DNA from: Chiloscyllium plagiosum
Taxonomy: Eukaryota
Assembly: GCF_004010195.1 (NCBI RefSeq)
Contig: NC_057717.1
Coordinates: forward strand, 63,279,168-63,343,167
DNA: 64,000 nucleotides
Reading direction: 5' to 3'
Shown: positions 1 to 64,000 of the stretch, one piece after another
Layout of the letters: every line of letters begins with the position of its first letter
Position numbering within the stretch: the stretch's first letter is position 1
Notes under the pieces: generated by a model
What the model was told of the DNA's origin: nothing
What the model saw: the letters and a program-made list of their open reading frames with translations, nothing else
Databases searched by the model: none
Translations under genes and position numbers: made by a program

Positions 1-1559
1 TACCCTGCCGCCATCCTTCATACATCACACTGTTTACTTTCATGTTTCACGCAGCATATTTCACGCTATTTCCATCTTCCACATATAACTTGGAGATTCA
101 GAGCAGTTTTGTCCGATTCCTTGCAATGCTGTCCCAGAAATATGAACAGAGGGAGATGAACATGACCATTACTACCCTGTATGCTGCTATTGGCTTTATT
201 TCAGGACTTTATAATCCATTCTCACTGCAATTTGGAAAAGTACATCAAAACACATTTGAAAGTTAGATAAATTGATATTACCTTCATCTCAACCTCTTCC
301 AAAGTGCTTCACTCAGAGTGGCCTGGATGCAATCGTACTGTTGTGGTCAGCATAGCTCTCCTTGCTGGACAGATTTTTTTTTTAGATTAATTTACGGTGT
401 AGCTCCCCGTGCAGGAAAGACATCCCTTCCAGATGTACAGATCAATGCACTGCTGCCATCGACACAGTTTTCCACACCTGGCAATTTTCTGGGTTGAACT
501 GAGCACAGCTTGATCTATGCAGTGCTGTGTCCTGACCAGATAGATAGGCCCTCTTGGTTAATGGTTCTCTGTGGTGGATTGGGAACTTGATATAACTAAC
601 CATGTGAGTTGATCTGACCCTGCGTTTTATTTATGTTCTCTTTCTTGTGTTTGGAACCTCCGTCTCTCTCTCTATTAATGTTGCGCTGAGCCCATGTACA
701 GTACATCATGTTTGTGAATTCACACTGTTTTTGGCAGCAGCCACAGTCTCTTTATTCAGAAGCAGTCAGAAATTCCCATCGTCTTTGTGTCTTCACGTAG
801 AAAGAAAGTATGGCCTCCAGGATAAAGACCGTCCCCTTGTTACATCGTTCAAAACATGCTTCCCCTCACTACTTCACACCGCCAAGCAACCACGTGAAAA
901 TATTCAGTGTGTAATGAGAGCAATGCGACCACTGGAAACATTAGGGAGCAGACTATCAGGGAGATGGAGTAACACTTCCCATGTCAGAACTGGTCAGAGT
1001 GAACCCTCCAGTAATCATTGTGTCGCAGAGTCCTATAATCTCTTTCCGTTTCAGTAGCATACTGTATTTCATTCTTACTGAAAATTTCAAAGGTTGACGT
1101 TATTTTCCAGCAGCCAATTTATTGTCCTATGCTTATCCAATCAGAGTGCCTCGACCACCTTATGATAACTTCAATTAATAACTATCTTAGTTCGAATGCA
1201 TCTTTTGCATTTATCTAAATCTTTGATATCGTTTGCAAATAGTTGAGGCCCAGCACTGGTCACTCTGTCATTGCAGTCGTTGATTGTGTAAAAATAATAA
1301 AAATCGATTTATCCCTAATTTATTCCTATTTCTAGCTCAATGACCTGCCCTTCCCCATTCACATGTAGTTACTTTGGAATGCTGAATATTCCCTTTCATT
1401 CCCTGAGTAACAGCCATGAGAGTTAAAAGATCTGTTCCAATTGCTGAGTAAAAAGCTCGAATGGTGAATGGCCTCATACCGTTCCCATGTAAAACTCTTG
1501 ATGGGCTGAAGAGCCTGCTTCAGCATATGCACAGTTATGAATGTTGCTGAATATTTTTG

Positions 1560-2320
1560 AACAATCAGTGAACAGCCTACTTCTGATCTTTTGTTGGAGG
1601 GAAGTGCATCGATGCTGCAGCTGCTGATGAACTAAATTAACTGATGGATACCCAGTTTCCATTTGCTTCGAACTTCAGAAGAATGTCCTACTTCACAGGA
1701 GGTAGTGCCACATATACACATTGGGCAGTGCCTTCAGGATGAGGCTGAGACATTCTCTCCATCGGGACTGTCTGTTCGGTATTCCTACAGAAGTTGTCAG
1801 AGACAGATCCATCTGTGCCAAGGTGTATGTTGAGAATGCTTCCTTCTTGTCGTTTCCCCCATCACTTCCCACAGACTGGCTGCTGTGTATTTGAGGTTTC
1901 TGCCTGCTCAGTCAGTGGTGGATCTGTGGAGGCACGCTTTGTAATGGACATTGAAGTCCCATACCCTGAGTGCGTTCTGTTTCCTTGTCACCCTCAGTGC
2001 TTCCATGTGAGGGACTGAGTTATCACCAAGGGGTGGTGTGGAAACCAGTAGATGCCGACCATCAGGAGATTTTCTGGACCTGTTACCATGAGATTTCCCA
2101 GGTTCTGGAATCAGTGATGGAGAATTGCAGGGTAACTTCCTTCCTGACTTTATCCCCGACGATTTTCCCACCACTGGTGGGTCTGCCCTGCCCGCGCGAC
2201 AGGATATAGCCAGGGATGGTGATGCAGCATCATTCAATATTACCCATCAGGCATGATTCTGCGATTATGGCAGTATCGGACTGTTTCCTGACCAGTGGTC
2301 AGAAAACACAGCCCGTCAGG
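1560..2320 (-). mobile_element. Degenerate non-LTR retrotransposon APE-endonuclease region (inside arm A)
   Basis: Minus-strand translation fragments such as EALRVTRKQNALRVWDFNVH (GDFN motif) with many frameshifts; duplicated at ~11900-12660 (+). Confidence 0.7.
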
Positions 2321-2324
2321 CAGA

Positions 2325-2763
2325 ATTACACGAGCTTGAGAATCGATATTTCTGGCATAAGCCCTTTACCACGAATGAGGCTTGTGTATCGTTTTTTTTT
2401 GGGAGGGGAGTGGTCGACAAATAAATGGGAGGAGTGCTGTGGTTGGGGGCAAGGTAGCTGCGAATTCGATATAAAGATGGATCTGAGGGAGTAGTTGATA
2501 GTTTAGGAAATATAGTAGAGTGGATAGATCGGAAAGGCAATGAACTTGTCAAGAGAGCGATGCCGAGTTGGAGACTTGACGCTCGGATAATGCTGGGGGA
2601 GGCGAAATGAGGAAACTCGTGAAATCCACATTAACACTGTGGGATTGCAGGATCCAATGATTGAAGTTGGGACGTTCTATCTCCAGTCATCGGGTGGTTC
2701 GGGTTTGGTGATGGAGGAAGACCACGACCTGCATATCCTTGGTGGATTGGGAGACGGTGTTGA
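2325..2763 (-). mobile_element. Penelope-like element 3' remnant (GIY-YIG C-terminus plus pseudo-LTR), inside arm A
   Basis: The partner copy translates as ..NFKTLSQSTQDMQV..TTR, resembling the HFN..H...DM..E C-terminus of PLE GIY-YIG domains. It ends in a decayed AAGGGCTTATGCCAGAAAT..CGATT pLTR motif. Confidence 0.65.
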
Positions 2764-3618
2764 TCGCCAGAGATTGAGATGCAGATTTACATGAAGGGCA
2801 GGGAGGTGTCCGGGATGGTAAAGGTTAACTTGAGTTTGAGATGGAACGTGTTGGTGCAGTTGATGAACTGCAAAACCTCTCGTGGGAATACGAATTGGCG
2901 CCGATAAATTCATCAAAGTAGCGGCAAGAAAGGTGGGGAATGTTGCTCGTGTAACTGTGAAGTTTCCCCGCAGCATTCTGCACAAAACATACTGTCTGGA
3001 ACTGGAATTCCTTAGAAAATACTCTAAAATTCTTTGTACATTCTACACCCGACATTAGTTGGGAACGGCCGGACGTCAGTGAATTGAAAGAAATGATCAG
3101 ATACCAAGTGAAGAGGCCCAGTTGCAGGGTGAGGGAGACACTGTTACGGAGTCCCCATAGGCAGTTAAAATGGTGAATACATTTTCCCTCCGTTTACACT
3201 TGTTCAGTTAGCATGATCGATCATAATTGAGTCTAAATGTCAGAAATTTCCAAACTCCATTTGTCTTCAAGGAACTGGGAGAGAAACCTTCACGAAAGCA
3301 AGGTTTCACCCTCCGTGTTAGAATATGAAAAAAAAAAATGATCTGGTCTGCTCTCCAACGACCGAGTATGTGGGAGTTTCCTCGAAATCATCTGTTCCTT
3401 TGGATGTGTCTCTGTATGTTTGGGGAGGGAATGTTTCTTGTGGTTTATGTTACATTTCTGTCAGGAATTCAGATTTTCACATTTGTCATTTCAGCTCCAA
3501 CTGTTTTACTAAATCCCAGAGTACAGTGACACATTTGAAAATCTCTATCTGTCCTCAATCAAACAAGTCACTTTTCCTCCATGTTGATGTACAATGTGTT
3601 TTTTTACCTTCCTCACAG

Positions 3619-3745
3619 CTAACGTAGTGACGACCTACGTCCTGCTTTATAAAGATTGTGGATTGGCTGCATGTGTCAGACGTTATCTGGGGGCCATGGC
3701 AGTGGCGGATCTACTGGTCATTATCCTCGACCTGATATTGAGACA
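3619..3745 (+). CDS. Partial coding exon of a GPR139/GPR142-like class A GPCR (end of TM1, ICL1, TM2); continues into N-gap
   Basis: Polypyrimidine tract plus acceptor TTTTTACCTTCCTCACAG|CT (phase 1), then an open frame ANVVTTYVLLYKDCGLAACVRRYLGAMAVADLLVIILDLILR. N1.50 and the YLxAMAxADLL (D2.50) motif match the GPR139-like family expanded in cartilaginous fishes. Exon 1 was not located; the remainder is hidden by the gap or absent. Confidence 0.85.
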
Positions 3746-4245
3746 NNNNNNNNNNNNNNNNNNNNNNNNNNNNNNNNNNNNNNNNNNNNNNNNNNNNNNN
3801 NNNNNNNNNNNNNNNNNNNNNNNNNNNNNNNNNNNNNNNNNNNNNNNNNNNNNNNNNNNNNNNNNNNNNNNNNNNNNNNNNNNNNNNNNNNNNNNNNNNN
3901 NNNNNNNNNNNNNNNNNNNNNNNNNNNNNNNNNNNNNNNNNNNNNNNNNNNNNNNNNNNNNNNNNNNNNNNNNNNNNNNNNNNNNNNNNNNNNNNNNNNN
4001 NNNNNNNNNNNNNNNNNNNNNNNNNNNNNNNNNNNNNNNNNNNNNNNNNNNNNNNNNNNNNNNNNNNNNNNNNNNNNNNNNNNNNNNNNNNNNNNNNNNN
4101 NNNNNNNNNNNNNNNNNNNNNNNNNNNNNNNNNNNNNNNNNNNNNNNNNNNNNNNNNNNNNNNNNNNNNNNNNNNNNNNNNNNNNNNNNNNNNNNNNNNN
4201 NNNNNNNNNNNNNNNNNNNNNNNNNNNNNNNNNNNNNNNNNNNNN

Positions 4246-4960
4246 GGAAACAGAGTCGCAGCTGAAGGGAGTTTATCAAAGTGAAAAAGGTGACCAGTGG
4301 TGGTCCACAGCGATCATTGTTGGGCTCTCTGTTGTTTGTAAGATATGTCAATGATCTGGAAGTGGGCATTGTGGTCCGATCAGTTGAGTAGGTTGGGACT
4401 GTTTTCATTCGAAAAAAATGCCCCACAATTTTTTGCCTTGCACTTCTCTTGGTTGTTTGCTTCATTCACTTGGGCCCAGGCGATTCTGTTTTTAAATGGT
4501 ATGCCTTGTGTTCCCTTGTCAAATCCAAGTACATTACATCAAGTTGCAAGTTACCGTCTCAAGCCGAAGCAGAAAGATTAATTCCGCATGATCCTTCTTA
4601 AACAAATCCAGCTCGCCTGCCTGCGAATCCCTGGGCAGAAACCCAGCAAACAAAAACATTGCAGTCATGCTCGAAATCTCAGTCTGGTGAAAAAAAAGAA
4701 TGCAATTAGGAAAGAAATGGTTTTAGAGAAATTATTCGGACTGAAAGCCAAGATATATTTATGGAATTAGAATCATGTATGTGAAATTGATTGGTAGGTA
4801 GATTTTGGAGAAACAATCGATTCAACACATTGGGTTATCAGAAAAAAATCGATAAATCCAAGCTTAGTGGGCAAAATCAAATATTACGGAATTGGCATGA
4901 TATATTCGCATGTTTGAAGGATGTGAGAGCTAACAGAAAGCAATATGTTTTTGGATTGGA
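4246..4960 (+). mobile_element. Degenerate CR1 LINE RT fragments
   Basis: GTGACCAGTGGTGGTCCACAGCGATCATTGTTGGG (decayed VTSGVPQGSVLG) and GAAAAATTATTCGGACTGAAAGCC-type CR1 ORF2 remnants. Confidence 0.55.
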
Positions 4961-5959
4961 AGAGTTATGTAGTAACTCATAACTACATAACCAATACCCA
5001 TCCGATGTGGACACATATCGGTACAATCACACTGAACAGAGGCGGTTTACCTGCGCAGAACAATAGAAGGTTTTCAGTGACTTATCCCACCAGACGGCAA
5101 ATTAGGAACTTCTCATTATTAATACAGATCAGTCACTCAATCAGAGTGTCGGAAAAGAAGCACTCAAGCAACACACTCACGAATGATACACAGATGCATG
5201 AGATTCAAGCAACAGATCAAACATTGGTGTAAAAATTTCCAACCTTTTTATTCACTTGTGTCCGAATTGTGAACAGTTCTTAATCATCCCAATCAAAGTG
5301 TGCAGACTCTTCCTGATGATGCTTGCTGCATTCCTGCCCATTCCCTGTGAGAATGAATTCTCTCCTCACTGGTTAAAGATAGTTCCCTGCGGGAGAAAGT
5401 GTCACTGTATCGATGATGTCAAAATACAGCCCGATTCTCCGGGACACATAAATCATTTCATGTCCGGCTGTTCCTCAAAGAGTAACATGTATTTAGGACC
5501 CATTCCACTGCAGGTTCACAGTGAATTCACACGTTCTTTATTTCACATATAACACATCATATCAGCACCTTTATTGAAAGCTAAGCATCGTGGTATATAC
5601 GAAATTCCAGGTGCATATATTAAGATGAATGTCTGCCACAACATCTGTCTAAGTGGTCCTGCTCTGATTGGTCGTGAAGAGATTATCAAATGTAACTTCC
5701 AAAAACACAATTTATTGGCAAGCAATCGAAATAGCTTCAACGAAGCATATCAACTTGTTCACATGATCTCAACTTTCTAGACTTTAACTGTTACCTGGAT
5801 GGATACTACATTCGAAGGTTTTCCTGAAGTACATCAGAAACGAGCTATTTCATTTTGATTGTCACTCTGAACAACTGTTTCAAAACGTTACTTGTAAAAC
5901 TGGAAGCTCCTTGGTAGATTTTAACTTGCTTGGTTATTGGGATTGATCAACGCCTGACA

Positions 5960-6310
5960 CTTGTTCTAAACACAGCCAATATGACCCAAGATTCCTCTGC
6001 TCCTCCACACTTTCAAGAATCCTTTAACCCTGTATTCTCATTGAAATTCGCACTTTCAAAGTGAACGACTTCACACTTGTTCGGGTTTAACTCCATCTGC
6101 CACATATCAGCCCAGTTCTGCAACCTTGCAATGTTCCATTGCAATCCACAACAACCGAATACACCATCGACAATTCCACCAACTTTCATGTTATCGGCAA
6201 AATTAGTACCTCGCCTCTCTTCTACCTCATATAACTCATTTAAAAAAATCACAAAGAACAGAGCTCCCCTAACCAAACACTAAGGACGTTCACTGGACAC
6301 CGACCTCCAC
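5960..6310 (-). mobile_element. CR1 LINE RT fragment
   Basis: ORF 6013..6276: NFADNMKVGG...WADMWQMELNPNKCEVVHF (FADD and WQM.FN..KC motifs). Confidence 0.85.
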
Positions 6311-8959
6311 AATGCCGTATCCAACAATCATCCGACCTGCTGAGATATCTTGGCAGCCGCGCAGATGATAAATGTTTTAGTAACACTGACTACATCTGTT
6401 AAATTTATCCAATGATAAGTAAACGTTTTAGTGAATGGAGAATATATAACGAGACATGAACTGACAGAGTCAGGAGGGACAGATATCAAATGCTCCAATC
6501 CTTCATTAAATCTATACGATGTAAAGATTGATTTCCGTTTCTTCCTTCACCACGAAAGCCTTTTTTCTTTAATGCAGGAGGATAAATTAGAGACAGAGGT
6601 ATTTCCTTAACTTTCCAAAGCGGCAAGGTAGTGCAGGATACTCAGTTAATTTTCATCTGTTAACGTTAACTTTGGCAGGCTTAATAAATTACATTTAAAA
6701 AACATTTCCTCAATAACAGTGACCACCACGTGTACACTGATGTGGTGTGAATTTTCTGATGTTAAATTCTCCCCTTCCAAAATCCTGTGAAGGTGAGTTA
6801 AAAGAGAAAGAAGTGCATGAGAGAAGTCCCGGCAAAACAAGAAATTTTAGTTTAAGGCCTGTCACTCTTATAATTGCTGGAGATAAAACAGTTGAGTCTG
6901 AAAGCTGTCTGATTGGCCCACGAACATCATTCAGGGAAGGAACGATAATACCTGTTGTGGCGTTCTTTAGAGGAGGGAAAGAGAAAGAGATTGAGAGAGA
7001 TAATGGTTTTGTTGGGTTTCAGAAGTGGGATTTCGAATCAAATACTGAACCTGCTTTAAGTATCCTGGCAGCAGGTGTATGTTGGTAACTTTATCACCAA
7101 ATTCACTTCCAAGTCACACACTTAACTGACGTGTATGCCATCCACTTCTAAATTTCCATAATTAAACAAATGAGTCTTTACTCCTCGCTATAACTTCACT
7201 CCAAAACGATTTAATCTCTCTCTCTTTGTTTAGTATCTGATGATGACACACATTGTGCAAACTGGCAAAATCTAAGAGTTGTTCACGCTTCTGAGAGTTT
7301 TGGATAAGGCAGATTTTTAAACCTTCTTCATATTAGTTGAGTCGAAAATGGTTATGGTGCAGCTGTTATGGTTTGGTTAAGCTTTCTTGAGGGACCGGCA
7401 CTTTGAATAAGATTTGACAACATTTTCTCCTCCTGTGAGCTAGTACACGATGGCCACACCAATCGAACTGCTGAACATTGTCCCTCTACTTGTCCTTTAT
7501 TTGAGGATAGTGGTTGTTTAAAGTCTTGAGTTTCAGCAGTGACTTAACAAAGTCGCAGATCAATGAACACATATGGCTGGATGGCAGAAGGAATTGGTGT
7601 ATAACATTCCGGAAGGATCACCAGACTTTAATCTTTACCTGCTTTTTCGCGATAGCTTGTTTGGGACTTTAATTTCATTCGAGAAGGCAAAGTTTCTCTT
7701 GCAAAATTTGTTACTTTATCCTTCAGTCTTTCCTACAGTGCTGCCTAATCAAGAAGATGTGAGACATCATCAGTTACGTTGAGAAGATCTGACAATTCTG
7801 AACAATTCAGTTATTTGTGATACTTCCACACCGTTGAGAAACTTGTTTGGTGCCAACATGATGGCGTTACATGCTCATCGCACATCTTTGCCCCTCAGAA
7901 GGATGGCTGCCATTATCAAAGGCCTAACATTGATAATAAGATCCCGCTCTGCATAATTCGAAAAAGGGAGAGATAAGTTCTTGATTAGGGTTTGAAAGAG
8001 ACTTATGCAACATGTTTGCAAAAGCCTGCTGTACATTCTCCAGATTCATCACTCTCTCCACCAAGCCATAATTTTTACCACTCGTAAATGAAAAATGTGA
8101 TCATCCCTCTGTTGTCATTCATCTTTCTGCCTATGCTCCCTCTATATATCTACATTACACCTGCACGCTGCTTTCCTGTCATGTAGATAGCAGACGTTCA
8201 CCAGAATGTTGGATTTACATATAGCCCTTGAAGGATCGAAGCGTATTTTATGAATTTGCTTTTCTGTAACTATGGACGGAATGTGACGTCACCAAATTCG
8301 TAAATACATATCTTATTAACCATTGCATCTGTTCGCTTGCTCGTCATATTATACCGTTTTGAATGCAAAATGGCAGATCCTCTATTCATCATCACATTAA
8401 AAATTTAAAGCAAAGGATATTGAGAGGAATCTATGCAAACAGACTTTGTAAAATTCAGATTTTCCTTCATTTAAAGGGTATCACGAAATAGATGATGAAG
8501 AGTTATCTCGACTCAACTGTAGCTTGCTGTTTATCCAATTATACTCCCTGCCCTGATGAGCTCTCCAGCACTTGTTTTCTTTTCAGTACAGATTCCAGTA
8601 TCTGCAGTACTTTGCTTGCACAAGAAGTAAAAAGATCCTGCGCCAGTTTCACAGAGTGATGGTGAGAGGGTAGCTGTGGCATTGTGTGCAGTTATGATTT
8701 TCTGATATAAGCAAGTATATACTGATCACATATCCTGAATGGGCATTCTCCAGTTTAATGCTGCAGATTCGAAGATTGTCCGATGATTCTCTGTCTGTGT
8801 TCACTAGAGTTTCAACGAATGAGAGGTGATCGCAGTGAAACATTGAAAATTCACAACAGTGGAGACTGACTAACACCAGAATATGAAAAAAGTGCAAGCA
8901 GGCAAAGTTCGGCGGAATCCCAGGATTTTTCACAATTGCAGCAACTAGAAAAATATTAC

Positions 8960-10800
8960 CAGGGAACAATTACTGTCCATTAGAAACCAAGAAGGGAATC
9001 TGCGTGTGAAGCTCGAAAACATTGGTGGATTGTTACATGAAAGCTTCACACCTGGTTTTTTATGGAGAAGGATTATGCATGTCAAGAATTCGAGAAGATT
9101 GTCTGTAAAGCTCTTAAACACATTTACATAAAATGCGAGCAGGAATGATTGGTTTTGCCTGGTATAAAATTAAACAAATCCCCAGGACTGGACGAGTATT
9201 ATCCCATGCTGCTGTAGGATACAAGAAAGGAAAGGCCATGATACCTACCAGGATGCTGTCTGGACTGGAATACATGTCTTCAAAAGATATGTTCATGGAG
9301 CTAGGGCTTTACTCAAGGAAAAATAAGAAGGATGAGAGATGATTTGAGAGAGGTATAGCACAGGCATAGATGGAGTGGATAGCTGGACACTTTGCCCGTG
9401 GTGTAAACGGCTACCACAATGAGACATAATTATAATGTTTTTGGAGGAGTGTTTACGGGAGATGCCAGAGGTAGTTTCCTGCACAGTGAATTTTGTGCGC
9501 GTGGAATTCACTGACCACAGTATTAGTAGAGTCAGATACATTAGCAACCTTTAAACGAGTACTGGATAGGTACATGGAAGATAGTAAAATGAAGGGTGTC
9601 TGGCTCCGTTTAATCTGAGAGAAGGATATAAGGTCGTCAAAACATGGAGGGTTGAGATGCCTGTACTGTGCTGTACTGTTCAATGGTCAATGTTCTATGT
9701 TCAAACGTTTAAGTAGAATCTGGTCACAGGGGATGTGCCAGAGGAATCGAGAACACCCTTTCCAAGGGTGGTGGAGATACAACAGGGAAGTACAGACCAA
9801 TGAATATCAGATCAGTGTTAGGGAAACTACTGGAGAAAACAGAAAATGAGAACAATATTCTCCATTTGGATAGGCAATGCAGAATCAGGAATAATCAGCA
9901 TGACGTCATCCGATGGACGTCATGCCTAATAAATGTATTTGTATTATTTTTGGAGGTGTTCGTTTATCTTTGTTCACGGCAATGCCTTTGAAAGAGCCCC
10001 ACAGAGTTTCAAGATAAGTTACATACAAAGTCTTCTTAGTAGCAGGAGACAGGGATAAGTGTTGTGTCGCTTATTATTCACAGTAATCATCAATGATATA
10101 AATTGGAGGGTGGAGGGGGATGGGTTGAGTGCGACATGTAAGTTTGAGCTTAATATAAAAATTTCCCATATGTTTGGCAGTGAAGAGGACTGTCCTCTGT
10201 TCCTGGAAGATATGGATGGATAGGTCAGTTGGGTAGGTCAATGGAATGTAACCCGATGAATATGAGGAGATGCACTTTGGGAGTAGGAACCTGACAGTGG
10301 AATCCTCAAAGAAGGGCGGCACCATTGAAAGCCCAGAGTGTGCTTTACCACCGATCCCTGAATATGACTGGACAGGATAATAATTCTGTTGAGAAGGCAC
10401 ACAGGACTGTGCATATAGCCTTTATTCACAGAGAGTAAGAGCTGAACAGAATTTTATTTCCCCACAGGTGGAATGCTGTGTGCTGTTTTGGGCCCCATAC
10501 CACAAGAAGAATGAAATTCCATTGGTGGGGGGGGTTGCAGAGAGGATGAACAGTCATGTTCCCTGAGATGCAGCATACCACCTATGAAGAGAGGCTGCAG
10601 AAGCGCGGATTGTTGGCTTTTGAGCAGAGTAGCCCGAGGGGGATGTGGTTCAGAAGGATAAGATTACAAGGGGCATAGGCAGACTGGACATATCCGAGCT
10701 GCGTTTTTTTTTGGCGTTAGATAAAACAAAACAAGGAAGCACACATTTAATGTGAAGCATTTTCTGTTTTAGAGAGGTTTTGAAGGTTGTTTTTCCAAAA
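8960..10800 (+). mobile_element. Two adjacent degenerate CR1 LINE fragments (first ends in a 3' tail at ~9700)
   Basis: TRMLSGLE...ELGLYS (ORF 9133..9342), a 3' tail CTGTACTGTGCTGTACTGTTC..TGTTCTATGTT, then NYRPxS- and QHGF-like remnants. Confidence 0.75.
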
Positions 10801-10969
10801 AGCCATCTCGTCGACAATCCACATTTCGTAGACAATTCATTTTCCTGCAATCCACGACCGAACTATTTTTCCCAGCCCATTTGCATATTGAAAACATAAA
10901 TGATTGCTGTAACTGATGAAGTACGCGTTGTGCTTCTGATAAAGTTCCTCACTGTCTATGATACCGCCT

Positions 10970-11370
10970 AAGAACAGAGAAGAGCAAAGAAAATTTACAA
11001 CACAGTAACATGTCCTTCAGCCTTGTAAACCTGAGCCGATCCAGATCTACTGTCTAAACTATCGCCTAATTCCCATTGATCTGTATCACTCTGCTACTCA
11101 CCTACTTATACATCGGTCCAGACGCCCTATCAATGAATCTACCATGCCTGTCTCGACTGTCTCAGCTGACAACAAGTTGCAGGAACCGACCACCCTCTGC
11201 GTAAAGTGTTTTCTGGGTGCATCTCTCTCAAACGTTTCATCTCTTACCTTGAACGGTTACCTGTCATTATTGAATGCATCTCTCTGGGAAAAAAAAAACA
11301 GCTTATGTCTACAAACCCTGTCTACAACTTTCATGATTTTGTGGGTTTCAATCAGGTCCACCCTCAATCT
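10970..11370 (-). mobile_element. CR1 LINE 3' end
   Basis: Begins with the AGAACAGAGAAGAGCAAAGAAAATTTACAACACAG tail signature and continues with CR1 3'-UTR/ORF2 C-terminal sequence. Confidence 0.65.
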
Positions 11371-11385
11371 CATTTTTCCACCAAC

Positions 11386-11900
11386 TTGTGGATCATTTCA
11401 GAGCACGTATTTGGGACACCCGCACCAACCTAGACCCGTGGGTGAAAATTTCAAAACCCTCTCCCAATCCACCCAGGATATGCAGGTCTGGGTCTTCCTC
11501 CGTCACCAAACCCGAACCACCCGATGACTGGAGAAAGAACGTCTCAACTTCAATTATTAGATCAAGAAATCCCACAGGATTAATGTGAATTTCACGAGTT
11601 TCCTCATTTCCCCTCCCCCAGCATTATCCGAGTCTCAAGTCTCCAACTCGGCACCGCCCTCTTGACAAGTCTATCGCCTTTCCCATCTATCCACTCTATT
11701 ATATTTTCTAAACTATCAACTACTCCCTCAGATCCATCTTCATATCGAATTCGCAGCTACCTTGCCCCCAGCCCCAGCACTCCTCCCATTTCTTTCTCGA
11801 CCACGCCCCCAAACGACATTAGTGGTAAAGGGTTTATGCCAGAAATATCGATTTTCCAGCTCGTATGATTCTACCTGACGGGCTGTGTTTTCAGACCACT
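11386..11900 (+). mobile_element. Penelope-like element 3' remnant (longer than its duplicate in arm A)
   Basis: GATCATTTCAGAGCACGTATTTGGGACACCCGC (decayed RF.EH motif), then GIY-YIG C-terminal and pLTR sequence. Confidence 0.65.
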
Positions 11901-14126
11901 GGTCAGGAAACAGTCTGACACTGCCATACTCACAGAATCATGCCTGATGGGTAATATTGAATGAAGCTGCATCACCATCCCTGGTTATATGCTGTCCCGC
12001 GGGCAGGGCACACCCACCAGTGGTGGGAAAATCCTCGGGGATAATGTCAGGAAAGGAGTTACCCTGCAATTCACCAACATTGATTTCAGAACCCAGGAAA
12101 TCTCATGGTAACAGGTCCAGAAATTCTCCTGATGGTCGGCATCTTCTGATTTCCATACCACCCCTTGGTAATAACTCAATTCCTCAGAGGAAGCACTGAA
12201 GGTGACAAGGAAATAGAACACACTCAGGGTGTGGGACTTCAATGTCCATTAGAAAGCGTGTCTCCACAGATCCACCACGGACTGAGCGGACAGAAGCCTC
12301 TCATACGCAGCAGCCAGTCTGTGGGAAGTGATGGGGGAAACGACAAGAAGGAAGCATTCTCAACATACACCTTGACACAGATGGATCTGTCTCTGACAAC
12401 GTCTGTAGGAATTCCGAGCAGACAGTTCGGATGGAGAGAATGTCTCAGTCTCATTCTGAAGATATTGCCCACTCTGCTATGTGGCACTACCTCCTGTGAA
12501 GTAGGACATTCTTCTGAAAGTCTAAGCAAATATAAACTGGGTATCCATCAGTTAATTTAGTTCATCAGCAGCTGCAGCATCAATGCAGTTCCCTCCATCA
12601 AAAGGTCAGAAGTAGGCTGTTCACTGATTGTTCCAAAAACTTCAGCAACATTCATTACTGCGCAAAAACTGAAGCAGTCTATTTAGCACATCAAGTGTTT
12701 TACATGGGAACGAAATGAGACCATTCAGCCATTCGAGCCTTTTACTCAGCAATTGGAACAGATCTTTTAACTCTCATGGCTGTTACACTGTGAATGAAAG
12801 GGAATATTCAGCATTCCAAAGTAGCTACATATGAATGGGGTATTACAGGTCATTGAGCCAGAAATAGGAATAATATAGGGATAAATCGTTTATTATTATT
12901 TTAACACAAATCAATGACTGCAATGGCAGAGTGACCAATGCTGGGCAACAACTATTTGCAAACGATATCAAAGATTTTGATATATGCAAAAGATGTATTC
13001 TAACTAAGATAGTTAGAAACTGAAGTTATCAAAAAGTGGTCGAGGCACTCTGATTGTATAAGCAAAGGACAACAATTTGGCAGCTGGAAAATAACATGTT
13101 TAAACGTGAATCTTTGAACTTTTCAGTAAGAATGAAATGCAGTATGCTACTGAAAGAGAAAGAGATGACAGGACTCAGCGACACAGTGATTACTGCAGGG
13201 TTCACTCTGAACAGTTCAGACATGGGAAGTGTTATTCCATCTCCCTGATAGTCTTCTCCCTGACATTTCCAGTGGTCGCATTGCTCTCATTCCACACTGA
13301 ACATTTTCATGTGGTTTCTTGGCGGTGTGAAGTAGTGAGGGGGAGCATGTTTTGAACTATGTACCAAGGGGAAAGCCTTTAGCCTCGAGGACATCTTTTC
13401 TTTCTACGTGAAGACACAAAGTCGATGGGAATTGCTGACTGCTTCTGAATAAAGAGACTGTGGCTGCTGCCATAAACAGTGTGAATTCACAAACATGATG
13501 TACTGTCCATGGGTACACTGCAACATTAATAGATTGAGAGACGGAGGTTCCAAACACAAGAAGGAGAACATAAATAAAACGCAGTGTCAGATCAACTTAA
13601 GTGGTTAGTCATATCAAGAGGGCCTATCTAGTCAGGGCACAGTACTGCTTAGATGAAGCTATGCTCGGTTCAACCCCAGCAGTGCATTGATCTATAAATC
13701 CGGAAGGGATGTCTGTCCAACATCGGGAGCTATGCCGTGAATTAATCTAAAAAAACTCTCCAGCAAGGGGAGCTATGCTGACCACAGCAGTACGATTGCA
13801 TCCAGGCCACTCTGAGTGAAGCACTTTGGAAGAGGTTGAGATGAAGGTAATATCAATTTATCTATCTTTCAATGTGTTTTGATGCACTTTTCCAAATTGC
13901 AGTGAGAATGGATGAAAAAGTCCTGAAATAAAGCCGATGGCAGCATACAGGACAGTAATGGTCATGTTCATCTCCCTCTGTTCATATTTCAGGGACAGCA
14001 TTGCAAGGAATCGGACAAAACTGCTCTGAGTCTCCAAGTTATATGTGGAAGAACGAAAGTGCGTGAAATATGATGCGTGAAACATGAAAGGAAACAGCGT
14101 GAAATATGAAGGATAGCGGCAGGGCA
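11451..14126 (-). repeat. Arm B of inverted segmental duplication (partner 1-2763)
   Basis: Reverse-complement match to 1-2763, including the same repeat-repeat junctions. By eye roughly 85-90% identical with small indels. Confidence 0.93.
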
Positions 14127-14297
14127 GGAACTCATCTGCTTTCACCCACTTGGTGTCTCTCATTTTTATTCTGCTTTCTGGTGTCTTTTTCCTGCACAAC
14201 CTTTTATTTTTTAAAAATGACTCCAATGTTAATGGTGAAGGTGAATCCCAGAACAGAGGCTTGCTTAGGGAGTCAAGGCCTCGCGATTTAATGCACA

Positions 14298-14430
14298 GTG
14301 CGGCCTGGAGACTGGGCTTTGTGTATTTTGGAGACTGGGATGGTGCGTCCTGGACACTGGGCCTAGTGCGGTTTAGAGACTGGGACTGGTGTGTTCTCGA
14401 TACGAGCGCCGGTGCTGTCCAGAAACTCGT
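14298..14430 (+). repeat. Degenerate ~22-23 bp minisatellite (about 6 units, GTGCGxCCTGGAGACTGGGxxx)
   Basis: Units gtgcggcctggagactgggcttt / gtgtattttggagactgggatg / gtgcgtcctggacactgggccta / gtgcggtttagagactgggactg / gtgtgttctcgatacgagcgccg. Confidence 0.7.
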
Positions 14431-14829
14431 TGCTGGCACACACTTGGGCGTAAGGGTCAGTAATTCGAATCCGTTCTTTTTACCTTATTATTCTTCTGCA
14501 CCAAATACTGAAGAAAGTGTACCGAGATTTCTTGCAACTGAGATGGTGTCATAAGCGAAGAGTTTACTAAAATTTCATGCTTTTGTTAGTGTGCACGTGA
14601 CAATGTAGCGAATTTAATTCAAAGCTGAGAGAGTCACTGTCTTTGGTGCCTTTTCCCAACAAAGCTGCTGCTTCTCAAATGGACTGCGGCGGCCAGCACA
14701 GAATGGTAATACATCACTTGAAACACAAAAGGTTTGACAGAGAGACACACACAAAACCATAAACACAAAATTATATGGAATTATTCCTATTCCGTCCCTC
14801 ATTCTGGCCTCACCTTTATTTCATCTTGG

Positions 14830-17530
14830 AAATTAGGGAAGGGCAAGTGACTGTGCTGTTAGAGTGCGAGCACTTTCGGACCAATGACTAGAATTCTACT
14901 AGTTTGAATATAGTTCTGGAAAAGGATAGGCCTGTTTCACAAGTTAATATTGCAAATTGGGACATGGCCAATTGTGATGGCATTGGGCATGAACTTTCAA
15001 AAGATGATTCGGGGGAAGCTGGTCTCAGATAAAAGTACATCTGGCAAATGAGAGTTTTTCAAAACGAGATAGTGAGAGCTCAGAGACAGCATGTTCCTGT
15101 CAGTGTGAAGAGCAGGGAACAAGACATGACAGGGTACATTGATGGTCCAGTCATGGGAAAGGAATAAGGTGTATATTAGGAATAGGGAGCTGGGATCATG
15201 AATCCCATGAGCATATGGGGTGTAGTAGAAGGGCAAAAAGGAAGCATGAGATAGCTGTCGCTGATAAAATTAAGGGAAATGGAAAGCGATTATTTAAATA
15301 TATTAAAGGTTGACGAGAAACTAGAGAGAGAGTAGGGTGCCCTTTAAATCAAACAGCCATGTATATGCAGTTTCACAGGAGATGAATTAGATTTATTAGT
15401 GTCATTGTCAACGTACTCACATGAGACAGTGAAAAGTTTGCATGTCTGCACAGGTGATATAATCGTAGGTACAAAATTACATACACACACGCCTCTCATG
15501 TACAGAATCTTGTTACAAAGCAGAAGATAAAGAAAAGAAAGTTAAAATGTAAAACATTGCAGCCCTTCCTGTAAAAGAGGTAAAAAACATAGAAACACAG
15601 TTAACAGTTCAACAGCACAACCCACAAATGCCTGGCAATGCCGGGCTCACACTCCTCACAAGGAATCGCCCTCCCCCGCTGCCTTACAGCCTCTTACTGT
15701 TCCATGGGTGAGATTCCAAATGAATATATAATGTCAATATTGACAATGGAAAAAACATGGAAGCGAGGGAACTCGGGGAAATAAAAATAACTGATTTTTG
15801 AAACGTGACCACATTTCAGAAGAAGAAATGCTGGAGGTCATAAAATGCATAATCGTAGATAAGTACCCGGGATCCGTTCACGTGTATTCCAGGCCTTTGC
15901 AGAAAGCTGGGGAAGAAACTGCGGGGTCACTAGCTGAGATATTCTTGTCATTCGTCAGCGTTCTGAGGAAGGATCACTGGACCTGAAACTTTAGCTTTGA
16001 TTTTTCTGCACAAATTCTGCCAGATCTGCTGAGCTTTTGCAGGACCTTCTGACCTTGTGTCTGATTTGTAGAAACTGCAGTTGTTCCGAATTAAATTTGT
16101 ACCACTGACAGCCACGGGTGAGGTGCTGGAAGACTGGAAAACAGTTAATGTTGTTACATCATATATAAAACAAAGTCTGCAATGAAAAGCCATGGAACTA
16201 CAGACTCGTGAGTCTGATGTCAGGTGTGGTTAAGTGTTTGTAGAAGATTCTCAGAGTCAGGATTTACATGCATTTCGAAAGGCAAGGACTGCCATAATAG
16301 TCGGCATGTTTTTATGAGTGGGGAAGTGTGTATCACAAACTAGATTGCAATTTTTGAAGAGGTGACCTCGAAGGTAGCATCAGTTATCTCCGAACTCCAT
16401 AGTGAGGCCCAACAAAATTCCATACGGTAGATTGATTAAGAAGGTTAAATCACAGGGGAGCCGAGATGGCTAGCGAATCAGATTCAAAAATGGCTTGACA
16501 GTAAAACACCGAGGGCGCTGGGAGAGATTAGTTGTTCGAATTGGACGCCTGTGACCAGCGGTGTGCCACAGTGACCAGATTGCTGTTGTTCATTGTTTTC
16601 GTAATACATTTGGATGACAATATAGGAACCATGGATAGTTTGCAGACGATACAAAAGATTTGTGTGATAACGGACAGTGAAGAAGTTTATCAAAATGAAC
16701 AGTGAGATCTTGGTCTACTGGGTCAGTAGTCTGAGGTATGGTAGATGGAGCTTCATGCAGATAAATGTGAGACATTGCATTTTGTTAGACAATCCAGGGC
16801 AGTTTATAATCACTTAACGGTAGGGACCTGAGGAGTGTTATTGAACAGAGGGAAACAGGGACCAGCTACTTAGTTCCTTGAAAGTAGAGTCGCAGGTAGA
16901 CAGGGCTGTGAAGAAGGCGTTAGCACTGAGTAAATGAATTGGGGCATTATGCTGTGGCTATACAAGGGAATGGTAGGGCCACATTTGCATCAATGAGTAC
17001 AATTCTTATTGGCCTGCTGCAGAAATAATGCTATAAACTGGAAAGGGGATTAAATATTTAAAATTATGGTGTGGATACGGGAGGTTTTGAGATGTATGGA
17101 TGGCCTGGGATTTTGTTAGTTTTGCCTTGGAGGCTGGGGGTGACTTATTACAGGTTTATAACATCGTGATGGCATAGATAGGATGAATAGCAATGTCCTT
17201 TCCCCAGGATTGGGGGGGGGGGGATCCAAAACCAGAGAGGTTATGTTGAATATAAGAGAGGAGAGATTTAAAAGAAATCTAAGGGGCAGCTGTTTCTCAC
17301 AGTGGGTGGTGCATTAATGTAGCGCACTGTCAGAGGAAGGAGTATTGTTGAGTACAATTACAACATTTAAAAGACAATTTGATGGGTACCTGAATAGGGA
17401 AATGTTTGGAGGTGTATTTGCCTAAAGAAGAAAAATAGAACTAATTGAAATCAGGAAAACTGGTGAGCATGGACGAGTTGGGTCGAATGTTCTGTCTGAA
17501 TATTGCACGACTCTGACAGTCTATGACTCA
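14830..17530 (+). mobile_element. Long degenerate CR1 LINE (ORF2 to 3' end) interrupted by younger insertions (~15385-15700, ~15955-16100)
   Basis: VDKYPGSVHVYSRPL (DKSPGPD..YPR), CCATGGAACTACAGACTCGTGAGTCTG (PGNYRPVSL), GTGACCAGCGGTGTGCCACAG (VTSGVPQ), TTTGCAGACGATACAAA (FADDTK) and a 3' tail CTCTGACAGTCTATGACTC. Confidence 0.85.
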
Positions 17531-17749
17531 ATTATTCATCACCAATTCATTACTGCAATCAATTCATTTAGAAGTCAAAACATCCTCTGTCCATGCTTTC
17601 AAAGTCTAGCTTTCTGACATTCCTTAAATAGAGAATTCGTAACATTGATGTGGTGCTGGAAACCACAACATCAGCAGAAACAAAATTATATTCAACCACA
17701 ATCTGAAACCTTTTTACCCAGGATAATCTATCATTACTATCAAGCTGCT

Positions 17750-18490
17750 CTATGTTTCAATAACGAGTTGGGGTGAACATGCCAGAGTCAGAACCATGTG
17801 TAGCAAAAACTGACGATAGCCAGATGTAGCTACTTCACTTATTGCATACGTTCCAAACAACAGGATGAAAATCTGATAGACAGAGCGCAACGATCCCAAG
17901 ATCAACAGACCAACTGTTCTGCAAACTCTAGTCATAAATGATGATGGATGGTTTATCGACTGACTGCAGGAGATTGCTCTGCAATTAACCCCATGCTAAT
18001 TAATGTAACAGACCTGTACATAGTGCAAAAGGCAAGGATGTAGTCTCTGCACCATCCTCAGCCAGAAGCGTTGAGTCAGAGATCCACCTCACCTTTGCCA
18101 TGAAGCCCATAGGATCACCCATGGCAGCCTTCAACAAATTCGACTCGCTGCACATGACATGAAGAAACAGCTGGACACAATAGATATGGCAAAGTCAATG
18201 GGCCTGACACGACTCCTGCAATAGGAATGAAGACTTCTGCTGCACAACAAGCCGTGTACCAGGGAAAGCTGCTTCATTCCAGCTCCAACTCTGACAGCTC
18301 CCTTGCGATGAGGAACATTACTCAACTATTTCCATTCCGGTAAGAGGGAAATAATTACAATCTAAAATATTACTATCCCCTCAGTCTCATAACGATCGTC
18401 AAATCTTTGGAAATTCTTTTTGAGAGAGCTGTCAAGCAGCACAGAAATAACCTGCTCAAAGTGGTTTCGTTTGGGTCCCCATGTGGAGGT
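17750..18490 (+). mobile_element. Degenerate non-LTR RT fragment of a second LINE family
   Basis: GGCAAAGTCAATGGGCCTGACACG (KAxGPD), TATTACTATCCCCTCAGTCTC (NYRPISL) and TTTGGGT (QFGF) remnants; same family as the host element at 38480-43980. Confidence 0.6.
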
Positions 18491-18509
18491 GGAGCTGTCG
18501 TGCAAGTGT

Positions 18510-18760
18510 CACTGGATTGCTCATCTATACAGGGCTAATGTTATGGCAGGTGGCGGAAGTTTAAAACAATTAATAATATATCGACATCTAAAATCTGGTG
18601 TCAGTAATCGAGACGTGAATCCAATGTCGATCCAATGTCAGTTTGCTTCCCCATTATACTTTCAGGAGAAAATCTCCCGTGACTTGCTGGTCTGGCCTAA
18701 AAGTGAATCCAGACACAGACATCTGATAAGCTCTTCTACTCCAAGGTCTTAAAGTATAAA
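18510..18760 (+). mobile_element. Degenerate Deu-domain-type SINE (SacSINE/AmnSINE-like); homolog at ~21800-22070, another copy on the minus strand at ~29800-30000
   Basis: GAAAATCTCCCGTGACTTGCTGGTCTGGCCTAAAAGTGAATCCAGACACAG resembles the Deu domain as I recall it (GGAAATCTGCC..CCTGGTCTGGCCTACATGTGACTCCAGAC). Confidence 0.5.
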
Positions 18761-18894
18761 ACCGGTCAGAACATCCGGCACCAGCCTCAGTATCAGAAAA
18801 GGGAATGGTAAACACAATTATGCCGACTCTTCAGAAGCATATTTCCTAACATCTGAGAGTTTGTGACAACATTTACAGAGCTTACCCACAGATT

Positions 18895-20640
18895 TCACAG
18901 AAACATCGGGAAAGGAGTAGGTCAATCAACAAATTGAGCCTTCCCTATCTAGTTCACAAGTGAACATCTCTCCATTGTATCTCACCCCCACAATGCACGC
19001 ATCGCTTCAAATGATTAACCATTGGACAATATATTAAATATTAACATCAGCAATCCTTTCAATCCATCGTTTTGTTCGCCTATTCAACAAAATGATGCTT
19101 TATCCTTTATCTTCACAACATAGTCCTGTGCTATCTCTATCCCTTTAGTGTCTCAACATCATTATTTATATTTAGTGCCTTTGCTTCCACAGCTTGATGT
19201 GAGAGGGAGTTTCCCAGGTTCACCAGTCTCTGAGTGCACAGACGTATTCTCATCTCAATGCAGAGTGGCCTTCTGTATCGAATGTTGTGGCATGCTGTTT
19301 TATACGTCCCAGTCAGGGGAATTATCACCGCTGCTTCAAATCTGTCTGGCTCTGTCAGAGATTTATATATTTCATTGAGATTTCTACTCATTTTCTGAAA
19401 CCCAATGAAGCACAGATCCAGTCGAAACAAAGTCTGCTCCCACAACAAGTCGGTCATCCCAGAGTTCAGTCCGGTCATCCTTCACTGCACTCCCTCAATG
19501 TCACGTTTATCCGGCATTACTTAAGGAGATCAAAACTGCAAACAATACCGCACACTGTTCGAAATGATGTCTCACTATGGCCCTGTACAACTGCAGTAAA
19601 ACAAGCTTACTCTTGTGCTCAATACCCGTTGAAATGAATTGCAACACAACATTTGTCTTCCTAATTGCTGTCTGCTCCGGCAATATTGCTTTCAGTGGCT
19701 GATGTGCAAGGAGATGCAGATCCTATTCAGTTACAACTACCCACTTGGTGTGTCTCTGTACACTGGTCAGTGTGCCACTGCCATTCGCGGCATTGACTTC
19801 TGGCTTCAGAACTCGCTGCGCTGTGTGAACCTCGGAGGCCTGTAAAGAAGGGAATAAGAAAGGAGCATGGTCCCTTTATAGAACCACATTTTTTGTGCAA
19901 TCCATTTAAAACAAAGCAGGCTAGTATTCTATTCTTCCCACTAAAGTACACATCGTCACATCTACCCACATTGCTCTCCACCTGCAAAGTATTTGTCCAT
20001 TAACACCACCTGTCTCAGTCACCTGCGAGTTTCTGTTATGTTCTCCTCACCCACTCACAAGCCGACATCGTGTATTGCCATCAGCGGGCTTGGAAATATT
20101 ATTTTGGACTCCAGCAACCAAGGTTTGAAATTTATTGGCAATACCTGAGGTGCAACACCAATCCCTGTGATCCCGCACGATACTTGCATCCCATAAAAGA
20201 GTGCCATTAATGTTTACACTGGTTCCTGTCAACTCTCCCCTTTTAAAACCATGTTCATATATTAGCCCATACCCATTAGATTTGATTTTGCAAAGTAGGC
20301 GTGGGACTTTATCAGAAATCTTTCTGAAAATCGAAGTGCACTGCATCCACTGCTTTTCCATAAGGTGCCGAACAGTCAATTTCTCAAAGATGACTCTCAT
20401 TTCATAGATCTACGTTTACTTTATCTCTATTCTTCTGAATCACATTGCCCTAGGCCTTCTCTGCTCCAATATAAACAACGTTCTCCATCGCCGGGAACAC
20501 CCTGGTGAATCTCCAATGCATCCCTTCCGGTGCAATCACTTCATTCCTGTGAAGTGGCTCCCAGAACTGCACACATTATTCCATCTTGGCCGAACAAAGG
20601 TCCTTGATAGCTCTTGTAAACTGAGCCGCGCGAATATAGA
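18895..20640 (-). mobile_element. Degenerate CR1 LINE 3' portion(s)
   Basis: Minus-strand ORFs ..QRLVNLGNSLSHQAVEAK (19137..19478) and IFRKISDKVPRLLCKIK (20047..20400). Confidence 0.75.
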
Positions 20641-20757
20641 AAATAGCTATTGTCCACAATGACTTATTACAAACTTTGTATCACGTGTATTCACATTCAA
20701 GGACCTGTGGAAAAGCGCTCTCTGAACATCCTAGTGTGCTGCCATTCATTGAGTACA

Positions 20758-21090
20758 TGGGGCGACACGGTGCCTCAGTGGTTAGCACTTCTTTCTCGCA
20801 GTGGAAGCGACCAGGATTTGATTCCCGCCACGGGGAAATCTCTGTGTGGAGTTTGCACATTCTCCCCATACTTGTGTGGGTTTCCACCAGCTGCTCCAAT
20901 TTCCTCCCACAATCCAAAGATGTGCAGGTCAAGTGAAAAGACCATGATAAATTGCGCAAAGTGTTAGGTGCATTAGTCTCGGATAAATATCGGTTATGAG
21001 AATGGGACTGTGTGGGTACTCTTCAGAGCGTCAGTGTGGACTTGTTGGACCAAAGGGCCTGTTTCCATACTGTAAGAAATTAAATCTAAC
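20758..21090 (+). mobile_element. tRNA-derived SINE (HE1/V-SINE type), full length, diverged
   Basis: Head GGCGACACGGTGCCTCAGTGGTTAGCAC (A box), decayed B box GATTTGATTCC, V-domain CTGTGTGGAGTTTGCACATTCTCCCC and CR1-derived tail GGACCAAAGGGCCTGTTTCCATACTGTA..ATCTAA. Confidence 0.9.
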
Positions 21091-21629
21091 CCCTGTCTGG
21101 TTCCTTCTTCCAAAGTGCATCACCTCATATTTATCAGGGTTACATTCCATTGCCATTCATCTGTCCATCTGACCATTCCGACTATATCTTCCTGTAACAC
21201 AAGACTTTCCTCCTCGCTGTCAAACATGCACTTACTAATGACACTCCTCCAATCTCACGCCTGCATCATTTATGAAATCCGTTAATAATAAGGGACACAG
21301 CACTGATTCCTGTGGTAAACCACTGGACACTGGTCTCCAGTTACACAAACATCATTCTGCCACCTCCCTCTGTCTCCTTCCATTTAAGACAATTTTGGAT
21401 ATAACTTACCAAGATACCACTGATAACATGAAATTTTCCTTATTTTTTCAGTTTTTCATGTGGGGCTTTGTCAAACGTTGCTGAGAAACCCATTAAATGA
21501 ATTCCTTGAAAATTTTCAACACAATTTCTTAAGGCATCTCTTCGCTCTGATAAAGCCATGCTGACTATCCCTGATCAAACATCGCCTTTCAAATGGAGAT
21601 CAATTTTCTCCCTACCTATTTACTCTCTC

Positions 21630-21796
21630 ACTATAAATGCCGGAGGAAACATCACAGAAGCGCTTCACAGGAGGCTGCCAAGCACTGGGGATGTCACCTA
21701 GACAGGGGACGAAACGGCTGCAGCACAAATTCCCAGCTCGGCGAACAGAACCACTACAACGAGCACCCGAGCTACAAATCTTCTCTCAACTTTGAA
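21630..21796 (+). mobile_element. Solo Penelope pseudo-LTR
   Basis: Near-identical to the 3' ends of the Penelope copies at 40250-40393 and 52700-52868 (CACTATAAATGCCGGAGG...CTACAAATCTTCTC..AACTTTGAA). Confidence 0.9.
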
Positions 21797-22254
21797 TATT
21801 CTTCCATGTGGAGATGGCGCTTGTGTGGAAATATCACTGGACGACACAAGGCTAATGCTCTGGAGGTTGTTGGAAGTTAAAAACAATTAATAAAACATCG
21901 CGATCTAAGATCTTGTATCGGTAATCGTAACTTTGAAGCCAATGTCGATTGTTCGCACCAAAGGCCATACCCAGTGTGATGTCAGGATGTAGTACTACAT
22001 TGTTTTCTTGATCTTGTCTGAAAGTGACTCCAGACACACAGACATGTGATAAACTCTTCAATGGTCTCTGAGCAAGGCACTCAATTGTATCAAACTGCTC
22101 CGAGTTCTGAAATGATTAAACCTGTTAGAACACACATCACCAGCTTCTGTATCAGAAGAGAGAACGTGAAACACCGTCATGTTGATCCTGCAGAGCTTTT
22201 CTTCTGAACATCCGAGAGCTTGTGACAACACTTACAGAGCTATCCAACGGACTG

Positions 22255-23660
22255 CACAGAAACAGAGGACAAGGAGTAGGCCATTGAAAACATTGAACAA
22301 ATACCATTCTAGTTCATGGCCGAAATTGTCTTCAATACCCTTTTCTCACACATTGTACGCATCCTTTAACGTGATCTTCTCACACAAGGAAGTTATCAAT
22401 TATTGACCATTCGAAGCACTTAAAGTAGGAACTGCAGGTATCCTTTCAGTACATGATTTTTCTATCCCGTTCAGTATAACAAAGCCTGACAAATTATTTC
22501 CAAACCACACACCTGCAATTTCGCAATCCCTTTCGGGTCTAGAATCACTTAGTTATATTCAGTGCCTTGGTTTCACAGCCGAACGTGGAAGAGATTTTAA
22601 CAGGTTTACCAGTGTCTGAATACTGGCCTTTACTCTCAACACAATGCAGAGTGGCTTGCCTGTACCGAATACTCTGGTTCATTGTTTTAAACTTTCCAGC
22701 CAGGGCAATCACCATCCCTGCTTCCAATCTGTCTCACCCTGTCAGCATGTTACATTTTTCACTGAGATCACCTCTCATGTTATTCGAAAACCCATGTCAT
22801 TCAGGTCCATTCGACTCAAACCCTGATGCCACAACAAGCCTGTCATCTCAGAGATCAGTCTGGTCATCTTTCCCTGCCCTCCCTCAATGTCATGTTTGCC
22901 CTTTATTAGGTAAGGATTCCAAAACTACACATAATGCTGCACAATGCTTGAGATGAGGTCTCACCACCATTGTGTACAGCTGCAGGAAGACACCCTTAAT
23001 CCTGGACTCAAATACCCCTTATAATGAACGTGAACACACCATTAACGTTCCGACTTGCATTCTGTTCCTGCAATATTGCTTTCAGTGACTTCTGGAGAAG
23101 GAGGTCCAGATCATTTTCAGTGTTACAGCTGCCCACTTGTTGGTCTATGTGTCCTGGTCAGCCAACCCCTATTAAATTGGTGGGCTTCCGTTCTCTGTTT
23201 ACCACCAGAGTGCCCAAAGTCACAGCTGTCCACATTACACTTCATCTTCCACGTGTTTGCTAGTTTACTCCACTTATTTAATCACATTGAAGTACCTTTA
23301 AATTCTCCTCACCAACTCACATTCCAAAATCATATCGTGCCGTCAGCAGATTTGGGAATATTGTATTTGATTCCCAAATGTTTGTGATGTTTCAGCAATA
23401 GCTAGGGCCCAGGTACCAATCTCTGTCATATCACATGTGCCTTCCCCTCCAAAAAAAGCAATATTTTATTCCTACTCACTGATTCCTGCCAGCTGTACAA
23501 TTCTACAACTATGTCGAAATATTAACCACAATCATCAACAGATATTACATTGTACAATAGGCTTCGGCCTATTCAAAAGTCATTCTGAAAGTCCAAATGT
23601 ATTTCATCCTTTGCATCCCCATAATGTACCTACTAGTCAATCTCTCAGATATGATTCCCA
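22255..23660 (-). mobile_element. Degenerate CR1 LINE 3' portion
   Basis: CACAGAAACAGAGGACAAGGAGTAGGCCATT tail, followed by minus-strand ORF2 remnants homologous to 18895-20300. Confidence 0.7.
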
Positions 23661-23914
23661 TTTTGTAAAACTGCTTTAACTTGTCCATACCTATTAGTTT
23701 CATTCTATCCCCTCCCTCTCACCCGGATTGGTTTCCCTAGTATTGCAGTGAACGTTTTTGTTTTCGATTGTTTTGCATCTTCTTTGAAGACAGGACTGAA
23801 GCAGGTGTTCCATAGTTCTGCCATTTCCCTGTTCTCTATTCTCTGCTTTCAGTCTCAAAGGAAGCTGCACTTATTTTCTCTTGAATTGTTTTAGTATATT
23901 AGGAGAAATGTATA

Positions 23915-25420
23915 GAGGAGACATCAGAGGTAGGTTCTTTAGAGTTGTGAATGCATGGAATGCATTGTCTGGGGGGTCGTGGAAGCAGAATCATTAAGGA
24001 CATTGAAGCGACTGCTGGACATGTGCGTGGATATCAGTGAGTTGAGGCGTGCATAGGTTAAATTATTATATTTTGCATTAGGATTACGTCGAGGCACAAC
24101 ACCGTGGGCCGAATGGCCTGTTCTGTGCTGTACTTTTCTATGGTATACGTTCTGCATGTTCGACGATTGACCTCCCATAACCGGACAAGCACAGAGCCAT
24201 AAACTTTGTATCATCATAAATAAAGCACGGTCTATATTACTCCCACTTTCCGACACGAAGCCCGTAGCTGTGAATGTTGTTTTACTTCAAGTGCACGTCC
24301 AAGTGCTTTTTTAACGATTCTGAGGTTACCATGGCAATGCTCCTCTCAGGACATACCTTCCTTTGTTGGATGCAACCATGGCTGACTTGGTAGCATTAAA
24401 TCGAAAAAAGCAAGTGTATAATGGGATGAAAGGCAATCGAAAACGAGAGGATTGGGAAGTCTGCAAAGAATAGTAGATGGCAACAAAGAAATAAAGAGGG
24501 AGAAGATTAAATTATGAGGATAAGCTGGTCCGTAATATAATAGAAGATTGCAAGAGTGTCATTAGATACATAAAGCGCAAGAGCGAGCAAAAGTGGACAT
24601 CGGGCCGCAGGAAAATAACGCTGGAGTTAGCGTAGTGGGAAACAAGGGAATGGCTAAAGAACTGAAAAATAACATCGTGTCAGCCTTCATGGTGGGAGAC
24701 AAGAGTGATATCGAAAACCTTCAAAACTGCCACACTCTGTACTGGCAGATATGAGTATGGTGGCAATAACCAAAGAGAAGGCGCTAGAAAAACTGAATAG
24801 CTGTAACGTGGATAAATTACCTGAAATAGATGCACTACTCACCAGAGTCCTAAGGGAAATTGCTGAATTGCTGAGGCAGTGGAGTCCTTCGACGTGATTT
24901 TTCCGAACTCTCGAGAATCAGGCAGGATCCCAGAGGACTGGAAAGTCGCTAACGAGACTCTCCTGTTTAAGAAGTGAGTAAGGCAAAACATGGAATATTA
25001 CAGACCGATTAGCCTAACCTTGGTCATTGAATTGATTGTGAAGAATGAGGTTTCTGAACACTTGGAAGTGCATGGTTTCATCAAGAGATGTGATGCCTCA
25101 AAGCTTCTACAATTCTCTGAGGAACCAAGGAGCAGCTTAGACCTTGGACTTCAAGATGTCCTTTTGCCAACGACCCGAAAAGGAGACCACGAAGTAAAAT
25201 GAAAGTCCTATGGCAGTACAAGCAAATTGCTAGCATGGATAGACGATTGGCTGTCTGGCAGAGAGCAGACAGTGGGGATAAAAGGGCTTTTTCTCAGAAT
25301 GATTGCAGTTGACTGGTGGTGTCCCGCAAGGCTCCGTGTCAAAACCACAACTTTTTACTTGTTACATTAACAATCGAGATAAGGCAGCTAAGGGCATTCT
25401 GACGATATTTGCAGAAGATA
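23915..25420 (+). mobile_element. CR1 fragments: a 3' end (23915-24160) and an RT region (24370-25420)
   Basis: GGGCCGAATGGCCTGTTCTGTGCTGTACTTTTCTATG tail; YYRPISLTLV (24990..25202); GACTGGTGGTGTCCCGCAAGGCTCCGTG (SGVPQGSV); ATATTTGCAGAAGATAC. Confidence 0.8.
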
Positions 25421-26729
25421 CATCTTTTAACTACTCAAATCGCCTCGGAGGGAGTTGCACATCCGGCTACCTCAGCTGGTAGAACAAGAGATTTTCAGTT
25501 TCAATTCTAATTTTTCACACAATGTACGTTTTAAACTTTGCTTTTTGAACTGAACCTTTGTTCCTTATTCCAGCGGCAGTGCCATCACATTTAAAGTGAG
25601 ACTTTCTCCTATTCGTTTTGAGTGATATTGCAGTGCTGATGCAACATACTGAAAAATCAACACTCACCGCCATAAGTAGTTTCATTTGTCATTTGGCATG
25701 GCACAGCGTGCATTGTTAGCAATTTTGGGAACAGCAGCTGAATTGTTGTTTATTTTAAAGTTTGAACACATAGGAAATGGAACTCTATAGTGGATGAAAA
25801 TTAACATAATGAGCTAAATGTAAAGTGATAAACAAAAATGGACATAAGAGCATGATACAAAATCTAAAGTCAAGGTTTATTGATCTATTAAAATGTTCAA
25901 ATGGATTAACGAGGCAGATAATCAAACTCAAGATATGAAATTAAGTAAATATGTGAAGTGAAAAATAAAAATACGTGAGCAACTCTCTCTTACATTGTAA
26001 TCTAAGCAATCTGCCACGTTATATTTGTGGGGCATCAAGAATAGGGAGGAATACACAGCAAATGATAGGATTGACCGTGTGTGCTGATCCCAGAAGGTAA
26101 AATAATACTTCAATAATATCTTTAAGTGAGGGAATGGCTTCATTTCCTCTCTCAGCCAAAATGCAGAATATAAGTGCATGCTGGAACTGTGTAAATAATG
26201 AGTTTACTCGCAGCTTGCTGATTGTGTGCAGTTCTGGTCACCCTGTCATATGGAAGGGAAAAATTGAACTGAAGAGAGAACAGAGGAAATTCATTAGTCT
26301 GTGAAAGTCAAAGTGCAGTTACGAGGAATGTTTGGAGCAAAGCATGCTGACAGGAGATTTGATCATCGATGCTGATCAACATGGTGACCTCAGCAATGTT
26401 CTGTAAAACTACAGCATGACATCACAACTCCGACTCTCAACGTTTTCATTGCGACATCTCGGAAGGGGAAAGTGGGTACTGTAGTTGTTCGAGATTAGAG
26501 TCAAGATTAGAGTGGTGCTGGAAAAGCACAGCAGGTCAGGAAGCATCCAAGGAGCAGGAAAATCGATGTTTCGGACAAAGAAGCACTTCATCTGGGATGG
26601 GGAGTCCGTTTTTGCTCTCTTCATCTTTGGTGAGTATTATACCAGTAAGAATGCTGATCATGAGATTGCAGGTTTCTTCGAATTTGTTCCATTTCGCAAT
26701 GAAAAAAATGTGTCATGCAAATACCGGAT

Positions 26730-27189
26730 GCAAAGATTGGTTTGGAACATGTGAAGGGCTGTTTGAGAGAATTTCCGGATAACTGCTTCTGCTAAGAATC
26801 CTGGTATTGATAATCTCATACGTGTCCCGTTGATTTGCTTGTATGTCTGGTCGTTGAAAGTGAAGTGGGCAGTGAGACACAAGACTAATACCTTGAAGAT
26901 GCTGTAAATGCTGATGGAGTTGGTGCTGTCTGTTACTTGCGTCCTTGGTACCGTCTCGTAGTGCAGTCAGTGTTTCTTTGGCCAGGCTGATGTTAATTGA
27001 TTTTGTTAGTTTGAAGGTAACCATGACTTCGTCTTCCCCTAGCCTGGTGCATGGGTGATGATGAAGAATTGTTTGGTGGACTGAATTCAGTAGCGTAAGG
27101 CTTCTAATAACTGTTTCAGTTTTTGGTGAAGCTTCTCTTGTCATCTGCATTTCAGTGTGCCAATGAGTGGCACTACGGGTCTGAAGCCA

Positions 27190-27220
<31 letters not shown>

Positions 27221-27870
27221 ACACACCCCTGGCGATTTTGTACCTTCTATAATTCTTTGAAAAGAGATTCGTTGAAAAGGTTTCATGCTTGAGCCGTCAG
27301 TCTTGTTCATTTCGCTTGCTTTGTGGAGATTCTGCAGTGCGCTGTGATCCAGTTTTCTTGCTGCGGAGTCAGATCCATTTCCACCTGTCGGAAGGTGTCA
27401 GTGTCTGTGAGTACAGAGTTTGCCTTTCCAATGTACTGTCTTCTGTAAGAATGACGGTCACGTACAATTTTTTAGTCGGTAGGATTACAATATCATTACA
27501 TTTTCTCAGTCCTTCCAGGGCTTTCCTTTCATGGGAATTCAGGGCGTGTCCTTTTTGTCGTCCTGTTTTGTGTTGAAGCTGCTGTCTGTCTGATGGCACG
27601 CTCAGTTTCTTCCATAAGTCCATTGTCTTTTGGATTGGATTCCAGTGCTAATTGAAGTTGTTTTTGTTCACAACCCTGGAGTTGTCGTTCATCCCTCTGA
27701 CTAAAAACTGCATCAGTCTCACAGGGAGGACACTAGCTGCCAGCATACACGAGCAGCAAATAGCCACCAAAAGACATGAACAACTATCACTACTATATGT
27801 ACGGACATGCACAGACGGACACCACTTCGACTGGGAGAATGAATTCATCCTAGTGCGGGCTCAATAAACG
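26730..27870. mobile_element. Older Penelope remnants: RT on the minus strand (26730-27620) and GIY-YIG on the plus strand (27655-27870)
   Basis: CLTAHFTFNDQTYKQINGT (26658..26882), RKALEGLRKCNDIVILPT (27369..27623), TGRTLAASIHEQQIATKRHEQLS...HHFDWEN (27652..27867). Confidence 0.85.
27190..27226 (+). repeat. Poly-C run followed by (CA)n microsatellite
   Basis: Seen directly in the sequence. Confidence 0.9.
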
Positions 27871-30460
27871 TACTGAAATTCATGGTGATGGATGAGACTC
27901 CCAGCTTTTTTGAAGTATATTGAGTTGGGAATTTCCTGCGAGAGAATTGGAAAGTAGGGTGATTTATTGAGTGTTACACTTGGAGAATGGTACTGAGGCC
28001 CACAGAGACCACGAAAATCCCAGTCTCTGCCTTGGCCTCTGATACCTCATCTCTCTGGAGCAGAAAATCCTGTTCACCCAGGAGTAGCTGAAAAAGATGA
28101 AGGCAGAGGCAATTGGACACACATGGAGAGGGATACCACATGAAGATATACCGAGTGACATCACCAGAGTTCAGGAAGGTATCAGGATCAAACAATGGTC
28201 ACGAAAAAGGTGGGTGGAATTGGGCCAGTACTCAGGGGTGAGTGAGCTATTAGTGGTCAGACGATGGCCTAGTGTTATTCACAAGACAGTGCAGCAAGCG
28301 AAATCCATTTGATAGATTAATATCTTTCAGGGTTGGAAATCTGTTATCAACAGCTGTCTAGCATGTATACCATCTAGAACAAAAGCAATGTGTGTGAGTC
28401 TCAGCTGATCTCTGAAATGGTCTAGCAAGCCACACATTTCAAGGTCAGCTCGGCCAAGAAACACTGAACAGCGAGAAACATCTACATCGCACATGTCAAA
28501 TAAACATAGCCCTGCTGGGACTAGTGTCTTGGCCAATCCCATTCATATGTTTATGAAAAGGTATTTAAACAGTCAGAGAAGACGCAGAAACATTCAGGTG
28601 AAAGGACCTTTCGAAATTCAGAGGAAAAGTGAAGTATCTGAAAAGCATTGGAGATATGGCTAAAGACAAAGTGGAAGGAACAGGAATGGACAGAGTTTGA
28701 ACTAAAACTGTACATCACCTAATAGGTTAGTTAGAGGAAATGCTGAGAACATGTAAATTATATATTTTTTTCGGAAAGGACAAATTACCTGAAATAAGTT
28801 AGATGGACAGATGTGGTAGAAGAGTGAAAAACCTGTAAAACATAAATATCCAATAGCATACAACAGTCCCGAGGCGCAGGCTGAATGGGAATGCAGATTG
28901 TGTAATACTGACAAAGGCATGACAAAAGAAAACAATTGGCCTCAGATTATTCAGTTGAATCCGCCTGCACTCTAGGTGCAACTTGTCGAAAGCACTGGCA
29001 GGAGAATGGATTTTCTGCTGCCGAGCAACATTTAGTTACTCATCACGGCATTAAACACGAATTATTAGAATTCGTAACAAATGCATGAGAACAGTTTGGG
29101 AGACGTCAATCTTTCTACATTCTGGGACAGACACACTTACAAACTGAAGTGTGGAGAATGCTTTTTGGCATATTTCTTTGAATACCAAATAGTGCAAGTC
29201 GTTATGAACATAACTCTCTCAGATCGATGAGGAGATAAAAGTGAGGGCATGAGAGACACCACACTGAGCGATCCTCAGGGAAATTGTAATATAGTCGCTG
29301 TTAATCATATAAAAGCCGATTACGTGAGTTTGAGTGGAGATCTAACTAAGCTAAACAGGGTAAACAGACTGAAATGTGCTGCTGGAAGTGAACGGTGGAA
29401 AACATTCGAAGGAACTGTGTAAAATATTCAACAGAAAGGTAAAAGGTAAAATATTTGGAAGACATTCCCAGCTGTGCTTCACTTAGGATGGAAAGGATCA
29501 GATTTAATTAAGAATGCTTCGAAGACAAGAAAACAACTAACAGTTCTGAAGAATCCAACATTTCAGAAATAGGGAAATATTTGTTAAAGGGATCCCAAGG
29601 AGTCACCTAGGATTAGGAGAGCAGTGAGAATCGGAATCATTGTCAGAGCTTAATGGGAAGATAAGTGTAGTGAGGGTTCAGGGTGATGCAGGTGTTCAGA
29701 ATATTAAAGAGAGTGGCAAGGTTCTGAAGAATGTTACAGGGGCAGTATGTATTTCTGCAGCTGGAGGAGTTTGCACTGGTAGCGATGGAAGTATGCGTTT
29801 TAATTTATGCATTCATGGTCTGAGGATGTAACTGGTTGGACCAGCATATATTGCCACTGCTAATTTCACGGAGGTCTTTCAGAATCTGCCAGATTGCTGT
29901 GGGTCTGGGGTAACATGTGATCCACAGCAGGTAAGAATGCTGTGTCCTTCACTAAAGGACATAAATGAACCAGCTGAGTCTTTGTTTACCCATATAATTA
30001 ACAACTATTTTATCGACCTGTCCCCGATGTCTTGCACAGCCACAGCATGACATCCCAACACCTATTCTCAATGGTCTGACAATGAAGGCAAGCGACCAAA
30101 GCACCTGCTTCACTAGACTGTCTACCTGTAACACAAAATTCAAATAACTGTGTCGTTGCATCCCTAGGTCTTTCTGTTTGATAATACTACCCAGACCACG
30201 AACATTAATTAAACAAGTCCCGCGCTGGTTTGTATTCGCAAAATGCAACGTCGTGGAGATCTCCACCTGCTGTACCTCAACACTGGATCCGCAATATTAC
30301 TGATCCCGTTGTACTCGTAGATAATCCACTTCACTGTCCACGTTACCACCAATTTCAATGTCACTCGTAAAATTGCTATAACTCCTGTTCTCTCATACAA
30401 ATCGTTTATGTAAACGATGCACAACAGTGGACCCAACACCGAACTTCATTGCTCACTGTT

Positions 30461-31955
30461 GTGGTTCTGTTCGCCGAGCTGGAAGTTTTTGTTGCAAACG
30501 TTTCGTCCCTGGCTAGGCGACATCATCAGTGCTTGGGAGCCTCCTGCGAAGCGCTTCTTTGATGTTTCCTCCGGTGTTTATGGTGGTCTGTCCCTGCCGC
30601 TTCCGTTCTACAAAAAAACGGACAGATAACCAGAGCTGACCTACAAAGAATGAAACCGGAAAGCAACAACACCCCCAGATTCTATGGATTACCTAAAGTA
30701 CACAAACCAGACATCTCATCAGACCCATAGTATCACTACCAGGGACATCATCATACAAACTGGCCAAAGAACTACAACAGAAACTGAAACACCTGGTCAG
30801 CGAATCCAAACACTCTATACAACCAACACAGGAATTCTTGGACATCATCAGAAATATACACATAGACAAAGAAGAAACCATGATATCATTCGACGTGAAG
30901 GCACTGTTCACTTCGATTGACAAAACCCTAGCCAGAGAAACAATAGCCAACCTACTGGACAGTCAGAACAGAAAACAGGACGCTGAACCTATCAACAAAG
31001 AAGGCATACTTAAACTACTGGACTTGTGCCTCACAACACACTTCACATTCAACAACCAGATATACGAACAAATCAACAGAACACCCATGGGATCACCAAT
31101 CTCGGGACTCATAGCAGAGGCAGGTATGCAAAGGTTAGAACAAACAGTCCTACCACAAATTCAACCCAAACTCTGGGCCAGATANNNNNNNNNNNNNNNN
31201 NNNNNNNNNNNNNNNNNNNNNNNNNNNNNNNNNNNNNNNNNNNNNNNNNNNNNNNNNNNNNNNNNNNNNNNNNNNNNNNNNNNNNNNNNNNNNNNNNNNN
31301 NNNNNNNNNNNNNNNNNNNNNNNNNNNNNNNNNNNNNNNNNNNNNNNNNNNNNNNNNNNNNNNNNNNNNNNNNNNNNNNNNNNNNNNNNNNNNNNNNNNN
31401 NNNNNNNNNNNNNNNNNNNNNNNNNNNNNNNNNNNNNNNNNNNNNNNNNNNNNNNNNNNNNNNNNNNNNNNNNNNNNNNNNNNNNNNNNNNNNNNNNNNN
31501 NNNNNNNNNNNNNNNNNNNNNNNNNNNNNNNNNNNNNNNNNNNNNNNNNNNNNNNNNNNNNNNNNNNNNNNNNNNNNNNNNNNNNNNNNNNNNNNNNNNN
31601 NNNNNNNNNNNNNNNNNNNNNNNNNNNNNNNNNNNNNNNNNNNNNNNNNNNNNNNNNNNNNNNNNNNNNNNNNNNNNNNNNNNNNNNNNNNNNNNNNNNN
31701 NNNNNNNNNNNNNNNNNNNNNNNNNNNNNNNNNNNNNNNNNNNNNNNNNNNNNNGACAGCTGAAACTGACAACCCGAAGCGGCAGGGACAGACCACTATA
31801 AACACCGGAGGAAACATCAAAGAAGCGCTTCGCAGGAGGCTCCCAAGCACTGATGATGTCGCCTAGCCAGGGGACGAAACGTTTGCAACAAAAACTTCCA
31901 GCTCGGCGAACCACAACAACGAGCACCCGAGCTACAAATCTTCGCACAAACTTTG
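30461..31955 (+). mobile_element. Young 5'-truncated Penelope-like element with inverted 5' pLTR and a 16-bp TSD
   Basis: RT ORF 30838-31184: MISFDVKALFTSID...CLTTHFTFNNQIYEQINRTPMGSPISGLIAE. 3' pLTR at 31755-31955, inverted pLTR copy at 30461-30606. TTCATTGCTCACTGTT is duplicated at 30445-30460 and 31956-31971. Confidence 0.95.
31847..31886 (+). ncRNA. Minimal type I hammerhead ribozyme motif in Penelope pLTR (copies at 30494-30532 minus, 40302-40341, 52754-52793)
   Basis: GCA-CTGATGA-T-GTC(G)CCT AGCC AGG(G)GAC-GAAAC-GTT-TGC: CUGANGA and GAAA cores, stem II, palindromic ACGU helix III and a GCA/UGC helix I. Confidence 0.75.
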
Positions 31956-32089
31956 TTCATTGCTCACTGTTTCGCATCGGCCTGCACCTTGACCACAACC
32001 CACTATGAACACGCTTTGTCGATGACTGTCAATCAAATTTTGAATCCAGTTGGTGAGCAGTTCCTGGCCCTGTGTGATCTAAACTTATT

Positions 32090-33900
32090 AATATGTCAGG
32101 GGAGGGCAATCAACAAATAAATAACAATAGTTTCTAAAATTGTATGGCAATTGTTATGGGGAATATTGGGCGAACCAGCTCGGTCACGTTCGACTTGAGG
32201 AAGAGTTAGTTCAGTGTTTCCGTGATAGTTGGCTAGTACACTATGGAATGGAATCAATGAGGGAACATTGTGTCCGAGATCTGGTCCTACGTAATGAGGC
32301 AGGAATAATTAATGACCTGTTTGTTTGAAATCTTCTTGGAATGAGTGATCATAGTTTTTTTCATCAATTAAGAGTACAAGTGGAGTGTGTGAAGATAAAA
32401 TCCAATGCCACGGCCCTGTGCTTAAAAACGGGAGACTACAATAGAATGAGTGAGGACTTGACTTAAATAGACTGAAAGCAAATATTTTAATGTGAATATG
32501 TTGACGATCTGCGCAGGACATTCAGAGGACTTTTTTTCGATGTTCAGCAAAAAAAAACACAACATATTCTAGTGAAAAGAAACGACTGTTAGAAAAGGAG
32601 GTAATATGCAATGATTATCTGAGGAAACAAGGGAGGCTTACAATTGAAAAAGAAGCGATACAAAGTTTCCAAAAACAGCAGTGATCGAGAAGATTGGGAA
32701 AACTTCAAAGGTCAACAGAGAGCCGCCAAAAGCGCTACAAAGATAGTAAGGTCGAACATGAGATAAAGTACCACAGAAGAAAATGTAGTTCTGGTTCAGA
32801 CAGCAAAATGTTCGATAATTGTTCACAGCACAAATGAGTGGCGAAAGTAAATGTTAGTTATTTAGATGATAAGGAGAAACATTTAGTTATGGAACATGAT
32901 TAAACGACTGAGGCACTGAACAGGTATTTGTGATCGGTCTTCACAGTGGAGGACACTCAAAACATGCCAGTGATCGATAAAGAGACGAATGTAGGTAAGG
33001 AGAGTGCTGCTCGGAAAGCTGCTGCTTCCAAACGAAATTGCTGAAATATAACCCAGTTTTGTGTGAATTTTAATTTTGTCCACACCAGTCGAGCGCCAGC
33101 ACCCTCAGACATTGACAGGAGTAACAGTAAAAAGGATTATTACTTGAATGGTAAAATGTTGCAGCACTCAACTGTGTCGAGGGATTTGGGTGTACTTGTG
33201 CATGAGTCAGAGAACGTTGGTCTGAAAGTGAAACAACTAATTAGGAAGACAAATTAAATGTTGTCCTTCATTGGTTGAAGGGATTGAGTTGAAGAGCAGA
33301 GTGTTTTGTTTTGCAACTGTGCAAGGTGCTGCCGAAGCCTGGATTACCGTGTGTTGTTTTCGTCTCTTTACTTGAGGAAGGATGTATTGACACAGGAGGG
33401 GTGCACAGGACGTTCACGAGTTCGATTTCGAAGTTGAGAGGATTGGCTTATAAGGAGATGGAAAGAGTATTTTGGGACTTTATTCATTGGAATTCAAACC
33501 AATCGGCGAGATCTCGGGATAAAAAGAAACTAAAAAAAAGAGGGAGTATAGATAATAGACGTGGAAAGGATTTTTTTATTGGCAGGTGAAGCTAGGAGAA
33601 GAGGGCATAGCCAAAAGATTAGAAGGAGCAGCATTCGGACTAAGTTGAGAAGGTACCTTTACACCAAAAATGCTTTTGATCTGCGGAATTCCTATTGCAG
33701 TGAAGCAGTTCACATTACTTCAGTAAACGTTTTAAAGCTAAGGTTGACATACCCTTGACAAGAAAAATTAATGAAAGGGTAAGGTGTGCGCGCTGATAAT
33801 TTGTTCTGTGTCCAGGAATAGATAAGCAATGACCTTATTGAACGGTGGAGCAGGCTTGAAGGGCCAGAGAACCTACCTCTGCTCGTAGTTGTTATGTTCT
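32090..33900 (+). mobile_element. Degenerate CR1 LINE (endonuclease C-terminal region to 3' end, internally deleted)
   Basis: HCVRDLVLRNEAGIINDL (LDLVL), GGAATGAGTGATCAT (SDH), RDLGVLVHES and RGHSQKIR motifs; 3' tail at ~33840-33900. Confidence 0.8.
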
Positions 33901-36450
33901 TTTCTTCTGCCATGCAGAACCTTGCCAACGGCCTTGTTAAAGTCCATGTAGACAAGGTGTACTGCTTTACCTTGATATACAACTTCTCTACCTCCTCAAA
34001 AACCAGTCAGGTTAGTCAGAAACGACTTTGCACGCAAAAAACCCTTGCTTACTATTGCTCATTACTCCTTGCCTTTCCAAATGCCTGATAATCTATTCTT
34101 TCAGAATTTACTCCAACAACTGATACACTACATTCATCAGTTTCATTGGTCTTTCGAGCCTGTCGATGATACAAATATATCTGCAAGCGGCTCTCAATTT
34201 CCTCCTGAGCATCTCATGAAGTGCTGTCATACGTCTGCTCATGTCCCCAGGTTTCGCAAACCTTTTTGCATTTCAAGACTTCCAGCACATCTTACTCTAC
34301 AACGTGAACACTTTCCAAGATATCACAAATTTTTCTCCGTGATTCCTGAGGTTCCTATCATTCTCAATAGGAGGTCCTACAGCAAAATATTTCTTTCAGA
34401 TCTCCCCCATCAACAGTGGATACACATCGACAACCTCATTGATCTTTAAGGGGCCCTAGTCTCTCCCGAGCTAAGATTTATCCCATATTGAAACTGTTCA
34501 AAACGTTTCTGGATATTCAAACGTCCCCAAACCGAGAGTCCTCTCCCACATCTCTATCAATTCTGTCATTAATGGTCACTCCAAAATGTAAAATCCAAAC
34601 AGGTTTAAAAATATTTCCCTTTCATAAAATCATGTGTATCCCATTTTTTTTCTAAGTGTGCAGTTATTATTTATTGTCATATCCTATTTATTACACTCTA
34701 GCTTTTCCCAACTTACTGTCAGATGCTAGCACCGTTTGGTTTCACACAATCTGCACAAGGAGTTTTGAGAATTCTTGTCTAACTGGCAGCTTACAGTTCA
34801 GCAGGTAATAGAGCATGTAAACAAGATGCTGTAATTTATTACAATGGGAATGGATTGCAAACATAGGGAGGACTTGCTAAAATTATACATGTAACGAATC
34901 AAATGAAGCATCGAATAATATGAACAGTACGAGTGTCCTAGGGAAAGAAATTCTGGCTTTGCAGGCAGGGCAGAGAATGATCGGTTGATCTTGGGGCTGG
35001 ACGGATATTCTAATCATAAGGGGTTGAGTCAGTTGAGCTTGAACACATTGTAATTTAGAAAAATGAAAGAGAATTTCAATACACATCCAAGATTCTGAGT
35101 GCATTTGCCATGTTGAGACTGGGAGGTTAGAAAATAGAACAGTAAAGCGCAGCAAATGCCCTTCGGCACTCCATGGCTGTGTTGACCATGATGCTTTTAT
35201 AAACTAATACCATCTGCCTGCACGTGGCTCATATCTCTTTAATCTCTGCCTGTTCATATTTATATCTGAACCCAACTTAAACACTTTGCTAATGTTTCCT
35301 CTTCTACATGATCCTGGGCAGATTCCACCTTCTGTGCAACAAAAAACTTGTTCCGTTCATCTCATTTACAATTGTCATTTTCACCTGAGACTAAGGCGCC
35401 CTAGCATTTGATATTTCCATGTTGGAAAAGAGATTCCGACCATCCAGACTATTTGCGCCTCTGCCAATGCAATATATCTGGACCAGGTCGCCTTTGAGCT
35501 TCCACCACTCTAGGAAAATCAATCCAACTGTGTCTAACCTCTCCCTATCGTCAATACTCCTGCATACAGGCAAAATTTCGACTTCTCCTTGTCACATTGT
35601 CATTCAGTCAACATTCTTGTATACCTCTTTTGCACCTTCTCCAAAGCCTCCGCATCCTTCCGATCGTGTGGCGATGATAACTACACATACCATTCCAAAC
35701 TGAGCCGATTGAAGCTTTATTCAGATACAGCATGACATATAAACGTCTGCAATTAATGCTGCAATCGAGGGAGGCAAACATGCCGTACACCTTCTTTACT
35801 ATCACATCATGCTGTGTTGTTATTTTCAGGAAGCTATGGAAATGCAACCAAGATCCATCTGTATAGCACAGTCGGTTGTTCATAGTGCATTTGACCCTAC
35901 CATTTGACTTCCAAAATGCTTCACCTCATACTTGTCACGATGAAATGCAATTATTTTTCATTTCTCCAACCAGTGTTCCAGCTGATCAACATATTGCTAC
36001 AGTCTTTTACATCCTTCCTCATAATTCACAATTCTCCCAGATATCCCAATAACTAAATGTCTTTCCACACATCGTCTGTAAAATTACTAATCAGAGCGCT
36101 GACGTTTTCCTCTTAATCACTGATATAAATTACAAACAGAGATTGCAGCACTGGTTCTTGCACAACATCTGTGGCCACAGACCTCTAAACAGAAATAAAC
36201 CGTCCACACACCTGTGACTACCGTGACAAAGAAAATTTTGTATCCAACTTACCAATCACCATGGATTCCATAGAATGTGATTTGATTTTGCAGACCAACC
36301 TGCCATTGTCAAGTGGTTTAGTAATGTTGATGTAGAGAATCTCCACAGCCTTACGCTGAATAATTATTTTTGCCACATCGTTTTGTTTTACTTTGTGTGA
36401 GAATCTGTGACTAGAGACAATCAATCTCAACAAGATCTTACTCAATCAAT
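33900..36450 (-). mobile_element. Cluster of degenerate CR1 fragments, mostly minus strand (plus-strand piece ~34740-35130)
   Basis: DFxKAFD/KPLDNGRLVCKIKSH remnants (36218..36445), ERLDTVGLIFLEWWKLKGDL (35391..35573) and a 3' tail at ~35130. Confidence 0.7.
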
Positions 36451-36639
36451 AAGGAGGTGAGGATGAATTTAGTCTCTCAGTGGGTATTGAAGCTGTGGAT
36501 TGCTTAACTGCAGAAGGCTGTCGATGCTCGGTCATTAAGTATAATTCCGACAGCGATTATCAGACTTTGGTTAGTCCGGGAAAGAAGGGTTACCTCGACA
36601 ACCTCGATGCGAATGCTGAGGGTGTTTCAGTGATAGTGT

Positions 36640-37030
36640 GTGTTTGAGGGTTAGTTGAGATTATAGAGTTAAGAAGTCTTCAGGGGGTTGAGGTTCTTAC
36701 AGTGTCAAAGGCAGTTAACAGCTGTCAGAGAATGTCAGAGAATCGCGCGAGGAAGGGTTTCATAGTTTGGAGCAAGTTGCAGAGTTGGAGTGCCTCGATG
36801 AGATTTCAGAGGTAGGGACAGCTGTGAGGCTGTGGATCGTTACAGTGGCCAAATTGAGCAGGATGTCGAAACATTCAGTGGAGTCGAGAATGTGGTAGAT
36901 TTAACAGCAGTTGTGGAGTCGGGAGAATATTACACGAATGGGAATTATGGCATGGACTGGAGAATATTACAGGGATATGGAGGATGGGGTGGACTGGAAA
37001 ATGTTACAGGTGCAGGGAGTATGGAATGCT
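36640..37030 (+). repeat. Highly degenerate ~35-bp purine-rich tandem repeat (GGACTGGAGAATxTTACAG-like)
   Basis: Recurring GGAGAATATTACA / GGACTGGAGAATATTACAGGG / GGACTGGAAAATGTTACAGG at ~35-bp spacing; a similar tract lies at ~29600-29790. Confidence 0.5.
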
Positions 37031-37910
37031 CCTTGAATGGGATACATGGTCTACATACATTTCAGTAAGAACTTTGATAAGGATCCATATGGCAGGCTGC
37101 TCTGGAAGAATAGATTACATGGAACTCAGAGGGAGCTGACAAATTGGATACACAACTGGCTTGATGGTAGGAAGCAGACGGGAATAGCGGAAGGATGTTT
37201 GTTGGACTGGGTGCTTGTGACTAGTGCGGTTCCTCAGGGAATGGTGCTGAGGCCATTACTGTTTTTTTCTCAATGACTTCAATGACAACGTTCAGGCATG
37301 ATGAGGAAGTTTTAGATCACAATAAAAAGGGCACTATCGTGGACAGTGAGAAAGTGTATTAGAAATTGTGACAGGTGGGGAAGTCGCCTCAGAAATGGTA
37401 AACGTGGTTTAATATAGATACGTGTGAGGGCTTGCATTTTGCAAGATCAAGTAAAGGTAGAATTTCCATGGTGAATAGCAGAGCCTTAAGCGTGCACTGG
37501 AAAAAAAATACCTTGGTGTTCAGGTGCACGGTTCTCTGAAAGTGGAGTCACAACTACACAGTACAATGAAGGAGGCTTCCGGCACACTGTCCTTCATCAG
37601 TCAGGACATGAAGTACAGAAGTTGGGAAATTATGTTGCAGTTATACAGGATGTCGGTGAGGCCATAGTCCGATCATTGTGTTCAGTTTTGTTAACCTTGC
37701 TATTGGAAGAATATTATTAAACGGGAAAATAGGGCAATATAAATTTGAAAGGATCTACCCAGGACTCAATGCTCTCAGGTATAGGACGAGACTGGACAAG
37801 CATAACATTTTTCTTTAGAGAGTAGGAAACAGAGGGGTATCTTTGGGAAGCGTAGAGGTCATGAGGCGCATGAAGAGGGTGAACACACTCAGTATTTTTC
37901 CCCAGGGTAA
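37030..37910 (+). mobile_element. CR1 RT fragment
   Basis: VYIHFSKNFDKDPYGRL...WIHNWLDGRKQ...VTSAVPQGMVLRPLLF (37037..37276). Confidence 0.88.
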
Positions 37911-37914
37911 TTGA

Positions 37915-38330
37915 AGAACTCCCGAGACTCGAGTCTCCCTGCCGAACATCAAAGACATCTCGGAGATGACGACCAGGTTACTCCGGCCCAAGGCATCATC
38001 GCAGCCCGAAAACTTACCACGACATTTAAACAGCTCTTGATGACTTTAAATGACTGCGTACCCACAACCAGTAGATTGAATGTCATGTACAAAATGTCTT
38101 ACAACGACTGCAACAAATATGACATTGGACAACCGGGCATTAAACTAGCCACCAGGATATATGAGCATAAACTAGCCACCCAAATACACGATCAGCTATA
38201 ACCGTCATCATGCACAAACGATGAGGGACATCAGTTCGACGAGGACAATACTTCCAGCCTGTGAAAGACGAAACAAACACACTCACGAGAACTCCTGTCA
38301 TTCCAAGCAGAACTCCATCAGTAAAGGCAT
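37915..38330 (+). mobile_element. Older Penelope GIY-YIG fragment
   Basis: NVMYKMSYNDCNKYDIGQPGIKLATRIYEH (37911..38201). Confidence 0.82.
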
Positions 38331-38534
38331 CCACATGGTGGAAGAGCCCAGCACAACAATAGGAAACTAAGGCTGAAACGTTCACAAAATGGTTCAGACA
38401 GAAGTGTCGAAGGGATGATCTATTTTAGTCTCCTCCAGATGACAGTTTTCAACTAACTTGATTCAGTTCGTGTGGTAGCTGTAAGCAGGCTGCAGGGACT
38501 GGATAATGCAAAGGCTGTGGGCCCTAATAACATT

Positions 38535-40393
38535 AGGGTTAAAAACCTCTCCCACAGACAGCTCACAGACACGGAAAGAACAATACTGGCCAAGGGAGTC
38601 AACTACAACCACAGGGACGCCAAGACAGCAGACTTCCTAGCAGCACTAGAATGCACTCAGGAACAATGGACTGACAGAAGAGACACAACAAACAGTGAGN
38701 NNNNNNNNNNNNNNNNNNNNNNNNNNNNNNNNNNNNNNNNNNNNNNNNNNNNNNNNNNNNNNNNNNNNNNNNNNNNNNNNNNNNNNNNNNNNNNNNNNNN
38801 NNNNNNNNNNNNNNNNNNNNNNNNNNNNNNNNNNNNNNNNNNNNNNNNNNNNNNNNNNNNNNNNNNNNNNNNNNNNNNNNNNNNNNNNNNNNNNNNNNNN
38901 NNNNNNNNNNNNNNNNNNNNNNNNNNNNNNNNNNNNNNNNNNNNNNNNNNNNNNNNNNNNNNNNNNNNNNNNNNNNNNNNNNNNNNNNNNNNNNNNNNNN
39001 NNNNNNNNNNNNNNNNNNNNNNNNNNNNNNNNNNNNNNNNNNNNNNNNNNNNNNNNNNNNNNNNNNNNNNNNNNNNNNNNNNNNNNNNNNNNNNNNNNNN
39101 NNNNNNNNNNNNNNNNNNNNNNNNNNNNNNNNNNNNNNNNNNNNNNNNNNNNNNNNNNNNNNNNNNNNNNNNNNNNNNNNNNNNNNNNNNNNNNNNNNNN
39201 NNNNNNNNNNNNNNNNNNNNNNNNNNNNNNNNNNNNNNNNNNNNNNNNNNNNNNNNNNNNNNNNNNNNNNNNNNNNNNNNNNNNNNNNNNNNNNNNNNNN
39301 NNNNNNNNNNNNNNNNNNNNNNNNNNNNNNNNNNNNNNNNNNNNNNNNNNNNNNNNNNNNNNNNNNNNNNNNNNNNNNNNNNNNNNNNNNNNNNNNNNNN
39401 NNNNNNNNNNNNNNNNNNNNNNNNNNNNNNNNNNNNNNNNNNNNNNNNNNNNNNNNNNNNNNNNNNNNNNNNNNNNNNNNNNNNNNNNNNNNNNNNNNNN
39501 NNNNNNNNNNNNNNNNNNNNNNNNNNNNNNNNNNNNNNNNNNNNNNNNNNNNNNNNNNNNNNNNNNNNNNNNNNNNNNNNNNNNNNNNNNNNNNNNNNNN
39601 NNNNNNNNNNNNNNNNNNNNNNNNNNNNNNNNNNNNNNNNNNNNNNNNNNNNNNNNNNNNNNNNNNNNNNNNNNNNNNNNNGCAAAAAACGGATATCCTC
39701 GCAATTTCATCAACAGATGCCTAAGGGAAAGACAATGGAACGAGGACATGCCGCAACCCAAAGGACTAGCCACACTACCATACATCAAGAACATCTCTGA
39801 AATGACAGCCAGACTACTGCGACCACTAGGACTTATAACAGCACACAAACCAACAGCCACTCTCAGACAACAACTCACCAGAACGATGGACCCGATACCC
39901 AGCATGAGCAAAACTAATGTAGTGTACAAAATCCCATGCAAGGACTGCACAAAACACGACGCAGGACAAACAGGAAGACAGCTAACGATCCGCATCCACG
40001 AACATCAACGAGCCACGAAACGACACAACCAGCTATCCCCAGTAGCCACACACGCAGACGACAAGCAACATGACTTTGACTGGAACAACACTACCATTAT
40101 AGGGCAAGCGAAACAAAGAACAGCCAGGGAATTCCTAGAAGCATGGCACTCATCCACAAACTCCATCAACAAACATCGACCTGGACCCAATATAGCGGCC
40201 ACTACAGCGGACAGCTGAAACTGACAACCGGAAGCGGCAGGGACAGGCCACTATAAATGCCGGAGGAAACACCACAGAAGCGCTTCACAGGAGGCTCCGA
40301 AACACTGAGGATGTCACCTGGACAGGGGACGAAACGTTTGCAACAAAAACTTCCAGCTCGGCGAACAGAACCATAATAACGAGCACCCAAGCT
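38535..40393 (+). mobile_element. Young Penelope-like element (RT mostly in gap; GIY-YIG domain and pLTR visible)
   Basis: VKNLSHRQLTDTERTILAKGVNY before the gap; NGYPRNFI...LPYIKNISE...NVVYKIPCKDCTKHDAGQTGRQLTIRIHEH...REFLEAWH after it; pLTR ends AAATCTTCTCACAAACTTT. Confidence 0.93.
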
Positions 40394-40702
40394 ACAAATC
40401 TTCTCACAAACTTTCAACATGACATTCAACCAGTTCCTACCGAGATATAACACTGGCATCGACCTGACAATGTGGGAAACTATCGAGCGTGTCCTGTATA
40501 TGCACAGACTCACTGACTACCCCATTGATCTCACAACTATCATGAATATTATGATGAAAAATGTCATCAGCAGTGGTGTCAATCAGCACTTCCTCAGCAC
40601 CAATGTTTCTATGAAGTACAGTTTGTGATTAACCAGGGCAGTCATCCCCTGGCCTCATTGAAAACTTGGTCTAAACATGGACAACAAGAAAACACACAGC
40701 TG

Positions 40703-42482
40703 AAATCTGGGACCTGCAACAGCCAATCCTGTCCCTGTTCTACCCATGTCTCCGTAATAGCCACAACATCGAAGTCCCAGGTACCAACCCACGCTGCAAG
40801 TTCACCTACCTTATTTCGTACACTTCTTGCATTGAAGTATACACACTTCAACCAACTTTTCTGTTTACCGGTATCCTCCTTTGAAATTGATGCCATGTTC
40901 CTAACTTCCCAACACTCCAGGTCCTGCACCCTAAAGCTTCAGTCTGGGTCCCCATGCCCCTGCAGAGTTAGTTTAAAACCNNNNNNNNNNNNNNNNNNNN
41001 NNNNNNNNNNNNNNNNNNNNNNNNNNNNNNNNNNNNNNNNNNNNNNNNNNNNNNNNNNNNNNNNNNNNNNNNNNNNNNNNNNNNNNNNNNNNNNNNNNNN
41101 NNNNNNNNNNNNNNNNNNNNNNNNNNNNNNNNNNNNNNNNNNNNNNNNNNNNNNNNNNNNNNNNNNNNNNNNNNNNNNNNNNNNNNNNNNNNNNNNNNNN
41201 NNNNNNNNNNNNNNNNNNNNNNNNNNNNNNNNNNNNNNNNNNNNNNNNNNNNNNNNNNNNNNNNNNNNNNNNNNNNNNNNNNNNNNNNNNNNNNNNNNNN
41301 NNNNNNNNNNNNNNNNNNNNNNNNNNNNNNNNNNNNNNNNNNNNNNNNNNNNNNNNNNNNNNNNNNNNNNNNNNNNNNNNNNNNNNNNNNNNNNNNNNNN
41401 NNNNNNNNNNNNNNNNNNNNNNNNNNNNNNNNNNNNNNNNNNNNNNNNNNNNNNNNNNNNNNNNNNNNNNNNNNNNNNNNNNNNNNNNNNNNNNNNNNNN
41501 NNNNNNNNNNNNNNNNNNNNNNNNNNNNNNNNNNNNNNNNNNNNNNNNNNNNNNNNNNNNNNNNNNNNNNNNNNNNNNNNNNNNNNNNNNNNNNNNNNGG
41601 TCTTCGTCACTTCCCCCTGCTGCTCCCGCTCTTTCTTTCTGTAAAGAGAGAAAAAAACACCGCTTCCCGCTACCGGTAAGTAATTTTAAAACAAACTGTC
41701 TTAACTTAGCTGCTGCTCGCACTTAAAGTGACCGTTGGCGTCGAAGGGTGAGTATTTGTACTCACTGCTTTCCTTCCCGGCTGCCCCTCCGGTCTTCGTC
41801 ACTTCCCCCTGCTGCTCCCGCTCTTTCTTTCTGTAAAGAGAGAAAAAAACACCGCTTCCCGCTACCGGTAAGTAATTTTAAAACAAACTGTCTTACCTTA
41901 GCTGCTGCTCGCACTCAAAGTGACCGTTGGCGTCGAAGGGTGAGTATTTATAGTCACTGCTTTCCCTCCCGGCGGCCCCTCTGGTCTTCGTCACTTCCCC
42001 CTGCTGCACCCGCTCTTTCTGTGAAGAGAAAAAAAAGCACCGCTGCCCGCTACCGGTAAGTAATTTTAAAACAAACTGTCTTACCTTAGCTGCTGCTCGC
42101 ACTCAAAGTGACCGTTGGCGTCGAAGGGTGAGCATTTATACTCAATCCTTTCCTTCCCGGCGTACCCTCTGGTCTTCGTCACTTCCCCCTGCTGCTCCCG
42201 CTCTTTCTGTGAAGAGAAAAAAAGCACCGCTGCCCGCTACCGGTAAGTAATTTTAAAACAAACTGTCTTACCTTAGCTGTTGCTCGCACTCAAAGTGACC
42301 GTTGGCGTCGAAGGGTGAATATTTACACTCACTGCTTTCCTTCCTGGCGGCCCCTCTGATCTTCGTCACTTCCCCCTGCTGCTCCCGCTCTTTCTGTGAA
42401 GAGAAAAAAAACACCGCTGCCCGCTACCGGTAAGTAATGTTAAAAAAAACTGCCTTACCTTAGCTGCTGCTCGCACTCAAAG
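40703..42482 (-). mobile_element. 5' portion of a young CR1 LINE: tandem 5'-UTR array, (gap), ORF1 stop, start of the ORF2 APE endonuclease; no 3' end
   Basis: LKCVYFNARSVRNKVGELAAWVGTWDFDVVAITETW (APE N-terminal NAR and ITETW motifs). TTAAACTAA (..LN*), typical of the CR1 ORF1 end, lies at ~40968-40976. The link to the array crosses a gap but is supported by continuity of the host element. Confidence 0.8.
41599..42482 (-). promoter_or_regulatory. Tandem array of 187-192 bp CpG-rich monomers (~4.7 visible), putative CR1 5' promoter monomers
   Basis: Unit starts at 41599, 41791, 41983, 42171 and 42358. On the minus strand the monomers carry GGAAGTGACG, a TATAAATA consensus, TCACTTT (Inr-like) and a GTAAG...TACTTAC...(Y)nACAG mini-intron. 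Confidence 0.7.
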
Positions 42483-42859
42483 AGTGGCTGCACTTAACGT
42501 TAACATAACTGTTCTTTATCAAATGTGGCATCATGAATTAATTGCAAAATTGGAGCAAATGAGAATCAGAGAAACTTCTGTACTGGTTGAAGTTATACCT
42601 GGTTCAAAGGAAGATGGTTGAGAGCAGCTATCTCTGCTCCACTACAGCGCTGCAGCGATTACCCAGGGAAAGTGTTTCTGGGTATGCCTGTAGATCAGAA
42701 AAGGAAAGGTAAGACTCCATAATCTGAAGAGATGATGTGGTTACGCTCTTGTTAGAAAGAGCGAATCGGTAGTAGTTTAACTGGACAGTGAGTGTGCTAC
42801 ACAGAACGGAGTAGCTGAGTGAAGCAATACTGTGCAGGACAGGACAAACAGTCAGTGCA

Positions 42860-43066
42860 GGAATTGAACCAACAGTGTTGGCATGAATCTGCATTATAAA
42901 CTAGCCATCTAACTGATTGAGCTAACGACGTCCTGACTCAACTCCTTAGGGATGATATTTTAATATTAATCTGTTCAGATGTGTTGTTACACACCTCTGG
43001 AGTAGGTGGAAGTCGAAGCAAGTTTCCTAGCTGAGAAAGAGTGTCATTATCAGTGAGTTCCAAGAG
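42860..43066 (-). mobile_element. Degenerate tRNA-derived SINE head(s)
   Basis: Minus strand GTTAGCTCAATCAGTTAGATGG...GGTTCAATTCCTGCAC (A and B boxes) and a second decayed head at ~42975-43066. Confidence 0.5.
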
Positions 43067-45861
43067 TGATGTCTGTTCTCGATCGAACAATCTTCACCTG
43101 CATAATGAATAACTATTTCTCCACCGCAAAATCACAAGTGGGAGTGTTTTCCAATGATTTCATAATATTCAACCTCATACGTGATTACTCAGATATGCAA
43201 AATATGCAGGCGCATGCTTAAAAGCGACAAGTCACCTTATCCTTACACACATGCCAGACAACTATCACCTCTAACAATAAATTCAATGCTATCGCGTCAA
43301 CAGAATTCCGAAGGACCAATATACTGGATATTACTGTTAACTAGAACTGGATGAATCAAATAAATTCATTATCCGTTCCAGTGAGGGGCTTATGCTGAAA
43401 CGTTTTGACTCTCTGTACCTCAGTTGTTGTCTGACATCCTGTGGTATTCCGGAACCACACTTGCCAACCGAAATAAATTCATTGTCTTTAAGAGTATGTC
43501 AGAGGCTATGAATCCAGTAAAAATAAATTTCCTCAAGATTTCTGAAAGCCTATCCGCCATCGTTTCGACACACGTTGAAAATGCATGTGATTAGATATAA
43601 ACCATGTATCAATTTGAGTGCAGCATTACTCCTGATCGACGGACAGTCACTCGCAACAATGCCTGCCATCTACATAGTACTCTGCAGAAATTTACCGAAG
43701 CCTCTTACAAAGTACCCCTGAAAAACCACCATCAAGAAGGACAAGGGCAGCAGATACATGGGAGCACCAGAACGGTCACCTACCAAGCCACCCACCATCC
43801 TGATTGGGACATATATTGCTGTTCCTCAGTGTCACTGTTTCAAGTTCCCTCCCTAATGGTATTGTAAACGTACCTACAGTGCTTGGGTTGTCAGGGTGTA
43901 TTGTGGCAGCTTACTACCACCTCCGCAAGGGCAACATGGGAGGGCAATAAATACTGGCTCAATCACATCCCATGAATAAATTAGAATGAAAACTATTGTC
44001 CAATTAATGCCCAAAATTGGGCACTGAGTTTTGGTTTTGTGAGCGCACGCTGGTTGGGCACAGCCAGTGCCTTGGTTGCTGTGAACAGCTCAAAGGATTT
44101 GCTGTTTGAAACACATTGTCAGTCTTTCAAATGCATGGCCTACATACCTAACATCAGGTACACACTAACATTGACACATCACATTCCTGCGCTATGAGAA
44201 GGACAGAAGGAAATGATAATGTACCCATATGTCGCTGTAGAACGTTAGACAGTGATAAATTTGCCATGAAAATGATTGTGTGTGAATGTTAGCTCACAAT
44301 GTTATTACAAGGGAAAGTAATTGCGTCCTTACTCTTCATAATAATTTGCTCTTGGTTGTAGTAATGAGATGCATCATTACAAAGCCCCTTACTGTGATTT
44401 GTGCACTGCTTTCATCATATAGTTATCATAAAAGTGAAGAGAACAAATGGGTGGTTTTGTGCTTATCGGACAATTGAAAAGTCAATATTACCTTACGATG
44501 TCGAACCATCAATAATGCGACTTTGCTGTTAATGGTTTGACCAATGCTATAAATACCTACATAGAAATTTCTATCTTGAGTCACACACTTGGAAGTTGGT
44601 CTGGGATCATCCTGGTCATCAATTCTGTTTACACACTGCCATTGTGGAGCTGACATCCACTGAATACGATTTATGAGGGATTCAGTGCAAGACGCCATGC
44701 GTGTCAGAAGTCCATCATCTTTACAGCAATTTCATTTCGGATCGGGTCCAAGGTAGAGACTTACAGAGTTTCGGTGGCATACGAGAAGAGATAAACTTGC
44801 AAAACATGCTTCTGGTCAGGTGTTTTTTTACAAATGTTGAATTGTGTTTGGACCAGCACCAAGCACTGTGCTAGTCGATTGACCATGCATTTCCCTGTTG
44901 TTCAGGAATGTCCCTATTTGGTCTGTTGTGAGGGATTGTGTGGAAACTGGTCAGCTCCAGTGTGAAAGGACTCTGGATAGATTTTGGAACTGGCCAGTGT
45001 TTTGGAGGTAGTGGTGAAGCCCAGTAACACCGCGTCTGAATTCAGTCTTTTTAAAAGATATTTTCNNNNNNNNNNNNNNNNNNNNNNNNNNNNNNNNNNN
45101 NNNNNNNNNNNNNNNNNNNNNNNNNNNNNNNNNNNNNNNNNNNNNNNNNNNNNNNNNNNNNNNNNNNNNNNNNNNNNNNNNNNNNNNNNNNNNNNNNNNN
45201 NNNNNNNNNNNNNNNNNNNNNNNNNNNNNNNNNNNNNNNNNNNNNNNNNNNNNNNNNNNNNNNNNNNNNNNNNNNNNNNNNNNNNNNNNNNNNNNNNNNN
45301 NNNNNNNNNNNNNNNNNNNNNNNNNNNNNNNNNNNNNNNNNNNNNNNNNNNNNNNNNNNNNNNNNNNNNNNNNNNNNNNNNNNNNNNNNNNNNNNNNNNN
45401 NNNNNNNNNNNNNNNNNNNNNNNNNNNNNNNNNNNNNNNNNNNNNNNNNNNNNNNNNNNNNNNNNNNNNNNNNNNNNNNNNNNNNNNNNNNNNNNNNNNN
45501 NNNNNNNNNNNNNNNNNNNNNNNNNNNNNNNNNNNNNNNNNNNNNNNNNNNNNNNNNNNNNNNNNAAGGCTGACGTGTTTTCACTGCAATAAAATAGGTC
45601 CAATAAGTGCACAGCGTTCGTGGTTCAGTAAAAGCACTGGGTAGAAGATATCAGAAAGTAGCATAAGACAGGGAATGTTGTTAAAATTGCAAAATGAATC
45701 ACAATGGATGCGAAACTTTTGCGCCAGAATGTACTACACCAGACAGACTATATTTGAGAAGAAAGTGGTAGTTCTTCATCAATTATTTATTTGCGAAAAT
45801 ATGATGTCCTCTCATAGAGTGGGAATAATACCACAAGAAGATTTAGTATTCAGAGATACGG

Positions 45862-46195
45862 GATCAGATCAATCCTTCATGTTGACGAATGAAGAGAATA
45901 TGTAACGCAGAAATACTAGTCCTGGAAAAAGTGCTAGCACGTGGAATTTATTGCGATCCGAGAAATGTTCCATATGCACAGTGAGTTAAAAGTGTGACGG
46001 GAGTTGTGGAGAAGTATTAATAGGAGTAGATCAGATCAATCCTTCATGTTGACGAATGAAGAGAATATGTAACGCAGAAATACTAGTCCTGGAAAAAGTG
46101 CTAGCACGTGGAATTTATTGCGATCCGAGAAATGTTCCATATGCACAGTGAGTTAAAAGTGTGACGGGAGTTGTGGAGAAGTATTAATAGGAGTA
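45862..46195 (+). repeat. Exact 167-bp tandem duplication (45862-46028 / 46029-46195)
   Basis: Both units read GATCAGATCAATCC...TATTAATAGGAGTA; no mismatch seen. Confidence 0.93.
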
Positions 46196-46450
46196 TTGGA
46201 GAAACTCTAGACTCCTGGAGTACAATTCGTGTTTTATGACAATGTAGCTGAGGTAGGTTTGCAGCCTACTGTGGTGAAAAGCCCAATGGAGAAACAAAAT
46301 TCTGTAATACTGAGGTATTTCCGTTTTTTCACCTCTCAGCCTACCTCAAAAAACGGAAAGCTGAAACAATTGTATCCAAATGCGTATGCAGAAGAATATT
46401 CTGAATGTATTTCGGAATGCGACCATCTTAACAAAAGATATATGGATGAG

Positions 46451-46645
46451 CTGAAAATGTGTTGCTGGAAAAGCGCAGCAGGTCAGGCAGCATCCACGGA
46501 ACAGGAGAATCGACGTTTCAGGCATAAGCCCTTCTTCAGGAAGAAGGGCTTATGCTCGAAACGTCGATTCTCCTGTTCCTTGGATGCTGCCTGGCAATTC
46601 CTGAAGAAAGGCTTAAGCCCAAAAAAGTCGATTTTCCTGTTCCTT
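46451..46645. mobile_element. Penelope-type pLTR fragments forming a 54-bp-arm palindrome plus a third partial copy; hammerhead core on the minus strand at 46508-46542
   Basis: Arms 46484-46537 and 46540-46593. The minus strand reads CTGAAGA-A-GGGC TTAT GCCT-GAAAC-GTC. Related decayed copies at ~26490-26596, ~43380-43465, ~60395-60510 and ~63345-63460. Confidence 0.85.
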
Positions 46646-48399
46646 GGGGGTTGTGGTTTATGGGAGATGTATAACCGGAGTTCAGCTCGCAGTAGTGGAA
46701 TGAAATGATCTGTTTCGGCCACTGCAGTGTGTCATCTCTAAACAGGACCTGGATGAGGGCGTAGCAGAATCGGTAAGAAAAATTGTGAATGACACTTATG
46801 TTGGTGGAGTTGTGGATAGTGACGAACGATTTTGCAGGTTACAATGCGACATATACAAGCTACAGAGGTAGGCTGAGAGGTGAAAAAATGAGTTTACTGT
46901 GGATAAGTGTGAGGTGATTCACTTTCGAAAGAGCAACAGGAATACAGAGTGGTGGGCGAGAGGAAGGATTCTTGATAGTGCAGATGAACAGAGAGATCTT
47001 GGTGTCCATGTGCATAGATCTCTGAAAATTTCCACTCAGGTTGATATTGCTGTAAGAAGGCACATGTAGTGTTGGCATTTTTGGTAGAGGGATTGACGGT
47101 CATAACCATGAGGTTAAGTTTCAGCTGTAAAAAATTCTGGTGCGACCACACTTGGAGTATTGCGTGCAGTTCTGGTAACTGCATTACAGTAAAGACGAGT
47201 GAACTTTGGAAAGGACTCACAGCAGATTTACCAGAATGTTGCTGAGTATGGAAAGAAGTTCTGACGAGGAAAGGCTGAGGATCTTGAGTCTGTTTTCGTT
47301 CGAGAGAAGAAAGTTGACATGTGACTTAATTGAAACATGTGAGACTATCAGAGGTTTATACAAGTTGGACACTGACAGCTTTCTCCCTTGGATGGTGATG
47401 GCCAGCATGATGAGGCATAGATTTAAATTTTGGGCTCATTGATATAGGTCTGAAGTCAGAGGTAGTTTCGTCCCTCATACAGACTCAGGGCGTGGAATGC
47501 CCCGCTCATAACATTTGTAGACTCGCCAAGTTAATGGGCACTTAAAAGATCACTGGATAAACATTCGGATGGAAGTGGAATAGTTCAGGATGATTCGGCT
47601 TCAGATTGGTTTCACAGGTCGGGGCGATATCGAGGGCTGAAAGGCCTGTCATGTGCTGCAATGTTCTACATTCTATGTTCTATGATGGCACTTAGACCCA
47701 AATTAAAGTACGGAAAATCAGCAATTGAATCTAATCACACTGAGGGATCAAGAGTTAAGTGGACATGCGAAGACTTTTTATCATTTATGAGAGGTTTCAT
47801 CAGAGTACAGATTGCTCAGAAGCTTGGTAAGTGAATGAAACATACATTATAGACATTTGCTGATGCTATGTGTTTGGAACTTGGAATGTTTTGCTTCAGA
47901 GTAAAAGGAGAATTTGATCCGTATCTGGAGCGGAGATAAACAAGCACTGCAGATGGAAGATAACAGAAATTCGAATAGTTGTCTAAAATTTGTTTGTTTG
48001 CAATATGGAAGTAAATTCCTTTCACTATAGGACAATCTAAAAATCACACTAACTGGCTTTATTTTTGAATCCAGACAGCCTATTTCTTCATTTCCCCCAC
48101 CCCCCCAGTCAATATTCATTTTGGTCATCAATTCATGACTGCCAGTATCACACATAAAAGAAGGAAAATCCAAATCTTTCCATGAAACAGCAGGGGGAAA
48201 ACAGCGCTCTGAAGAAAAGGCATAGAAGTAAGGATTGAATTGATATCAATTGAGAGTCATAAAATGTCACGTGTACTCACCTGCCTGTGTTGAAAAATAT
48301 ACTCTTCCATCAATGTCGGGTTATCTTAGATACACAAGTACCTAATTTCGGAAACTTGGAACAACACAGGAAACAACCTGGAAAGCACAGGAACATGCA

Positions 48400-49740
48400 C
48401 TTCGATGGATGACGTTGTCCTGAACATGCATCCAAATTAAACTAATTCATTCTGCCTTCACTTTGTCCATATCCCTACGTGACCTGCATTCTAACGTGCA
48501 TACCTAAAGGCTTCCTTAGCTCCCCCTTCTGCCAGTACCGACATCACGACAGTACATTCCAGACTCCTAACACTCACTGCATTAACGAAACGCATCTTTC
48601 ATATCTCCTTTTGAACTTTGAGCCTCTCACCTGAAATGCTTGTAACTTAAAGTTAGACACTTCACTTTGGGGAAGAGTCTCAGGCCAATAAACCTGTCCA
48701 TTAATTTCATATTTCTGTAGCCTTTTGCCATGTCTCACCTCACCTCTGCCTCACTAGAGAAAACAACCCGAGCTTTTTAATTGCATTTCCTTATCGCTCA
48801 TATCCTCAAATCCTGATAGAATCCTGGTAAAACTCTACTGCACCTTCTTCAAACCTCCATAACGTTCCTGTAACATGGTGAACAGAATTGAGCTCTAATA
48901 TCTTATCAAGCTGCAACATGATAGCCTGACTGTTACTCACAATTCTCCGAACAATAAAGACAAGCATGTCATAAACCTGTTCTACTACCCTGTCAATTTG
49001 TGTTGCCACTTTCAGGGAGCACTGGATTTGAAAGCAAAATCTCTCTTCAAATAAAAGCTCTTCAGGTTCCTGAAGGCATGATCTCCAAGTGCACCACTTG
49101 GACTCAACTCCATCTGGCAAATCTCCGTGCATACCTGGAACAGATCTACTTCCTGCTGTATTCTTTGACAACTTTCTATACTTTCCCAGAAACCACTGAA
49201 CCTTATCTCATCTGTAAACTTACAAACTCACCAAACTGCAATTTCATCCATGTCCACAACGCAAACCAGATACAGCAGAGCTGCCAGTCGTGATAACTAT
49301 GGACCACCACTTGTCACGGACTTCCTTCAGAAGACAAAACTCCGCTATTCCACCACGTTCGTCTGCCTAGTATGGGCAAAACCAAAAGAATTCAAACGAC
49401 CGATTCACCGTGGATCCCATGTATTTAAATCTCTGAACGACTCTACCATAAGGGGCTTTCCTGAAAGTCTCAGTAAAATCTATGTCGATAATATCCACAG
49501 CACTACCATAAACAACAAGTTTCATCACCTCCTCGAAACGTTCAATCATGTTAATAAGACATGCTCTTGCCCGCGCAAAGGCATTTTAACTGTGTCTAAT
49601 TAGGCCAGCTAGTTTGAAACATCAAAAGTCTTGTCCATTATAATACTCTCCAACAGCTTTCTAAATGACAGTGCGATGCTGGCTTTTCTTTAGTTTTCTG
49701 AAATATCACTGTTTACTTTCTTGAACAGAAGATCAGCAAT
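48400..49740 (-). mobile_element. Degenerate CR1 LINE RT to 3' end
   Basis: AVDIIDIDFTETFRKAPYGRV (49367..49549) and SLKVATQIDRVV (48806..49171). Confidence 0.8.
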
Positions 49741-52117
49741 ATAGGAATAAAGGCTTTATTTTCAACGTAAAGGCAGCTATGATCAAGGGATTCCCTAGTG
49801 GTATGCAATGGACAATAGAGTTCATTGAGATAGCTTTGGCTGAGAGAAAAGAAATATTACAGAAATATCGTGGCCTCTCAAGAGTAAGAGTGTGAGTTAA
49901 TGTTTTTTGTCTAACTACCACAAATAGGCGAGCTTCTCAATGAATATTTCCTCCCTGTGTTTATTGTAGACAAAGACATGAAGACTTGGTTATGACACCA
50001 GATAAAACGCTCTGATCATTCTAAAACTGACACCCAGAGAACCTCAACGCTTGCTGCACTGCGTTAAATTTCGGGAGGAAACCAATAATCCATTTAAAGT
50101 AAAAAATAACAATGTTATTCTATACGTCTTAAAGAGAATATTAAAACCAAAAACTATTTACAACATCCTCTTAATTCTATCTTTTAACTATCACGGAACA
50201 ATGCTGGTCCGATACATACCCTCTTAAATTTACGTCAAAATCAATTTGAAAACCCGTTATCATCCCAGATCTCGACCATTCTTTGTGGATTTCTCTGGCT
50301 TGACATTAGTGTTCTGCTGTACATATTGGTTTTTAGAAGGGAACTTCAGACAGCTATATAGCTAGCAGTTTGTTTGTTAGCAGTCATTGCTGTTCTCTAC
50401 CAATCTCTTTAAAATGACTGGTTTTGTTCCCCAAAACATTGGATCATTTAATTGGTTTGATGTCATCCCAAATTGAAAAATTGAAATTCGATTGGTATTT
50501 GTTATCTGGGGTACGACTGAAATTAATTGGCCGAGTTTGAATTTGTTAGGTGCATGGCAACACCATGCGAAATGTTTGTTGACACCAAATGTTACATATT
50601 AAGACCTTCTGTTCAGGTGTACTTTTCTATGTCCGGGTTAGTTTCCTCTCTCCCTTAAAAATACAGTACACATATAAACCTTCATGACCCCTTCCCCTGC
50701 AGAAAGCAAATGGAGCAACACAATGAAAGAAAAGCTCAATTTCTTCTTTGCCTTAACAGCATCACCATGACATGTGTATGACTTTAATCTAAGTTCACAT
50801 TAACTTCTTGCCAGACAAATATAATTCATAATTGAATAGATACCTACCTTATCTATACTTTATATTAGGTTGAATTCCTCTATGGCCTTCGTCTTTGCGT
50901 TCCATGTGGTCAACTTTACAGGACCACTGCTATGTCCCAAGAACGTCACCTTTGCTTCGTGTCTTGTTTTATTTAATGTTATTGCCAATTTCGCCTCTCG
51001 TGTTCGTTCAAACGGCACAGTATGATCCTACCAGTGCTTACGAAACACCAATACATTGTTCAAAAAGACTTCACAGTTTGTTAAATACTCGACAACTTTG
51101 TTTGTGAGTCTTTGAAATGTGGCGGGTGTGTTATTCATTCCAAAGTGCATCACTTTGACTTGTTGCAGTTCATTTGAGTTTGCAAGCACAGAAATGTCTT
51201 TCACTGTCACTGTTAAATGTACTTGTCTTAAACACACTTTGTCCAACTTGCTGATATAACTGCCTATCAAATTTTCTCCATACAGACCTCCAATCTCGAT
51301 ATTGGATATGAGTCCGATTTTATAATGTTGTGGACTTCCAATAATTCAAGAAAAATGTTGAATCCAGTCTGGTCTTGAGTCTAATCTGATTGCCTGAATT
51401 CTTGTAATCACATTGCCTCTTGGAATCTGGTAGGTACAACCATTGTGGATAATGAAAACTGTTTTTTTTTTTAATTTCCAAGCAGGAGTCCGTGACAATC
51501 ATTCATACTCCATGTGAAACGTTATTTGCATGTGGGCATTGGTATCTAAGAATATCACTGAACTTTATGCATTCTGGCTCAGTTCAATGCCATCCTCGTT
51601 AATTTTGGCTACCACACCCTTCTTGACCTCGCTGGCTTCAGAAGTGTGAAGTTGATTGGGGTGTTGCTTTATCGGAATAGCATTCCCTATATCCACTTCA
51701 TTTACAATCGTATTCTTCCGATGCATCAGACTCATACATTTGTCCGCATACTACAGTAACAAACTTCCAACTGTGTTCATTGCTCCTGAGGAAGATAGTG
51801 TGTTAAGCTGTTCACACTCCTCAAGGCCTTCTTAGTTTGAAAGATATTTTGTGTCACATCAAAATCCACAGCATCTGGATATGATTCCGCACTCTGCTGA
51901 GAAGTGACTTACACCTGTTTCTTCAGTTCTTTCTCTCCGGTATAATACAGTTTCAACAAGTCAACAACTTTATGAGATAGTTCACCTAACTCCACTTTTT
52001 TCTAAATTTATCAGGGGCTACTAAACCTGGCTTTAAATTGTGTCCTATCACTGGCNNNNNNNNNNNNNNNNNNNNNNNNNNNNNNNNNNNNNNNNNNNNN
52101 NNNNNNNNNNNNNNNNN

Positions 52118-52868
52118 GCTTCTAGGAATTCTCTGGCTGTTCTTTGTTTGGCTTGCCCTATAATGGTAGTGTTGTCCCAGTCGAATTCATGTTGCTTGTC
52201 GTCTGCGTGTGTGGCTACTAGGGATAGCTGGTCGTGTTGTTTCATGGCTAGTTGATGTTCGTGGATGCGATGTTTAGCTGTCTTCCTGTTTGTCCTATAT
52301 AGTGTTTTGTGCAGTCCTTGCATGGGATTTTGTACACTACATTAGATTTGCTCATCCTGTGTATCGGGTCCTTCGTTCTGAAATCCCATGCAAGGACTGC
52401 ACAAAACACTATATAGGACAAACAGGAAGACAGCTAACGATCCGCATCCACGAACATCAACTAGCCACGAAACGACACGACCAGCTATCCCGCGTAGCCA
52501 CACACGCAGACGACAAGCAACATGAATTCGACTGGGACAACACGACCATTATAGGGCAAGCCAAACAAAGAACAGCCAGGGAATTCCTAGAAGCATGGCA
52601 CTCATCCACAAACTCCATCACTAAACACATCGACCTGGACCCAATATACCGGCCACTACAGGACAGCTGAAACTAACAACCGGAAGCGGCAGGGACAGGC
52701 CACTATAAATGCCGGATGACACACCACAGAAGCGCTTCACAGGAGGCTCCCAAGCACTGAGGACGTCACCTAGACAGGGGACGAAACGTTTGCAACAAAA
52801 ACTTCCAGCTCGGCGAACAGAATGACAGCAACGAGCACCTGAGTTACAAATCTTCTCACAAACTTTGA
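52118..52868 (+). mobile_element. Young Penelope insertion with an inverted GIY-YIG segment (52118-52378 minus, 52381-52868 plus with pLTR)
   Basis: IPCKDCTKHYIGQTGRQLTIRIHEH...REFLEAWHSS on the plus strand; the same region in reverse complement immediately upstream; pLTR ends AAATCTTCTCACAAACTTTG. Confidence 0.93.
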
Positions 52869-53681
52869 ACAACGTCCGAATCTGTGCTTTTATATGCAAA
52901 CTGCTTCATTTTATGCTGTGGTCCCTTTTGGTACGTTTTAGTAATAACACCTGGTCGGCATTACCTCTTCCTCTCAACAGATGCAAAACCAAATCGTTCG
53001 GTCTTGTGCTTTGGTCTTGCCAAGTTTACTTTAAATAATTTCATGGGTCCTCACCTTCATGTCAGAAAATTAACTCGAAGGGAGTAGGCTGAGTAGATTC
53101 ATTTGGTGCATCTGTAATGGGAAACATTACGAATTGAACATCTTCATCCTCATTATTCAGGTAATCCTGACAGTATGCTCTCAACATGGTCTTCAAGGTC
53201 TCATGCCAGCTTTCTAATGCTCTCTTGGATTAGGTATGATAGGTACTTGTATAAAATCCAAATCCATAGCTAGCCTTGCAGTAAAATTAGAACCTTGATT
53301 CAAATGAATCTCTCTGGGTAGCCCATAACACGTGAATAAAGTGACGAACTCCTCCACCGCTCATTTTGCCTTAATTCTCATAATTCAATTGACTCTTGAA
53401 GTCTGTTAGACAAAGCCATTATGTTAACGAAAACTGTTTCCCATTTTTATTTCTCGGCATATGTCCGACACAATCTTTCATAACCCGTGTGAAACGGTCT
53501 TCACGGGCCAGAATTGGTAACAAATGTTCTGGCTTTATTTCCGCCTGGAACGTACCGACCAGTTGGCATATATGAGACGTTTGTTGAAGGTTAACAACAT
53601 CCTCATGCAGTCCAGGCCAATAAAAATGTTTTTTTTTAACCGAAGCCTGAGTCTTTCACACAGCACAATGAACACACCAGT

Positions 53682-54315
53682 GGGCGGCACGGTGGCTCAG
53701 TAGTTAGCACTGATGCCACACAGCACCAGGGTCCCAGGTTCGATTCCAACCTAGGGTGACAGTCTGAGTGGAGTTTGCACGTTCTGCCAGTGTTAGCGTG
53801 GGTTTTCACCGGATGCTCCGGTTTCCTTCCACAGTCCGAAGATTTAGATTAGATTACAGTGTGGAAACAGGCCCGAACGCCCAACAAGTCCACACCGACC
53901 CGCCGAAGCGAAACCCACCCATACCCCTACATTTACCCCTTACCGAACACTACGGGCAATTTAGCTTCGCCAATTCACCTGACCCTGGACATTTTTGGAC
54001 TGTGGGAGGAAACCAGAGCACCCGGAGGAAACCCACGCAGACACAGGGAGAACGTGCAAACTCCACACAGTCAGTCGCCTGAGACGGGAATTGAACCCGG
54101 GTCTCTGGTGCTGTGAGGCAGCAGTGCTAACCACTGTGCCACCGTGCCGCTCTTCATGTGCCGGCCAGGTGAATTGGCCGTGATAAATTGCCCATAGCGT
54201 TTGGTGCATTAGTCACAGGGAAACGGGTTTGGGTGGGTTATTCTTCGGAGTGTTGGTATGGATTGGTTGGGCCGAAGGGCCTGTTTCCACAATGTAGGGA
54301 ATCTAGTCTAATCTA
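53682..54315 (+). mobile_element. HE1/V-SINE-type SINE interrupted by an antisense copy of the same family
   Basis: Head GGGCGGCACGGTGGCTCAGTAGTTAGCAC..GGTTCGATTCC. It stops at ..CCGAAGAT (53843), resumes at ATGTG.. (54156) and ends with tail GGGCCGAAGGGCCTGTTTCC..AATCTAGTCTAATCTA. Confidence 0.92.
53844..54150 (-). mobile_element. Young HE1/V-SINE-type SINE (nested)
   Basis: Minus strand GCGGCACGGTGGCACAGTGGTTAGCACTGCTGCCTCACAGC..GGGTTCAATTCCC, V-domain and (AATCT)n tail. Confidence 0.93.
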
Positions 54316-55230
54316 TCGAGTTCATATTGTACTTCCAAAAATTCCGGGGTGTAATACACAGACTACACAATCTACTGCATTTCGCCGATTTCTGTTCTGC
54401 ACTATGCTGACGTGGTCTCCATTTCCGTCTCAAGCTTTCACCTTTCTGAAAGTTATCCTCAGGTGTATTCTCCTTCTTTTATACCGTGTTTAACATAATG
54501 CTTTTGGAAAATTCTGAAATTTTTGATTGCCTTCAGGAAGAATCCACATGAATTTTCAAATCCACCAGCAGAATAATCTCACTTTGAACCTCATAGATCT
54601 TATCTATCTTTAATTCCGGCATCCATTATTAGAAAAGACGGTGTTTATTTCCTTCAAACGCAAAAAAGTAAGTCTCATCTAATTCCATTTTAATGCTTCT
54701 GAAAGCTGTTTATGCGCTTCTGGTATCAATTCATAAGCGCTTAAAATAGCCTGTTTGATCTCTTTGTAATCTCTTGCCCTCTCATCTGACATAGCGGCAA
54801 ATACCTCACTAGTCCACCCTATCAGTTTTGTCTAAATTAGCATTATCCATAAATACAGGGACCGCACCAACAGGCTCACCAATTTTTCAAATGAGTTGAA
54901 GAAGGTTTTCGATATTTCTCTCATGAAAATGTGGCTGAGATTTGAAATATTTGTATATAATACTAATATCTCATCTAATCTCCATCCTGTTAACTTCACT
55001 CTGGTGACGAAGTTCCAAATTCGCAACTTCGAATTCTCATTCTTATTGCTCAGTGAAAACTTTCTCTCACCATTTGTTCTGTCTGTCTTTACGTCTACCT
55101 TACTTCTGTCTTTTTCTCTCCCTTTATTCTGTCTTTCTTTATCATCTAACAAACTTTTCCTCAATTGTAATTTAAATCTTTTTTCAAGGAAACTGCACAT
55201 GTCTGTTTCACTGACACCTAAGTATTTGAG

Positions 55231-57110
55231 TAGAGTCATAGAGATGTACAGCATGGAAACAGACCCTTCGGTGCAACCTGTCCATGATGACCAAATATCC
55301 CAACCCAATCTAGACCCACCTGCCAGCACCCGGCCCATATCCCTGCAAACTCTTCCTATTCATATATCCATTCTATTCCTCTTAAATTTTGCAGTTGTAC
55401 GAGCATCTCCACATCCTCTGGAAGCTCATTCCATACATGTACCACCCACTGCGTGAAAATTTGCCCCTTAGGTTTCTTTTATATCTTTCCTCTCTCACCC
55501 TCAACCTTTGCCCTGTAGTTATGGACTCCCCGACCCCAGTGAAAAGACATTGTCTATTTATCATATCCATGCTCCTCATAATTTTGTAAACCTCTGTAAG
55601 GTCACCGCTCAGCCTCTGACGCTCCATTGAAAACAGCTCCAGCCTGTACAGCCTCTCCCTTTAGCTCAGATCCTCCAACCCTGGCACCATCCTTGTAAAT
55701 ATTTTCTGAAGCCTTTCAAGGTTCTCAACATCTTTCCGATCGGAAGGAGACCAGAATTGCACGCAATATTCCAACAGTGGCTGAACCAAGGTCTGTACAG
55801 CCGTAACATGACCTCCCAACTCCTGTACTCAAAGCTCTGACCAAAAAAGGAAATTATACCAAACGCCTTCTTCACTATCCTATCTATCTGCGACTCCACT
55901 TTCAAGAAGCTGTGAATCTGCACTCCAAGGTCTCTTTGTTCAGCAACGCTCCCTAGGACCTGAACATTAAGTGTATAGGTCCTGCTAAGATTTCCTTTCC
56001 CAAAACGCAGCACCTCGCATTTATCTGAATTAAACTCCCATCTTCCACTTCTCAGCCCATTAGCCCATCCGGTCCAGGTCCTGTCATAATCTGAGGTAAC
56101 CCTCTTCGCTGTCCACTACGCCACCAATTTTGGTGTCATCTGCAAACTTACTAACAGTAGGTCTTATGCTCGCATCCAAATCATTTATGTTAATGACCAA
56201 ATGTAGAGGGCCTTGCAACCATCGTTGTGGCACTCCACTGGCCACAGGCCTCGAGTCTGAAAAACAACCTTCCACCACTACCCTCTGTCTTCTACTCTTT
56301 GAGCCAGTTCTGTATGCAAATGGCTAGTTCCCCGTGTATTCCATGAGATCTAACCTTGCGAATCAATCTCCCATGGGGAACCGTGTCGAACGCCTTACTG
56401 AAGTCCATTTGGATCGTACCTACTGCTCCGCCCTTATCAATCTTCTTTGTTACTTGAAAAAACTCAACCAAGTTTGTGTAACATGATTTCGCACGCACAA
56501 AGCCATGTTGACTATCCCTAATCGGTGCTTGCCTGTCCAAATACATATGCATCCTGTCACTCAGGATTCCTTCCAACAACCTGCCCACCACCGAGGTCAG
56601 GTTCACCGTTCTATAGTTCCCTGGCTTGTCTGTACCACCCTTCCTAAACTTTGGCACAACTATTGCCAAACTTCTGTCTTTCAGCACCTCACCTGTGACT
56701 ATCCATGATAAAAATATCTCAGCAAGAGGCCCCGCAATCACTTCTCTAACTTTCCACAGAGCTCTCAGGTACACCTGATCAGGTCCTGGGGATTTATCAA
56801 CCTTTAACCGTTTTAAGACATCCAGTTATTCCTCCTCTGTAATCTGGACTCTTTGAAAGGTGTCAACATCTATTTCTCTACAGTCTATATCTTCCATATT
56901 CCTTTCTACAGTAAATACTGATGTAAAATATTCATTTAGCATCTCCCCCATTTTCTGTGGTTCCATACAAAGGCCGCCTTGCTAATCTTTGTGAGGCCCC
57001 ACTCTTTCCCTATTACCCTTTTGCCCTTAATATATCTGAAAAAACTCTTTGGATTCTCCTTAATTCTATATGCCAAAGCTATCTCATTATCCGTTTTTCC
57101 CTCCTGACTA
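55231..57110 (-). mobile_element. Comparatively well-preserved 5'-truncated CR1 LINE (RT to 3' end) inserted in the Gypsy gag region
   Basis: PGNYRTVNLTSVVG..SQHGFVRAKSCYTNL..DFSKAFDTVPHGRL, SGVPQ..SKFADDTK, QRDLGV; frameshifted; tail CTGTACATCTCTATGACTCTA. Confidence 0.95.
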
Positions 57111-57739
57111 ATTCCCTGACAATTTCAGCTTTACTTTTGTCCTTGGTTAAACAAACTTCTAACCTCTGTTTGTAATTCCAACAATTCTTTTTTTTTATCT
57201 TTTCTTTCCAAACAATCTTAGCAAACTTGGAATCATATTCAAACCCCAGATACTCTTTACCAATTTTAACAGACAATACTCTGACCTTTAATTTAACCAA
57301 CTATAACTAACTAAATTTAAACAAATTGTCCCACCTATATTTTATTTAATGATCCAGGACACTAACCGGCAAATGCTTTAATCTACTGTTATTTTCTCGA
57401 TCCACGCATCTATTGTAACCTGTCCAAATCTCATTATCGATCTGTCTAATCGTATCGAAATCACAGGCGAGAACCTCCACACTATAAAACACACTGCCAA
57501 TTTTTTAAAAAGACACACAGAGAATCTCACCTGGCACCGTATTCTGTTAAATTTGAAGAGAAAAAGAAGGGCACAACTTAAGTAAAAATAACTTTTGTTT
57601 TCTGTAAACCCAAAAGAGAATATTAAAACCAACAACTCTTCGCAACCCCTTTCTCCTCAAAATATCTTTTACTTCATACTCTACAACACTGGACTGAAAA
57701 TTTTCCTCTTAAATTTAAGGCAAAATCAATTTCAAACCG

Positions 57740-58957
57740 AGTTACCGACACTCACACTCACGCAGACCCTCTCTGATACGCTCCCACACTCAAACACGCA
57801 CCATCTTACAAAGTCTTACGCCTTTACACTCACAATCACACATAAACATACAATCTGTCTGACTGACAGCGGCAGCGCCAAATTATTGCTTTCAATGGAG
57901 ATAGGCTGGTAACCACGTTCAGTACCAATAAGTATTGCCTCAACCGAGATCCTAGGTTCATGTCACACTACAGGTGACCGCATTGCACAACACATACACA
58001 GACATTCCTTCCTTCCCTCCCACAGGCACGCACTCTCACGCTGCCCTCTCTCAAATGCTCACAGCTGCATTCCTATACTCACACCCACACCGAAGTCTCT
58101 CACGCACGTCTACCCTTTTCACATGCACACAGTCTTTCACAGACACTCATCTCCCCAACACAGACAGACACATTTTCACATACACACACACACACATATT
58201 AATTTAATTAGATTAGATTACGTGCAGCATGGAAACAGGCCCTTCGGCCCAACAAGTCCACACCGACCCGCTGAAGAGCAACCCATCCATACATTTACCC
58301 CTTCACCTAACTCTACGGGCAATTTAGCATGGCCAATTCACCTAAAGTGCACATTTTTGGACTCTGGGAGGAAACCGGAGCACCCAGAGGAAACCCACGG
58401 GGAGAATGTGCAACTTCACACTGACAGTTGCCTGAGGCGGGAATTGAACCCAGGTCTCTGGCGCTGTGAGGCAGCAGTGCTAACCACTGAACCGCCCTAA
58501 TTTGTGAGGTGAATTTTTACTTGCAGACTAATATTTTACTTTGCTCAAAAACAGCACGAATCCATGTAAGATTCTGTGAGTCTGTTTTGAAGATGAGATT
58601 CAGTCTGAACATTGGGAATCAGGTCACCTCACACAGGGACCACAAACCTCCATTGCATTATCGGCACTGCCATAGCACATGTTGTTACAGTTCACTTGAG
58701 AATGCAACTTTAAAATATCTTCTGCGATTTTCATATGAAAGAACTGAAAGCAACATTGGCATTCTAAAAGATAAGAGAGTAAACAAATCGTCCTTTTTTA
58801 AAATATATCATTTCAGCTACATCACTCTTAAACGTTGTTATTATTCTTCGTCTTAAGATCTTATACTGCACAACAACCTGTTGAAGGAGCAGCGCTCCGA
58901 AATCTAGTACTTCCAATTCAACCTGTTGGCCAATAACCTGGAGTCGTGTGATTTTTA
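57740..58957 (+). mobile_element. Decayed Penelope-derived repeat with a CA-rich tract and terminal pLTR
   Basis: CA-rich low-complexity tract at 57745-58197. Ends in CTGTTGAAGGAGCAGCGCTCCGAAATCTAG..CCTGTTGG..GTGTGATTTTT (mutated hammerhead-type pLTR). Confidence 0.55.
58208..58497 (-). mobile_element. HE1/V-SINE-type SINE
   Basis: Minus strand GGCGGTTCAGTGGTTAGCACTGCTGCCTCACAGCGCC..GGTTCAATTCCC with an (AATCT)n tail; possible TAATTT TSD. Confidence 0.92.
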
Positions 58958-59018
58958 AAAATTGACACTGTTATTATATGATCAGATCAACATGGTCAAG
59001 CTGCAAAATTCGGACGCG

Positions 59019-61045
59019 TGCCCACAGAATTTCACATGTGACATGTTTCAGTGGAGAGTTAGGAGTCTTCTTGCTTTTTCTTCTTTTATGAAGTTTCAAT
59101 ATTTATTCTTCTGATGTTTGAGGACTTGGCTTTACAGTGGAGGAACATGGAGCTGAATTTTTGTTCATGGCCCATGTTCAATGAAATTGAGCTGAGTGTG
59201 AAGTTGTTTTAATAATCGGGAGAGATATTTCTTGAATAAGATTACAACGAGTGGTAACACATGAATTTCCGGAAAGGAGGTGGATTGCAGACTTGCGAGC
59301 TGACAACGATACTTAACACATCGATAGATAGAAATCTTCATCCCTATGAGTTTCTGTATGGCTATCGATTGGACAAATACATTATATATTCCTTTCTGAT
59401 GTTCACACTATAATCGCTCCTATAAATGTCAACTCCCGATGCATGGATGCCAATTCTTTTATCGTCTACAACAGAATCTCTGTTTTTTTTAATGAACAGT
59501 GCATTCGCGGCATTTGGCTAATATGTATAAGCAGCAACCCATGCATAAAACGATGAGCAAAAATAAAAAAAAATGAATCTACCCAGTGGATTTCTCTCTG
59601 ATGCTCGAATTTATCTGGCGTGTTATAAGTTGAATTTAATAAATCCACTCAGGTTATAAGAAGGACAGAGCATGAGGCTCAGTCCATCAAAGAGTCATAG
59701 TAATTAAATAGCATGACACACATCTTTGGCTCAACATGGACATGCCGAGTGGATATTCTAAACTGACCTCCTCCCATTTGCCAGAATTTGGCCATATCTC
59801 TGTTAGCGCTTCCTATTCATGAAAATCATTCAGGACATTTTCAAATATTGGAATTGTAGCTGCGTCCAATCCTTCCCCAGGCAGTTCATTCTGTACGTGC
59901 ATCACCATGTCGGTGAAAACGTTACTTCTTTTCCATTTAGTTATTTCTCCTCTCACACTAGACGTATGCTGTCAGGTTTTCTACACTCTACAGTGTAAGA
60001 AGACCTGAGTTACTCACCCTTCCAATGATCCTCATGACTTTATAAATCCCTATAAGGTCACCCGTTATCCTGTTGTGCTTCAGCGAGCTTGGTACCTCGA
60101 AATTCAGCATTCCAAGCAATCTTTTCTGAACGTTCATGTTCAACGGCTTCCTTTCGATAGCAAAGAGATCAGAATCGCACACACTGTTTTAATGTGGCCG
60201 AACCAATGTCTTGCACACATGCAACATCCCAATCTTCAACTGAATGCCCTGCCAAATAAAAGCAGTGATGCAATTCACCTTCTGTAAGATTCTGTTAACC
60301 TACGACTGCACTTTCAAAGAACTATGAACCTGCAATTCAAGGTCTCTTTTTAGATTAACGCATCCCATTGCCTATCATTAAGTGTACAGAGAAAACTGTG
60401 GACTGAAGATGCTGAAGATCTGAGTCGAGAGTGTGATGATGGAAAAGCACATCAGGTAAGGCAGCATCCGAAGAGCAGGGGAATCGGGCAAATCCCTTGA
60501 TCTGGAAGTGTATATGTTTGGGTGATTGACTTTCCAAAAGCATTAACTTGCATGTAATTAATATACGCCCATATTTCCACTCCTCCACCCAATGGCAAAT
60601 CTGACTTAATGTACCGCTGTAATTAGAGATAAACGTCTTCACTGTAAACAACACCACGTATTTTGGTGTCATCTGCGAATGTACGAAGCATAGCTTAGAA
60701 GTGTTGATCAGGTTGGTAGGCCAATCGCAAATGGTTTTATCACTTGTTAACGCAATAAAGATTTTGCGAAATTTAATGAAAGGCAGGACGCTGGGAAGAA
60801 TGGAGGAATACAGTTATCTTCCTTGTGGCACTCCACTGGTCACAGGCCTCCAGTCGGAAAAGCAACCCTCCATCAACACCCTCCGTCTTCTACTCTTGAG
60901 CCAGTTCTGTATCCAAATGGCTAATTCTCCCTGTTATCCGTGAAATCTAACAATGCTAATCAGTTTCCCATGGGAAACCTAGTCGAATGCCTTACTGAAG
61001 CCCACATACATCACATCTACTGTTCTGCCATCATCACTCTTCTTT
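59019..61045 (+). repeat. Copy 1 of a ~2 kb high-identity direct duplication (copy 2 at 61985-64000)
   Basis: TGCCCACAGAATTTCACATGTG.. to ..CATCACTCTTCTTT occurs in both copies with scattered SNPs and small indels. Contains CR1 (-) fragments and a pLTR. Confidence 0.95.
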
Positions 61046-61984
61046 GTAACTTCTTCTAATAACTCTATGAATTTTGTGAGATATTATTTCCCACGCACAA
61101 AGCCATGTTGACTGTCCCTAATCAGTCATTGCCTTTCCAAATGCATGTATATCCTGTCCCTCANNNNNNNNNNNNNNNNNNNNNNNNNNNNNNNNNNNNN
61201 NNNNNNNNNNNNNNNNNNNNNNNNNNNNNNNNNNNNNNNNNNNNNNNNNNNNNNNNNNNNNNNNNNNNNNNNNNNNNNNNNNNNNNNNNNNNNNNNNNNN
61301 NNNNNNNNNNNNNNNNNNNNNNNNNNNNNNNNNNNNNNNNNNNNNNNNNNNNNNNNNNNNNNNNNNNNNNNNNNNNNNNNNNNNNNNNNNNNNNNNNNNN
61401 NNNNNNNNNNNNNNNNNNNNNNNNNNNNNNNNNNNNNNNNNNNNNNNNNNNNNNNNNNNNNNNNNNNNNNNNNNNNNNNNNNNNNNNNNNNNNNNNNNNN
61501 NNNNNNNNNNNNNNNNNNNNNNNNNNNNNNNNNNNNNNNNNNNNNNNNNNNNNNNNNNNNNNNNNNNNNNNNNNNNNNNNNNNNNNNNNNNNNNNNNNNN
61601 NNNNNNNNNNNNNNNNNNNNNNNNNNNNNNNNNNNNNNNNNNNNNNNNNNNNNNNNNNNNNNNNNNNNNNNNNNNNNNNNNNNNNNNNNNNNNNNNNNNN
61701 NNNNNNNNNNNNNNNNNNNNNNNNNNNNNNNNNNNNNNNNNNNNNNNNNNNNNNNNNNNNNNNNNNNNNNNNNNNNNNNNNNNNNNNNNNNNNNNNNNNN
61801 NNNNNNNNNNNNNNNNNNNNNNNNNNNNNNNNNNNNNNNNNNNNNNNNNNNNNNNNNNNNNNNNNNNNNNNNNNNNNNNNNNNNNNNNNNNNNNNNNNNN
61901 NNNNNNNNNNNNNNNNNNNNNNNNNNNNNNNNNNNNNNNNNNNNNNNNNNNNNNNNNNNNNNNNNNNNNNNNNNNNNNNNNNNN

Positions 61985-64000
61985 TGCCCACAGAATTTCA
62001 CATGTGACATGTTTCAGTGGAGAGTTAAAAGTCTTCTTACTTTTTCTTCTTTTATGAAGTTTCAATATTTATTCTTCTGATGTTTGAGGACTTGGCTTTA
62101 CAGTGGAGGAACATGGAGCTGAATTTTTGTTCATGGCCCATGTTCAATGAAATTGAGCTGAGTGTGAAGTTGTTTTAATAATCGGGAGAGATATTTCTTG
62201 AATAAGATTACAACGAGTGGTAACACATGAATTTCCGGAAAGGAGGTGGATTGCAGACTTGCGAGCTGACAACGATACTTTACACATCCACAGATAGAAA
62301 TCTTCATGCCTCTGAGTTTCTGTATGGCTATCGATTGGACAAATACATTATATTTTCCTTTCTGATGTTCACACTACAATCGCTCCTATAAATGTCAACA
62401 GTCGATGCATGGATGCCAATTCTTTTATCGTCTACAACAGAATTTCTGTTTTTTTTAATGAATAGTGCATTCGCAGCATTTGGCTAATATGTATAAGCAG
62501 CAACCCATGCATAAACGATGAGCAAAAATAAAAAAAATGAATCTACCAAGTGGATTTCTCTCTGATGCTCGAATTTATATGGCGTGTTATAAGTTGAATT
62601 TAATAAATCCACTCAGGTTAGCAGAAGGACAGAGCATGATACTCAGTCCATCAAAGAGTCATAGTAATTAAATAGCATGACACACATCTTTGGCTCAACA
62701 TGGACATGCCGAGTGGATATTCTAAACTGACCTCCTCCCATTTGCCAGAATTTGGCCATATCTCTGTTAGCGCTTCCTCTTCATGAAAATCATCCAGGAC
62801 ATATTCAGATATTGGAATTGTAGCTGCGTCCAATCCTTCCCCAGGCAGTTCATTCTGTATGTGCATCATCATGTCGGTGAAAACGTTACTTCTTTTCCAT
62901 TTAGTTATTTCTCCTCTCACACTAGACGTATGCAGTCAGGTTTTGTACACTCTACAGTGTAAGAAGACCTGAGTTACCATGATCCTCATGACTTTATAAA
63001 TCCCCATAAGGTCACCCGTTATCCTGTTGTGCTTCAGCGAGCTTGGTACCTCGAAATTCAGCATTCCAAGCAATCATTTCTGAACTTTCATGTTCAACGG
63101 TTTCCTTTCGATAGCAAAGAGATCAGAATCGCACACACTGTTTTAATGTGGCCGAACCAATGTCTTGCACGCATGCAACATCCCAATCTTCAACTGAATG
63201 CCCTGCCAAATAAAAGCAGTGATGCAATGCACCATCTGTAAGATTCTGTTAACCTACGACTGCACTTTCAAAGAACTATGAACCTGCAATTCAAGGTCTC
63301 TTTTTAGATTAACGCATCCCAGTCCCTCCCATTAAGTCTACAGAAAAAACTGTGGACTGAAGATGCTGAAGATCTGAGTCGAGAGTGTGATGATGGAAAA
63401 GCACATCAGGTCAGCCAGCATCCGAAGAGCAGGGGAATCGGGCAAATCCCTTGATCTGGAAGTGTATATGTTTGGGTGATTGACTTTCCAAAAGCATTAA
63501 CTTGCATGTAATTAAGATACGCCCATATTTCCACTCCTCCACCCAATGGCAAATCTGACTTCATGTACCGCTGTAATTAGAGATAAACGTCTTCACTGTA
63601 AACAACACCACGTATTTTGGTGTCAACTGCGAATGTACGAAGCATAGCTGAGAAGTGTTGATCAGGTTGGTAGGCCAATCACAAATGGTTTTATCGCTTG
63701 TTAATGCAATAAAGATTTTGCGGAATTTAATGAAAGGCAGGACGCTGGGAAGAATGGAGGAATACAGTTATCTTCCTTGTGGTTCTCCACTGGTCACAGG
63801 CCTCCAGTTGGAAAAAACAACCCTCCATCAACACCCTCCTTCTTCTACTCTCGAGCCAGTTCTGTATCCAAATGGCTAATTCTCCCTGTTTTCCGTGAAA
63901 TCTAACCACGCTAATCAGTTTCCCATGGGGAACCTAGTCGAATGCCTTACTGAAGCCCACATACATCACATCTACTGTTCTGCCATCATCACTCTTCTTT
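61985..64000 (+). repeat. Copy 2 of the direct duplication (runs off the window end)
   Basis: ORF pairs 60075..60287/63029..63241 and 60701..60943/63655..63879 are near-identical. Confidence 0.95.

Follow-up and report, generated by a model that had tools for sequence, protein, structure and literature searches.

A tandem array of TATA-bearing units, putative promoter monomers, at the likely 5′ end of a CR1 LINE in a shark

Transcription in the CR1 group of retrotransposons has been little studied. CR1-group elements constitute 22%–34% of shark and ray genomes (PMC13343379). Most of the characterized non-LTR 5′ UTRs hold internal promoters (PMC2881922). Monomers have been shown in mouse L1, as have 5′ ends in phase and the loss of 0.6–1.8 monomers per round, and the way in which units are restored is unclear (PMC10620060, PMC6454616, PMC5381506). 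In the CR1 group, some elements devoid of ORF1 present 1–5 subunits of 100–500 bp near the 5′ UTR, left uninterpreted in a 2026 paper (PMC13343379, legend of Fig. 4) whose main text contains none of the words "promoter", "monomer" or "tandem". Direct repeats are described in the 5′ UTR of chicken CR1-B (PMC2734521). In Penelope of Drosophila virilis, a 75-bp intron located 46 bp past the start is kept, though most transcripts are spliced (PMC2377424).

The locus described here belongs to a stretch of 64,000 nt of Chiloscyllium plagiosum (the window). At 41599..42482, on the minus strand, there are at least 4.7 tandem monomers of 187–192 bp, with the inner end of the array meeting an assembly gap. 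TRF finds a period of 187, 4.7 copies and 94% matches, and the pairwise identity among full units is 92.4%–95.2%. The observed/expected CpG ratio is 0.93 in the array vs. 0.53 in the whole window, and none of 60 further N-free tiles equal in length exceeds 0.79. The original prediction of a CpG-rich repeat in CpG-poor surroundings, with this copy number and unit length, holds. In consisting of tandem, CpG-rich and multicopy units, the array agrees with monomeric promoters of the mouse L1 type. A 4-nt duplication and nearby changes are common to the two inner units and absent from the three outer ones, a distribution that would fit a stepwise duplication of the array. No second copy of the monomer was found elsewhere in the 64-kb window. 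Pattern scans gave a single bacterial match in JGI metagenomes (L001, by chance) and 0 matches in viral and prokaryote collections, and the two weak Rfam matches on 38000–46000 are both below the gathering score and both outside the array.

A Penelope origin of the unit was rejected, the neighboring Penelope-like end (40210–40420) having no similarity to it. A common end of 170–210 bp, with 85%–94% identity, is present at five places of the window (38457–40420, 30697–31955, 52118–52871, 21629–21799 and 30450–30605), in elements that we take, from their translations, to be Penelope-like. The window contains also an inverted duplication of 2.8 kb with 87% identity (3–2763 vs. 11451–14124), a direct duplication of 2.0 kb with 96% identity that spans an assembly gap and may represent two haplotypes assembled in tandem (59019–61045 vs. 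61985–64000), and a two-copy repeat of 167 bp, 100% identical and likely an assembly artifact (45862–46195). A short reading frame at 3588–3745, with the end LGAMAVADLLVIILDLILR followed by a gap, resembles helix 2 of a G-protein-coupled receptor.

Three promoter-like motifs follow each other in the units. The sequence GGAAGTGACG (41989..41998, minus strand) is the same in all five units (also at 42373–42364, 42186–42177, 41806–41797 and 41614–41605); we label it a putative site with overlapping ETS and half-CRE motifs. The TATA box TATAAATA (41945..41952, minus strand) is exact in one unit, and the three others are one base off each, with TGTAAATA at 42327–42320, TATAAATG at 42140–42133 and TACAAATA at 41760–41753. 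The Inr-like TCACTTT (41917..41923, minus strand; other units at 42298–42292, 42111–42105 and 41731–41725) places the predicted +1 at 41921, with 31 nt from the first T of the TATA box (41952) to the A of the Inr. The coordinates in the unit with the exact box, the spacing and the single substitutions in the three other boxes had been reported beforehand and were re-found as such. A TATA box and an Inr separated by 29–33 nt occur in 0.22% of 5000 dinucleotide shuffles (one unit, either strand), for a pattern that was picked post hoc. The TATA box is the center of an imperfect 18-bp palindrome made of a donor-like GTGAGT on the sense strand, the TATA itself and an antisense ACTCAC. Since the ETS/CRE motif is at −77 from one Inr and at about +110 from the previous one, "upstream" and "internal" are, for this motif, indistinguishable from the sequence.

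Each unit contains, in addition, a pattern resembling a short intron. On the sense strand, the predicted start is followed after 25 nt by AAG/GTAAG and, 65–66 nt further, by CAG with a pyrimidine tract. The predicted introns are of 65 nt in units 1 (42394..42458, from AAG/GTAAG to a polypyrimidine CAG/) and 2 (42207..42271) and of 66 nt in units 3 (42019..42084), 4 (41831..41896, with a second possible acceptor 4 nt on) and 5 (41639..41704), all on the minus strand. The pattern is intact in 4/5 units; in the innermost unit 5, the donor GT is replaced by TT, and relatives have G at this donor position in 94%–100% of depth. Of 5000 shuffles, 0.06% produce a pattern of this sort, which was set post hoc. 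Some 20 nt inside the intron, the donor recurs as its reverse complement, which can be read as a candidate branch point, a donor for the other strand or a mask. Upon folding of one unit (z 0.33), no stability appears beyond that of shuffles, and a downstream CTTACC is the partner of the donor in the best structure; a structured-RNA reading of the unit is not supported by this value. In a single contig of depth 4.98 from X15, a run only guessed to be RNA, 41809 is joined to 41709 with 20 letters between, which corresponds to the removal of the predicted intron: 16 of the letters reach the acceptor and 4 fill up to the donor, two of these 4 differing from the window. This joint is absent from the contigs of X4 (organism A). 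The GT–AG pattern in the units and the 3′ break of the copy (see below) are additions to the original prediction.

On its inner side, the array is followed by 618 N (40981..41598), where the tether and most of ORF1 are expected. With about 1.1 kb needed for both (an estimate from lengths), this gap is too short unless it is underestimated or deleted. Beyond the gap, a CR1 fragment (40696..40980, minus strand) comprises the ORF1/ORF2 junction and the first ~70 endonuclease codons, with no 3′ part. It is 65% identical to residues 141–235 of P0001 and to residues 2–72 of P0002 (the latter at 40908–40696). P0002 is a protein of 942 aa with PF03372, PF14529 and PF00078, and it is through the alignment to it that the fragment has the N-terminal APE endonuclease of a canonical CR1 ORF2; in Pfam, the match of the fragment to Exo_endo_phos (E 0.002) is under the cut-off. 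Of ORF1, only the junction with ORF2, aligned to P0001, is visible in the window copy, the rest being inside the gap. The part of P0001 upstream of the aligned residues resembles, in our assessment, an esterase end; a locus search with P0001 found no locus. The fragment breaks inside the endonuclease at 40696–40716, and neither a tail nor a target-site duplication around the insert was seen. After the break, at ~40700, there is no RT domain and no CR1 3′ tail, so that the window copy is a 3′-broken fragment; internal priming or a later deletion are possible origins of the break. Lacking its 3′ end, the copy does not correspond to a simple TPRT product, and a deletion may thus account for its 5′ end. 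The window copy itself is dead.

At the outer side, the 5′ end of the insert is at 42480..42482 (minus strand), which in the outermost unit corresponds to Inr positions +2 to +4: the match to the unit ends at 42482 (+2), or at 42480 (+4) with two bases counted as flank. The position of this break stood as predicted. The resumption of an older host LINE at 42483 was not confirmed. The flank (42483..42700, plus strand) possibly holds the decayed RT of an older LINE, which its translations, as we read them, resemble. In searches for an RT in the flank, Pfam, local alignment within the window and a home-made RT profile gave nothing above controls, phmmer against 1.84 billion proteins gave 0 hits, and tblastn with P0002 gave E 0.81.

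The link between the array and CR1 5′ ends comes from the shark consensus sequences in the supplement of PMC13343379, compared over the first 400 nt of each. A block with donor, AT-rich stretch and CTTAC like that of the unit is seen by eye in 4/16 whale-shark CR1 rows (-2a, -7, -8 and -11), most of them with a GC-rich stretch and a pyrimidine tract after the block. Within the window, a 16-nt motif of RhiTyp_CR1-7 matches, with at most two mismatches, 3/4 full units and no other place, vs. 0.01 matches expected. In run X4, contigs with a loose end at 41762 continue with ATATAT-N9-GGCT-N-AACCCG, and the same pattern with equal spacing is found by eye in RhiTyp_CR1-2a and -7; in the supplement file, the exact 11-mer of this tether pattern occurs just in those two rows, and in RhiTyp_CR1-2a the ORF1 starts about 120 nt past it. 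What carries this tether match are the far 11 letters of a loose end of 30 letters (median length 19), reached by at most three of six contigs, from another organism label. The evidence for the order unit, tether, ORF1, indirect but specific, supports a CR1 5′ end, and we consider it very likely that the array is one. None of the tested motifs of the monomer was found in the first 400 nt of the PMC13343379 rows; as the rows are limited to this length, the array's family may stand further inside a consensus.

Tandem 5′ units are clear by eye in 5/23 catshark and 5/24 white-shark CR1 rows (first 400 nt), so that 5′ repeats are common in shark CR1. In several of the shark consensus sequences, these repeats range from ~26 to 150 bp, and many are without visible TATA. 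In ScyCan_CR1-6, the tandem unit is of ~150 nt and has AAATTACTTACC in common with the array unit, and ScyCan_CR1-19 contains the palindrome GTGAGT-TATA-ACTCAC. A palindrome with donor, TATA-like spacer and anti-donor recurs in RhiTyp -2a, -7 and -8, in ScyCan -6, -16 and -19, and in CarCar -14.

Sequences related to the array occur in public sequencing runs. Array words are partly present in 20 runs from 9 studies with 3 organism labels, with a best share of 0.34, and the runs are thus probably from relatives of the window's organism; no RNA run is listed as a certain carrier. Four runs were compared over 242 of the 884 array bases, with 504 matching records in X4 (organism A, kind of run not on record), 30 in X15 (organism B) and 122 in X17 (organism C); like X15, X17 is only guessed to be an RNA run. 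In X22, a raw single-cell RNA run of which 6% was read, 0 reads matched the array. Some single contigs have a depth in the thousands, which indicates a high-copy family, though depth is no copy number, and others are at 9–60. Tandem joints with a period of 183 are present in X4 and X15. Under three organism labels, the run contigs show a tandem family of high copy number whose TATA box is exact; among the run contigs examined, none joins a unit to ORF1.

At position 41758, the base of the relatives turns TACAAATA into TATAAATA in 34290.9/34442.8, 202.4/202.4 and 1172.8/1172.8 of depth, and the exact family box has 99.6%–100% of depth in the 3/3 runs with matching contigs. In one subfamily, the central two bases of the TATA box are inverted (AA>TT), a variant that the palindrome explains without selection. 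Two groups of loose ends, at 41762 in X4 (6 contigs) and at 41772 in X15 (1 contig), depart from the unit close to its TATA box; their continuations keep other TATA-like boxes (TATATA and TATAAAA), displaced by no more than 3 nt, and are without the arms of the palindrome. No substitution is listed in the relatives' contigs at 41797–41806, the GGAAGTGACG site. By hand count, ~5/40 motif positions are variable in relatives vs. 23/~146 others, so that the motifs are not clearly less variable, and the Inr changes that keep the consensus are expected from transitions.

The original prediction had suggested looking for a pile-up of copy 5′ ends at TCACTTT; several independent ends are there, and others are not. 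Four contigs of X17 whose flanks are unrelated (agreement 0.56 vs. 0.54 expected for unrelated sequence) end at 41727 (+3), as does X4 record 17, and the window copy ends at +2 to +4. These four, among 39 partly matching X17 contigs, give P 0.003 for a 3-base and P 0.019 for a 5-base preset window. The X17 loose consensus begins with two letters compatible with a variant common at +2 and with the A at +1, so that the true position of the ends may be +1. Of the flank-like upstream ends, 4/11 contigs are at the Inr and 7 elsewhere, among the 18 of 78 loose ends listed (with 24 of 661 pieces). Loose ends at 41698–41712 in organisms A–C belong to variant units with 25–30 extra first-exon bases that have a CCGGAAG core, presumably ETS-like, and bounding AGCTG repeats. 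One variant group (3 contigs, median 255 letters) has no donor and continues into other sequence, possibly a second tether.

The array probably represents spare promoters of a shark CR1, as in mouse LINE-1. Each unit would constitute a Pol II core promoter at the 5′ end of the element, with, in order, the ETS/CRE-like site, the TATA box at −31, the initiator, a first exon of 25 nt, an intron of 65 nt and a GC-rich exon, which in one unit would hold the promoter of the next. With a start at the initiator, the ETS site and the TATA box that fired would be left behind, and a daughter copy, beginning within a unit at about +1 to +3, would rely on a promoter further in, so that at least one unit would be lost per round unless regained by duplication. 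The last unit would exit the repeat at the TATA position into the tether and then ORF1. The intron would be spliceable, and the RNA copied would be mainly unspliced, because the genomic units keep the intron. We infer promoter activity, the start site and the loss per round; the tether link, the phased 5′ ends and splicing are supported by few contigs. The whole explanation (CR1 5′ end, one TATA promoter per unit, loss per round and copying of unspliced RNA) is favored with moderate confidence.

The monomers could instead be internal promoters of the mouse type in a CR1 5′ end, with the start set by a downstream factor (one bound to ETS/CRE at about +110, for example, or U1 bound to the donor at +25) and the TATA box a by-product of the palindrome of donor and anti-donor. 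The TATA box does sit within GTGAGT...ACTCAC, similar palindromes with variable spacers are present in ScyCan_CR1-19 and -6 and CarCar_CR1-14 (PMC13343379), the two halves of one unit are weakly alike (51/2000 shuffles reach the score), and mouse L1 starts cluster near YY1 sites. This reading is nevertheless unlikely in view of the 31 nt between TATA and Inr and of the two arm-less variant continuations, still with TATA-like boxes at the same place. If the units resulted from neutral tandem expansion in a CR1 5′ UTR, only one promoter would matter, unequal recombination would change the repeat number and the 5′ ends would be ordinary truncations. The many sizes of the tandem 5′ repeats in the catshark and white-shark rows agree with this, as do the 7/11 flank-like ends off the Inr among those listed, but four ends, one more record and the window copy are at a site named beforehand and CpG is kept at 0.93, which makes such an expansion quite improbable.

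The assembly invites the question of whether the array is a separate repeat (a satellite, a SINE or another element) beside a CR1 fragment, or is brought there by a scaffold mis-join across the gap. The gap is unclosed and short, continuity of the host LINE across the insert is not confirmed and no target-site duplication is seen; against this, the orientation fits CR1, and it is published CR1 5′ ends (PMC13343379), rather than a free satellite, that the motifs of the unit and the pattern of the tether match, which leaves this reading very improbable. A wider reading, speculative and on the whole doubtful, is that of a shark CR1 without internal promoter, in which the monomer would be the start of an ordinary TATA gene, captured together with the first exon and the first intron. 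The RNA would then be divided by splicing into a translated form and an unspliced form, the latter serving for copying, and the donor might be masked by the reverse complement of itself 20–30 nt downstream; introns would be kept as in Penelope, and generations would be counted down by the number of monomers.

Under the preferred explanation, with each unit a TATA promoter upstream of its start, the loss of one unit per round would be forced by geometry. The shark element would have arrived independently, and in its purest form, at the solution of mouse L1. With unit variants spread over thousands of copies, the way in which units come back, which is open in mouse (PMC6454616), could be put to the test. 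Were a spliceable intron kept in every unit, a trait of Penelope elements would be present in a LINE as well.

In the TRE5-A element of Dictyostelium, the A-module is tandemly repeated. Like the array unit, it is a 5′ module of 200 bp in a non-LTR element, of another clade, and it has promoter activity (PMC3159450). The SpIREs of human L1 have in common with the array splice sites within a LINE 5′ UTR, and their spliced RNAs can themselves be copied into the genome; in human L1, promoter sites are lost by splicing, with dead ends as the result, whereas the loss of one unit's intron here would leave ETS, TATA and Inr (PMC5860796). As in Penelope and HeT-A, the promoter would be supplied by an upstream repeat; Penelope belongs to another class of retroelements, its upstream repeat is the 3′ UTR of the neighboring copy, and its promoter is described as TATA-less (PMC2377424). 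The suggestion that monomer promoters in CR1 are new has to be narrowed, since monomer spending is shown in mouse L1 (PMC10620060) and 5′ repeats of the CR1 group are in print (PMC13343379); in the literature searched, mostly non-subscription and without Repbase/Dfam, no paper on TATA-driven or intron-bearing CR1 monomers was found. The shark consensus rows of the CR1 group show tandem units and related motifs, as does the array, and while the subunits of the figure legend are assigned to elements devoid of ORF1, the window element has an ORF1-type junction (PMC13343379). With mouse L1 (A, Tf and Gf), the array has in common CpG-rich tandem units of ~200 bp, here probably ahead of a tether and ORF1 as in the mouse (PMC10620060, PMC6454616, PMC5381506). 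It differs in that the shark element is a CR1 and that the unit has, as far as its letters tell, a TATA box at −31 with an Inr and a short intron pattern, whereas the mouse start is anchored by YY1.
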